Shown piece by piece: positions 1 through 64,000 of a stretch of DNA of 64,000 nt. Under the pieces are notes generated by a model. It was given only the letters and a program-made list of their open reading frames with translations, did not search any database and was not told where the DNA came from. The stretch spans positions 39,866,616 through 39,930,615 of the forward strand of contig NC_068982.1 of the NCBI RefSeq assembly GCF_001194135.2, given 5' to 3'. The stretch is from Octopus bimaculoides. Lineage: Eukaryota. A program made the position numbers and the translations under genes. Position 1 is the first letter of the stretch; every line of letters begins with the position of its first letter.

Positions 1-31
<31 letters not shown>

Positions 32-344
32 CATATATATATATATACATAAATGCAAACACAGATACACACGCACGCACACACATGTGTGTATGCGATA
101 CATTTATACAAGCACTCCCATTTACATATTCGTATTTTTCTTGTAATTGTGAAATATTTATTTCTTCAACTAGTTTAGCTGGTCTCTGAATGTTAGGTTT
201 AAATTACCCTTTGAATGATAAATTTAGGCTCTCGAGCCGCTTTGCTATGCAAACCTAACGCTTTGCAATGTTTGTATTTTTACTGCTTCCGATGGTTAGA
301 TGTTATGGATGGATACAATATATAAGAATGTATTACGAAATACT

Positions 345-731
345 CTCTTTTACTCTTTTACTTGTTTCAGTCATTTGACTGCGGCCATGCTTGAGCACCG
401 CCTTTAGTCGAGCGGAAATCGACCCCAGGACTTATTCTATCGATCTCTTTTGCCGAACCGCTAAGTTACGGGGACGTAAACACACTAGCATTGGTTGTCA
501 AGCGATATTGGGGTGGAACAAACACATACACACAAGCATACATATATACATATATACATATATACGACGGGCTTCTTTCAGTTTCCGTCTACCAAATCCA
601 CTCACAAGGCTTTGGTCGACCCGAGGCTATAGTAGAAGACACTTGCCCAAGGTGCCACGCAGTGGGACTGAAACCAGAACCATGTGGTTGGTAAGCAAGC
701 TACTTACCACACATCCACTCCTGTGCCTATA
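345..731 (-). mobile_element. tRNA-derived SINE, family A, full length
   Basis: The minus strand has a tRNA-like head (A-box-like gtggatgtgtggtaag, B-box-like ggttctggtttcagtccc), a body with an internal (TA/CA)n tract, and a tail ending gcagtcaaatgactgaaacaagtaaaagagta. Homologous copies occur at 1666, 11944, 35990 and 46115. Confidence 0.9.
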
Positions 732-1055
732 GACCGTGATATAATGTATTTTATTGTAGACTAACTAAATGAAAACAATTTAATGCATATACAGAAAAAT
801 AAAGGTATTTCACCGGTGCACAATTGTGTTTCTGAAAACTGGATGTATTCATCCTGGAAAATATTCAAACTGGAGAATATGTAAGAATGTTGATTTTACT
901 AAGATATCCCCACGCGACTCAGTAGCACGGAGGTCACGAACTGTAAACGACATCATAGTAGTACTTCACCAGAATTTAATTTCTTTTCTTTTTATTTGCA
1001 AGTTGAATAAAAACTGCGAATGCACCAACAACTATTGTGTGTGTGTCTGTGTGTT

Positions 1056-1092
<37 letters not shown>

Positions 1093-1665
1093 TTGTGTGC
1101 GCATGCGTGCGTGTGTGTGAGAGAGAGAAAAAAGAAAGAAAGAGAATAAGTGTGTATGCGCGAGCTTATGTCTGTATAATTTTGTGTCAGTCTCAGTGTA
1201 AATACATATGCGTATTTATTCAATTTGGAGCTGTGAGTGAGATAGAATTCATTATTAATTGATTATTAACTTAACTAATTAAAAACTTTCTGCCTACTGT
1301 TTTTAACCTATTTTTTTGATGATCATCGATTTCTGAAAAGTATAATTACGACACATAACTAATAGAAATCCATAATTTCCAATGAATTCTTTGGAATATC
1401 ATTCTGTCAAAATGCTGACGTCAAAACGTCCTTTGAGACTAAAAGCGAGAATTAAATCATGGATTTTGATTTCTATTAAATGCATTAGATTGCAAAATTA
1501 TTGAGAATGCTGAATAAACACTTTAGTAAGAGACAATCTAAAGTAACATGGGTATGATATAGAATTGTTACAATCGATGTTTAGGAAAAGGATCTGTCTC
1601 GTAAAATATTAAGATCAGCTCAATAATGTTGGCCAAATAATAAATTCAGCATAGAATATACATAT

Positions 1666-2345
1666 ATAGCCGCAGGTGTGACTGTGTGGTAAGAAACTTG
1701 CTTCCCAACAGAAGGCGGCAAGCTGCCAGAAACGTTAACACGCTGCGCGAAATGCTTAGCGGTATTTCGTCTGCCGTTACGTTCTGAGTTCAAATTCCAC
1801 CGAGGTCGACATTGTTTTTCATCCTTTCGGGGTCGATAAATTAAGTACCAGTAATCGACTTAATCCCTTTGTCTGTCCTTGTTTGTCCTCTCTATGTTTA
1901 GGCTCTTATGAGCAATAAAGAAATAAGAAACTTGCTTCCCAACAACAATCAGTGCATGGTACCTTGAGCAAGTGTCTTCTGCTATAGCTTCAGCCGAACA
2001 AGGCCTTGAGAGTTGATTTGGAAGAGGGAAGCTGAAACAAGCCCTTCGTACGTATGTATATTTATATCTATATGTGGGTGTCTTTTGGTCTGTGTTAATC
2101 CCCCCACCCCCACTCCACCGCTTACCAAACGGTGTTGGGTGTTTACGTCCCCGTAACGTAGCAGCTCGGCAAGTGTGGCGATAGCATAAGTAGTGGGCTT
2201 TAAAAAAAAGTTCAGGTGTCGAATTATTCGACTAAGAAATCCTTAGTCGAATGTACCGACAAAATGTACCGACAGAATAAGTACTAGGGTTACAATGAAT
2301 AAGAATTGTCGTGTGACCGTTTTGTTCAACTAAAGGCGGTGCTAT
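1666..2345 (+). mobile_element. SINE family A, interrupted by a nested family B SINE, with a rearranged tail
   Basis: Head gcaggtgtgactgtgtggtaag at 1672, resuming after 1944 with ccttgagcaagtgtcttctgctatagc. The tail segment is partly duplicated at 2226-2345. Confidence 0.8.
1711..1923 (+). mobile_element. SINE family B nested in a family A SINE, 21-bp target-site duplication
   Basis: Homologous to the minus-strand copy at 55432-55655. Flanked by identical taagaaacttgcttcccaaca at 1690-1710 and 1924-1944. Confidence 0.85.
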
Positions 2346-2458
2346 AAAATAGTAAAAAAAAAAAAACGTAGAACAAAAACAACCAGGTAAAAACAACAAC
2401 GCGAGGACGTGGTACATGCAAAGTATTAGCAGACGCTCAGGGAAGCAAAGAAAGGTAG

Positions 2459-2493
2459 ATTTTACGTTTCGAGCAAAGCGCTTCCTCAGAAAC
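2459..2493 (-). ncRNA. Degenerate minimal type I hammerhead motif (Penelope-type)
   Basis: Minus strand: gttt CUGAGGA a gcgc uuu gcuc GAA acgu A aaau. Core intact, palindromic ACGU stem III, GUA site, one mismatch in stem II, weak stem I. Confidence 0.4.
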
Positions 2494-4989
2494 AGGAGGC
2501 GGACGAAAGTCCAAGAGAAAAGGAAGACAGAGGACAAAATTCGCCAACGATACACATGTGGTCACATTTTGAAACGTATATATATANNNNNNNNNNNNNN
2601 NNNNNNNNNNNNNNNNNNNNNNNNNNNNNNNNNNNNNNNNNNNNNNNNNNNNNNNNNNNNNNNNNNNNNNNNNNNNNNNNNNNNNNNNNNNNNNNNNNNN
2701 NNNNNNNNNNNNNNNNNNNNNNNNNNNNNNNNNNNNNNNNNNNNNNNNNNNNNNNNNNNNNNNNNNNNNNNNNNNNNNNNNNNNNNNNNNNNNNNNNNNN
2801 NNNNNNNNNNNNNNNNNNNNNNNNNNNNNNNNNNNNNNNNNNNNNNNNNNNNNNNNNNNNNNNNNNNNNNNNNNNNNNNNNNNNNNNNNNNNNNNNNNNN
2901 NNNNNNNNNNNNNNNNNNNNNNNNNNNNNNNNNNNNNNNNNNNNNNNNNNNNNNNNNNNNNNNNNNNNNNNNNNNNNNNNNNNNNNNNNNNNNNNNNNNN
3001 NNNNNNNNNNNNNNNNNNNNNNNNNNNNNNNNNNNNNNNNNNNNNNNNNNNNNNNNNNNNNNNNNNNNNNNNNNNNNNNNNNNNNNNNNNNNNNNNNNNN
3101 NNNNNNNNNNNNNNNNNNNNNNNNNNNNNNNNNNNNNNNNNNNNNNNNNNNNNNNNNNNNNNNNNNNNNNNNNNNNNNNNNNNNNNNNNNNNNNNNNNNN
3201 NNNNNNNNNNNNNNNNNNNNNNNNNNNNNNNNNNNNNNNNNNNNNNNNNNNNNNNNNNNNNNNNNNNNNNNNNNNTATATATATATCAATGAACATGACA
3301 AATTTACACATACACACTCACGATACACAGACGCAAAAAATACAAATCGATGTTTGGAAATTTCTCAATATATATCGTTTGAAGTGTCTGCAAGATTTCA
3401 CCACTGGCACTCTTTATTACTATTATCAGCATAGCCAACAAATGTCAGAGTTGATGCTTTTACTCTTTTAAAGAATCAAATGTTATGTTAAGCCACAAAC
3501 CCGTCTATAGAGGACAGAACGTATTCTTTAACTCAAAAACAGCTTCCGTAATCTTTGAGCGCTTCATGCATGTAATTGTTTGCACGAATGTAGAAATTCT
3601 TTTCTTTTTTTTTCCTACATAGAATATTGTTGTAAATATTTAAATATAACGAAATGTACTCGTGCATTATCATACCCTGGAGATACACTTGCAGGGTGAA
3701 CAATTCGTTGCACTACAGGAAATTTAAGAAAATTCAGTAACTTAAACGTGAAACTAATTAAGAATGACAGATTTCAAATCTTTCCTAAGGAAGTATATTG
3801 AATGAAATTATATATATTATTAAAGGTGTCTCCTTTCATTCTTTTATAGGACATATTCAATATAGTAAACAGTAAAAATAAATGGCGGCAAGTTTTTAGC
3901 GAAATATCTTAGCAAGTAATTTTAAATCGCAAAGGGTAATGTGTCTCATCAACAAAACTGACTTGTGTCCGGTCACCACTATTTACTTTCATATTTTCCA
4001 AAATATTTATACTCCCTCTGATTTGGCAACAATATACATTAATGCGAAGATTAGATTTGAATGAAATTTATTATGCTGTCCTATCAAAATAAACTCCTAC
4101 GTCATACAAGCGCATTTTGATTGATTATCCCAAGACGATAAAATGTGATTAGCTGGGAGAATATTAAAACATCGGTAAGATTTATATTTAGATATTATCC
4201 TTTTATTCTTTTATTATTTTATTTGTTTCAGTCATTTGACTGCTGCCATGCCGGAGCAACACCTACATGATTGTATCGCAATTTTTGCAGTATCTGATTA
4301 ATGCAGATACGTCGGCGAAGCATCTTCATCTCCCTTACAAATATCAGAAAGCATTTCAAAGCAATATATCGCGGAACTAATGATTTATTGTTCTTTATTT
4401 CTATTTAGTAGTAGCTTCCTTAAACAGTTGTATTATATACCAAGATGTCATCATTTAGTTTCACCCAACGCCTCTCTAAAACAATACTTTTCAATTTTGT
4501 TTGAGTTTTAGTGGTTAAAGTTACGCTGGAGCAGAGCGTCGGCTAAAATGCATTTCGATAGTTGTTCCGGCTCAATATATATACATACTTATATGTGCGT
4601 GTGGGTTCTTGTGTGTGTGTGTGTGAGTGTGTGTACACGCAGCATTTCCTTATTTATTGTTTTCAACTATTTTTCTTGAATATTAATCACAATAAGTTGT
4701 AAAATCTATACAAACGGTAATAACTGAAAAATGTAATGGAAATAAGAACAAGATTTATTACCAAAATTACATTGTTATAGTTAGTTTTATGATTTTTTTC
4801 TGTTTTTGAATGCTGCTTGTGATTGAAATTTAAGTTTTAAATTAGAGATTCGTCAAACATTTCAGATGTTTTATTTAACATATTTCTTGATTGCTTTAGT
4901 CGGATATGATTATCTGCTAAGCTGACTGAAGTCGATGAGACCAACGCACATATTGATTTGATAGAAAGCGAATGAAAAAATATTAAATA

Positions 4990-5385
4990 TTTTTGTGTCT
5001 ATGTTTAAGAAGCACGTAGCATGTAGCCGCTTGGTACAGATTGACATTGAACTCTGCTGCGCATGTGCACTGAGTTTTGACGTTCTGGCTCACTTCTACT
5101 GATTCCAGCAGTGCTTTGAAGTAACGTGTGTAGGGTGTGATCGTCGCATTCACCATGAGAGAGAAAGCTGTCCTGATGATACCTGTTCAGAGTAATCAGA
5201 GGATGTGCACATTCGTTACGGTTCAGTCCATTATCACTGAAGATTTAGGTATCAGACGCGTGTCTGCCAAGTTCGTGCCAAAACTGCTTTCAGCTGACCA
5301 AAAGGACACTCGGGTTTCATTTGCACAAAATCTCCTTGATTGTGTCGATAACGATGAAAACCTTTTTGGAAACTTTGCGTAGTCC
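4990..5385 (+). pseudogene. mariner transposase remnant (5' end plus internal fragment)
   Basis: ORF 5137-5382 contains IITEDLGIRRVSAKFVPKLLSADQKDTRV, the mariner linker (WVPxxL-type) motif. 5126-5165 is homologous in inverted orientation to 5440-5490. Confidence 0.8.
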
Positions 5386-5399
5386 TCTGAGCAGGTATC

Positions 5400-5634
5400 G
5401 TCAAGCTTTTGGCAAGAATTTGATGCAGATAGATTCTATGCTCAACTTTCTCTGTCGTCATCAGTGCGACGAACACACGCTACACACGTTATATCCAAGA
5501 TCTGCTGTAAACAGCGGGAGTGAGCTAGAACGTTAAAAGTTAGTTCACATGGGCAGTACAGTTCAAGGTCAATCTGTATGTTTTAGCTTCGTTAGTCTTG
5601 CAACAGTCTGGATACATATTGATCAGACCACGTA
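5400..5634 (-). mobile_element. mariner 5' end with TIR
   Basis: The minus strand begins tacgtggtctgatcaatatgtatccagact (TA plus TIR-like) and encodes a frameshifted MTTEKVEHRI transposase start. Homologous to 12395-12637. Confidence 0.7.
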
Positions 5635-5698
5635 CACATCGTTGAGAAAAAATTCTACAGCTTTAAGACCAGATCAGATTTTAAGATACGTGAATATA

Positions 5699-5923
5699 TA
5701 TTCCAAGGGTGCTGAGACGTTCCTGGCTTTAAGGGTATTGCAAAAGGTCTGTTTGGAAGCAAAACCTTCCGAGTTCTTTTATAGGGCTTAAAAAACTGAA
5801 CAACCGAGGGAATAGGTGTGTATGAATATGAGAGGCGAGTATATGTTGAATAAAATCGTAATTAACTGATCCTCCTGTATTTTCTTTTAACCAAAGCAAG
5901 GAACTTTTCAGCACTACTTCGTA
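5699..5923 (+). mobile_element. mariner-derived MITE (about 220 bp)
   Basis: Imperfect TIRs gggtgctgagacgttcctggcttt / aaagcaaggaacttttcagcac with TA ends. The interior resembles a mariner C-terminus (KL..R..RC.N.RGEY). Confidence 0.75.
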
Positions 5924-5936
5924 TGTGTGTGTGTGC

Positions 5937-5995
<59 letters not shown>

Positions 5996-6532
5996 CATAT
6001 ACGTATGTACTTGTGTGTGTGTGTTGTGCGTGGAAAGCTGTTGCTTTTATTTCACATACATGAAGTAACTTGGTTCGGATCGAGTCCAGCTTGGACAGGG
6101 AAACCGGATAACGGAACACATTTGGAAGAAAATTACATTAACGATATGAATGCCGATGGAAAGTTTAACCACTTATAAGCAAATTCAATGAGCAATTTGT
6201 TCAGTGCGTTGAATATTTGGATACTGATCGCCGAAACCGACGACGACCCATATCATCTGCAAAAGAAAAGAAAAAAAGTACACACAATTAACAGCAATTA
6301 CGAACGTACTGTCCCTTTGGCTAGCACTACAGCGACATTACTTACGGTATACTAATTTCAAATGTCCATTAAGTGCATTCATTGCCTTCCTTGTTAATAA
6401 TTCTAAATGTTAAAAAAAAATCTTTTCTCCGTGACTTCCATAACCGTTCGCCAATTAATGGCTACGAGACAAAAATACATTGTGGTTTCCTACACTAACG
6501 GGACAAACATTGCGGCTGCTGGATGCCACTGT

Positions 6533-6645
<113 letters not shown>

Positions 6646-8206
6646 TGTCTGGGATACAATTGTCACTAAACCCACGGATATTCTAGACTGCATTCAGTGA
6701 AAGACCACTCCACTGATCAATATGAAACCACTCGCAATCACGGATCGACCTCTGACCACAGATCTATGGTCTCCGCTCTCTGTCATTCCTACAATTACTT
6801 CAGTAGCATAGGCTCATCGGATCAGGCTGGTCACTTCCACTCAAGTACACTGGACTTCTTTGTCTATCCTCCTCTCATCACCTACATTGTCCGCCTTACC
6901 CTTTCTCAAAGCCGATATTAACCCCAAAATCCAATCCAATTCTTAGTCCCCAAATATTATGCGATTGGAATGCTCCGCTTGCACTTACATTTTCTGTAAC
7001 AGTTTTAGTGGAACGTTAGCTGCATCAACTTTACTAACCTCAATCGAATAAAAAATGAAAAAAACAAACAAACAAACAAAAAACAACTACTGCGGCTGCC
7101 GGCGCCCTTGCCTCTACTGTTTCTGTTTCTATTGTTGCTGCTATTGTTGCTGCTATTGCAGCTCCAGCAACTGACCGTTGCAGTTAACATACTATTCCAA
7201 GCCTTTCTGTTCTGTAAACCAGTTGCAAAAACGTTCTTGTTAAATAAGAAAATTGCAACGACCTTGTAAGCCTTGAAGTTATTTAGAAAGACGAACATAG
7301 GAATAAAAATACTAATTTATAACAAAAGCATCCCTCCACACATTTTATTAGTGAGATGTCCCCAAGTGTATCAATTCCGGCAGTTAACTGGTTCTATTTC
7401 AAAACAGAATCGTAAGAACTGTAATGTATTAGAGTATACACAACAGTAACAACTCTGAGGTAAATACAAAACAGTCAAATGCACGACCTTTTGTATATTT
7501 TCCGGTGAATAGTCACAAAGAACACAAGCAAAATATCTCCCCAACCAACGATTGACATCGATGCATTTTAGTTTTTTTTTTTTCTCTGTTTTTCTTATTT
7601 CATGGGATGCGATTTTACAGGATGTAATTCGGTATTGTTTTAACGTTGGCCGCTAAATGAGGGTCAATATGTGAGTAATTGCACGTATATGAGTGCTAAC
7701 AACGTCCATAGTTATAGACGTTTACTTTCATGGCAACACGTGGGTGTAGGAACTATTACGGAAGGATAAGATATTACCATTAATATGAAATGTTTCCCCG
7801 TCAGTTGTTCATGATTCCGTTGATGTCGAAACCATTACAGAAAGACTAGATAATACCTTTAATATAGAGAATGCTTCAGTTTTTATTGTTCTTGATATTA
7901 AACGTGATATTATTATTATTATTACAATTTCGCCCCATGTAGATGTACAATGAAAGGCGATTCAGCTTTCACAATGTTTTCTTGTCTCTGTTATGTATGT
8001 ACTATGACTTCTGCAAGTAGGCAGGATGTAACTTTATGGTGAATTAGCAACTCTTTTTGGCTAGTTGAGTGACTACATTGTTAATAGATAAATTGGTGAT
8101 GGCAATATGAATAACATACTTCTCATCAAGTATATAAAATCATCCAAAAAATTATCACAAAATCGGCAGCGGCTATAAGACTGAGTGGATTAAAACAATG
8201 ATTGCT

Positions 8207-8284
<78 letters not shown>

Positions 8285-8404
8285 TACTATCATAAGCCCT
8301 GTCCGGCCACAGTAAGATGAATTTCCTGTGATATTTTACTCTTTTTTTTTTCCTGAATCATTTGGTTAATTAGCTGCGGCTGTATACAGCCAAACACCTT
8401 CTTT

Positions 8405-9400
8405 CATCCTACTTCAAGTATAATAATGTTGTTGGTAGCACAATGATCCCGGAAGAAAAAATTGACGCAGTCAGTGTATAAATTTTGCATGGCGTTCTGG
8501 AAGACTACTGGGTGGTAGTTTTTAGCAAGGGTGGTTCGGCTATTTTGGGTGATGAAGAGAATAGTTGTAGTTGATAGCCATTGGGACATTTCTTGTGTGC
8601 CTGTGATATTCTCTTCATACAGCCATATGAAACATTACCGATAAAAGGTGAATTTCTTCAGCCAGTGACCTCCTATGCGATCTGGGCTTGCTGGTTTCCT
8701 GTTTCACATTTTCTGTAGAACTGTTTCCAGTATTTCGCCGTCTATTTCACATTGCTTTGCTAGACACACTGACAGTAGATCTATACAGCTTGTTTGTTGG
8801 ATTTATCATTCGTTTCCCATACATGTTACCAGCAGCCAGCAGCTAGACACTCTGTGGGGTTGTCTTTTAAAAAATTCAACTATTCGCATTGAAGCTGCAA
8901 TAAACTGTCTTGGGGTCTCGGGTCTCTGGAAAGTAATTTATTGAGCTATTACTGTTAATATGTTGTATATTAATATTTTAGTTTAAAAGCAGTATCTGTG
9001 AGTTGTTTTAACTGGTGTCGTTTGGGGATTAGATTTTTGAATCCTGTATCACCAAATCGTCTCTAGTTTTTTTAAGGTCTTCCTAATGTCGTGTGGTGTT
9101 CTTTCAGTTATATCTCATAAATACAACGAGGTGTGAGATACTTCTTGCAGGAATAAAATTATATTTTTTAAGTTAAATGCCTATGCTGGTTTAAGCTTTC
9201 TGCTTGTATCTTGATTGCGCGGCTTCAGCACTTTATGGTACACTGGTAATGTAATGGCTGAGGCTTGCATACAATTTTAATAGTTTCAATGGTTGCTTTC
9301 ATAATTCTGGAGTGTAGTCGTCAGAATTGTCTGCCACTTATTCTAATTTACTGCTTTTTCTTTGTTTTCACTAGTGTTGCATGACCTGTCATTCAAATTA
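8405..9400 (-). pseudogene. R4/Dong-like non-LTR retrotransposon remnant (RT N-terminal region)
   Basis: Minus translation RKPASPDRIGGHWLKKFT...SQWLSTTTILFITQNSRTTLAKNYHPVVFQNAMQNLYTDC matches the K.PGPD.I...WLK / WLT.G.T.L / NYRPI.C.N..YKL pattern of R4-clade RTs. Stops are present. Confidence 0.75.
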
Positions 9401-10102
9401 AGGCTGTGCACCTAATGGAAAATAACATCCCAGATCACTTGTAAGGAGGGAACAAGTTTTTGCTGTTCTATTTTTACAGTATAGTGTGGATTTCAGCTAA
9501 ATTGCTGGTGTTTTCTGTTCGATGTACATATGCATTTATATATACATGTTTTTCTATGAGTTTTATTTAAATTCTTCTTAAGAGAGTTCAAGCCGGTCGC
9601 TGACAAGTCGACAAGGCTTTTTGAATCCAGAGAGTTCCCGTTGTTTATAGATATATGGATGAGTTGGTGTGTTGCTTGGGCTGACGATCCTCACACCCAT
9701 GTGTCTACATCAATTTGTCTAAAACACCTCAGATGTAGAATATTTGGAATGACATGTATGTATGTGTATGTATGCATACATGTATGCATGCACGTATGTA
9801 TGCAAGTAAGTATGTATGTATTTATGCATGTATGCATGTATGCATGTATGTATGTATGTATGTATGTATGTATGTATATATATACATGTATGTATGTATG
9901 TGTCTGTGAATGTTATCAGTCACACTAAGAGCGACTTGGCCCATATGGCCACAATGGAAAAATTCAGAACGAACTGTGCGGGTGGGGGCGCTATATATCT
10001 GCTCGCCACTACACAGAGACTTAAATCGCTAGACAAAAGCATAGTGCATATTACAAAGTCACATTAGTTGAAGAAATAAAGATATTCTTTTTTTTGTACT
10101 AT

Positions 10103-10170
<68 letters not shown>

Positions 10171-11856
10171 CTATCTATCCGCCCGTCTTTCTGTCTGTCT
10201 GTCTGACTATCTGTATGTCTGTCTGTCTCTCTGTCAGTCTGACTGACTGATTGACTGACTGACTCTGTCTACTTGACCACATAACTTGCCAGCTACCTGT
10301 GCATCTATGAATATTTGAATGCATCAATACCTATATTTATGTATACATATATCTCCGCGCACGATTTGTTAACTACGGGCAGTTAGTTTATGCTGCGATG
10401 CTTGGCTATCAAAATATTTAACGGCTTCCAGCAGTTGTATTCGAACAATCGATGGTACATATGGCATGAAGCTTTCAGTGAGTTTCTAAGTAGTGAGACT
10501 ATATTTATAATAATGCAAATGTCCACCGTGATTTAATATCCATATGAATTATAAACATCCTTGCGGCCATACTTGATACAATTATACGTGCCTTCATCGA
10601 AATTCTTCTGACACTTTAATTACTTTGAAATGACAACTCGTAAATACTTCAATTGTTCTATCTCGAACAGTAGCTCTTCTGAAATCTTTAAAACCTTCTA
10701 AAATCTTTAATTTAATAGATGGTAATGTTTTGCAATGGAACTCGCATCTTATTGCCTTATAGATTGCTTGCAATATACATTGCTTGCAATATATATCAAG
10801 AATTTAAAATAGTTCAGTCGAAATTCTAGAAATTGGCAGCTAGGCACCGCTTCGTGTTAAAAAGGAAAGGATACATTAAATAACTTCCTACAAGAACTGA
10901 ATTTACTACTGAATAATTTTTATCCTATTTTTGTTCAAACTAAAGTAATATAACAGCTGGTATAAAAGCTCCCGCAAATCTAAAATCAAATACTATTTCA
11001 TCTGTTTTGTGTCAACATCTGCAGTAGTTAAGAGACGCGGTTTCAGGTGATTGAAATTCTGGGGATGACATAGTATAGCATAATGGTTAGCGTGAGGAAT
11101 GGGTGGGCGTAAGTGTCAAGAGTGCCGAGAGGTAGAGGAGCGAGAGGAACGGTGTTTGAAGGGTAAAGGTACGAGGCCATTATAATAGCGGAAGAAGTGA
11201 GAGAGAGAGAGAGAGAGAGAGGTGGGAGAGAGAGGGGGAGAGAGTTAGAGAGAGACCAAGAAAGGGTAATTCAGTTAGTGAGAAAGAGAGAAAGGAGACA
11301 GCCATCACGTTTGAGTGCCAGAGGTTTGATGCCAGAGACAGCCAGCATGTTTGTGTGCCAGTGAACGGCGTGTCAATCAGTTGAGTTGACCATCTCCGTA
11401 CATGATTCAGGATGTCATTGGGCGTAGACGAAACGCTAATCCCAGACATGCAGGAGTGTTCCTTGTAGGCCTTACTTTCTCTTGTAGATTATCAGTAGGT
11501 GCTTGGAGCTGAAATATCTGCTGAATATGAAGAAAAGTATTTTGGGATTTTGATTTTAAGTGTAACAAGAATGTGCATTCGTCAGAAGAGATTATAGTTA
11601 ATAGCGAGGTCCGGCATGTAATTTCGTCAGTAGAGATCCTTGGTGATAGTGAAATTTAGAAAGTGCAAATGCCTTAGTTGAGAGATAAGGTGCGGTGGTA
11701 TTTCCAATTTTTTCTTTTTGTTTTCTTTTTCTTTTTTTATTGCTGTTAAATGAGACAAGGTCTTCGTTAATGGAATCATTGTAGGCTTGTAGGTTTGTCT
11801 TGTGGTGACTCGGTTGCGTGTAGATGACATATACTTGCGGTATAGGAATGGGGAAT

Positions 11857-11943
11857 GCAGGTAATCCCAGACTCCTGAATGCAGATAATCCCAGACTCCT
11901 GAATGCAGATAATCCCAGACTCCTGAATGCAGATAATCCCAGA
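11857..11943. repeat. 24-bp minisatellite, 3.6 copies
   Basis: gcagataatcccagactcctgaat units start at 11857, 11881 and 11905, with a partial unit at 11929 abutting a SINE head. Confidence 0.95.
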
Positions 11944-12368
11944 TGCAGGACTGGCTGTGCGGTAAGTAGCTTGCTTGCCGACCACATGGTCACGTGGCAC
12001 TTTGGTAGACGAAAACTGGAAAAAAACAGTCGTATATATGTATATGTGTGTGTGTATGTGTGTGTGTGTGTTTTTATGTGTGTGTATGTGTGTGTGTGTG
12101 TTGTGTGTGTGTCTGTGTGTGTGTGTCTGTGTGTGTGTGTGTGTGTGCGTGCGTGTGAGTGTGTGTCTGTGTTTCTCCCCAACATCGCTTGACAACCGAC
12201 GTTGGTGTGTTTACGTTCTCGTAACTTAGCGGTTCGGCGAAAGATACCGATAGAATAAGTACTAGGCTTACAAAGAATAAGTCCTGGGGTCTATTTACTC
12301 GAGTAAAAGGCGGTGCTCCAGCATGACCGCAGTCAAATGACTGAAACAAGTAAAAGAGTAAAAGAGTA
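11944..12368 (+). mobile_element. SINE family A
   Basis: Head gcaggactggctgtgcggtaagtagcttgc, internal (TG)n tract, tail gcagtcaaatgactgaaacaagtaaaagagtaaaagagta. Confidence 0.9.
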
Positions 12369-12394
12369 GGTTCCTGAGCGGGTATCGCTAAGAT

Positions 12395-12637
12395 TTTGGC
12401 AAAATTTGATGCACATTCTCTGCTCAACTTACTCTGTCACGGTCAATACGACGATCACAAGCTACACACGTTAATTCCAAGCACTCCTATAAACGGCAGA
12501 ACTGAACCAGTACTTTAAGAATTAGTGACCATGTACAGTAGAGTCCAAGGTCAAATTTGTATCAAGCGAGTTTACTCTGTGTGCATTCACTTAGCTACTG
12601 TGGCAACAGTCCGGATACTTATTGATCAGACCATGCA
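12395..12637 (-). mobile_element. mariner 5' end fragment
   Basis: Aligns with 5400-5634 and ends in the TIR-like agtccggatacttattgatcagaccatgca. Confidence 0.65.
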
Positions 12638-12779
12638 GGTGTGCATTATCAAGGCTTTACAGTTAGGTAACGTTCTACAACCACTAGTGGGCGGTATTGA
12701 ACATCTCACCAAGTCTTGATACGTTAATTTCCTCCTTAGGAGTGATAAGGCGAAAATGGAGTCTGATAGCATTCACTAA

Positions 12780-13010
12780 CAAAAGGACATCTTTCAGAGT
12801 GATAGCCTGTCAGTGTTATTAAACTTACTATCTCATCTGCTCCAAAAATATAGTGACCATAGAAATGGATTCAAAAGGATCTCCCATATTTTCTTTATCG
12901 ACGACCTAAAAGTGTATTAGCCAAATATCAACCACATAAAAATGCAATTGCACTTCATAACCCAATTTTCGACAGATTGAAAGTTGGTGAGTCCAATTGT
13001 GCATTTTTGA
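12780..13010 (+). pseudogene. Non-LTR (R4/Dong-like) reverse transcriptase fragment
   Basis: Translation IFQSDSLSVLL...RISHIFFIDDLKVY* corresponds to the degenerate FQGDSLSPLLF and ISHLF(Y/F)xDDLKLY RT motifs. Confidence 0.7.
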
Positions 13011-13546
13011 CAATGACTGTGGGTAAATATAAGCCCCTTTTCCATTCGTTTCATAATATGACAAACTTAATAGGGAACAACAAATATGAGTCAATATGCA
13101 CAAAAAATTACATCAACATGCTTCTATGAACACATACTAGAAAAGTGGAAACCATGAGTGTGCAACACGTCTAATAAACAGTTATGATATAGCTTGAGGT
13201 AATGGTCTTGTTTGCTGTAAGCCTCTAATGATTTCATTATGTAATCAGCGTCTGTGATATTTCGATACTTAGCAAAAATTTACATTATTGAAATCCATGT
13301 ATTAATGTAGTGAATAAACCTAAAATCTTATATCCATTCTTGTTTTCTCCATGCATTCTGTGTTCAAAATATCGATGGATAACTGCAGTATGATATATAG
13401 ATCAGAAATGATATTTCTCTTCACGAATTCTGTAAAACCGTGCACAGGGAATTCTAAATATTGGTTATATATAACCTCTAAACATCGTATAACAGAAATA
13501 AATGCACACGTGTCTACGCGTGTTTAGATATATGTATGTATATAAG

Positions 13547-13615
<69 letters not shown>

Positions 13616-14531
13616 AAATATGTATATATTATTATATTCATATTATATGTATATATTATTATATATGTGTGTGTATAAAAATGTATATATTATTATATTT
13701 TGGGACGCTCATTTTGTTGCCAAATAAACACACGTACTATATATTTGTTCTTTAGTCGTTTATTACTGTTCTTACTTTAACTCATGGCCATTGTTCGGAA
13801 ATCTTTCGTCACACATCTGTAACCGCTTCAGTGACACTTTTCGTTTTCGTGATGCGCATGCGTTTGCGTTCATGTTTGTGTGTGTGTGCATGTGTGTGTA
13901 TGTGTGTATATGTGTGTATGCTTGTCTGTGTATGATTTTTTAGAACCAATAGACATGTGTACACATACTTATGATATATAAATATTAAAGAAATAATAAT
14001 AAAATACAAAACAAAGTGAATAAATAAGTATATTTGTCACATATCTGTGATAAATATAAGAAATAGATAAATAAATTTATATAAAGGGTATGGATACAAA
14101 CAACATACACAGGGAACCCATACTCACACAAAAACACACACACAACTTCACAGACGGCCGCAACAATATCAAGAACACAACCAACAACGACAACACCAGT
14201 GGCGGTGACAACGATGCCAATAACAACAATAGCAGCTACCAGGATGGCAACACTGTGGGCGAACACACAAACACAGAGAGATACTGAAACTGTACAAATT
14301 TTCGGGTCCTAGGACAGCAGCAGCACGATGGGGTGTGAAGATGTTGCTGAGGAGAGGACATACTTCTGCTAAGAACAATGACACACACATACATACACAC
14401 ACATACACACACACAAACACACACACAGACACACATACACGCATACACACAAACACGGACACAAACGCATGATATACTTCATAGAAGAGCAGAATCTAAC
14501 AAGTGGAGCAAGATCACACGCAAAAACGAAA

Positions 14532-14578
14532 TGTCTCGCTGAAGAGGTCACAGACGTGTGGCGAAAGATTTCCGGACA
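14532..14578 (+). ncRNA. Candidate minimal type I hammerhead ribozyme
   Basis: ugucucg CUGAAGA g gucaca gacg uguggc GAA agauuu C cggaca. 6-bp stem II, wobble-palindromic AGAUUU stem III, UUC site, stem I with one bulge. Confidence 0.5.
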
Positions 14579-15539
14579 ATGGACAATATAATATATTAAT
14601 ATATGTATATATCCATACATATATGTACATACCTACATCTGTATGTATACATACATGCATATATGGGTACATGACATAAAAAAAAAACGTTAAACACAAT
14701 GAGAAACGAGAACATAAAGACGAAGGCAGAAAACGAACTTTTTTCGAACAACGAAAAAAACAGAGAAACGAAAGATACAACATAAAGTATATTTCCCTTC
14801 TTCACTTGTCCATGTTCCATCTACTCCGAGTTCCGAACGCAAGGACAATGCGCGACTTCGTTGGAACAGTTCTTCCCGCAAAAAGGAAATGAACTAAATT
14901 TGGAATTTTTTGCGGAGGGTGAAATTGTAAACAAGAACAGGACAGTGAGAACAAGACAGTAAAAGACAGTAAAAACAAGACGGAACAGTGAAAATAAACG
15001 GTAAGGGCTGTTAGGCCAAGACGATTGAATGCGAAGTTAGATGTGAATGAGAGACAAAAAAATTCACGTCTTCTCTATAGGAAGAGAGGAAGTAGAAAGA
15101 AAGTATCCCATTCGTCACGTGTCAACAACGAGAGGGTCAAGGAGGAGGAGTGGTATGTATGTATATATGTATATATGTGTATATGTATATATGTATATAA
15201 TACAATTATGATTCAGTTGAATTAGCTACTTAAAATGAGGCACCTCGTTTGGCTGGAATGAAATGCACACACAAGAATATAAATTAAATATCAAATTTAG
15301 CACATAAGTACCGCCGGAATGATATTGCAGCGTATGGAGACAGTTAGATCCAGCGGAGTGAAGAAATTCGCTCCTAGCTATTCAGACATGTACTTTATAT
15401 TAAATATATTGTGTATAATAGTTACACCTGTGCCTTTTTGTAACTCATTTATATATGTATGTGTGCGTGTGTAGACACAAACACAAAGGCACACACAGAC
15501 ACACACACACACACACACATATATATACATATGCATACT

Positions 15540-15592
<53 letters not shown>

Positions 15593-18074
15593 NNNNNNNN
15601 NNCTCATTTATATATGTATGTATGTGTGTGTGTATGTATATATGTGTGTGTTTGTATGTATGCATGCTTATGTATATGCACATCCTTAAGTGCTGATTTT
15701 ATTTCTCACTGTGTTCTACTGTAAGTTATTTATTGCAAAATATCATTATTCGATCATACAAATTTGTCTACAGCTAAATATGTATGCACATAATTGAACC
15801 TGCGTCAATATATGTGCATTTGTGTGAATGTATTTCTTTATTGTTTTAATGTTTAGCTGTTTTAGCGTATAAATAGCGTATAATTTATAGTAGATGAATC
15901 AGAACGTTAATCTCGCTTAATAGAATTGGAAATGTTTTCTTTCAAAACAGGATGTTTTTCACAGGTAATCTCCCAGTATTTGAATATTCTAGAAATTATT
16001 TGTTCCATGCACAGAACAATTCAACATTGAATTGTCTTTTTGTTTCCACGTTTTTTTTATCCTATTATCTAAGAAAATTCATTTTTCTGGAGAAGTGTTG
16101 TATATTTTATCGTGATTTTTCTTTTAATAAACATTTCACCGAAAGCATTCTCCATCATTTTGCTTGTATGCCATTTTATATGTTCGTTTAAGCGTTAATA
16201 TTCATTCTTATAGTGTTTACGTTTATTGGACTGCGACCCCTTCAAACTTCCAATTGATGTAAAATTCCACCATTTATTATGGTAATTTACAAATATTGAA
16301 TTTCTCGGAGATAACATATTTGTTGACATGTTTCTGTGTTGGACGTTACTTTTATAACAAACAACGCAGATTTGGAATACATGTAATTTAACATTGTTCA
16401 TATTACAATTAAAATTTTATACAGTAATCTTGAAGAATAAAGTGTTAGAAATATTGTAAATTTGTATAGTTGAGTAGAAAGTTATAAAAACGAGGATGCA
16501 TAAAACAAAAATTTATTGCGCAGTTGTATTTGCGGTAATGTTCCTACAACGATGGCACTATTTCTTCAGAATCTGTGTTATTAAAGTGATACACCAATAT
16601 ATTTCATGATTTAACAATCGAAGTGTTTCGAGAGCCACGAACGGAAGAAACTTTAAGAACTATATTTCAATCTCTATTTGCAAGTCAAACTAGAATCGGA
16701 TTCTTATCAGGCATGGAAAAACGCTATAAAAAGAAATTTAATATTGATAATAAATTTATTCCTTCTAGATATACAATGATATATGTTTGTAGTATATTTA
16801 AATGTAGTGTTCATTATTCATTTCTAAAGACGTTTACGCATGTCTTTAGACATACAAATATATGTAAATAAGAGCATGTAATAATTTCTTTTTACTAGTC
16901 CCACATGCAAGTAGATTGTCAAATTTCGTTTCTAGTAGAAAATTACTGGCTAAAACTCCAGCATAAAATTACTGGTGTCAGAAATTTAATTTGAATTCCA
17001 CTAAAAAGTTAATATCGTCCCTTGCGTTATCATGTGTATATATGTTCATGTATGTATCTGTCTGTATCTGTGTGTGTTATTTATACATATGAGGATTCTG
17101 TATATGGTTGTATGTATGGAGGATAGTTCAGATGAAGTATTGACTTTCCATTTACTTCAGTTTTAACCACTTCACTGTACAGATGCATAGATTTTTATTG
17201 ATACATATAATCAGTTGTAATCACGATTTTAAAGAAATATATGCTTGTAAAATATGTATAACTAGAACTTGTCTATTACGATTAATCATCATCAATTTAT
17301 TAAAATTCAATCACGTACAGACCAACCATCTAATATTACCTGTGAGATTCTCCTGTTACAAACTAATATCTCCATCATTACTATCTCAAATGATCAAATA
17401 CTATTACTAACCTAACGCTTTGATTATCTGTTTCTCGCTAGTCACCACGTCATTCATTTCCGTGTTAAGATGACAATCGTCGAAGATGGGGATTACTGAC
17501 GCAATGGCACGGGATTTGCACATAATGAACGAAAACTATATTAAAACCTAAGCAGAATGATTACTTGCTCCATGTGTCTTAACAACCAATATTATCGATC
17601 ATCAAGATAGCAAACATTACTTTCGATATCATCGGAAGAGCATCATAGAATCAGCATGATCGTTCTTTTGTAAACAGAACTATGCTTTGCATTCAGTAAT
17701 CTCCAAGGACCTCAGTTGACAATTTAAATAGATTATTCCGACTAGAGCTGAATACATCGGTTAATGGTCGAAATATTCAGATTCAGATGTTTATTCACCA
17801 TCTGAGAATTTAACTTTTGTGCAATGGAAAATGTTAAAGGACTTTGAAACTATAATTGATGGAGGAGTCAATTATATGTATGTACACACCCACATGTATC
17901 TGTCTGCATACGTATATATGTATGTGCGCATGTATATGACTACAAAGAAAATGGTCAATGTACATATTGCGTATAGTAACTTTGTGCTCAACACGTTTCA
18001 AATTTCTCATAAAATTATGCACATGGATACACACATACATACATACACGTGAGCGCACGCACGCACGCACGCAC

Positions 18075-18144
<70 letters not shown>

Positions 18145-18267
18145 TCAGGATTCAGGCAAATCAGATCCTTGAATAGCAAAGCACTAAAGTTGGGTCTCAA
18201 ATTTGTGCTCATTAAACTAAACACGGATTTATATTTTGTACAATCACAAACGGATGACTGAATATAC

Positions 18268-18362
18268 CATGAATCTTAAGGCTGCACACGGGTACAAACA
18301 CGGCACCAATTCTGCTGCGGTCAATAGACTCCAGATCCACGAGAATTACAGGTTCCGAGTTG
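18268..18362 (-). CDS. Possible isolated internal coding exon (95 nt), unidentified
   Basis: T-rich acceptor (ttggtttattatttag), donor gtatat, GC-richer than its flanks, one open frame NSEPVILVDLESIDRSRIGAVFVPVCSLKIH. No homologue recognised. Confidence 0.2.
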
Positions 18363-19249
18363 CTAAATAATAAACCAAATAATAACAGATAGATTGTGGT
18401 TCATTCACTACAGATGTTTCAGACATGTTCCTTTTAATGAATCGAATTATTTCATCATGTGGAAAAAACCGTTTTTATCAGGTGAATATTTGTACGAATT
18501 AAACATTTCAAAATATCTTAAATTCCAAAATATGTGATATTTAATGTAACTCTCGAAATATTCGGTCGGAGAAGTTGAGATGGTTTGAAATGTTTAATTC
18601 GTAAATACATTCACCTGGAGAAAACGGCTCTTTTCACATGTAATAATTCTATTCATCAATAGAAAACACGTCTGAAATATTTGTAGTGATTGAACAACAA
18701 TCACTCTCTTGTTATTTGATTTATATATATATATATATAGTCGGGGGGAGTAAGATGAAAAATAAGCGAAAATGCTCATTGGAAATCAAAAAAAGTAAAG
18801 ACTTTTTATGAAAAGTAACGGTAGATATATACAATTAGATGAACTGAGGTAGGAATAAAAGTAATAAAAGTCATTATTGTGAATTGTTAAAGAAATTCAA
18901 AAGCATACCTGTTTCGTAAAGTTATTAATCATTGCTTTGAATGCACACCGATTACTGATTGGTATCAGGTCTACTAGTGCTTGAATAAAACGATTATGTG
19001 TAAGTGAAGTAAGTAGTTCTGTATTATGTTATGTGTTCATATTTAGTTGTGGAAGATATTTATTGATGAAAGTTGCCTCTCCATTAATTCTTTATTGTAT
19101 TTAGGTGTTATGTGAACATTGATAGAAGGGGAAAATTAGGAAATTAGGATTAAGATTCCTAGCACAACTGTTTATGTGTCCACTGACCTGTATCTGTCTG
19201 TATTGTGGGTGGCGGATTTGTTCTTTGTGGAGAGCGGTTCTTCGACGGA

Positions 19250-20785
19250 GTGATTTCCTGTATGGCCAATATAATCATTACAGCCGAATAAAGAAAGTTT
19301 GGACCTCAGAACTCTCTGCATTCAATAAAACAGTAGCCCAAAATGTGTTTGCAGTGGACCACTGCTTTATTGAATGGGCTGCATCATTTGACACTTGACG
19401 AGATCCGAGTTATTGATGTGAAAACTCGAAAAATACTAACAAGCACACAAAATTTCCACATAACCTGACGTAGACCGCTTCTACCTAAAACGAAAACAAG
19501 GCGGCAGAGACTTAACATCGATCCAAAATGCCTTTGGATGTCGCACCATATCCCTTCGGCAACATCTTTTAACCACCAAGTGTCGAAGTGCATCCCTTGA
19601 CTAAATTTTCATTAATGAGACTGATAAAATCATAAGATTTGGAAAGCAGCTCTTTGAGCAACACTATTTATTTGATAACCTAGAATACATTCCCCAAAAG
19701 AAGCCGCACGACTCTACCGCAAAGTATCATCAGATGAAAGGATGAGCCTATATGAGCAGAAGACTATGCGTCGATATATTAGTAGAAAGTTCCGTGATGA
19801 TAGTAACATCGATCATGAAACAGTTTATCATGGACCAATAGCCGGATTACAACCCACCACTTTAAAGGGTATGCATTTGCAATCCAGGAACAGGAAATAT
19901 CAATCAATTACCTGATGCACAAAAGGGATAGAGATGCAGGAAAATCTGTACAATGTGACAACCGATGCAGACTTTGTGGAGTTCACACTGAAGATATCCC
20001 CCACATCATAAGCAGTTGTCCGAAAATGTCATCACGGTATTATCTACGGATGAGACATGATGTTGTAGCTAAGACACTCTATAATGAAATCCGTCGGAAG
20101 GATAATCCCGAGGACAAAGAAATAAGAACCCACAATACGCTAGAAACCATAACCACTAAAAATAAAAAGGAATGCTGGTGGAATGTACCAGTGGAGACCT
20201 CAATAAAATGTAAGCCTACAGACCTGATATAATGATTTGTGATGAAGAAGAGAAACTGTGCACGGTTATGGAAATTAGCTGCCCAGCAGATGTTAACATA
20301 AAGGACAAGATCAGTGAAAAAGAGAACATCTATGGTAAACCATTGAGAAATCTGCAGTTACTCTATCCAGATTATAAGGTTAAGGTTTATACCTGTGATG
20401 ATAGGGGCCCTGGGATATATAGCACACTGCCTAAATACCAATCTTGAGAAATTAGGCTTCTCAAAACCAGAAAGAAGAAAGCTAATTCGAAGACTGTAAA
20501 AATTTGTAAAACTTCCCAGAAGTTTATCATTTAAATACATATGAGCCTGTATAGAGATACAACTATATGCATGAGAATACATACATAAAACATACAAATC
20601 TGCTCATACATACATACATACATACATACGTACATACATACATACATACATATATACATACATACATGCATACATGCATACAAAAATTGTTGACGTTGAA
20701 ATTCCAATGAAAGAGATTTCTATCTAGGCTAGAAACAGGATCTTTCTCTATTGGCAAGAAATCTTGAAAAAAAACTTAATAATGA
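19250..20785 (+). pseudogene. R4/Dong-like non-LTR retrotransposon, 3' portion (thumb, CCHC finger, RLE endonuclease, 3' UTR)
   Basis: SRIKKVWTSELSAFNKTVAQN; DRFYLKRKQGGR; CRLCGVHTEDIPHIISSC (CCHC) followed by RHD; KPDLI...EISCP...K (PD-(D/E)xK-type). Frameshifted, with a tail ending near aaacttaataat. Confidence 0.9.
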
Positions 20786-21149
20786 CACAACATACATGCA
20801 TACAAACATAAATACATACATAATACGCACATACATATATATGTAGAATGTAATAGTTTCATGAAGAATAATTAAAAAATTATAAATGTTTATTTCATTT
20901 GTATCTAAATATTTCTTTCACTAATAAATTGGCTTTACCCCGATTTGCTATGGATTTGTGGAGGGTTAGAGTATAATGATACATACTTTGAGGTATTTTT
21001 TCATGCAATTCTGTAAATGATATAATATTCGAAATTTTTCTCATACCTATCTCTCAAGAGTTTCTCATACATGTACTACTGGATAAAATCAGAGCTTTCA
21101 TCAAGTCATGTCAGCACTTTCATTCTGAGTATTTTTTTTTTCAAATTGC

Positions 21150-21480
21150 TTTAATACCACGGAGCTGCAACATCTTGAGTGCATTTCTTATGAACCCTTA
21201 CATTGGAATAGTTGGGTAATTAGCTGTATTCAACACCGTTTAACTGTTTCTTAATAAAAATTGGTTTGATCCGCCCGTCATACTAACCACCCCGCGCATA
21301 ATAACTCCAACACCTTGTTTAGACTCTGAAGAATTCGGCTCCCATATTTCAGTTTTGGCGTGCCTTGATCTGGAAAATTAACAAAGTTCGATTTCTTTAG
21401 ATCATATTACTGGCGACCAAAGGTCTTCAAAACACTTTTTCCCAGACGCATATTTTAATTATTGCTATTTGAAATCAATA
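21150..21480 (-). pseudogene. Possible Tc1-like transposase remnant
   Basis: Minus translation SKQGVGVIMRGVVSMTGG...VLNTANY resembles the Tc1 QGGGGVMxW...LNSxxY segment. Heavily decayed. Confidence 0.35.
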
Positions 21481-22729
21481 CTTGTAACTCTTTTTACACA
21501 TTCGTGGTCTTTTAAACATGTTCTTATATAACATAGTAACATATTCTAAGAACGTGCTACCTCACTAGCAGTTGCAAGCTAATTTTTAATGACTGCCTTC
21601 TTTCCCCTCTCAGAAACCTTCTGAATAGAAGCATTTTCCCAGACAAACATGCTTAATGATTGCAAAGTCTCTTTTCATATATTTGGTGGGTCTAATTTTG
21701 CATGAAAATGTCTATCAAATTTACGTGGCTACAATATGTTCCGTAATATATTTTTTTGTATTCAAATTATGCCCATTTTAATACGTATATCTCGCATGCG
21801 CACTTTTTTATGAGTTATAACTATTCTTAGACAATGATATATGCACGCACACACAGACACACATACATACACATACATGCATACATAATACATGAATGAA
21901 AATACATATTTATGCATACATGCATATATACATAATGCATGCATGCATACATAATGCATAAATACATACATACATGCATACACATATACATACATACATA
22001 CATACATGCATCTAGGCATGCATACATACATACATACATACATGCATTCATACATACATACATACATACGTACATACATACATACATACATACATACATA
22101 CATACATACATACATACATACCTACATACATGCATACAGTGTGATCCCGACAAACTTTTTTAAAGAAACCAACATAATACCACAGCAAAGTCTATCCCAT
22201 AAAACGCTTAAAATTCAAAAGTTAAAATCTAAATGATAAACAGTAAAATATAGTTCCTTCATTTGTTCTCTAATCTTTGCTTTAATGACTATTAGGCGAC
22301 GGCTAATCATTGATTAGAGAAATATCATATTCATACAAGTTTATCACTGAAAAACCATTACAATCTAATTCATATTTTAATTCTCCAAATACTTCCCGGC
22401 ATTCTTCATGATTTAGCTTTTTACTAACGTCAACATTTCCTTCCTATGAACGAAATCTGACGTCTTTAGTTGTACTCAGAAGATTCCTCAGTAGATTAGC
22501 TTCTATTCCATCTAATTAATTGCTGATTCTATTAATTCAAGTAAGACTTAGCAACCTAAATTAACTTAGGCTTAGGAAGTTACAGTAGTAAGACCAGGTT
22601 TTTGTGGAATGTCTCCTGCCTTTTTTCACGTCGTTCGGTAATATCCATGATAGCCACTGCTTCCAATTTGCACTTTAAGATGTTTATCAAAGTAATCCTT
22701 TGAATTACACGCACAAGGCCTGATTAATT

Positions 22730-22918
22730 TTTTTTTAAGGGAAAGGCTAAATCGATTACATGAACACCAGTGCTTAACTGACACTTATTTCATCGGCCCC
22801 GGAACAATGAACACCGAAGGCAACCTCGATGAAATATGAAATCAGAACATTAAGACGGATGAAATACCTTTAAGCATTTTTCCGACATCCTAACAATTCT
22901 GCCAGTTCACAGCCTTAA
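22730..22918 (-). mobile_element. Degenerate SINE family B
   Basis: aatcgattacatgaacaccagtgcttaactgacactta ... taagcatttttccgacatcctaacaattctgccagttcacagcctta aligns with 55432-55655. Confidence 0.6.
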
Positions 22919-24141
22919 TGTTTATCAAAATATTATCAAGGTACTGAATACCTCGTTTCAAAATAACACTTGATCACATTTTCATGAACTTTAATATTTT
23001 GCAATGTGTTTCATTGGTGTAATAAAAGAAACTATAAAGTTGTGCCTATGAATAGCACAGATAATGTTTAATGCTGCAGGTCATTTATCGCATACTTTAC
23101 TCAACAATAAAGTGCTTCACTCCAACATTTACAGAAGCAGAATACAATAACCCTATAAGAAATAATTTGTCTATCAAATTGTCTTTCATGTAGAAACGAT
23201 GGATTATTGGCTATTCATGTAGAATAACCATGATATTTCATTTGTTTGTCTGAGATAGACAACGCAAGACTGCAGTAAAATGTTTTCTATTTTATTCTCA
23301 TTTCTGACATTAAATTGACATGTTTTTTTTATGGAGTGATATGTCTGTTACCATGTCAATTGTTTCGCTTTCATGTTTCGAATCCACTTACTTCAACTTT
23401 TGCTATATCCACAATTTTATGATAAAGATATAAATCTGCACAACCTTACCCAATTTAGATGGTGTTATTTGTGAATATTTTTTTACTTTGCAATACAGAA
23501 TTTTTACCTACAAATCTCTGGCAGCCACATTTGAGTACTTAAAAGATTGTGTAAATCTATACATAATTGTCAGTATCTTACGTGTTCTTTTCTTTCAAAT
23601 TTACGTACAGTTTTATTTCAATATAACCATATTGTCTCTTGCCGTCCAACTTATTCAGCCAGTTTTGTATGAAATACATTTCTTTTTCACATCCATACAT
23701 TTATTATAAAGCTGTATGTTCAAGTATTTTCTACTGCTAGCAGGTTAGCAGACCAATGAAACATTTACGTTTTAAATTTAATATTTTAAAGTAAATTATC
23801 AGCTTTTAACAGTAGCGTGTAAACACAAGCTTCCGGCGTGATAACAGAATTAACAATTTCGATTCGATTCATTCGCTAGGAAAGCTATTTCGTAGCCGCA
23901 AGTAAGTGTATATACATTAAACGTTAAATGTCTCTAAGCTAACGCTTTGGGAATCTTCTTTTCTCAGATTTCATTTTGCGCTTACATCTTATTTTTTTTC
24001 GCTCGTGTATAATTTAATCAAAATCAATGTCAAAATTTTCCCAATTTTCCCATTTTTGACTCAAACATATGTATATGTATTCATCTGCATGTGGTAGTAT
24101 GTTTATGTGTATGTATGCATGTGTGTATGCATATGTCCATG

Positions 24142-24187
<46 letters not shown>

Positions 24188-24188
24188 T

Positions 24189-24237
<49 letters not shown>

Positions 24238-24302
24238 CATACGCGCACACATATACACACACCACACAAAACACACACACACACACAGAAACTCACACAC
24301 AC

Positions 24303-24367
<65 letters not shown>

Positions 24368-24372
<5 letters not shown>

Positions 24373-25716
24373 GTTGAAAATGCACTGAATATAGTTAAAA
24401 TATTTCAATATATTTAAAGCTTTAACTGGTTTCACAGTTTACACTGATTTTCAAAAAGGAGACGTGGCTTATGTCGCAGCTGTCTTTTTTCTGACAAGCG
24501 TTTGAAGCTTTCCCTATTTTTGTAGGGAGTTCATGGCTCAAATTAGTATATGTTTTGAATAGCATTTGATTGGTAGAGGATATTCACATGAATTTTCTTA
24601 GAATTTTTGTAGGTTCCTCGCTACATCTGTGTGTTATTATCAAGTAACAATGTTTGGCGCCATGAGTTAAGGCTGACACGGTTGACTGAATATGTCCAAA
24701 CACTCAATGCTCTGAATATTTTCTGTGAAATGTTTGTAGATTATGAGCAAATGATTAAGTTTATAACCTATTGTACGTTTCTCGCCACGTCCGTGCGTTA
24801 GTGACACGTGACAGTATATTTTGCGCCTAAAAAGAAAACCGACGCGGGTGAGTGAACATGTCTAGTTATAATCAAGTCACTCTCAATCAAGATATATGTG
24901 CTCAAAATAATTCCCTCAGATTCCAGGTCTTCCCACTGTATCTACTTTCAGCGAATACCACAGATGAAGTACTGATGAACAAAGAAAATACTTTCATGCA
25001 AAAGTACAATCGAAGACTTAACAAACTTTAACAGAATACATACAGAAATAACAATTCATATGCAAAACTCATTCTGCCACATATCATGAGGAACCCACAC
25101 AGCTAACAACCTACACGTTAGCCAATGCACTACATACAAACGAGTCCAGTCCACTCTCCCACCAGACAGATTAAATTTGGAGTGCCTTGATTATAACTAA
25201 ACATGTTCACTCAACCACGTCGGCCTTCAAAAGAAGGGAAATGCACAAAGGGTTATACACTTAATCATGTGTTCATTCTCTACAAACACTTGACAGAAAA
25301 CATTTAGAATATTGAGTGTTTGGACAATGTTCAGTCAACCATGTCAGCCTTAACTTACGATGCCAAACATTTTCACTTGACACTAACACACAGACGTAGC
25401 GGAAAACCTACAAAGATTTCTACGACCAGTCATGTAATTATCCTCTACCAATCAGATCCCATTCAAAACATATACTAATTTGAGCCATGGAAACCATATA
25501 AAAACAGGGCAAATTTCAAACACTAGTCAGAAGCAAGAAAGCTGCGTCATAAGCCACGTCTTTCTATTTGAACGTTTTGAAAATCAGTGTAAACTATGAA
25601 ACAATTTAAAGCTTTAAATATATTAATTAAAAATATTTTAACTACACGCAGTGCATTGTCGACTTCTACTTTCCCTATATTTCTACCCGTGTCGAATAAA
25701 ATAACTTTGTTTCTCT
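24368..25716. mobile_element. Fold-back / long-TIR non-autonomous element (about 500-bp diverged arms)
   Basis: 24368-24885 is the reverse complement of about 25180-25670 (e.g. acgtggcttatgtcgcagc / gctgcgtcataagccacgt; agtgaacatgtctagttataatcaag / cttgattataactaaacatgttcact). No ORF. Confidence 0.8.
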
Positions 25717-26139
25717 NNNNNNNNNNNNNNNNNNNNNNNNNNNNNNNNNNNNNNNNNNNNNNNNNNNNNNNNNNNNNNNNNNNNNNNNNNNNNNNNNNNN
25801 NNNNNNNNNNNNNNNNNNNNNNNNNNNNNNNNNNNNNNNNNNNNNNNNNNNNNNNNNNNNNNNNNNNNNNNNNNNNNNNNNNNNNNNNNNNNNNNNNNNN
25901 NNNNNNNNNNNNNNNNNNNNNNNNNNNNNNNNNNNNNNNNNNNNNNNNNNNNNNNNNNNNNNNNNNNNNNNNNNNNNNNNNNNNNNNNNNNNNNNNNNNN
26001 NNNNNNNNNNNNNNNNNNNATATATATATATATATATATAGATAGATAGATAAACGTATATACACAAATTTTATGTCTAGTTTAGTGCAAAATTGGGCAT
26101 AGTATTTATTATTAAATCACAGAATTAAAATTTTTTTAC

Positions 26140-26320
26140 TGCGCCAGATATAATGCTTAGCAGCATTTCTTCTGAGTTTTACATTCGGAGTTCAAATGAC
26201 ACCGAGGTTCAGTTTGCTTGTCATCCTTTCGGGGCCGACAAAATATGTACCAGTTAATCGACTAGCTCCCGAGCCTCAAAGTTTCAAGTTTTGTATTTAT
26301 ATCAGAAAGATTCATTAACT
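26140..26320 (+). mobile_element. Degenerate SINE family B
   Basis: aatgcttagcagcatttc...gagttcaaatgacaccgagg...catcctttcggggccgac...gtaccagttaatcgact matches 1750-1865. Confidence 0.6.
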
Positions 26321-27035
26321 CACATACGTCGTTCGAATTGCACATGTTGGGAGAGAAACACTTTCTTTTTCTGCACATAAGTGTGCTACTCACAAGTAGT
26401 ACGTTTGTTCATGACTATACAGAATATAGTATTCAATATATTTTTGGCCTTGAGCTTAAATGATTATAAAATGTCCGTCTCCCTCCTCATTCTCATTCTG
26501 TTTATCCCGCTAACACACTTACCACCCTTGGGTTCTCCTTTTCTCCCAAACCTTCTTTTATATTTCGTACAATAACCTCATATTTTCATCCTGTATATAT
26601 CACAAACTCTCTTTCTCTCACCCTCACTTTCTGTCTCTCTTTCTCTCTCTCTCAATCTCTCTGTCTTTCTCTCTCTCCCCAATTTCTCGATGCCGACATT
26701 TACAGTGAATAATTGTTCTTTTCGATGCATTTAGCATTTTCCACTGTAGAGAAAGTTCTCTATTATTCTCATCCTGCACATACAAAGCGAAAATGTACTT
26801 TAAAGCTGTTTCAAATAACGTTTGAAGATGAGTATGTATCATCTTATAAATCGTATAATTGTATAATTGTTTATCAATTTTACTGCTTCATATAATTATA
26901 TACATATATCCATGTGTATATATGTTTGTGTGTGTGTGTCTTTATTTATACTATATATTTATATGCATATGTACATATATATATATGTATGCGCGCGCGC
27001 ACACACAAGAATTTATCTACATATTTATATATATC

Positions 27036-27071
<36 letters not shown>

Positions 27072-27260
27072 CGCGAGTGTTTGTGTTTGTACGCATCAAT
27101 TATAGTATTGTGTTACTTCTGCAGTAGCAAAAATCTCCTCGAGAAATATCCGCATTTTTTCCAACAGGTAGCCGATATACGAATGCCACTCAGATATTTA
27201 CCGAAAGAAAGTGTCATCAACATCGAATCAGGGTGCATAAGTGGGTGGTTAAAAAAGGAA

Positions 27261-27580
27261 CATTCCGTCGGTTACGACGACGAAGGTCCCAGCTGATACG
27301 ATCAACGGAACAGCTTGCTCGTGAAATTAAAGTGCAAGTGACTGAGCATTCCACAGACACGTGTACCCCTAACGTACTTCTCAGGGAGATTCAGCGTAAC
27401 ACAGAGTGTGACAAGGCCGGCCCTTTGAAATACAGGTACTACTCATTTTTTCCAGCTGAGTGAACTGAGCAACGTGAACTAAAGTGTCTTGCTCAAAATC
27501 ACAACGCGTTGCCGGGAATTGAACTCACGACCTTACGATCGTGAGCCGAATGCGCTAACCACTAAGCCACTCACCTTCAC
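27261..27580 (-). mobile_element. tRNA-derived SINE with CORE-like segment (family C)
   Basis: Minus strand: ggcttagtggttagcgc (A box), gagttcaattccc (B box), ttgagcaagacacttta...ttgctc...cagctgg (CORE-like). The 3' tail is shared with 29470-29852. Confidence 0.85.
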
Positions 27581-28511
27581 TAATGAGCCTAGAATGTAAG
27601 AGACGTTTTAATAACACCTCTATTTTTCTAGTGTAAGGCAAGGCTGTCTTCAGAAGTAAATAGTCTGTAGGATATTCATTGAGCGCAATACCAGAACGTA
27701 AAATGAGATATCACAGTATTTCAGCAACGGATATAAAATATGTATCATAGAAACTGTATTATAAGTGTATGTTTGTACGTAAGTGTGTGTAAGTGTGTGT
27801 GTGTGTGTGTGTGTGTGTATGTACTTGCTTGTATAACTCACATGAATCTGTGTTTTTATGTATTGTTACACACACGTATCTTATGTATGGACTGTGTCGT
27901 TTGCAATATTGGGCCAAGTGTCTAACTTCTTAAGTCGTTGATTTTCCCCGTGTGCATAGTTCGACTTTTGGAGACTGGAACATATTAACCCTTTAGCATC
28001 CATTTTGTCAAATGTAATGCTTATTCGTTCAGATTGTTTTGAATTACTCACACATCATTTTGTAGCTTCAAAATGTCGATGGTGTGTTTGTATATTTTTA
28101 GAATGACATTACAGGATAGATGTGAGAGGTTGGATTTGGTTGGTCTTAACATAAAACAGGTATGATATTTGGGCCCAACATCGCTGGATTAAATGCTAAA
28201 GGGTTAAAGTCTGTTACTGCACGATGTGTTTAGTGACGTATGACCATACTGTAATGTACGTAATGTATGTGTACATTTCCTTACAACACATGCAACTTTC
28301 CTACGGCGTAGCTAACCATATCTGTTTCCTATTGTGTAACGTATGTATTATATGGTTGCATATCGTCTGTATATTTCAACAACTACATGGGCACAATATT
28401 ACTGCAATTTAATGGAGTGGTAATAGATAACGGAAAATTCAGCAATTCACTATATTGTGTAATAGAACGCGTCTGCAACATGTGATTGAAGAGCTTGGAA
28501 TAGGTGTTCTA

Positions 28512-28570
<59 letters not shown>

Positions 28571-29469
28571 TACGTACTCACACACATATACATGCACATA
28601 TATAAATATATTAATTTATATAAATAAGGATAAGATCGTTATTTAAAAGTGACTAGCATGGTAATAAAAAACCTCACAGGTAATAATTATTATTAAAATT
28701 ATAATTAAGAGTATCTAAAAGATACCATCATGCTAGAGATAGCAGCCAAAACTTGACTCTAAAACCACATCNNNNNNNNNNNNNNNNNNNNNNNNNNNNN
28801 NNNNNNNNNNNNNNNNNNNNNNNNNNNNNNNNNNNNNNNNNNNNNNNNNNNNNNNNNNNNNNNNNNNNNNNNNNNNNNNNNNNNNNNNNNNNNNNNNNNN
28901 NNNNNNNNNNNNNNNNNNNNNNNNNNNNNNNNNNNNNNNNNNNNNNNNNNNNNNNNNNNNNNNNNNNNNNNNNNNNNNNNNNNNNNNNNNNNNNNNNNNN
29001 NNNNNNNNNNNNNNNNNNNNNNNNNNNNNNNNNNNNNNNNNNNNNNNNNNNNNNNNNNNNNNNNNNNNNNNNNNNNNNNNNNNNNNNNNNNNNNNNNNNN
29101 NNNNNNNNNNNNNNNNNNNNNNNNNNNNNNNNNNNNNNNNNNNNNNNNNNNNNNNNNNNNNNNNNNNNNNNNNNNNNNNNNNNNNNNNNNNNNNNNNNNN
29201 NNNNNNNNNNNNNNNNNNNNNNNNNNNNNNNNNNNNNNNNNNNNNNNNNNNNNNNNNNNNNNNNNNNNNNNNNNNNNNNNNNNNNNNNNNNNNNNNNNNN
29301 NNNNNNNNNNNNNNNNNNNNNNNNNNNNNNNNNNNTATATATATATATATATATACATACATATATATACATGCATATCATATATACACATGTATATATA
29401 TATATACATTTATGTATCTATATATGTGTGTGTGTATGTATGCGTGTATGAGTGTATATGTGCATATGT

Positions 29470-29852
29470 GTGGAGGCGCAATGGCCCAGTGGTTAGGGCA
29501 GTGGACTCGCAGTCGAACGATCGCGGTTTCGATTTCCAGACCGGGCGTTGTGAGTGTTTATTAAGCGAAAACACATAAAGCTCCACGAGGCTCCGGCAGG
29601 AGGGTTGTGGCTAACCCTGGTGTACTCCTTCACCACAACTTTCTCTCACTCTTCCTTCCTGTTTCTGTTGTACCTGTATTTCAAAGGGCCAGCCTTGTCA
29701 CTCTCTGTGTCACGCTGAATCTCCCCAGAACTACGTTAAGGGTACACGTGTATGTGGAGTGCTCAGCCACTTGCACGTTAATTTCATGAGCAGGCTGTTC
29801 CGTTGATCGGATCAACTGGAACCCTCGTCGTCGTAACCGACGGAGTGCCAAC
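29470..29852 (+). mobile_element. tRNA-derived SINE (family D)
   Basis: ggcccagtggttagggc (A box), ggtttcgatttccag (B box-like). Tail gtacctgtatttcaaagggcc...cgtcgtcgtaaccgacggagtgcc is shared with family C. Confidence 0.85.
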
Positions 29853-31056
29853 AGAATGTACATATGTACACATACATAGTTAAAGAGAGAGTGAGATATA
29901 ATCCATTTTGTATTGCCATTCAACTAATAAAGAAACGTGATACCCTATTCCATGCTGGCAATGATTTCAATCAATGTGAACTAAAGGTATCAATGAAGGT
30001 GGAAACGTATGGGTTAATTCTAATAACAATCTCATATAACATTTTATACATCGATTCATTCACAAAATCTGTATAATTTTAATAGAATTTAAATCTCATT
30101 TTAACTATAGTCATTGTCGCCTTTCAAACTCACCGTTATCTTATTCCCGTATGAATATTTTAATGATTATTTATTCCGTACGGGACTTAAAAGTCTTTCA
30201 GATATCAATATAATTATTTGATGTCGCCATAAAATACAACAATAGAAGAGGAATTCATTGGTTGTATCGACTGTCGCTTTTTATTTTCAATAGAATTTTT
30301 GTCATATGGGTGACTAAAAGTATGGTGTTTGAATATGTGTTATTTTATTTGATCACACAAATTTTTAAATTTCGTTTTCACATTATATACAGCATTATAT
30401 CACTAATTAATACAAGCTAAAATCATTTTTTCGATTTTCCTATGTTTCTGTAATTAATATTGTCTTCTCTCAATGTTAATGGTATTTCATTATTTCTGTT
30501 CGTCACACTGTTTCCAATCATTTTTTTCTCTCTCCAAGATCCTCTGTTTATATAATTAAACAGTTTCTTTTCTTAAATGCCCTCTTAGTCTCTTAAGATT
30601 TCATCATATGACGTTAAACAACTGATAAATTTTATCTCTCTATTGTCAGTTTCTTCTGTTTTGCATCTTATTCCTTTGCTTTTGTTTTGGCTCCTGTCTG
30701 TATTTTTGCTACAACTGTCAATCTTCGGGGAATACCAGTCAGACAATCAGTAATTACGATGGCACATTTTATGTACTGCAATGTTAATTAAAGAAGAATA
30801 AACCTAGGTCTATTCTACATCTATTGTACATAGTAATATTGTTTCGCTTACTAACACATCACTTCCCAGTATTTAAAAATGTGGCAACATGTGACATATT
30901 TTATTCGTCAGTGAAATCAGTGTGTGGCGGAAATAGTTACATTAAATCGCAACAAAGGAGTTGACATCTACGTTGCGAAAAAAAATTTTTGTAACCAATT
31001 TGAACTGATACAATAAACAGTCGTGTTGTTGTTGTTGTTGTTGCTGCTGCTGCTGC

Positions 31057-31114
<58 letters not shown>

Positions 31115-34100
31115 GCTGTTGTCGTTGTTGTTGTTGTTTAACCCCATTTCAGTTTTGATTAATTAGTCTTATGTTTATAAACGTTGTATCTTTGATCTTG
31201 TATGTCTAAGATTACATTTTTCAATATATCCATCGGTTTCTAAAATGATAAAATGTCATTTGTGAGATGTTAGTGGGAGCACTGTATAAACATCTACAGT
31301 TTTATTAATTTGTTATTCAAAATTCAATTCTTCGGAGACAACAATAATTTGTCATAAACAGGTCTTCCGCAAACATCTCACAATACACACAATAGAAATG
31401 GATATTGGCAAAGTCAACCAAGAAAATAATATGAATCACCCACTTAACAAGCGTGTTACTTTCAGATTATTATTCAAACCTTTTAGAGCAAAGTCGATCG
31501 AATGGTGATTTAATTCAGAATGGAACCAAACTATATTCCAATATAAATTATTTCTGCTCTGAGTCATTTATATTTATTATTTTTTTGTGCGGAATAACTT
31601 CCTGTTTTATCATTCTATCAGCCACTATTGATCACAGGCTAGCTGCTTCTGCTGTTCTTTGAATGATAATGGAAGAACTGTGACTGGTGAATTCGACAGC
31701 ATAGAAATTCATAGCGGTAGAGATATGTGAGTAGCTACTTAGGCACGCAGAGCGATAGGAAATTCAATTCTACAAGCAGCGTCTTATTTTCTCGGTAGTG
31801 AAGTTAGTAGTTTCATTTCAAGGATGAAAACAAGATACCATGTTTCATGGTTGTTTATTCTTTCTTCTGCACATGATTTGCCATTGTCTATCTTATTCGT
31901 TGGTGGGATTTTTATTCGAAAGGGAGACACATTTTCTTAGTTACCATTGTATAACCATACACACATTCTCCTGCAATTAGTGCTACAAGGTAACTAAAAT
32001 TAGTTACAGATCAAGGCCGGATCGTGAACACAGTTACCTTTTACTTTATGACATTTTGCTTCACCCTGCACTAGCCGATATTCTAATTATCTTTCTAGAC
32101 ATTGCAATTAAGTTAGTGTAATATCATTAAAATTATTCAACTTAATAAAGCAATGCCATGGATATATTTGTCATTGATTGTCTTTGTTGATACATGTACC
32201 TTGCAATTTACGTAATGCTTTTGTCCTGATTTACACTACAGAAGTTCATTCTTTCGCCCTGTCTTACTTCTGACTTTTCCTTCTCTATCACTCACGGAAC
32301 TATTAAAATCTCATATAGGAGACCGGATATTGAATTTTGTAAACGTAATGCTTTTACTGAGGCATTAAGAATAGCAGAAAAGAAATAACTAGGTTTCGAT
32401 CGAAGACATATCACTGAGGATCTTACGTCTATATCTCTCTGAATTTTACTGCAATAATGCTTTACTTTTTACATTGTTGATATAATCTTCGTAATAGGCA
32501 ACAGAGTACCTTCGTAACAGAATACATTTACTTCTCCAAGCATTTAATGCGTACACTTAGTCAAATTACAACAGAAATATTTCCATCTGTCGAATTTATG
32601 CTGTCAAGGCAAGATTTAGCTTTCTCAAGTACTGTACGAATGTTTCGGTTTTATCATGCTGAAATATCTTACCAAAGGGTTCTACTTATATACGATTACA
32701 CTTGATTTTCAGTGGTAGTTATTTAACAGAAATTTACAATATTATTATTAACTCGCTAGTTTTTGTCGAACGGCAGTATAATGTTATCAATATTTCTATC
32801 TTCAAATTTATTTCATAAACTATAACAGCCTACTTGTTATCATTTTCCCAATATCAGAGAAAAATTGTTTCTTTAATTTTAATTCTTGTTTAGTTCGTTT
32901 TCATATTTTCTGAGAAATTAATCTATTTCTTGATTTTCTTTTCCGTTCGGAATGGAAATTTTGATTAGTTTTTCTGCACAGCAGATTCTTATATCTTTTT
33001 TTTATTTTCATTTTCTGTCCTCTGTTTATTTATTTAGTTTGTTTTTCCGATCTTTTGTAACATTTTCCATCAATGCTCTTTTATAAACATCTAATTTTTT
33101 GTTATCTTGCCCGTTTTTCGTTCTAGTTATCCAATATACACTCCTATCTTTCTGCAGCGAGCAAGTTCAATGGGAGATATTTTATAAAAAGTGCGGAAAA
33201 TAATTAATTCTATCATTAACAAAAACAAAAATAATAAACATTGAACTTTCCCCCATCATACACTACGGATATCGTGAACGAATTTCATATGAACATATCG
33301 TTTCTTTTTATTAAGTATTGCTTAAACGTCTTAGGTCTCGTCAACAGCAATATTATCTTCATCATGATGGTCGTCATCGTCGGCACCGCCGTTGCTATCA
33401 TCTTAGTGACTTGATCGTCCCCAACATTATTATCAATTCCGGTAAAAATACGAACAGGCTTTTTATTCTCATCTTAATAATTTTTCCTCCTCCAATACTT
33501 CCTTTTCTCAGTTAACATTACAATTAGCGTCGACATCGGTGCTACCACCACCATCATCACCACCACCACCATCATCACCACCACCACATCACCGCCACCA
33601 CAAACACCAGCACCACCACCACCACCATCATCATCATCATCTTCAGTAGCGACAACATTATCAACATAATCATTGCTAACAACCTTATCGACTTCGCTCA
33701 CCTTATCATCTTCATCATCATATTATCAATAACATTATCATCATCTTCATTGGGAGCATGCTCACTTCAATTTTTCTTTTCAAATTCAAATATCTCACAA
33801 TATTATGAAGCAGCAGCCTGTATCGTAGAAGTTGTAATAAACCCTTTCCATTTTTATTTGACGTAAACTCAATGTAATTCGGTTAATAACTACATTGAAA
33901 AAGGCAAAATTTCTTAGTATCCTAGAAAACTCTTTTTACCTAAAATATAAGATACGGAGACAAGCTAAGAGAAACCAAATTTTATGCATTTGAGGATATA
34001 TTTCCTTCGTTTGAGATACCAATTTACCTTCCATTGGCGGATATACATAAAACTGCCGCAGCATGGTCGATGTGATGTAACTCAATATAGGAAATATGTA

Positions 34101-35212
34101 TTTCATATACCTCTGAGTGAAAAGTGCTAAATCCATGAATTATGAGTCATGTGAAAATGGTTATAGCACCCTGCTTTCATTTTAATAATATATAGATAGA
34201 TAGATAGATAGATAGAGAGAAAGAGAGGGGGAGAGAGAGACATAGATATATACATATACACACACATATACATAAATACCTATACATATATATATATATT
34301 ACATACATACATATATGTATGCATATGATATATATATATATATATATATATANNNNNNNNNNNNNNNNNNNNNNNNNNNNNNNNNNNNNNNNNNNNNNNN
34401 NNNNNNNNNNNNNNNNNNNNNNNNNNNNNNNNNNNNNNNNNNNNNNNNNNNNNNNNNNNNNNNNNNNNNNNNNNNNNNNNNNNNNNNNNNNNNNNNNNNN
34501 NNNNNNNNNNNNNNNNNNNNNNNNNNNNNNNNNNNNNNNNNNNNNNNNNNNNNNNNNNNNNNNNNNNNNNNNNNNNNNNNNNNNNNNNNNNNNNNNNNNN
34601 NNNNNNNNNNNNNNNNNNNNNNNNNNNNNNNNNNNNNNNNNNNNNNNNNNNNNNNNNNNNNNNNNNNNNNNNNNNNNNNNNNNNNNNNNNNNNNNNNNNN
34701 NNNNNNNNNNNNNNNNNNNNNNNNNNNNNNNNNNNNNNNNNNNNNNNNNNNNNNNNNNNNNNNNNNNNNNNNNNNNNNNNNNNNNNNNNNNNNNNNNNNN
34801 NNNNNNNNNNNNNNNNNNNNNNNNNNNNNNNNNNNNNNNNNNNNNNNNNNNNNNNNNNNNNNNNNNNNNNNNNNNNNNNNNNNNNNNNNNNNNNNNNNNN
34901 NNNNNNNNNNNNNNNNNNNNNNNNNNNNNNNNNNNNNNNNNNNNNNNNNNNNNNNNNNNNNNNNNNNNNNNNNNNNNNNNNNNNNNNNNNNNNNNNNNNN
35001 NNNNNNNNNNNNNNNNNNNNNNNNNNNNNNNNNNNNNNNNNNNNNNNNNNNNNNNNNNNNNNNNNNNNNNNNNNNNNNNNNNNNNNNNNNNNNNNNNNNN
35101 NNNNNNNNNNNNNNNNNNNNNNNNNNNNNNNNNNNNNNNNNNNNNNNNNNNNNNNNNNNNNNNNNNNNNNNNNNNNNNNNNNNNNNNNNNNNNNNNNNNN
35201 NNNNNNNNNNNN

Positions 35213-35433
35213 TATTAAGACCGAAATTGTTCTCAACATGAAATATAGCAGCATACCAAAAACGTGAGCGGGCAAGACATTTAAAATCACCTAAAAAATC
35301 ATTATTAAACAGGGACTAGTTTCGGATTTAACAAATTCTTACCATTTGTCTATTCCTCATCAGCCTGATTTGTAATGTACCGCAATCATCAATGCTGCTA
35401 TATTTCATGTTGAGAACAATTTCGGTCTTAATA
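35213..35433. repeat. Perfect 42-bp inverted repeat enclosing a hammerhead
   Basis: tattaagaccgaaattgttctcaacatgaaatatagcagcat (35213-35254) is the exact reverse complement of 35392-35433. The left arm abuts an N gap. Confidence 0.9.
35300..35377 (-). ncRNA. Type I hammerhead ribozyme, canonical core, GUC site
   Basis: Minus strand: cagg CUGAUGA gga [acaaau/auuugu hairpin] ucc GAA acuagu C ccug. Palindromic ACUAGU stem III; stem I extends by cauua/uaaug. Confidence 0.8.
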
Positions 35434-35466
35434 GACACAAGATGTGATCTATTTCTAGCGCATTAA

Positions 35467-35497
<31 letters not shown>

Positions 35498-35498
35498 C

Positions 35499-35561
<63 letters not shown>

Positions 35562-35585
35562 TAGATATATATCATATATATATAT

Positions 35586-35900
35586 ATACAGGGTTATTCA
35601 AGAAGAATGAACCGATTTCATTACGCAAAGTTTTAATAAGGAAACTCCAGTTAAGTCAGAAGTATTTACTCACAATCAATTTTCATTTCCTGTGTTACAA
35701 GTGTTCAATGTGGCCGCCACACGCGGCACGGGTAGCATCAATGCAATGCGACAATTCCTCCCAGACGCGTATAGGCATGTCACGATCCACTGAGTTGGTT
35801 ACAGTTGTTATTCGATGTTTAATATCATGAATCTGGCTAACGATTATCTCCCCTCGCAAATACTAATCGGACACAGACAGTGTGTCGTTAGGCAACAGGA
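35586..35900 (-). pseudogene. Tc1/mariner-superfamily 3' end (transposase C-terminus plus TIR)
   Basis: Minus translation IKHRITTVTNSVDRDMPIRVWEELSHCIDATRAACGGHIEHL* shows the GGHIEHL C-terminus. Terminal TA-cagggttattcaagaagaatgaaccg. Confidence 0.75.
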
Positions 35901-35989
35901 GGAGATGTCCTCCTGTGGCATCATCCTCTATGGGACCACCACATCTATTTCACAATCATATTTTACGAATATATATATTCTTTAATACT

Positions 35990-36283
35990 TTTATTGTTCC
36001 ACTTGTTTCAGTCATTTGACTGCAACAATGCTGGAGCACCGACTTTAGTCGAGCAAATCGACCCCAGGACTTATTCTTGGTATGCCTAGCGCTTATTCTA
36101 TCAGTCATTTTTGCTGAACCGTCTACCAGGTCCCGTCTAGCAAATCCACGTAATAGGCTTAGGTCGGCCCGAAGCTATAGTAGAAGACGGTCTCCCGAGG
36201 TGCCACGTAGTGGGACTGAACCCAGATCCATGTGGTTAGGAAGCGAGTTACTTACCACACACCCACTCCTGCACTGCACCTAT
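35990..36283 (-). mobile_element. SINE family A with internal deletion
   Basis: Head and tail match 345-731, but the central microsatellite-bearing segment is missing. Confidence 0.85.
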
Positions 36284-36517
36284 AAATNNNNNNNNNNNNN
36301 NNNNNNNNNNNNNNNNNNNNNNNNNNNNNNNNNNNNNNNNNNNNNNNNNNNNNNNNNNNNNNNNNNNNNNNNNNNNNNNNNNNNNNNNNNNNNNNNNNNN
36401 NNNNNNNNNNNNNNNNNNNNNNNNNNNNNNNNNNNNNNNNNNNNNNNNNNNNNNNNNNNNNNNNNNNNNNNNNNNNNNNNNGCAACTCTTAAAGCCAACC
36501 CCTTAAAAACAGATTGA

Positions 36518-36578
36518 ATTATAGATCATGATTTCGTAGTTATTCTAGTATTATACAACCTCTACTCGTCAGTATAAT
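36518..36578 (-). ncRNA. Type I hammerhead ribozyme (tandem copy 1)
   Basis: Minus strand: auuaua CUGACGA guag [22-nt loop] cuac GAA aucaugau C uauaau. 6-bp stem I, 4-bp stem II, palindromic AUCAUGAU stem III. Predicted cleavage between 36524 and 36523. Confidence 0.85.
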
Positions 36579-36988
36579 ATGGTCAAGAAAAATAGCAGTA
36601 AACAGAGAATCAACATACCAAACTAACACCGTGTATCCATTATAGTATATAGAAGACTGTTCATCGCTATTTCCCTATGTAGGTGGCGGGAATTTCGAAT
36701 TGCATCTCGGTAAATGTGCTTTTTTCTCAGAATAAATTCAGCACTGAATATATTCTGGTAATATATTTAAATTCAATAATAGGACGAATTCTTTTACAAG
36801 AATTTATCAAGTAGCTAGCGTGAAAAAAACCTCATAAGGGAAAAAATTCCATCACTTATTCACGAAATATATATTTATATTTATATAAGGGCATGAGGGA
36901 CTCTAAGGTCAGACTACCATAAAAACCACATTTTTACCGAACGCGAGGAAATGCAACTCTCAAAGTCAACCCCTTAAAAACAGACTGA

Positions 36989-37049
36989 ATTATAGATCAT
37001 GATTTCGTAGTTATTCTAGTATTATACAACCTCTACTCGTCAGTATAAT
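36989..37049 (-). ncRNA. Type I hammerhead ribozyme (tandem copy 2)
   Basis: Identical to 36518-36578 and exactly 471 bp away. Predicted cleavage between 36995 and 36994. Confidence 0.85.
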
Positions 37050-37493
37050 ATGGTCAAGAAAAATAGCAGTAAACAGAGAATCAACATACCAAACNNNNNN
37101 NNNNNNNNNNNNNNNNNNNNNNNNNNNNNNNNNNNNNNNNNNNNNNNNNNNNNNNNNNNNNNNNNNNNNNNNNNNNNNNNNNNNNNNNNNNNNNNNNNNN
37201 NNNNNNNNNNNNNNNNNNNNNNNNNNNNNNNNNNNNNNNNNNNNNNNNNNNNNNNNNNNNNNNNNNNNNNNNNNNNNNNNNNNNNNNNNNNNNNNNNNNN
37301 NNNNNNNNNNNNNNNNNNNNNNNNNNNNNNNNNNNNNNNNNNNNNNNNNNNNNNNNNNNNNNNNNNNNNNNNNNNNNNNNNNNNNNNNNNNNNNNNNNNN
37401 NNNNNNNNNNNNNNNNNNNNNNNNNNNNNNNNNNNNNNNNNNNNNNNNNNNNNNNNNNNNNNNNNNNNNNNNNNNNNNNNNNNNNNNNNNNNN

Positions 37494-37557
<64 letters not shown>

Positions 37558-37719
37558 GATAGATAAATACGCAAATATAAATATATACATATATATATAT
37601 TTATATTGATTACAGGTGTACAGAAACAGCTGCCAACTCTAACTAGATACATATCGGCTCATGCAGCACCACCTCCAAAGCTAGAAAGAGCAACCACTAC
37701 TCCAGTTTTAAGTCCCACA

Positions 37720-37935
37720 CAAAATCTTACAGTACATCGTTATTCAACTCCTTACACTCTCAAGTGGTCCATACTCACCCACAACAAACCATACAACAGC
37801 TACAATCACAAGTGTGATCTCTGCATAGCCGAGGTCTTAGATATTTTGCAATCCACAGATTGTCTTAATGAATGTAGCTGTATAATTTTTAACTGCAAAT
37901 ATCGATCACTAAATCTAATCTCAAAATACAAATAA
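37720..37935 (+). pseudogene. Penelope-like element endonuclease C-terminal remnant
   Basis: ORF 37606-37935 ends YTLKWSILTHNKPYNSYNHKCDLCIAEVLDILQSTDCLNECSCIIFNCKYR, matching the PLE I.W.IL...PY.....C.LC..E....LN...E....C.H tail. Confidence 0.7.
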
Positions 37936-38442
37936 CAACAGTCCCACCTCACTTTTTTCCCCATAATCTGATAAATTTCTCCTCTTATTTACCTTTACTC
38001 ACCCTACATATTAAACCAACAGTATATCTTCCATTTAATTCCTGATTGTCATTTACATACTTCTCTCCGTATCTTTCCTTAACATTTATAAAATAATTTT
38101 TCTCTTATTTCCTCCTTTAATTCCTTATTGTCATTTACATACTTCCCTCTTTATCGTTCCATACCATTTTTCCTCTTAGTTCACTTTCCGCTCTCCTCCT
38201 ACCCTGTCTACTTTGTAAACTTACAAGTATATACGCAAGCATACACCTTTACTATTTCTTACTGTAAACACGCTCACTGCACACAATATACACTCCTTAA
38301 TTGAACGCTAGTAGTAACCGCCACGATTCTTGCCCATTCTCTCTTGCTTTCATCAGGCATAATTTTTCTCCCCGTTGACCAAAAATATTTGCCTACTCTC
38401 TCCCCTGCACATTATCTTTTTTTCAAATACCACTCCTCTTAC

Positions 38443-39020
38443 TAATTTTTGAATAATGAGGCTTCTTTACTCAGTCTTACTTGTTGTGAGGTCTAGAAAG
38501 CAAGTTGATAAAATGAGAAAATTACAAATTGTGGTTGTAATCGTTCAATGTGTTGACTGAAGAGCAGCAAACAACCTAAGACATTAAAGAAGATCCTCAC
38601 TAGTGCCAAATTATTCTCTAGAACAACGGACGCAAGAATCGAAAAGTGTAGTCGCCCTAATTGCGGAACATATCCCAATCTTTTGGAAGGATCGGAATTC
38701 CATTTCAGACAAGGGCAAAAATTCAAAATCAAATCTAACTTCACTTGCGCCTCTTAAGAACTTATTCACGTAATCAGATGCTCGGGATGCCATAGAAACT
38801 ATATTTAATTCGACAGGAATGCCGATCAGACTGAGATGTACGGTCTACAGACTTACAATATCCTCCCTAAAATATCGCAAAATATATTTCAGTCAATACA
38901 TTCATGAATGTGCAGAACGATTACAACTACAAGTCATGATTTTCCCTTTTATCAACTTGCTTTCTGTTCCTCGCAAGTAAGACTGAATAAAGAGTCTCAT
39001 TTATTCAAAAATATAAACCA
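38443..39020. repeat. Inverted duplication (about 120-bp arms) around the PLE remnant
   Basis: atttttgaataatgaggcttctttactcagtcttacttg...gaaagcaagttgataaaa...gtaatcgttc at 38443-38546 is the reverse complement of about 38912-39012. Confidence 0.8.
38569..38870 (+). pseudogene. Penelope-like linker plus GIY-YIG endonuclease remnant
   Basis: KQPKTLKKILTSAK...KCSRPNCGTYPNL...FKIKSNFTCAS*ELIHVIRCSGCHRNYI*..TGMPIRLR shows the PLE Cys linker followed by a degenerate LIY...C..C...YIGQTG. Confidence 0.8.
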
Positions 39021-39487
39021 GAATTAAATATGAGCCCGTGTTAACAATAAAAAACTTACTTATTGTAAGATATAAGCCAAAATACAGTATGGACCAAGAA
39101 TAAAAATTGCAGATTTATCTCACCTTTGCTGTAAAATACATGAATGAACAATTATCTCCCCTGTCAATATATCCATTTCTTAGCTTGATGAACGATACAA
39201 AACCGGTTCGTACTTTAATTATGGTGAAAGAACAAATTCATAATTTGTACAAAATTGTATATCTTTATTATTATGACTCTAATATACTCCTTAATCCGGT
39301 AAAACAAATCTTCTGTGTTTTTTCATCTTTTCGCTTTCTGTATATATCCAACGACGTGTATTCCCCCACTAAAATATCTTCTACCTAATATATATATATA
39401 TATATATGACGTCAGTAAAATATAAATCCGAAATAGAAGCACACTATAAGTTGTAGAGTAGTATATTATCAAGGTAAAGTTAGATAA

Positions 39488-39572
39488 GGCCGGTTTATAG
39501 GATTACTCTGTGTTTCATGTCCATAAAGCGCTTAGTTTTACAGCTTATCATCAGATCCCAAACCTGCTGGCC
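39488..39572 (-). ncRNA. Type I hammerhead ribozyme, extended bulged stem I (left copy)
   Basis: Minus strand: ggcc..gguuug ggau CUGAUGA u aag cuguaaaac uaagc gcuuuaugg a cau GAA ac acaga gu A aucc ua uaaacc ggcc. GUA site. Confidence 0.65.
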
Positions 39573-39990
39573 TGCGGCCTCTCTAGAAAATTGAGGAGGA
39601 AAATACTTCGTTAGACTATGTCAACGACAGGGGATTGTCTGACTCTGGCTGTCAATCGTAAATGACCCTGTTATCGTATGGGTCTCAGTAGGCCAGCAAG
39701 AATCTAGGCCCCTACAAAGACAGGACGAGGCGTTGTAAACTGTGCATAGTTGAACGGGCGAGGATATTAAAGGACACTCTCGACCCGGGAAACATCCTTA
39801 ACTGCAGAAATGAGGTCTTTGGACCATGCTTGCACTTCAGGAAATTCCTTCTGGTCTACTGCGACCCACATAATAACAGAGCCACTTACGGTCGACAGCC
39901 AAAGAGAGTTAATCCCTGCTGTTGACATAGAATAACGAAGTCTTATCACCCTCTATTTTCTAGAGAGGCCACTTGTTAGAGAGGCCATTA

Positions 39991-40075
39991 GGCCAACAGG
40001 TTTAGGATCTGATGATATGCTGTAAAGCTAAGCGCTTTATGGAAGTGAAATCTAGGGTAATCCCATAAACCAGCC
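39991..40075 (+). ncRNA. Type I hammerhead ribozyme, extended bulged stem I (right copy)
   Basis: gguuua ggau CUGAUGA u aug cuguaaagc uaagc gcuuuaugg a agu GAA auc uag ggu A aucc ca uaaacc. GUA site; predicted cleavage after 40059. Confidence 0.65.
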
Positions 40076-40094
40076 TTTTCTAACTTTACCTTTA

Positions 40095-42945
40095 CCTATA
40101 CTACAATTGCGCTATTTAGGTCTGTGTATGTGTGTGTCAAAATTTTGCTACCAAATTCCTCCGCAACCACTGGTCCGATTTCGACCAAACTTGGCGTTAC
40201 GAATCGTGCGTACCAGGAGAGTGTCAACATCTAAATGGGATTCACGAAAATTAACCGATCCGGTTCCAGTCTGATAAAATCCGACAAAACGAATTACTCC
40301 TTTCTCACTATTCAATTACTCTTCTACTATTCCTCATGCTTACTACCTCTTTCTCTTATTGAGAGTTGTAGTTTGCGGAGTGGTAATTGACAGAATTGCA
40401 GAGAATGTTACCTCTCATAATTCACTCTCTCTTAGCCGGTTGCGCTCTTTTCCATGTCTCCTTCGGTGTTACTTGGATGTTTCTCTCTCACATATATACA
40501 TATATATATATTACGTATTGAACTCAGTCTCATACAATGTTACCTCTCTTAACACACACACACACACACACTCTCTCTCTCTCTCTCCCTCTCTCTCTCT
40601 CTCTCTATCTCTCATATTTACTACCTCTTTTACTTCATTCTCTCTGAACCGGTTGCGTTCTTTCCAATGTTTCTATCGATGTCATTTAGAAAAAAAAATA
40701 CTGTTAGTCTTCGGTGAAAATTACAATTACACCATACTCGTTAAACTCTATCTTAAAGAGTGGTTTTTTGATTTTATTGAATTGCTCTAAACGAATTTGA
40801 CCATAAAAATATTGGAAATTTATTATTTTTTTAATATATTAATAAAATTTGTCGGATCTATTTTCATGCTCTCGACCGTCGGAGCTATTCTTATGTCTGT
40901 TTACGTTGTTACGTGTATGAATATGTTATTGCATGTACTGTCGTTTGATATTTCACTCATACGTAGAATTCTGAAATAGCAAACGTAAAAAGTATAAAAA
41001 TTTCGGAAACTTTACGCATTCGACTGCACGAAAATGGGTTCGACTAATTTTATTATTACCTTAAAAAATACTAATTTAAAATAGTGTTTGTCGAGAGTCG
41101 TGTAATTGTAAATAAATACCTAGGGTAAATATTTACAATTAATACCGTGAAAACTTCCCGTTCAGAGAAATTAGCTTAAATTCTAGCTGAATCGTCACAA
41201 AACGTTCACTATATAATTGTTATAAGTATTCATGCTTTCAACACTACACTATGCCCAGAAAAGGAAAGACCAACAACCTGTTCCGAAAAAATCCCGTTCA
41301 CAAAAAGCTGCTGAGCAAAGACAACAGACGCTAATTGAATAAAACAGACAAGGAGCTAGCTCTACTCTGTGTCTCGAAATAAAACGAAGGCAAATGTAAG
41401 AAACCGGTGCAATGGAGACACAAGAAGAAACAGAGGCACGGAGAAATGCAGATCGACTGAAGAGACAGGAAACCCGTGCTATGGAAAGACCAGAAAAATG
41501 AAAAGCCTGAAGGAATATGAATCGGCTGAGAACACAGAAAAGCCGTGCAATGGAAGCACCACAAGAATCAGAAGCACGGACAAATACTGATCGGCTGGGG
41601 AAACAGGATTCTAGGGAAAACACGTCACTGCTACAAATTCAGCAGCGACAAGTAAACAACCAGAACCGATACCTTTCAAGACTTCATCAGCAAAGAACGG
41701 ACACTGATAGAATGGCTATGGAAGTTGATATGGCAGATTTTCATGAGAAAAAAATGAAACGCAAGGCTTATGTTGCACTACTGTGGAAAGATTTTTAACA
41801 GAACATACCCTGACTGCAAAGCTTACCTTTGGGGTACTGAGAAAACTACCCTCTGATGTGACAAAGCCTCCAGAATTTATTGCTAAGTACTATGATGTTA
41901 ATCTATGCGGTCAAACGTTTCTAAAGAAAATTCGTGACTACAATAATTTACTGGATTATGGCTTCACTTGCACTGGATAATCCACCAGTTGGACCACAAG
42001 GTAATAGCACTTTTGTGCCTACTTTCAAGATTCAAGTTATACCACCGCATAGGAAGTTTCGTACCACCAGTAAATAAGAAGCCAGTCTACGCACAGCTAT
42101 ATTTCGTTGACACTGAAAAAGGGATCTGAAACAGGTTGTCATTCAGAGGAGCTGACAATGACCTTAATGAGAGCATCCTGCTAGACTTGCAGAGAGCACT
42201 GCATATGCATAATCAATATGTCAAAAATTTCAAACAGGCTATTGATATGATTAAGGAATACCCTGCACCAGGAAAATGTTCCACCGGTGATATTATTATA
42301 AGTAATGACAAACAGCTTATTCCTGCTGGATCACATGAGAGAACCTCTAATCCACCAACTGCACCAGGAGTTACTGTGATCATGATGGGAGATGCTACCA
42401 ATAATACAAACATTAAAGCTGCGGATGTTGTTGTGCAGTACATAGAAAGCAATAGAAAATAAGACTACATTAGCCAAATCCACAGAAGCTATGGCACTTT
42501 TCATTATGTACTTCTGTTTCCCTATGGAGAAGCTGGCTGGAATGTGTTCTTGAAAGACAATGACCGATGCAAAGATATCACTGAATGTGACTTTTGTTCT
42601 TATCGGCTTCAGGTAAGAAAAGACAAGTTCAATGACATAATGAAAAGTACACGTCTGATGCAACAATATGCAAAGACAGAGCAAAATCGATTACACTTCC
42701 TGAGAACTCATCAGAAACAACTGAAGGCTGAAAAGTTCCAGGGCCTTCTGAATGCTATTGCAAATGGTGACATGAATGAAGTAGGGTCTAAAATCATTCT
42801 TACGCCATCACACACTGGTTCTCCTCGGTTTTACAAGGAGTGTTTCCAAGCTGAAATGGCTCTAGTGAGATAGTCTGGAAAGCCAGATTACTTCATCACT
42901 AGGACAACCAGCCCAAAGAGGACTGAGATAACGGAAGCCTGATTT
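40095..42945 (+). mobile_element. Helitron, 5' region and Rep-domain pseudogene, 3' truncated
   Basis: HRIGSF, YAQLYF, HER..NPP, YVLLFPYGEAGW, YRLQVR, EQNRLHFLRTHQKQLKAE, IILTPSHTGSPRFY and GKPDYFIT are Helitron Rep motifs, with stops and frameshifts. Repeated R/E-rich N-terminus from ATG 41250. A 5' non-coding ctatactac...tgtgt...ccgatttcgaccaaacttggc segment resembles Helitron left ends (5' boundary less certain). Confidence 0.9.
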
Positions 42946-43867
42946 GGTTTTGGGAACAAAGAGCATATATTGGCTTTGGACTCAGGGTATGAGGTTATGA
43001 AAGGAATCTACACTGGCAACGTTATCGGTAAGGAAATTCTTTAAGAAAATTGTGCTAAGTTTAACTTTTTACTTTCATACTACGAACAGGAGTTTAGATA
43101 TGCACTAGACGAATCGATTGCACGGAGGGTGGTGATTCAGCTAGTAGATATAATGGAATAAGCAGATGTGCTTCAAGAGGAAACACTTGGGATCATTCCC
43201 TACATATCACACACACACACTCACATATGTTTGTAAGTTTTTAGTTGAGTCATTTAATACAAATAGCAACTTTTATGTTCTGACTATACCAAGAACTTTT
43301 TTGTAATGGGAAAAAAGAAAATTGAATGACAATCGTGTGATAATGATAAATTGATATTTGTACGAGCGAGATCCAGAAATATTCAGCTCTTCTAAAGAGT
43401 GATATTACATGTTGTTGTCAGGTTCTAGGGGCCTATGTTGAAATCCATCCAGTCCGTCTTCAGTTTGTCTGTGACTGACTTGTAATCTATCCAGATTTAT
43501 ATTATTTTGTATGTATATATTTCAATCACTTTGAATGATGGTGTGTTTCAACGAGAATTATTTGATAATTTTATCAGACCTGGAGATGATGTAATTATTC
43601 TTCTACTGACACATGAGATAGGACTGCGCAATCTTTGTGGAAGGAGGAAAATTATGGAGAACAAAAGATCTGAGGAGAGCAGCAATTAGTTCGGAGTGAT
43701 TATCAAGAATTTTGATAAAACTGAATAGGCACAGGAAGGTGTTACATGATAATAATCCAAATTGAAATAGTAATAATAATAATAACGATACTAATAATAA
43801 TAATAATGATAATAATAATAATGATAACAATAATAATAATAATTATTATTATTATTATTATTATTAT

Positions 43868-44043
43868 TATTTTATGTTTGACTTTTGTTTTGCATTTGTA
43901 CAAGTGGGATCCAAGCCTCACCCAGAGACCTCAAGAGACAACAAGTTAGAAGTTCATGTAGGTGTTATGCCTAGGGTACCATATATTTGGATTTGTACAG
44001 TTTTGTTCAAGTGAATGTTTAAGTGAATGTTCAAGTGAATGTT
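43868..44043 (-). mobile_element. Short retroposon 3' tail embedded in (AAT)n/(ATT)n microsatellite
   Basis: The minus strand ends caaaacaaaagtcaaacataaaataataat running into (AAT)n, with a 12-bp triplication aagtgaatgtt at the other junction. A Dong-like identity is inferred only from the TAA context. Confidence 0.4.
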
Positions 44044-44061
44044 ATTATTATTATTATTATT

Positions 44062-44117
<56 letters not shown>

Positions 44118-44516
44118 GGGTATAAATATTAATAAGATATTGGATATCAAAATATTTTATATCAAAACCGAGAAGACAAGCACAGAATTATAGCGCTATA
44201 ATTATTATTATAACAATCTCTTTTGCACAATTTCTAAGATTTCAAATTCAAACTTAATTTCAAGCAATAGCGTCTAGAAATAATCTATGATGAATGAAAT
44301 TGAAATGCTTTAATTGTATTGCAAAACTATTCGGTTGTAAATAAAAATGCTGAATTTGATTTAAATTCTATTGTAAGCATTCAACTAGATCATATTTTAT
44401 AGTCTCTCACTTTCATTGAAAGTCGCAATGGAAAGCGCAGTGATACCCACACAATAAAATGAGTGGTATTGGTTATCTATATAAATTTCAGGATACATTA
44501 TTTATATTATATAATG

Positions 44517-44579
<63 letters not shown>

Positions 44580-44626
44580 TCGAAAAATACCTTAGGAATG
44601 AGAACCCAGGTTCGAAATTTCTCCAA

Positions 44627-44672
44627 GACACCTGATGAAGGCTGGAGGATATATCAGCCGAAACGTTGTGTT
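44627..44672 (+). ncRNA. Minimal type I hammerhead ribozyme (Penelope-type) in a short repeat at about 44575-44770
   Basis: gacac CUGAUGA a ggcug gaggauauau cagcc GAA acgu U guguu. 5-bp stems I and II, extra A after A9, palindromic ACGU stem III, GUU site. Confidence 0.7.
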
Positions 44673-46114
44673 AACAACAAACAAGATGAGGACAAATATC
44701 CGTCAAATGTAAGCAATGTAAATAATATAAATAATGTTTATAATTCCTCATCTCTTACGTATAGGACTGTATAAATCTCAGGATGTTTTTAAATGTTGTG
44801 AAACTTGAGCAATAGCTTACCTTAAACATATCAAACAGCTAGTAGGTGCGTGTGTCGCAGATGTATTACATTTTTCCTTTGTTAAACGCAAGCCACTAAC
44901 AATTCAGTCATGTATTTTTAAATCTATATGTATTTATAACTATCTTACAACAACGGTTTCATTTTCCAACTCGCAATTGTTTTAGTTTACAGTCAATTTT
45001 TAATTAACTGCATTAATTTTTACCTGCTTCACTTAATACATATCATTTCTTGAAAAGGCTTCAGCAGTAAGTATCTTTGATTATTCTTGTTAACTATCAT
45101 TGATATCTAGATGGGTTGTCTTTTAACAATTGCTCTTTTTTTTTGTGCGTGTGTATATTTTATTGTCTGGTAACACCAAGATGTAAGATGTCTAATTATA
45201 TTAAAGTTCTTTGTTTGGGTCCCGTTTGGGTCTTCTTTGGATTCAGTTTTGCTTCAGCTTTGATTTGACAATGAGAAGATTCCCACAGGACGTTTATATG
45301 AACGAAATTTATGCAATATCAATTTTCTATATTGGTACACCTACAGCTTATCAGTGCAACAGTATCCTGGACAAGTTGTTAAGTAAATGTATCACGGAAT
45401 ATATTCATGAACAAATATCAATCCAAATAATGTAATTAGCACTGAAATTACACTTGCAAATTACACTTGCAAAGGAGATTTACACTTAACGAGTAATTTG
45501 CAAAGGAGGAAATTAACGGTTTAGAATTTCAATTAAGAGTCGGTGAATGCATTTTGCCGAGGTTTTCATACATTAAAGAATTCGTAGTAAAAAACAAAAA
45601 ACATAAAGTCTCTTGCTTCCTATTTAATTTTCTCCTTTTTATACATATACATTATCATAGTATTTCTAGTATAAATACTTTGATCTTATGATCTTAAACA
45701 GGATTTTATACAGATTTGGCTCAATTATTGCATTGATTATTTTTAGAAGCGAATGAAATTGAGTGATGCTGAAAACTGTTGATAAAGTATTACTGCGGTC
45801 AAATGAAATAGCTATTGTTGATTGTTTCTCAATTATTCGTAGGTTTCGAGAAGTTGTCAATGACCGAAGTTGTTAGTTATTGGAAAAATTCAAAGACAGT
45901 TTTATTTTTTATTTTTAAAATGTAAAGCTACTACTCAGTATTTCATTTGTTACCTACTGTACACACTATTGGAGAATGTTCTGCAAATTTAGCTTATTGT
46001 AAATACGTTAATTAGTCATTTAGATACAAAATTCGGCATACCACCAAGTCCAAGTCTTAGCAAGAAAGATTTTTGAAAGTTAACTTTTTTTTATAAAAGA
46101 AATTTAAACTCATC

Positions 46115-46323
46115 GTAGGCGTGGCTGTGTTAAGAAGATTACTTCCCAGTCACACTTTTCGGGGTTGAGCTCCGCTGCGTGGCACTTGGGGCGAGGTGTG
46201 TCCTAATATAGCCTAAGATCCAACAAAATTATATGAGTAGATTTGGTAGATGGTAACTGGGAGAAAGTTGTCTTTGATATATGTGTGTGTTTGCGGTTGT
46301 ATATATGAATCCCTGTTTATATG

Positions 46324-46357
<34 letters not shown>

Positions 46358-46592
46358 TGTCTGTATATGTGTATGTGTGTGTCTTTGTATCTGTTTGTCC
46401 CCCACCATGCTTGACAATCGGTGTTCGTGTGTTTATGTCCCTGTAACTTAGTGGTTCTGCAAAAGAGTAAACAGAACATGAACCAGGCTTCAAAATTTAG
46501 CACTTGGATGGATCCGTTCGACTAAAATTATTCAAGGTAGTGTCAAAGCACGCTCGCAGTCTAATGACCGGAAAAATTAAAAGATGAAAGAT
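46115..46592 (+). mobile_element. SINE family A, diverged
   Basis: Head gtaggcgtggctgtgttaagaag, body gtagatttggtagatggtaactg, tail cgcagtctaatgaccggaaaaattaaaagatg. Confidence 0.75.
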
Positions 46593-47115
46593 TATTTATA
46601 CAGTATTTGCGTAATACAGTGACACCGCTATTTTCTTTTTTCTCAAATATATGAATTTAAATATTGAAACAGATTTGTGCAACATCTGAAGACGCGACTT
46701 TTTAACGTCATGTGAATTTTGATAATGACGATGAAGAAAATAGAAACGGAAGCATATACACATCTATTTATTTTCCAGATACGAAAGGAACATAAGGATA
46801 GTTACACTTGGAAATGTATATTAGCACACACCGTTGCAATCCCTGAATTTTAGGAATAATAAAGATATGTGCATTTTATTCACATTTGGTTGTATCGTCT
46901 TTTATTTCACAATAACTAACGTAAAGTTATATGCGTTATCACCTTGTTATATATTGAATAATTTATTTAACACCTTATCTAACTAGCTATAGCTAATCTT
47001 TAATAGTCAATCAGAATGAATATTTAATGTGCTGAGAGCATTTATCGTATTCAATTGTTTATGTTTTTAATTCACACTCACATCGAATGAACTGAAAGCA
47101 TTCAGGTATCTACCA

Positions 47116-47193
<78 letters not shown>

Positions 47194-47514
47194 ACACGCA
47201 CACACACATATATATATGTATATATATATATANNNNNNNNNNNNNNNNNNNNNNNNNNNNNNNNNNNNNNNNNNNNNNNNNNNNNNNNNNNNNNNNNNNN
47301 NNNNNNNNNNNNNNNNNNNNNNNNNNNNNNNNNNNNNNNNNNNNNNNNNNNNNNNNNNNNNNNNNNNNNNNNNNNNNNNNNNNNNNNNNNNNTATATATG
47401 AATATTTATAATCTAAAATTCAACAAAGAATTATGAATAACGGTGAAAGGGTATAATCAGTCATTGGGAGACAGAGCTTATTAAGGCCTCCCACTTATTT
47501 TCATCTTCTCTGTG

Positions 47515-48200
47515 CTTCGAGCCTCAAAGAAGCACAGGACTACTTAGATTGTGTCATATGAGAAGCAAAGTCTGTGGGGCTAGGAATAAACGAATCTAAG
47601 ACAGAGTACATTACCATGAATATAAACACAGGTGAAGCAACAGGCCTCCTGATAAATGGAAAGCAGCTATCCAGCGTTCATACCTGTAACTGATCTCTCT
47701 CACAACTCAAATAATGACATCATAGAGAGAAGGAGAGTGGCATGCAGTGCAATATCGCAGCTTCAACACCTCTGGTCGTCTGACATCAACCCAAAAACGA
47801 AAGTAAAGATGAACAAAACTCTTTCGGCCGATTTTTAAATGTGGATGCGAGACATGGGTAATAAATTCGAATCGACAAAGGAACAATGGTGAACACTTTT
47901 TCACACAAGAAACCTGGGGAAAATATATCAGATATCCTGTAACGACTAGGTTGACAATGATATATTGTACCAATGACTGACGAAAAGCAAATGAGCACAA
48001 GGATAAAGGGACTCCGGCAAAGAGGGATTGGTCACTAACAGTGACACCCACTCAATGAATGCTATCAATAGTGTTTGCTGCTTAAAACCCTACATGGTGG
48101 GAAGCGCGAGAGAAAGTGACCAAGAACAACTTACCACTGTATGATTCGTACAGACTGCGGGATATTGCACAATGAAAGACTTCTAGCGACTGAAGATAGA
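47515..48200 (+). pseudogene. RTE-clade LINE remnant (RT C-terminal/thumb region)
   Basis: SLKEAQDYLD..EAKSVGLGINESKTEYITMN and NDIIERRRVACSAISQLQHLWSSDINPKTKV follow the RTE GL.IN..KTE.M / DI..R...A..A...L..IW pattern. Frameshifted. Confidence 0.75.
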
Positions 48201-49238
48201 AATATATACACACACACACACACTTACACACATACAGTTTAACCTATGCATACACAGCATTCCTGTGACAAAGCTTTCAAACATAGTGTGACAGCAGGTG
48301 TAATTAATTTATCTGCTTTATTTAAGTTCATTATTAATATTCTAAAAACAAATCCTTAACAAATAATGACAAGTTAAGAACCCTACTGACAACATTACCA
48401 CTTTCCTATATATAGAGAGGGAAACTGTTATTGATAGTGTTACGTGTAAGTGGATGCATATAAATAAAAGTAACACCCGTAGGAAGAAAAACAAGGGAGA
48501 AATGGTGTTATCGAGCTTTCGAGAATAATGAATTGTTAAACGTAATTCAAAATATCATCTAAAATATATACAGGAAAATTTTTGCATAAAATCAAATCAT
48601 ATTGACGGCAAAGGGATATAATGATTTAAAAAATGAATGTAGCATGCATTGAACACAGAATAAATTAAAAGGATAAATATGAATCGGGTAACACGTTTTC
48701 TCGCTAACACATTGCTGTTATGCATATAGATAACACATTGCCCTCACGCATATTTTACACATCAAGCACACTGTTGTGATGCCAGCGGTTATTCACCAGA
48801 TTAAATAAACAATAACAATAACAATGAAAGGCCTATAGAGACTGTATGCAGCTCAGAGAAGCAGCAATTTTGCGATAACCAGTATTTGGATAAATCAATA
48901 GCAGATTTCAGCAAGCTTTATGAACGTATTCATGTTTGCTGAAAATGTCATTTGTTGTTAGAAGGTGGCCATTACAATTAAATCCTCCGAGACGGGAATA
49001 GAATTAGAAAGCTGATTATGATGTCCAATTTTTAAACGACAGTATAGACGCTGTGAGTTATGAGAAAAGGGAGAAAAAACGACATCAGCCACGGTCGGCA
49101 CTGGATTCCATGGTTATTACTATTGTGTATTTTCGCACTTAAGTAAAATCATCTCTGTTTATCATTTGTATATGCGCTTGTATGAGATTGTGTATCTGTT
49201 TGCAAATACATCTAATAATATAATTCTTTCTTTCAAGA

Positions 49239-49286
<48 letters not shown>

Positions 49287-49302
49287 NNNNNNNNNNNNNN
49301 NN

Positions 49303-49342
<40 letters not shown>

Positions 49343-49761
49343 GCATACGCGCACAAGGATTTCTATCTATCTACACACACACACACACACGCACACATAT
49401 ATATATACATACATACACAAATATATATATGCATACGTATATATGAAAATATGTGTATATATGTAAGGATGTATACATACAAGAATTAAGAATATGCAAG
49501 CTTTCCTCGTTTGCTGTTGTGGGCGAATTTTCTTCAACGTCATATAAATAAATCAGAAAGTTGGCGATGTGCTGAATGAGATATACAAATAATCTTATGG
49601 CTTCTCTTGGTGATATAAATAACAAAAATTATAGGGCAAATATAAAAATATCATTCTTTTTTATAAATAATTAATTCTAAAAATACATGTGCGCAATAAA
49701 TCACTTCAACATGAACATATGTACCAATATGTATCTGTATCTATCTGTCTACCTAAGCTAC

Positions 49762-49831
<70 letters not shown>

Positions 49832-50899
49832 TCCCCTGAAATAAACTACATTAAGATGAGTTTGTGCATTTGTCTTATTTTACTTTATCTAATTGAATTT
49901 GTTAAATATTAACTTTTTACAGGCATATGCCAGTTATTTCTGTATTTTTACTTTGAGAAAATAACAATCCCAAAATCTAATGACTCAAACCTCACAGAAA
50001 TATATTTTCATGATAACTGGGCTTATTGTAAGTTCGTTCATTAAAATTTCTATCATACTTTCCTTTGTAAAAATACATTTGATACTCAATTTAAACGTAA
50101 TGAATAGTTCTTCTTATAATGTTTAATTGTCTTTACAATTAAAAGCAATTAGTATAAAGACAAATTTGTGTCATTAGTACCAACATACGTTTCACCATTG
50201 TGGTCATTTGGAACTCTGCACTAGATTCTCGAAGCGCAATTGGATGCTTAAGGGCAATGGATGATTAGGTGAACGCTCTATTGCATTATGTAAGTATTAA
50301 TGTGTCTTCTTATCACTTGTGACTAATCAACCAATTGCATTTAGGAAATCCATATTGATACAGTGATGAAATGTACGTAGGAACTAATGATACAAACTGG
50401 TGTTTATCGTAATTTCTTCTATAGGTTCTCTGTATCTCATAACCTCTAATACTAATAATTACAGTTGTAGCCAAATCATTACACTGGAAATAGACTGGGT
50501 GATGATAATCTACGTCGAGCTCTAAACTCAGGACGCCCACGTTATTGTTTACACGTATACTGACGGAGAGAAATGATTTTAAGGAATAAAACCTGAATTT
50601 TCAAAGTGTCTACACTTTATTACTACACTCTTAGCGGTGCCAGTAAAGGAAAGATTAGTAATATAAAAAAAGAAAACAGAAAAAAAATTAACACTAAGAT
50701 GAGACTTGAAACGAACTAAAATATTCATGTAAAAAATACATAAACAGGTGTTAGGACAGAGGCACAGAAAAATGCATGCACTATTTCAGTATTCAAGTCC
50801 AGAATACAAGGGCATTTTAAATTAAATTATAGTTAGCACTGCCACTTCAGCTTTGACATCTAAAATTAACCAGAGATATAAATACATTATATACCGCTT

Positions 50900-51600
50900 T
50901 GCAAAATGATCGCAAACTGATTGCCTCCTTATTCACAATAAGGCCCATGGTAGGTTCCTTTGCTCACATATTACCTATGCTGTCCTTGCACACTCCGTTT
51001 CAATGCACACTCCAGTCAATCGCTCCGTACTCTTGGTCATGCACGTTTTACTTAAATGCGTTGTATTTCATTTGTTGCCGCTGTTATTCTAACATCATGT
51101 CTATTAGTTGCGTATATATCTCAGTCCAACCAGTGTTGGACTGCATCGCAACGATTACGGCCCATTCATTTCGAAACTGGCCACTGCCGTGTAAAGAGCC
51201 TCTCTCTTGCTCATTTTGCTTCCTAATAATATTATTGACATTGCCGCACAAACAATAGTGTTCACTCACTCTCGTAGTAGCATGTTCCAAGAGGCTTTGG
51301 CTAATTTAAATTTCTCCGCTTGTGAGATATAAAAATCAGCAGAAATTCCATGAAAGAAGCCAATATATTCTCATAAAAACATGACAGTACATTTTTTTCC
51401 ATCCTCAGTAGCATTTCTGAAGGTATTTCATGTACTTCGAATTTGCCGTAAGAGTCCCACTTAATAGTCATATTGATAACGCAACACCTTAATCAAACTT
51501 GCCAAACCGCAGTCACCCTTTCTCAACTTATCCCAAATTTCGAACCCAATTTTGAGCATCTTGCATGGATACTGGAGAGACAGAGCCAACATTCTTGTTT
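50900..51600 (-). pseudogene. Possible piggyBac-like transposase remnant
   Basis: Decayed segments KIGFEIW, CFYENILASF and KQNEQERGS...EWAVIVAMQSNT occur in the order expected for piggyBac (KFGFKIW, YFDNFFTS, ERG..D...W.DN..V...SN). Confidence 0.35.
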
Positions 51601-53880
51601 GTTTCTTAAATGAGCTACCTTCCATTTTGAAAACAAACTGTCTTAACTTGATTTCACATTATAGAAATACTGCATGATTTTTCCCTGCTTTACTTCAGAG
51701 TTAATGTAACAGGAATAGCTCAATTCATCCAACTGGACTAATGCTCTTCGTTTCACTTCATGCTTCCAGTATGCCAGTAATGTTCTGAATAAAAGTAAAA
51801 ACAGGTTGCATGTTAGTGAATACAATTTCGAGAACTCATACTTAACATAGTTGTAAAGATGAAATAATTTGTATTCAGACTTTTATCGTTACAGAACTCA
51901 TTTGCAGTTTATAAATTGAAATGTTGTATTGTGTTATTCATATTTGTAAGTATATCACAAAAAAGCAAATGGCGAATAAATTCATGAAAATTAACTACAA
52001 GAATGATGATTGTAAACAGGAAATATATAGATGTTAATTAAGTTAAGAGTGGATAAATCAAAACAGAAATAAAAACAGGAATAATAATTTTCAGCTTTAT
52101 TTACGAAGTTACTGAGCATGTGTCAATAGCTATTGCTTGTTCTCCGGTAAACTGCACATTTAGTGGTTTCATACAATCGGACATATGCATCAGTTGATAT
52201 TGAAATGCCAGGCAACCCGGATGTGTCTCAGTGTTAAGGTTTGATGTGGTTTGCTAGTTCATTGCAACACACTGTGGAGTGGGGATGTTATCAAATGGAA
52301 TATATATTAAAATCTTTTATGTTCAAGTGGGATACAGGATGAGGGTTCCAGAAGGAACAGCATTCGTAGAAAACGCTTGAATATGCATTGCATATCCTTA
52401 CACGCATAAATATATGCAGAAAACATACAAACACAAACATCACACACACAATAAATTCTATGCATATCTACATCGATACGCGCACACACAAATGTATATA
52501 TATGTGTATACAAATTAACTCACACACACATATCTGTGTGTGTATTAGTGTATGTATATATGTATGCATGTATGTATGTATGTACGTAAGTATGTGTGTG
52601 TGTTATGTTATTACCGTATTAGATTTCGCGGGTGCAAAAAATTAAGTGACACGGAGATTAGTCTGAAATATTATTGAATGAGGCGAATGCGTGGGAGAGA
52701 GGAGAGAGAGACCACGGGAACCTACGCCAAGAAGATCTATGAGCGGAGTCATCCATGAAACAGGAGAGCTATATGCCTGCAATGGTCACTAAGGACATGA
52801 AGACAACTGGACCTTCAGTGATAGTTAACGAGATGCAGACGAGATTCAAGCATATGTAGTCGTTCAAGCATGTTGAAACGACGACGACGAAGACTAACGA
52901 ACTAGTTAAGGAAACAAGACGGCAATACAGAGAATCTTCATACAGTAATGAATATATAATACCAATGTATAGTGAATCAACAGATGTCATGTAACGATAA
53001 GTGATCGATTTGAAATGATTATAGATAAAGTGAATCGTTTGGCAGAGCGAATAATTAGTCAAAATCAGTATAAAATTGTTAATTAAACACTTAAATTGGC
53101 GCCTAGATCTGCATAGAGGATCTATTTTAACGACGTTTGGTGTCGCTTCAAGCTTGCAATTGAGTAATGAATTGAAATTTGAGAGTATCGACAAAGCATT
53201 ACGAGGAACTGGTGTACAATAATAACACGTAAGATGTGGGGGCTTATTTGGGTTTATTAATATAAGTATTTGGCGTAATTGAATATAGTTTAAAACACTG
53301 TGAGTTATTGGTGCGCATAACCTGGGTTAGGATAGTTTTAGCGTAAGCAATGCAAAGAACCTATTCACCTTTAAAATTGTGATGTATAATTTCAACTTTT
53401 GTTCTTTTTCTTTCCTATACTTTGCTTGTTGCTCTTTCCCCACTACGTTTAATTTCTTCTGATTGTTTCAAGATGTATTTTTAAGATTTATGTCTGTATT
53501 GAGTTTTGTTGCGTAGTTTATTCTGTTCTTTGCAATATTCTACACAACGTATGAATCTGCTTGTATCTGGTTCTGTATGTGTGCATGCCTGTAGGAGCAA
53601 CAGGTATGTGTCTCTGCATATCTCAATTTTTTAAATATTCCATTCTGTTATGTCCTGCAGAGCAATGTAAAATATACATCAGACTGAAATAAATAATTGG
53701 ATTGATATGACTGTCTAAAATTCTCGAAGGCGATACTCCAGCATGTTCACACCAGGTGAACAAAAAGTAAAAGTATATATACCTATGTATAGTTCAAATT
53801 TATAGAACAGCAAAAGATGAAAACAGGTGTAGGAACAACAAGCAGGTTTATTAGTTTAACGCTGGGGAATATGGAAAAGT

Positions 53881-53918
53881 CTTTTTACGTTACGAGCCTA
53901 CGCTCTTCGACAGAAAGG
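53881..53918 (-). ncRNA. Decayed or variant hammerhead motif
   Basis: Minus strand: uuu CUGUCGA a gagc guag gcuc GUA acgu A aaa. Perfect stem II and ACGU palindrome, but A6>U and A13>U in the core. Related to the 2459-2493 motif. Confidence 0.3.
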
Positions 53919-55289
53919 AATAAGAGAGAGAAAAAATGAAGTGCGAATGAAAAAAATGGGGAGAGAAAAAAAACAGTGTAGAGTTCAGCGGTCTAATATT
54001 TATATACATAAAAAGGTAAATGTAGGAATAAGCGAATTAGACAGAGCAATATATATGGTGTGTTGAATACATGAAATACAAAAACAGTATATATGTATAA
54101 ACATAAAAATGTCCAACTTACACAGATTAGAAATGATATAGAGAATTAAATGGGTGAGGAAGAATATCACAAATCCAACAGCTATCTGTGGTGGCTAGGT
54201 GGTCAATAATAATGTTTGTAGATTGATTCCATCACAGGATGAGACGGATTCCATCTTTGAAATTCTCTTCAATGTAAGATCTCTCCCCAGTGTAAGTCGG
54301 AACTGTTTTTATGTATACATTTTTGCATTTCATGTATTTAATACATCTTATATATTCATCTGTCTAATTCGCTTATTCCTACATTTACTTCTATACCCGA
54401 TCAAGTATAAATCTCTTGAGCACTACTGAGTGTATTCTATACGGAAAGTATTTGGATCCCATCTATGAACTATATATATATATATATATACGCACACACA
54501 TACATATATACATATAAGTATGTATGTATGTTATATTTTTATCTACGTATAGACAGATATATAAATTTAGACTTAGAAAGAGAAAGAGAGAGAGAGAGAG
54601 AGTGACAGGCGCACACTGACACACACAAATACATCCATGGCAACTGTAATTCACAGGCTAAACGTTCGAATGACCTCGAATACATCTAAAGAAGCAATTA
54701 TGTAAACTTCAGACTTGAACAGGCCTACCAATTATTGAGCTTTATTGAAGAAAAAACAACAAAAACAAATTTTTAGTGAAATCGCATAATATAATTTCTG
54801 TTTCACATTTTTTTTTCTTTTTCAAGTGTATGTTTTTGTTATGTGCAAGGTAGCATTTTTGCTTTTCTTTCATAGCTGCTTTCATTTTAATCTCAGCGTG
54901 GACAAATTAATGAACAAATGGCATAAAATATATCGGTAGCGATTAGGCATTATTCACACTTAACAGAATTATTAAGTACTTCTCAGTATATTCTCGAAAG
55001 TTATATTCCAAAATATCAGGTGTCTCACTTAACGTCAATTTATCGTGCTGGAGGCGAGCTTGGCGTAGTCAACAAAATGAAGTATTCAAACTCTTTGCAG
55101 CATCGTAACTAACGGTCCACATTTTCCCAAGTTAATTGATTTCTCATTGTGGAGAATATTCTCATAGATAAATAGATATTTATGTCGGAATTGATAAAAT
55201 AAGTATTAGTCAGGCAGTGGGGTTGGCGAAATCGAATAGCCCGCTCCAAAATTTCGGGCCTTGTGCCTATAGTAGAAAAGAATATCCTT

Positions 55290-55655
55290 TTCTTTTCTAA
55301 GTACAAGGCCCGAAATTTTGTGGGCGGGGACCCAGTCGATTAGAGCAACTCCAGTACGCAACTGGTACTTAATTTATCCACCCTGAAAGGTAAAGTCGAC
55401 CTCAGCGGAATTTGAACTGGCGTGCTAATGTTTCTCATTTCTTTATTTCCCACATGGGGCTAAACAATGACAGACAAACGGATTAAGTCGATTACATCGA
55501 CCCCAGTGCATAGCTGGTACTTTATTTATCGACCCTGAAAGGATGAAAGGTAAAGTCGACCTCGGCGGAATTTGAACTCAGAACGTAACGGTAGACGAAA
55601 TACCGCTAAGCATTTCACCGGGCGTGCTAACGTTTCTGCCAGCTCGCCGCCTTAA
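55290..55655 (-). mobile_element. SINE family B, full copy (55432-55655) plus an internally deleted copy (55290-55435)
   Basis: Minus head aaggcggcgagctggcagaaacgttagcacgcc and B-box-like gagttcaaattccgcc. The second copy repeats ctgaaaggtaaagtcgacctc. Confidence 0.85.
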
Positions 55656-56560
55656 TGTAGTACAAAAGAATATTATTGAAATGATTCTTTGTTTGCGTTG
55701 TTTTGATAGTAAATGTACTTTATTACTCGAAAAAATATTATTTTTACTGTAGGAATGTGTTGCAATTATTATTGTTTTCTCCTAAATTAGAATCTGGTCT
55801 TTTTATGCGCGTATTTCTTGATTTGTAACATTCACAATCGGTTTTGAATTCTTAATCTTGTTCTTTCTTAAATACGAATAGTATATGATTGGGAAATAGT
55901 GGATGTGTGAATGCTTAGAGTTTACCTCTATAGGCATGCAGCAACTGCTTCTGAGAAAATTATACAAGCTGCATCTAATTTATGATACAGCGAGAAATTT
56001 TTGGTCATGTGAATTAATCGGATATTTTTGATTTATATGAAAACTGTAGTTCTTTGGGCGGCAGTATTTCTACATTTCAAAGTAATGACTAGAACAAGCT
56101 TTCATTTACCAGAATGTTATATAATATCCCATAGTCATTAGATTCAGTCAAGTCTATACGGAGACACTTTCAGATTTCGTACTAATCGCATCAATCTAAT
56201 ATATTTGATCCATTTGTCCAGAATAGGAGACACTAGCCCATTAACCTCTTTGAATAAAAAGGAGTGATATCAATTTTGATGCAATTGTGATTACAAGCAG
56301 CGTTTTGTAAGTAAGAAGTAGATATCCACAAGTAGTGTCTTAATGCAATTTCTCCCTTTCCTTACACGAATTATTTACAAACACTTTTCGATCTGTCCAT
56401 TACGTTTCAGCACTGACTGCAAATATCTATGCCTACATACTTCTGTATGTGTGCGATAATATGTGTGTATCGGACATGCATGCATACACACACACACACA
56501 TATATACAAACTCACATATATTTATATATACGTACCTATACGTGTGTCTATCTATATGTG

Positions 56561-56645
<85 letters not shown>

Positions 56646-56649
56646 AGAT

Positions 56650-57374
56650 GAATATGGTACTTAAGATGAGGCACCAGAATTTACTACGGTATTATCCATA
56701 CAATTTCAAAGTAAGGGGATTAAAATCAAAATAAGCAACTCAATTTAATTAAACAACCCTATCGTTACATCAATTTAAAATGCAGAGCAATCCTCAGCTA
56801 CACAAAGATATAGAATTTAATTAGAATTTAATTAAATTAGAACAATTAGTATAATTATACCAAAAATTTCCAAGAAGTTAAGAAGATAAACAAATCACCA
56901 TGTTGCCTCTACTTCAGAGTAGAAGTTACAGAGTAACTTCTATGGTGAAGTAACTTCTATGCTAAGTAACTTCTGTGCTGAAGTAGAGGCAACATGTTCT
57001 TTGTCTATCTCCTTAACTTCTTGGAGATTTTAGGGATAATTATACTAATGTGTCTATCTGTTCTAATTTAATTCAATTCTATGTCTTTGGGCAGCTGAGG
57101 ATTGCTCCGCATTTTAAACTGATGTAATGATTGGATTGTTCAATTAAATGGAATTGCATGATACTGCGATCGTACTGCATTACCGCTGGATATCCTTGTT
57201 GTTTATTTTGATATATATATATATATATATANNNNNNNNNNNNNNNNNNNNNNNNNNNNNNNNNNNNNNNNNNNNNNNNNNNNNNNNNNNNNNNNNNNNN
57301 NNNNNNNNNNNNNNNNNNNNNNNNNNNNNNNNNNNNNNNNNNNNNNNNNNNNNNNNNNNNNNNNNNNNNNNNNN

Positions 57375-57430
<56 letters not shown>

Positions 57431-58560
57431 CAGAGAGAGATAGATAGATAGATAGTAAAAATAATAGTCTAAAGGAAGAGTAACTACGGTTAGGCAGTAT
57501 TTTAATCCTACGAATGTTTCGATACATACAGATCATCGTATATACAGGACTTAATGTTAAGTTCAAATCAAGTTGTTAACTATTTACCTGTGTAAGAAGA
57601 TCTATTTGCATCTCTTCAGGCGATACTCAGTTGCTGTCTCAGTGAGTAAATCTAGATTTCCATGCTACAACATCCATGGATTCTTCTATATAGATATAAC
57701 TATGTACATGAAAATGAGTAGACAAATGTATAAGCGTCTATGTATAGATGTGAATGTAGATGAGTATATGTATGCGTGTGTGCATCTGAATATATGTACA
57801 TATATTATATATATATATGCATGTATATGTGTACGTGTCTGGGTGTGAGTGTATATGTGTGTGTGTATGTGTGTATGTATGGAAACACTCAGTGATGTAT
57901 GGTATGTCGGTGTGTAAGTGATTGTATAAGTATGAGCTAATAGCTGAATGTATTCTGCATAATGGTACAGTTTGGCATGTACAGAATAATATGCTGAAAC
58001 TGAATAAATAAATAGACAACGTGCACATTGCAGCTCATGTCGAACGTGATAACACACGCAAACCCAGCGAATTGAAACCGTCAGCGTTTATTAGTTTTAA
58101 AGAAGAAGCCATGGATATTGCAGCATGGGAATCTAAATTTTGCTTACGGAAACAGCAACTGAGTATCGCCTGAGGAGATACATATACATCTACTTATACA
58201 GGTGAATAGTTAAATAATTTAATTTAAACTTAACTTTAAATCCTGTATATACGAGGATCTGCATGTATCGAAATATTTGTAGCGATTAAAAAGCTGCCTA
58301 ACCGTACTTATTTTTACTTTTGATAATTGAGATTCAGTTGAATTAGGTACTTAGGTTCAAGCACCAATCAGTCCGATATTATACGCACGGCCTGAAGGTG
58401 AATAAAATCAAAATAAGCAACAGGATTTCAAGTAGTGATACAGTACGACCGTTTAATTGAACAATGCAATCATTACATCAATTTAAATGCAATACCATCT
58501 TTAGCTGCAGAAATAAATTAATAGAAGTTTAACAAGTAGGACACATTAATATAACCTTTT
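56650..58560. repeat. Compound fold-back structure B-B'-gap-A'-spacer-A-B
   Basis: 56725-56925 vs 56975-57212 are inverted. 57460-57690 vs 58090-58325 are inverted. 58340-58560 repeats the start of 56655-56800. Confidence 0.75.
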
Positions 58561-61357
58561 ACAAGATGGAAGAAATTCATGTTCTCGCTATTGTAGCTAA
58601 GAATAGACTACACTTCCAAGAATCGCATGGAGCCTGAGGGGTGGGTGGGTCATAGTGTTGTAAGATATTTCTAATTTATTTATCACCTTATCAACTACTA
58701 TATCTAAGACTGTATCTAGTTTGAATAAAGGACAACAGTGAGTTGACTGTACATGACTAGGCATGGTCTTAAATATTGACATATGTATCTGTTTTCCTCA
58801 GGGTGCATTATAAAAATTATTTTGCGACACAAAGAAGACTTTATTCTTCATGTGCAAAAATTTAGGTTACGTATTTTAAGTTTCACTACTGACACTTAAC
58901 AATGTGTTACACATGATATTGAAATGTCTACTACATTCATTTCTGTTATATAACACGTCCTGCGTGATGCATTAGATTGATCACATAACGTCAAAATATG
59001 ATATCAAATAAAACAGATAAGTACACAGGCTAACAAACATTAACTAACTCCTCACTCAATTTATTAAGTATTTAGGCTTCACCTATCTAAAATGTTCAGC
59101 CTCATCTCCCATATCCTCTACAAAACCCTACTGCTGATAATTGTTTCTGACTGAAAAGCTTTCTTGAAATCTCTGCCTACGATCTTTCGACCAAAACAAT
59201 TAACAGCATTCTAGAACATTTTAGATAAACAATACTCATTGCAACTCTGTCGAAGACAAAATATCAAAAGCTTTTTCTCACCTGGAGATGCATGAAGATC
59301 AAAATCCGAATTCTTTGCTTCCTGAAGCTTATCACACACTGATCAGCACCAATGAGCGTACAGATAATCAAGCTGCAATTTAAAACTTTTGGCGTCTATT
59401 TCCCTTCAGTGTGAAATCGGAAATCAGTTTATCAGCTTTACAACGTAATCTAACACATATCGCATCATTATGAGTCATGGTTAGAAGTAATTACGCTACG
59501 CTTCGCGCCAAACGTGGCCACACATGGTCTACACGCAGGTATAAACGCTAGTTATTTAGCTCAATGTATTGTAACATAAATTAACTATTGTACTTATTCT
59601 CGGTCATCGTTTCAAAGATTATCAAAGAGAAATAGAATGTGCATTGGTCAAAAAGGTTTTAAAAGATATTGCGTAAAATGAGAAAAACAAATATGGTAAC
59701 AGATAATATTTATTCATAATGAGTTAAACTCTAATATATATATTTCATTGGTTTATGTAACCGTGTGACAGAAATTCTCACGGTCTCACTTTTATATAAT
59801 TACGGATACGATCATTAATAAAGAAGCTGATATTGAATAGCTGATTTAAGTTTTCCTAACTTCAGTTTGTGTGTATTAGTAATTTGTTTCATAAGACTTG
59901 AGGAGTGTTTAATCAATAAGTGTTCTATTTGCTTGGTCTGCTTCTTTAGGCATAAATAATGATTTTGCCAAGGTTGATTAATTAAAGGCTATCATGCTGG
60001 AAATTGAAATGACTGCTTGAGAGACAAAGAATATATATCTTATGACTGGTGATGTAGGTCGTGAATGAAGATAACTTTCATTATTTGACTCAGGAATAAA
60101 CAGGAAAGAAATGATGGAAACACCAAGATTTCTGTGCCGACACATATATGGAAAAATGCGAGATAGCACACTAAGTTACACACACACACACACACAAAAT
60201 CGCGCGCGTACATTCACTCACACACTTACCCCCACACGCATATACACACGTAAATGAAAATATCGCATGGAAATCAACGTTATACGACCATATGAATAAA
60301 CAGATGTATAACTCATGCAAAATTACGCTGTACGGTGCTCATAAACAGAGGGCGTTGTTGTGATCATAGAGAGCAGAAGCAACTGTTTTAAAGATGGTGG
60401 GGTGAGATATGAGGAATTTTCGTCTACTTTTTCTTACAGGTCAAGCGACCACGAAGAGACGCCTCCGTCGATTAGCGAAACACAAAATGAAAGAGATAAA
60501 TATAAAACACTATTAACATTAAATAAATCAGAAGGAAATGAAGTTGTAAAAGAATTCGAGTAGGCGGACGTAACATTAACAATTGCAGAGATTAAATGCA
60601 ACGATGTAGTGACCGAAGTAGAGAGATAGTCGAAGAGATGTTAAACAAATGAGATTGAGAAATAAAGAAAGGGTGAGTAAAATAGAGACTGCCAAGCACT
60701 TCATCAGAGATGAAATGCTGATTGATGTTATAGGATAAATTATGAATTGTAAGAGCGATGTAAAATTGTTATAACAGTCAAAAATAAAGGGTGGGGAAGA
60801 TGTGGGAGAAGAGGAAAGAGATGAGAAAAATGTTAGTAGAAGAAGGAGAGCAATGATAAATGCGAGACGAGGGGATATAAACAGAAAAGAAGATGGTGAG
60901 GAGGTAATGACGAAGGAATGTCACTTTGAATGGATTAAAATCAAAGTAATTTGTAATGAGCAATGTTCATTCTCTGTCCCTGCATTCTGCTAATCCGCTG
61001 TTATGGAGGCCACGACAAACGGAACATCCATCTGTTGCATCACAGTAAAGCTGCCTAAGAGGCAAGCTTAGACATCGAATGGTAGTCGCCTCGGGATACA
61101 CCTGCCTCTCATGGGACTGCTCCATTGCTACTGTCAAATGGAAATGTGGATAATAATTGGTTTACAAGTCGGTTATCCGCTCTGTGACAGGTATTGTTTT
61201 TAATCCTGCCGAGTGTCCGCAATAAGTAACAGAAGCAATGTAATCGACCATGAATCGATAATGCGAGATCTAGTACCGGGTCATAGTACTGCCAGAAGCA
61301 GAGCAAAGAATATACACCAGAACGAATGTAGATGTATATGTGAACATACGTGTGTGG

Positions 61358-61404
<47 letters not shown>

Positions 61405-61687
61405 TTTGTTTGTGTGTGTGTGTGTTTGTGTGTGTGTTCGTGTCGGTCTCTGCTTGAAGATTATAAAAAATGTATTTATATATATATATATATAAATTCT
61501 ACGAAATAGATGTTAATCGCTTTGGTCTAAATATATTATGTGTCGCTTTGAGTTTTTAATGTGCAAAAACATTTATATATATACCTAAACATATAAACAT
61601 ACAGATACAGACACACACACACGTGTGTTTGTTTGCATGCATACACATATATATAACTACTTGTGTCTAATATGTTTCATAAATAAT

Positions 61688-61910
61688 GTGGAAGCGCATG
61701 ACTTAGTGATTAGGGCGTTGAACTCGTGATCATAAGATTGTGGTTTCGATTCCTGTACCGGGCGACGCGAAATATTCTTGAACGAAATACTTTATTTCAC
61801 GTTGCTCCAGTCTACTCAGCTGGTACAAATAAGTAATCAAGGTGGGGAATGTATATGCCGTGGAAATCGAGAAACCGGCCCTTCTGAGTCAGCATTACTC
61901 TAGAAGGTAA
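61688..61910 (+). mobile_element. tRNA-derived SINE with CORE-like segment (family E, diverged)
   Basis: gacttagtgattagggcg (A box), ggtttcgattcctg (B box), actttatttcacgttgctccagtctactcagctgg (CORE-like). Confidence 0.7.
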
Positions 61911-64000
61911 CGTTTTTATTTTTGCTTCATAAATAACATTAAATATAGCTCACTAGAAATTATGTGCTTAACTGAAAATATGATTAATAAGTGTAATTCG
62001 ATATTCACTCTAGAAATCGTCAGAAAGAGCAAAGAATAGAGAAAGGATTGTTGTATGAGTGTAAGTCTGTGTGTAAGTTCGTGAGAGATAGAATTAAGTT
62101 TAGGGGAGGTTAATTAAAGAATTGGTCTGTTAATTGGCTAGAATGTAATCTATGAATTACTATAAATTATTTAGTATTGTTAAGAAGCAGGGGAGATGAG
62201 ATGATAGCATTCTTAATCATTAAAGGAGGCCTTAGATTGTTTGACCTCTGAGTGGAGGGAGTAGAAACGCATTAATATTTGGAATAAAAAATATAGAGAG
62301 ATCTGACAAGGTCATTGAATCAAACCGAAAACATGAGAAGAAAGAAAAGAATGGCGAAAGAAGAGAGAAGACATGAAATGTGGGTGAAGTAAAGAATATA
62401 GAAATGCGATAAAGATATGAGTGGAATTAGTGGAAGATAAATTAATGGGGAAAAAAAACAATTCTAAAGTCATTTGTATAAAAGTAATTTTTCATTCATT
62501 TACATTTTATTTACATTTTATTTCCACTTATTTTTATTTAATTATTTTGTTTAATTACTTCCACTTATTTGTTTTACCTACTTACAAAGAGAAAAGGGGT
62601 AGAGTGAAGAGAAATAATGATGAATAAAAGAGTGGTGAGAAAAAATTGAGGGAGATGAGGTGAAATAGGATGAACTAGAGAGGATGAAAAAGGAGAGAGA
62701 AAGGTGTAGAAACGTAGAAAGAGAGACAGACAGACAGATAGACGGACGGACGGAGACAGACAGAGCGAGACAGACAGACAGAGACAGAGAGACGGAGAAT
62801 ACGGGAGAGAGGAACGATGTTAGAAAAAGAGAACAGGATAAGGAGAAATAGGGAAACAGATAGATGGAGATTTCGTAGAGAATTGAAAAAAGCAAAATAT
62901 ATGCTACACCAATAAATTTTAACATTAGCAGAAGAATTTTTTGGATAAACAGAATTTATAAAAGAAGACGGAATGAGATCACAATTTAATTATATGAATA
63001 CCTCAGATTTGTCACACATACAAGTTTAATCACGTACGATCTTATGTATACCAACGCAATATTATTATAAAATAGAAAAAAAAAATAGAATTCAATATTT
63101 CTAAATAAGCACTCACAAATCTACATAAACGTGCGGGAATACAGATACCACCCACGCATTCACATACAGGAACAAACACACTCACACGCACTCATGTAAT
63201 TTTGCACGTAAGGCAAGAGTAGTTTAAATATTTTGAAAGAGCCCTACATACAAATATACATATAAAACTGTTCTATACCAAAATGTACAGAAGCGAGCAA
63301 TTACTGTAAAAAAGGTAAGGAGCTGGAAATATAAAAGAGACAAATATAAACGAAGCAGACGAAATGAAGAGATGGACAGTTTGAACAATATTTGTGGGGG
63401 TTTAGTAGAATTTAGCGGAATGTAAAGGCCAACAAAAATATTTATAGACGTAAACTCTAATACAAAGTACCATAACAAAAGGTGCAATTGAGTAAAATGA
63501 GAAGGCGGTAGCACTATAGTCTAAAAGAAAACTAATTTGAAGTCGTAATTTTCACATTTGATTTAATTATAAAGGTATCGACTCTTTCTGTTGGTATTAT
63601 TTTATTAGCACTGCCAATGATAATATATCCTGAGGAAGGAAGCACCTGTGATATACAGAGAGACAAAAGTAAATCAGGGAAGTAATCATTCAAATCAAAG
63701 TAACAGTGAAAACTAATCAATGTAATATAAAGCAACTCAGTGAGAGTCAATGGCGTTTCATTACCGTCTAGTTTGGCGACATTCAAAGTAATATGAAGGG
63801 AGAAAATGAGAGAAAGAAAAACATTGTCAACTTTAAAACATAACAAATGGAGCTAATAAGCAAATCCTCTTTGCAGTCGTTTGTCGTACTAGAAATAGCT
63901 GCCAAACTTACCCAAGATACGCTCCATATCGTTCTAAAAGAAGCAGCTACACATATACGAATATAAAACAAGATATACTAAAATTTAAAATGGATTTAGG

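What the first reader, a model, noticed from the sequence alone, without database searches (positions are those of the whole stretch)
39471..40097. Head-to-head pair of extended hammerheads ending in (ACCTTT)n-like tails
Seen: two diverged copies of a 235-bp or longer element point away from each other. Both keep CUGAUGA, GAAA, a GUA site, a 9-bp stem II hairpin and a long stem I with a 2-nt bulge (ggau/aucc, then gguuu(a/g)/uaaacc) despite many substitutions. Both end in ctaactttacct..., a short tandem tail. This fold has a closed stem III and differs from the minimal palindromic HHRs elsewhere in the window. Established: (ACCTTT)n tails occur in RTE/Bov-B-mobilised elements such as Sauria SINE. 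Inference: an HHR-bearing short retroposon, possibly RTE-mobilised; a transcript crossing both copies could also form a long dsRNA.
Basis: partly seen in the sequence, partly recalled or inferred. Interest (0 to 1): 0.75.

Follow-up and report, generated by a model that had tools for sequence, protein, structure and literature searches.

The report
Inverted repeat pair with hammerhead-like motifs
Two diverged, back-to-back copies of a roughly 250-bp repeat each carry an atypical hammerhead-ribozyme-like motif near their outer end. They sit in a genome full of Penelope-type retroelements, so this is most likely one more ribozyme-bearing retroelement fragment of a known kind, not a new class.

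Summary
The sequence observation holds. 39458-40104 is an inverted pair: left arm 39458-39705 (-), right arm 39847-40104 (+), about 77-80% identical, around a non-palindromic 140-bp spacer. Each arm has CUGAUGA...GAAA...GUA framed by a 4+6-bp helix I with a 2-nt bulge.

The motif exceeds chance: 0 of 1500 simulated windows had a hit combining the right arm's helix I extension and 9-bp hairpin. But it is not a canonical "extended" hammerhead:
- Helix II does not start with G10.1-C11.1.
- The 9-bp hairpin sits behind an internal loop and is broken in the left arm.
- Helix III has only 2-3 bp.
- No Rfam model matches.
- The two copies show no compensatory change.
- The "(ACCTTT)n tail" is only 1.7-2.5 units, and the arms run 7-13 nt past it.

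Context favours Penelope-like elements (PLEs) over RTE. The window holds three PLE endonuclease remnants, four other loci with minimal, mostly palindromic hammerhead motifs, and one 471-bp tandem repeat. The PLE copy 430 bp upstream has the same layout, a short inverted truncated copy abutting a longer one.

Best reading, at moderate confidence: an old PLE-type double-strand-primed insertion of a ribozyme-bearing non-autonomous or 3'-terminal fragment, with the ribozyme weak or dead. A new member of a known kind.

The parts
39458..39705 (-). Left arm: copy of the repeat on the minus strand, with its motif-bearing end at 39458
   Evidence: Global alignment to the right arm, identity rising from about 68% (inner) to 90% (around the motif); inverted repeats I1 and I2; BLAST self hit.
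39706..39846 (.). Spacer of 140 bp between the arms. It is not self-complementary and may be the 5' extension of one of the two copies.
   Evidence: Local alignment score 8 against 7.9 +/- 1.5 in 1000 shuffles. No Pfam hit in its translations. No PLE protein similarity.
39847..40104 (+). Right arm: copy of the repeat on the plus strand. It carries 17 extra bases (13 + 4) around 39971-39989, reading as a local duplication of TAGAGAGGCCA.
39999..40071 (+). Right hammerhead-like motif. Helix I 5' strand 39999-40008; CUGAUGA 40009-40015; helix II region 40016-40046 (9-bp hairpin 40020-40042); GAAA 40047-40050; helix III 40050-40058; GUA 40057-40059 with predicted cut 40059/40060; helix I 3' strand 40060-40071 (bulge 40064-40065).
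   Evidence: Helices I and II are predicted at p = 0.39-0.99 and 0.95-1.0; helix III at about 0.
39492..39564 (-). Left hammerhead-like motif, with predicted cut 39504/39503. Same core. Helix II has an A.C mismatch and helix III is reduced to 2 bp.
40080..40097 (+). Right 'tail' CTAACTTTACCTTTACCT (about 2.5 ACCTTT-like units), followed by shared TATACTAC (40097-40104)
   Evidence: Not called by TRF.
39471..39483 (-). Left 'tail' CTAACTTTACCTT (about 1.7 units), followed outward by GATAA and the shared TATACTAC (39465-39458)
38445..39409 (+). Neighbouring Penelope-like element copy (context, not part of the pair). Short inverted 5'-truncated piece 38445-38546 (-); longer copy from 38547 with the endonuclease ORF remnant 38557-39027 (+) and a 3' region ending at (TA)n 39388-39409.

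Best explanation
The locus is an old insertion of a hammerhead-bearing retroelement fragment. The fragment is either a short non-autonomous (retrozyme-like) element or the 3'-terminal, pseudo-LTR part of an autonomous element. It was made by Penelope-like element (PLE) machinery.

**Proposed mechanism (inferred from published PLE biochemistry)**
- The PLE enzyme cuts both strands of an AT-rich target.
- It primes reverse transcription from both 3' ends, starting a few tens of nucleotides downstream of the hammerhead.
- Two cDNA copies therefore grow toward each other. They end up head-to-head, with 3' ends and ribozyme motifs outward and variable 5' truncation in the middle. Here that gives a 248-bp arm facing a roughly 400-bp copy made of the spacer plus the right arm.

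**The ribozyme (inferred)**
- It is an atypical type I hammerhead. The full catalytic core is present, helix I is long and bulged, one extra nucleotide follows A9, and A10.1-U11.1 replaces G-C. Helix II is long and interrupted, and helix III is very short.
- Like other metazoan PLE and retrozyme hammerheads, it would at best cleave weakly, as a dimer or with protein help.
- The left copy has since lost pairs in helices II and III and is probably dead.

**Shown:** the anatomy, the non-random motif and the PLE-rich context.
**Inferred:** mobilisation by PLE, single-event origin, and activity.
For: **Anatomy**
- Two arms with a non-palindromic spacer, and motif ends outward.

**Non-random motif, in a genome enriched for hammerheads**
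- 0 of 1500 simulated windows had a hit with both the helix I extension and the 9-bp hairpin.
- The window has 7 relaxed-descriptor hits at 5 loci, against 0.42-0.44 expected.

**Substitution pattern**
- Differences between the arms avoid the core and helices: 2 of 51 positions against 8 of 22 (p = 0.0007 per nucleotide, 0.023 per event).
- Identity rises toward the motif end (inner versus outer blocks p = 0.026).

**PLE context**
- The peptide at 38557-38904 hits 388 proteins, the best at 6.9e-24. The long hits carry RVT_1 plus a C-terminal GIY-YIG domain.
- Endonuclease remnants lie at three loci. These copies appear to end at (TA)n, by eye plus one marginal alignment (13 of 300 shuffles scored as high).
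- The adjacent PLE copy has the same layout of a short inverted truncated copy next to a longer copy.
- Minimal PLE-type hammerhead-like motifs and a 471-bp tandem hammerhead repeat lie in the window.

**Literature**
- Inverted 5'-truncated copies and tails are typical of PLE insertions, and (TA)n is a favoured target of one PLE clade, Naiad (PMC8557442).
- A purified PLE protein cuts and extends both strands and starts reverse transcription internally, downstream of the hammerhead, at AT-rich sites (PMC11167929).
- A U.U at the base of helix II occurs in about 60,000 axolotl retrozyme hammerheads (PMC7229834).
Against: - No second locus of the family was found in the window, in metagenomes, in viral contigs or through protein-space searches. 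Mobility, 5'-truncation spectrum and conservation are therefore untested.
- No sequence similarity links the arms to the 3' regions of the window's PLE copies or to a related PLE contig. No PLE coding remnant lies in the spacer.
- The PLE copies here carry a different hammerhead, minimal and palindromic.
- G10.1-C11.1, which is highly conserved in PLE hammerheads, is absent.
- Helix III is not a true palindrome.
- No Rfam hammerhead model matches, even in an 87-nt search space. A convincing minimal hammerhead in the window is missed too.
- There is no compensatory change.
- Arms that are only about 77-80% identical, with uneven divergence, could equally be two independent insertions or an in-situ duplication.
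Confidence: 0.45

Rival explanations
1. An ordinary DNA-level inverted-repeat element (a MITE or foldback with long terminal inverted repeats), or a hairpin-RNA locus. The arm happens to contain, or once captured, a hammerhead-derived segment. The unit moves or persists as one 647-bp piece and the ribozyme motif plays no part.
For: The whole region folds as one hairpin (-337 kcal/mol, z = -21.6). The arms share sequence beyond the supposed tail (TATACTAC). Other inverted structures lie nearby, at 40788-41104 and 38445-39012. The joined flanks would read as a palindrome (read from the sequence).
Against: No target-site duplication or known terminal motif was recognised. The 140-bp centre is non-palindromic and the arms diverge unevenly. 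One nearby inverted structure is demonstrably a PLE insertion, not a MITE. The motif is too complete to be accidental.
Confidence: 0.2
2. A single solo copy of a hammerhead-bearing repeat was duplicated in place, in inverted orientation, by a replication or repair template switch. The pair then reflects no insertion mechanism at all.
For: Only one locus is known. A spacer between arms is typical of such duplications (inference). The arms end symmetrically, as any inverted duplication would.
Against: Divergence is not uniform along the arms, about 72% in the inner blocks against about 85% in the outer (p = 0.026). A neutral in-place duplicate would not be expected to show this. The identical architecture at the adjacent PLE copy argues for an insertion-linked process.
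Confidence: 0.15
3. One reading: a SINE-like short retroposon with a monomerically active extended hammerhead, mobilised by an RTE-clade LINE through an (ACCTTT)n-type 3' tail. Two independent insertions happen to face away from each other.
For: Sauria SINEs mobilised by Bov-B/RTE do end in (ACCTTT)1-4 (PMC13295347). Both arms contain CTAACTTTACCTT near the outer end. The 3' part is the best conserved.
Against: The tail has only 1.7-2.5 units, is not terminal and is not detected as a tandem repeat. No LINE 3' end with this sequence lies in the window. The one LINE C-terminus seen (19915-20232) has (CATA)n and (ACAT)n arrays 370-610 bp downstream of its ORF stop, and I did not map its 3' end. 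No tRNA-like head was found. Two independent insertions landing head-to-head 140 bp apart is unlikely. Hammerheads in animals are tied to PLEs and retrozymes.
Confidence: 0.07
4. The hammerhead resemblance is fortuitous: a conserved hairpin plus short common words (CUGAUGA, GAAA, GUA) in a repeat of unrelated nature.
For: No Rfam hammerhead hit. Non-canonical helix II base and marginal helix III. Folding z-scores of only -1.39 and -0.44. No covariation. At about 86% identity, the core would be kept in both arms by chance about one time in five (own estimate, 0.87^11).
Against: The joint motif was never reached in 1500 simulated windows. The genome is strongly enriched in true hammerhead motifs. 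Substitutions avoid the core and helices.
Confidence: 0.08

Closest known systems
Hammerhead ribozymes of Penelope-like elements (minimal and variant type I motifs in pseudo-LTRs; Cervera & de la Pena 2014, PMC4209133)
   Same: Type I topology, full catalytic core, an extra nucleotide after A9, a long or interrupted helix II (as in the Drosophila virilis variant) and a very short helix III. Sits close to the 3' boundary of an inserted copy. Occurs in a genome with PLE remnants and an inverted-copy architecture.
   Different: A10.1-U11.1 instead of the highly conserved G10.1-C11.1. Helix III is not a clean palindrome. Helix I is much longer (10 bp with a bulge). No similarity to the PLE copies seen in this window, and no PLE ORF is attached.
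Non-LTR retrozymes of animals (170-400-bp tandem repeats with type I hammerheads expressed as circular RNAs; PMC7229834; bioRxiv 10.64898/2026.07.22.740005)
   Same: Unit size range (an arm of at least 248 bp, or about 400 bp with the spacer), non-coding, AT-rich, and a type I hammerhead with a 2-3-bp helix III. A weak helix II base has precedent (U.U in axolotl HHR_Amex2). Such elements are thought to depend on PLEs.
   Different: Not tandem. There is one motif per arm and the arms are inverted, so no unit-length RNA can be excised from a single-strand transcript. No sign of circular permutation.
Sm-alpha / Sj-alpha SINE-like hammerhead elements of schistosomes (from memory; schistosome hammerheads are mentioned in PMC4209133 and PMC7229834)
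   Same: A short dispersed non-coding repeat carrying a type I hammerhead with an extended, bulged helix I.
   Different: The schistosome motif is canonical (4-bp helix II, G-C base, loop-bulge tertiary contact) and catalytically proven. None of that is shown here.
Sauria SINE / Bov-B (RTE) partnership
   Same: A hexamer ACCTTT-like repeat near the 3' end.
   Different: Sauria SINEs have a tRNA-like head, a LINE-derived 3' region, a terminal (ACCTTT)n and no ribozyme. Here the repeat has under 3 units, is followed by shared sequence, and no RTE partner is seen.

Membership tests
Hammerhead ribozyme, type I | Conserved core C3-U4-G5-A6-N7-G8-A9, G12-A13-A14, A15.1-U16.1, and H17 not G | tested here: met
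   All positions are present and identical in both arms. H17 = A.
Hammerhead ribozyme, type I | Open-ended helix I formed by the sequences flanking the core | tested here: met
   10 pairs (4 + 6 with a 2-nt bulge), 100% of cells paired, one A-U to G-U change. Pairing probability is 0.39-0.99 across the ten pairs in the right arm.
Hammerhead ribozyme, type I | Helix II stacking directly on the core, with a 10.1-11.1 pair that is normally G-C | tested here: not met
   U.U, A.G, U-A, G.A on the right and U.U, A.A, A.C, G.A on the left precede the 9-bp hairpin. Allowing one extra nucleotide after A9, 10.1-11.1 becomes A-U in both arms, followed by mismatches.
Hammerhead ribozyme, type I | Helix III closing A15.1-U16.1 | tested here: inconclusive
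   3 bp with a 3-nt loop on the right, 2 bp on the left, predicted probability about 0. Equally short helices III are normal in animal type I hammerheads that act as dimers (PMC4209133, PMC7229834).
Hammerhead ribozyme, type I | Match to curated covariance models (Rfam hammerhead families) | tested here: not met
   No hit at the gathering score, at E<=1 (whole window), at E<=10 (1 kb) or at E<=10 (87 nt). As a control, a convincing minimal hammerhead at 36524-36572 is also missed, so this test is weak.
Hammerhead ribozyme, type I | Covariation in the helices across family members | tested here: inconclusive
   Only two sequences. 0 pairs changed on both sides, 2 one-sided compatible changes, 2 broken pairs.
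Hammerhead ribozyme, type I | Site-specific self-cleavage | not testable with these tools
No bench assay.
PLE minimal hammerhead (Cervera & de la Pena 2014) | Extra nucleotide between 9 and 10.1; G10.1-C11.1; palindromic 15.2-16.2 and loop 3; located in the pseudo-LTR of a PLE | tested here: not met
   The extra nucleotide is compatible (U). G10.1-C11.1 is absent. AUCUAGGGU pairs with itself only through G.U wobbles and a central A.A, and ACACAGAGU pairs poorly. No attached PLE ORF.
Non-LTR retrozyme | Head-to-tail tandem units, each with a type I hammerhead | tested here: not met
   The arms are inverted, not tandem. There is no direct repeat or circular permutation.
SINE mobilised by an RTE-clade LINE | Pol III (tRNA/5S/7SL-like) head; terminal microsatellite-like tail shared with a LINE; target-site duplication | tested here: not met
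   ARAGORN finds nothing. The tail has 1.7-2.5 units and is not terminal. No LINE with this 3' end lies in the window. No duplication was recognised.
PLE-type insertion architecture | An inverted 5'-truncated copy abutting the 5' end of a longer copy, at an AT-rich or (TA)n site, in a genome with PLEs | tested here: met
   A 248-bp arm faces a roughly 400-bp copy. The flanks are AT-rich, with a (TA)n 48 nt away. PLE remnants lie at three loci, and the adjacent one has the same layout. The architecture is compatible with PLE insertion but not exclusive to it.
MITE / foldback transposon | Terminal inverted repeats plus target-site duplication, recurring as one unit | tested here: inconclusive
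   Long inverted arms are present. No duplication was recognised. Recurrence is not testable because no other copy was reachable.

The most novel reading that the evidence does not exclude
The arms are copies of a so far undescribed SINE-like retroposon that carries a monomerically active hammerhead of unusual build: A-U at 10.1-11.1, a 13-layer interrupted helix II and a 10-bp bulged helix I. It would be mobilised by a non-PLE (RTE-clade) LINE through its ACCTTT-type 3' end. That would be the first link between hammerheads and RTE retroposition.
Probability: 0.05. Interest if true: 0.7.

Novelty: new member of a known kind. Interest (0 to 1): 0.3.

Why it matters
If the family proves real, it adds a structurally unusual type I hammerhead to the catalogue of ribozyme-bearing animal retroelements. 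Its oddities are the non-G-C helix II base, the long interrupted helix II and the long bulged helix I.

It would also give a compact natural example of the head-to-head product expected from double-strand priming by Penelope-like enzymes. That is useful for testing the recently proposed mechanism.

As it stands, this is one decayed locus in a genome already rich in such elements. Its main practical value is as a seed for a genome-wide family search, and as a reminder that curated covariance models miss the hammerhead-like motifs seen in this window.

Tried and rejected
**Searches for more copies**
- BLAST of 39400-40200 and of both flanks against the window found only microsatellite hits and the self inverted hit.
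- A covariance model built from the two motifs found only themselves plus a 15-bit chance-level hit at 30545-30620, which lacks C3.
- A metagenome scan with a structure-aware pattern gave 3 hits, all inside ordinary-looking sequence with no similarity to the element, about the number I expected by chance.
- A viral-contig scan gave 0 hits.
- Protein-space searches with antisense ORFs of the arms, and exact look-ups of three arm ORFs, found nothing.
- A search with the Helitron ORF found nothing.
- A search with the LINE ORF returned one unrelated ENA contig.
- Contigs carrying related PLE proteins (L005-L008) do not contain the element.

There is no read, RNA-end or polymorphism evidence.

**Ideas tested and dropped**
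- Coding remnant in the spacer (a zinc-knuckle-like CxxC): no Pfam hit and no significant similarity.
- C/D-box snoRNA: the best Rfam near-miss is snoZ122 at 15-23 bits against a gathering score of 38. There is no D box.
- Circular permutation or tandem origin of the arms: not supported.
- Extension of arm homology far into the flanks: not significant beyond TATACTAC.
- Similarity of the arms to the 3' regions of the window's PLE copies or of L005: none.
- A possible decayed hammerhead in the neighbouring PLE copy (39184-39212, sharing AAACCGGTT with L005) rests on a 9-mer that chance could give, so I do not rely on it.
- The source organism could not be identified.


Full report
**What is in the sequence**

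The region is a diverged inverted repeat. The repeat finder gives arms 39471-39573/39990-40092 (103 nt, 87% complementary) and 39576-39632/39914-39970 (57 nt, 84%). A sensitive self-BLAST aligns 39458-40104 to its own reverse complement (674 columns, 69.6%).

A global alignment of the two halves shows that real homology covers 39458-39705 (minus strand) and 39847-40104 (plus strand). Identity rises from about 68% at the inner ends to 90% around the motif. The 140-bp centre (39706-39846) is no more self-complementary than shuffled sequence (score 8 against 7.9 +/- 1.5). The right arm carries 17 extra bases, a local duplication of TAGAGAGGCCA.

After CTAACTTTACCTT both continue, with a small indel, through the same TATACTAC. 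Beyond that, the similarity is not significant. Tandem Repeats Finder reports no tandem array at either tail. The right tail has about 2.5 ACCTTT-like units and the left about 1.7.

**The hammerhead-like motif**

CTGATGA-N31-GAAA-N7-GTA occurs exactly once per arm, at 40009-40059 (+) and 39554-39504 (-). All core positions of a hammerhead (C3-A9, G12-A14, A15.1, U16.1, H17 = A) are present and identical in the two arms.

- **Helix I.** The flanks form 4 bp, a 2-nt bulge, then 6 bp. All 20 cells are paired, with one A-U to G-U change.
- **Helix II.** The 9-bp hairpin exists intact in the right arm. In the left arm one G-C has become A.C. The hairpin does not abut the core. Four nucleotides on each side separate them (UAUG/AAGU on the right, UAAG/ACAU on the left), so the 10.1-11.1 position reads U.U. 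If one allows the extra nucleotide after A9 that is usual in PLE hammerheads (PMC4209133), 10.1-11.1 becomes A-U in both arms. That pair is followed by U.G and G.A on the right, or A.A and G-C on the left, then a small asymmetric loop and the hairpin.
- **Helix III.** It is A-U, U.G, C-G with a 3-nt loop on the right, and A-U, C-G on the left.

ViennaRNA gives high pairing probabilities for helices I and II in the right arm (0.39-0.99 and 0.95-1.0). It gives about 0.5 for helix II in the left arm and about 0 for helix III in both. Folding z-scores of the 79-nt segments are unremarkable (-1.39 and -0.44).

No Rfam hammerhead model matches at any threshold, even when only 87 nt are searched. That test is weak, because a convincing minimal hammerhead elsewhere in the window is missed too. 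The best near-miss, a C/D-box snoRNA model, stays far below its threshold, and no D box is present.

**Is it more than chance?**

Yes for the motif; not proven for function. I ran a relaxed descriptor: core, GAAA, UH, and at least 4 bp of adjacent helix I.

- The descriptor finds 7 hits at 5 independent loci in the window. First-order Markov simulations give 0.42-0.44 per window.
- Among 665 simulated hits in 1500 windows, 28 had a helix I extension of at least 6 bp across a bulge, and 4 had a hairpin of at least 9 bp in the helix II region. None had both, as the right arm does.
- The 10 differences between the two 73-nt motifs fall 2 in core plus helices (51 nt) and 8 in loops and bulges (22 nt). 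Fisher p = 0.0007 per nucleotide, or 0.023 if adjacent changes count as one event.

The structure was picked on these same two sequences, so that test is partly circular. There are no compensatory double changes. With two sequences, nothing more can be said about covariation.

**No further copies**

- The window holds no other copy by BLAST or by a covariance model built from the two motifs. The only extra hit scores 15 bits and lacks C3.
- A structure-aware pattern scan of the metagenome collection returned three hits, all in sequence unrelated to the element and about the number expected by chance. A viral scan returned none.
- Searches of protein space with ORFs of the arms returned nothing.
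- The source organism remains unidentified. It is an AT-rich (33% G+C), extremely microsatellite-rich eukaryote assembly with many gaps.

**Context: a Penelope-rich neighbourhood**

A read-through translation of 38557-38904 (+) hits 388 proteins in the representative library, the best at 6.9e-24. Most of the 700-820-residue hits scanned carry RVT_1 followed by a C-terminal GIY-YIG domain. That is the architecture of canonical endonuclease-positive PLEs, and the window matches their linker and endonuclease.

tblastn maps endonuclease remnants to three loci: 38557-39029 (+), with the ORF stop at 39025-39027; 19020-19274 (-); and 24852-25043 (+). There are no RT parts, so all three copies are strongly 5'-truncated. 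Nothing maps inside 39400-40110.

The copy at 38547-39029 is preceded by a 102-bp inverted piece (38445-38546) that is the reverse complement of 38915-39012 (the inverted endonuclease hit at 38463-38570 is). This is a short inverted 5'-truncated copy abutting a longer copy.

Two of the window's copies and a related ENA contig (L005, 57% protein identity) appear to end about 300-360 nt (window) and about 490 nt (L005) past the endonuclease region, in a T-rich then C-rich stretch followed by (TA)n. This rests on reading the sequences and one marginal alignment, in which 13 of 300 shuffles scored as high. L005 carries a minimal hammerhead-like motif with a palindromic helix III (GCUAA-CUGACGA...GAAACCGGUU-UUAGC) about 290 nt downstream of the endonuclease domain.

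The window also has the following:
- A tandem direct repeat of period 471 bp, each unit with a minimal hammerhead whose helix III is the palindrome AUCAUGAU (36524-36572 and 36995-37043, minus strand).
- A hammerhead at 35314-35363 (-) with GGA/UCC at the base of a long interrupted helix II and ACUAGU as helix III. It sits between perfect 42-nt inverted repeats.
- A PLE-style motif at 44632-44667 (+) with the extra A after A9, G10.1-C11.1 and ACGU.
- A weaker motif at 2463-2489 (-).

**Reading against published PLE biology**

- PLE insertions are typically 5'-truncated and often carry an inverted 5'-truncated copy at the 5' end. They may have a 30-40-bp tail, and Naiad-clade PLEs favour (TA)n targets (PMC8557442).
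- A purified PLE protein cleaves and extends both DNA strands at AT-rich sites. It initiates reverse transcription internally, some 85-90 nt downstream of the hammerhead cut site (PMC11167929).
- PLE hammerheads are minimal. They usually have an extra base after A9 and G10.1-C11.1, and a tiny palindromic helix III. They are poorly active alone, and variants exist with long or bulged helix II (PMC4209133).
- Animal retrozymes are 170-400-bp non-coding units with type I hammerheads. One abundant axolotl family has a U.U at the base of helix II (PMC7229834). A 2026 preprint argues that retrozymes are non-autonomous PLE derivatives and also occur as monomers.

**Most likely explanation (confidence about 0.45)**

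The pair is the product of PLE-type retrotransposition of a hammerhead-bearing RNA, either a non-autonomous retrozyme-like element or the 3'-terminal part of an autonomous element. In this model both strands of an AT-rich target primed cDNA synthesis a few tens of nucleotides downstream of the ribozyme. That gives two copies with 3' ends outward and truncated 5' ends meeting in the middle: a 248-bp arm against a roughly 400-bp copy that includes the spacer.

The ribozyme is an atypical type I hammerhead that would be weak at best. The left copy has lost pairs in helices II and III.

Shown: the anatomy, the non-random motif, the PLE context and the identical architecture next door. Inferred: PLE mobilisation, a single-event origin, and any catalytic activity.

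Points against:
- The arms show no similarity to the window's own PLE 3' regions.
- G10.1-C11.1 is absent.
- Helix III is not palindromic.
- Divergence along the arms is uneven.
- There is no second locus at all.

**Rivals**

- **MITE, foldback or hairpin-RNA locus (0.2).** The whole unit folds at -337 kcal/mol (z = -21.6) and the arms share sequence past the tail. But no target duplication or terminal signature was found, and the centre is non-palindromic.
- **In-place inverted duplication of one solo copy (0.15).** Possible, but it is disfavoured by the uneven divergence (p = 0.026) and by the recurrence of the architecture at the adjacent PLE.
The literature confirms that Sauria SINEs end in (ACCTTT)n. 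Here, though, the repeat is too short and not terminal, there is no tRNA-like head, and no matching LINE 3' end lies in the window.
- **Fortuitous motif (0.08).** Argued against by the simulation and by the genomic enrichment.

**Verdict**

A ribozyme-like retroelement is plausible; the RTE link and the "extended, closed-stem-III" description are not supported.

This is best filed as a new, atypical member of the known association between type I hammerheads and Penelope-type retroelements, pending a family-level test. Interest is modest (0.3).

The decisive work is a genome-wide family collection with covariation analysis, identification of the autonomous partner by its 3' end, RNA-end mapping at 40059/40060 and 39504/39503, and cleavage assays of monomer and dimer constructs.

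Noticed in passing
window 36524-36572 and 36995-37043 (minus strand); repeat unit about 36500-37094: A direct repeat of period 471 bp (at least 2 units, cut by assembly gaps). Each unit carries a minimal type I hammerhead: AUAUUAUA-CUGACGA-GUAG...CUAC-GAAA-UCAUGAU-C-UAUAAU, with a palindromic helix III (AUCAUGAU). It looks like a retrozyme or a tandem PLE pseudo-LTR. Rfam does not detect it.
   Followed up: partly
window 35213-35433 (hammerhead 35314-35363, minus strand): A hammerhead (CAGG-CUGAUGA-GGA...UCC-GAAA-CUAG-UC-CCUG, with a long interrupted helix II) lies in a 137-nt spacer between perfect 42-nt inverted repeats (35213-35254 / 35392-35433). The left arm abuts an assembly gap, so the repeat may be longer. 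This looks like a young inverted structure.
   Followed up: partly
window 44632-44667 (+): A PLE-style minimal hammerhead: CUGAUGA, an extra A, GGCUG...CAGCC (G10.1-C11.1), GAAACGUU with the ACGU palindrome, and a 5-bp helix I. It lies next to an (ATA)n array.
   Followed up: partly
window 2463-2489 (minus strand): A further hammerhead-like motif, GUUU-CUGAGGA-AGCGCUUUGCUC-GAAACGUA-AAAU, close to an assembly gap.
   Followed up: no
window 38445-39409; also 19020-19274 (-) and 24852-25043 (+): Three strongly 5'-truncated PLE copies, each keeping only the endonuclease end of the ORF. The first has a short inverted truncated partner (38445-38546). At least two copies appear to end about 300-360 nt after the ORF stop at a (TA)n tract, suggesting (TA)n-targeted insertion.
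   Followed up: yes
L005 1237-1290 (ENA metagenome scaffold carrying a PLE ORF 57% identical to the window's remnant): A minimal hammerhead-like motif with a palindromic helix III, GCUAA-CUGACGA-AAACAUUUUG-GAAACCGGUU-UUAGC, about 290 nt downstream of the GIY-YIG domain. The contig ends in (TA)n like the window's copies.
   Followed up: partly
window 42136-42873 (+): A Helitron remnant. The ORF at 42544-42873 matches Helitron_like_N (Pfam E = 4.4e-14).
   Followed up: partly
window 19915-20232 (+): The C-terminal zinc-knuckle end of a LINE reverse transcriptase ORF (weak zf-RVT hit). (CATA)n and (ACAT)n arrays follow at 20605-20841. It lies next to a PLE remnant on the opposite strand.
   Followed up: no
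window about 36100-36290 (-), 391-732 (+), 11600-11800 (-); and 55470-55660 (-), 55340-55450 (-): Two apparent tRNA-derived SINE families, judged by eye from B-box-like GGTTCAGTCCC and GAGTTCAAATTCCGCC. Several copies yield similar spurious ORFs. ARAGORN calls no tRNA.
   Followed up: no
window 40788-41104: Another diverged palindrome (317 bp, about 63% self-complementary), 700 bp to the right of the finding. Its nature is unknown.
   Followed up: no
window 30545-30620 (minus strand): A weak match (15 bits, E about 0.07) to the covariance model built from the two motifs. It has AUGAUGA instead of CUGAUGA and is probably chance.
   Followed up: partly
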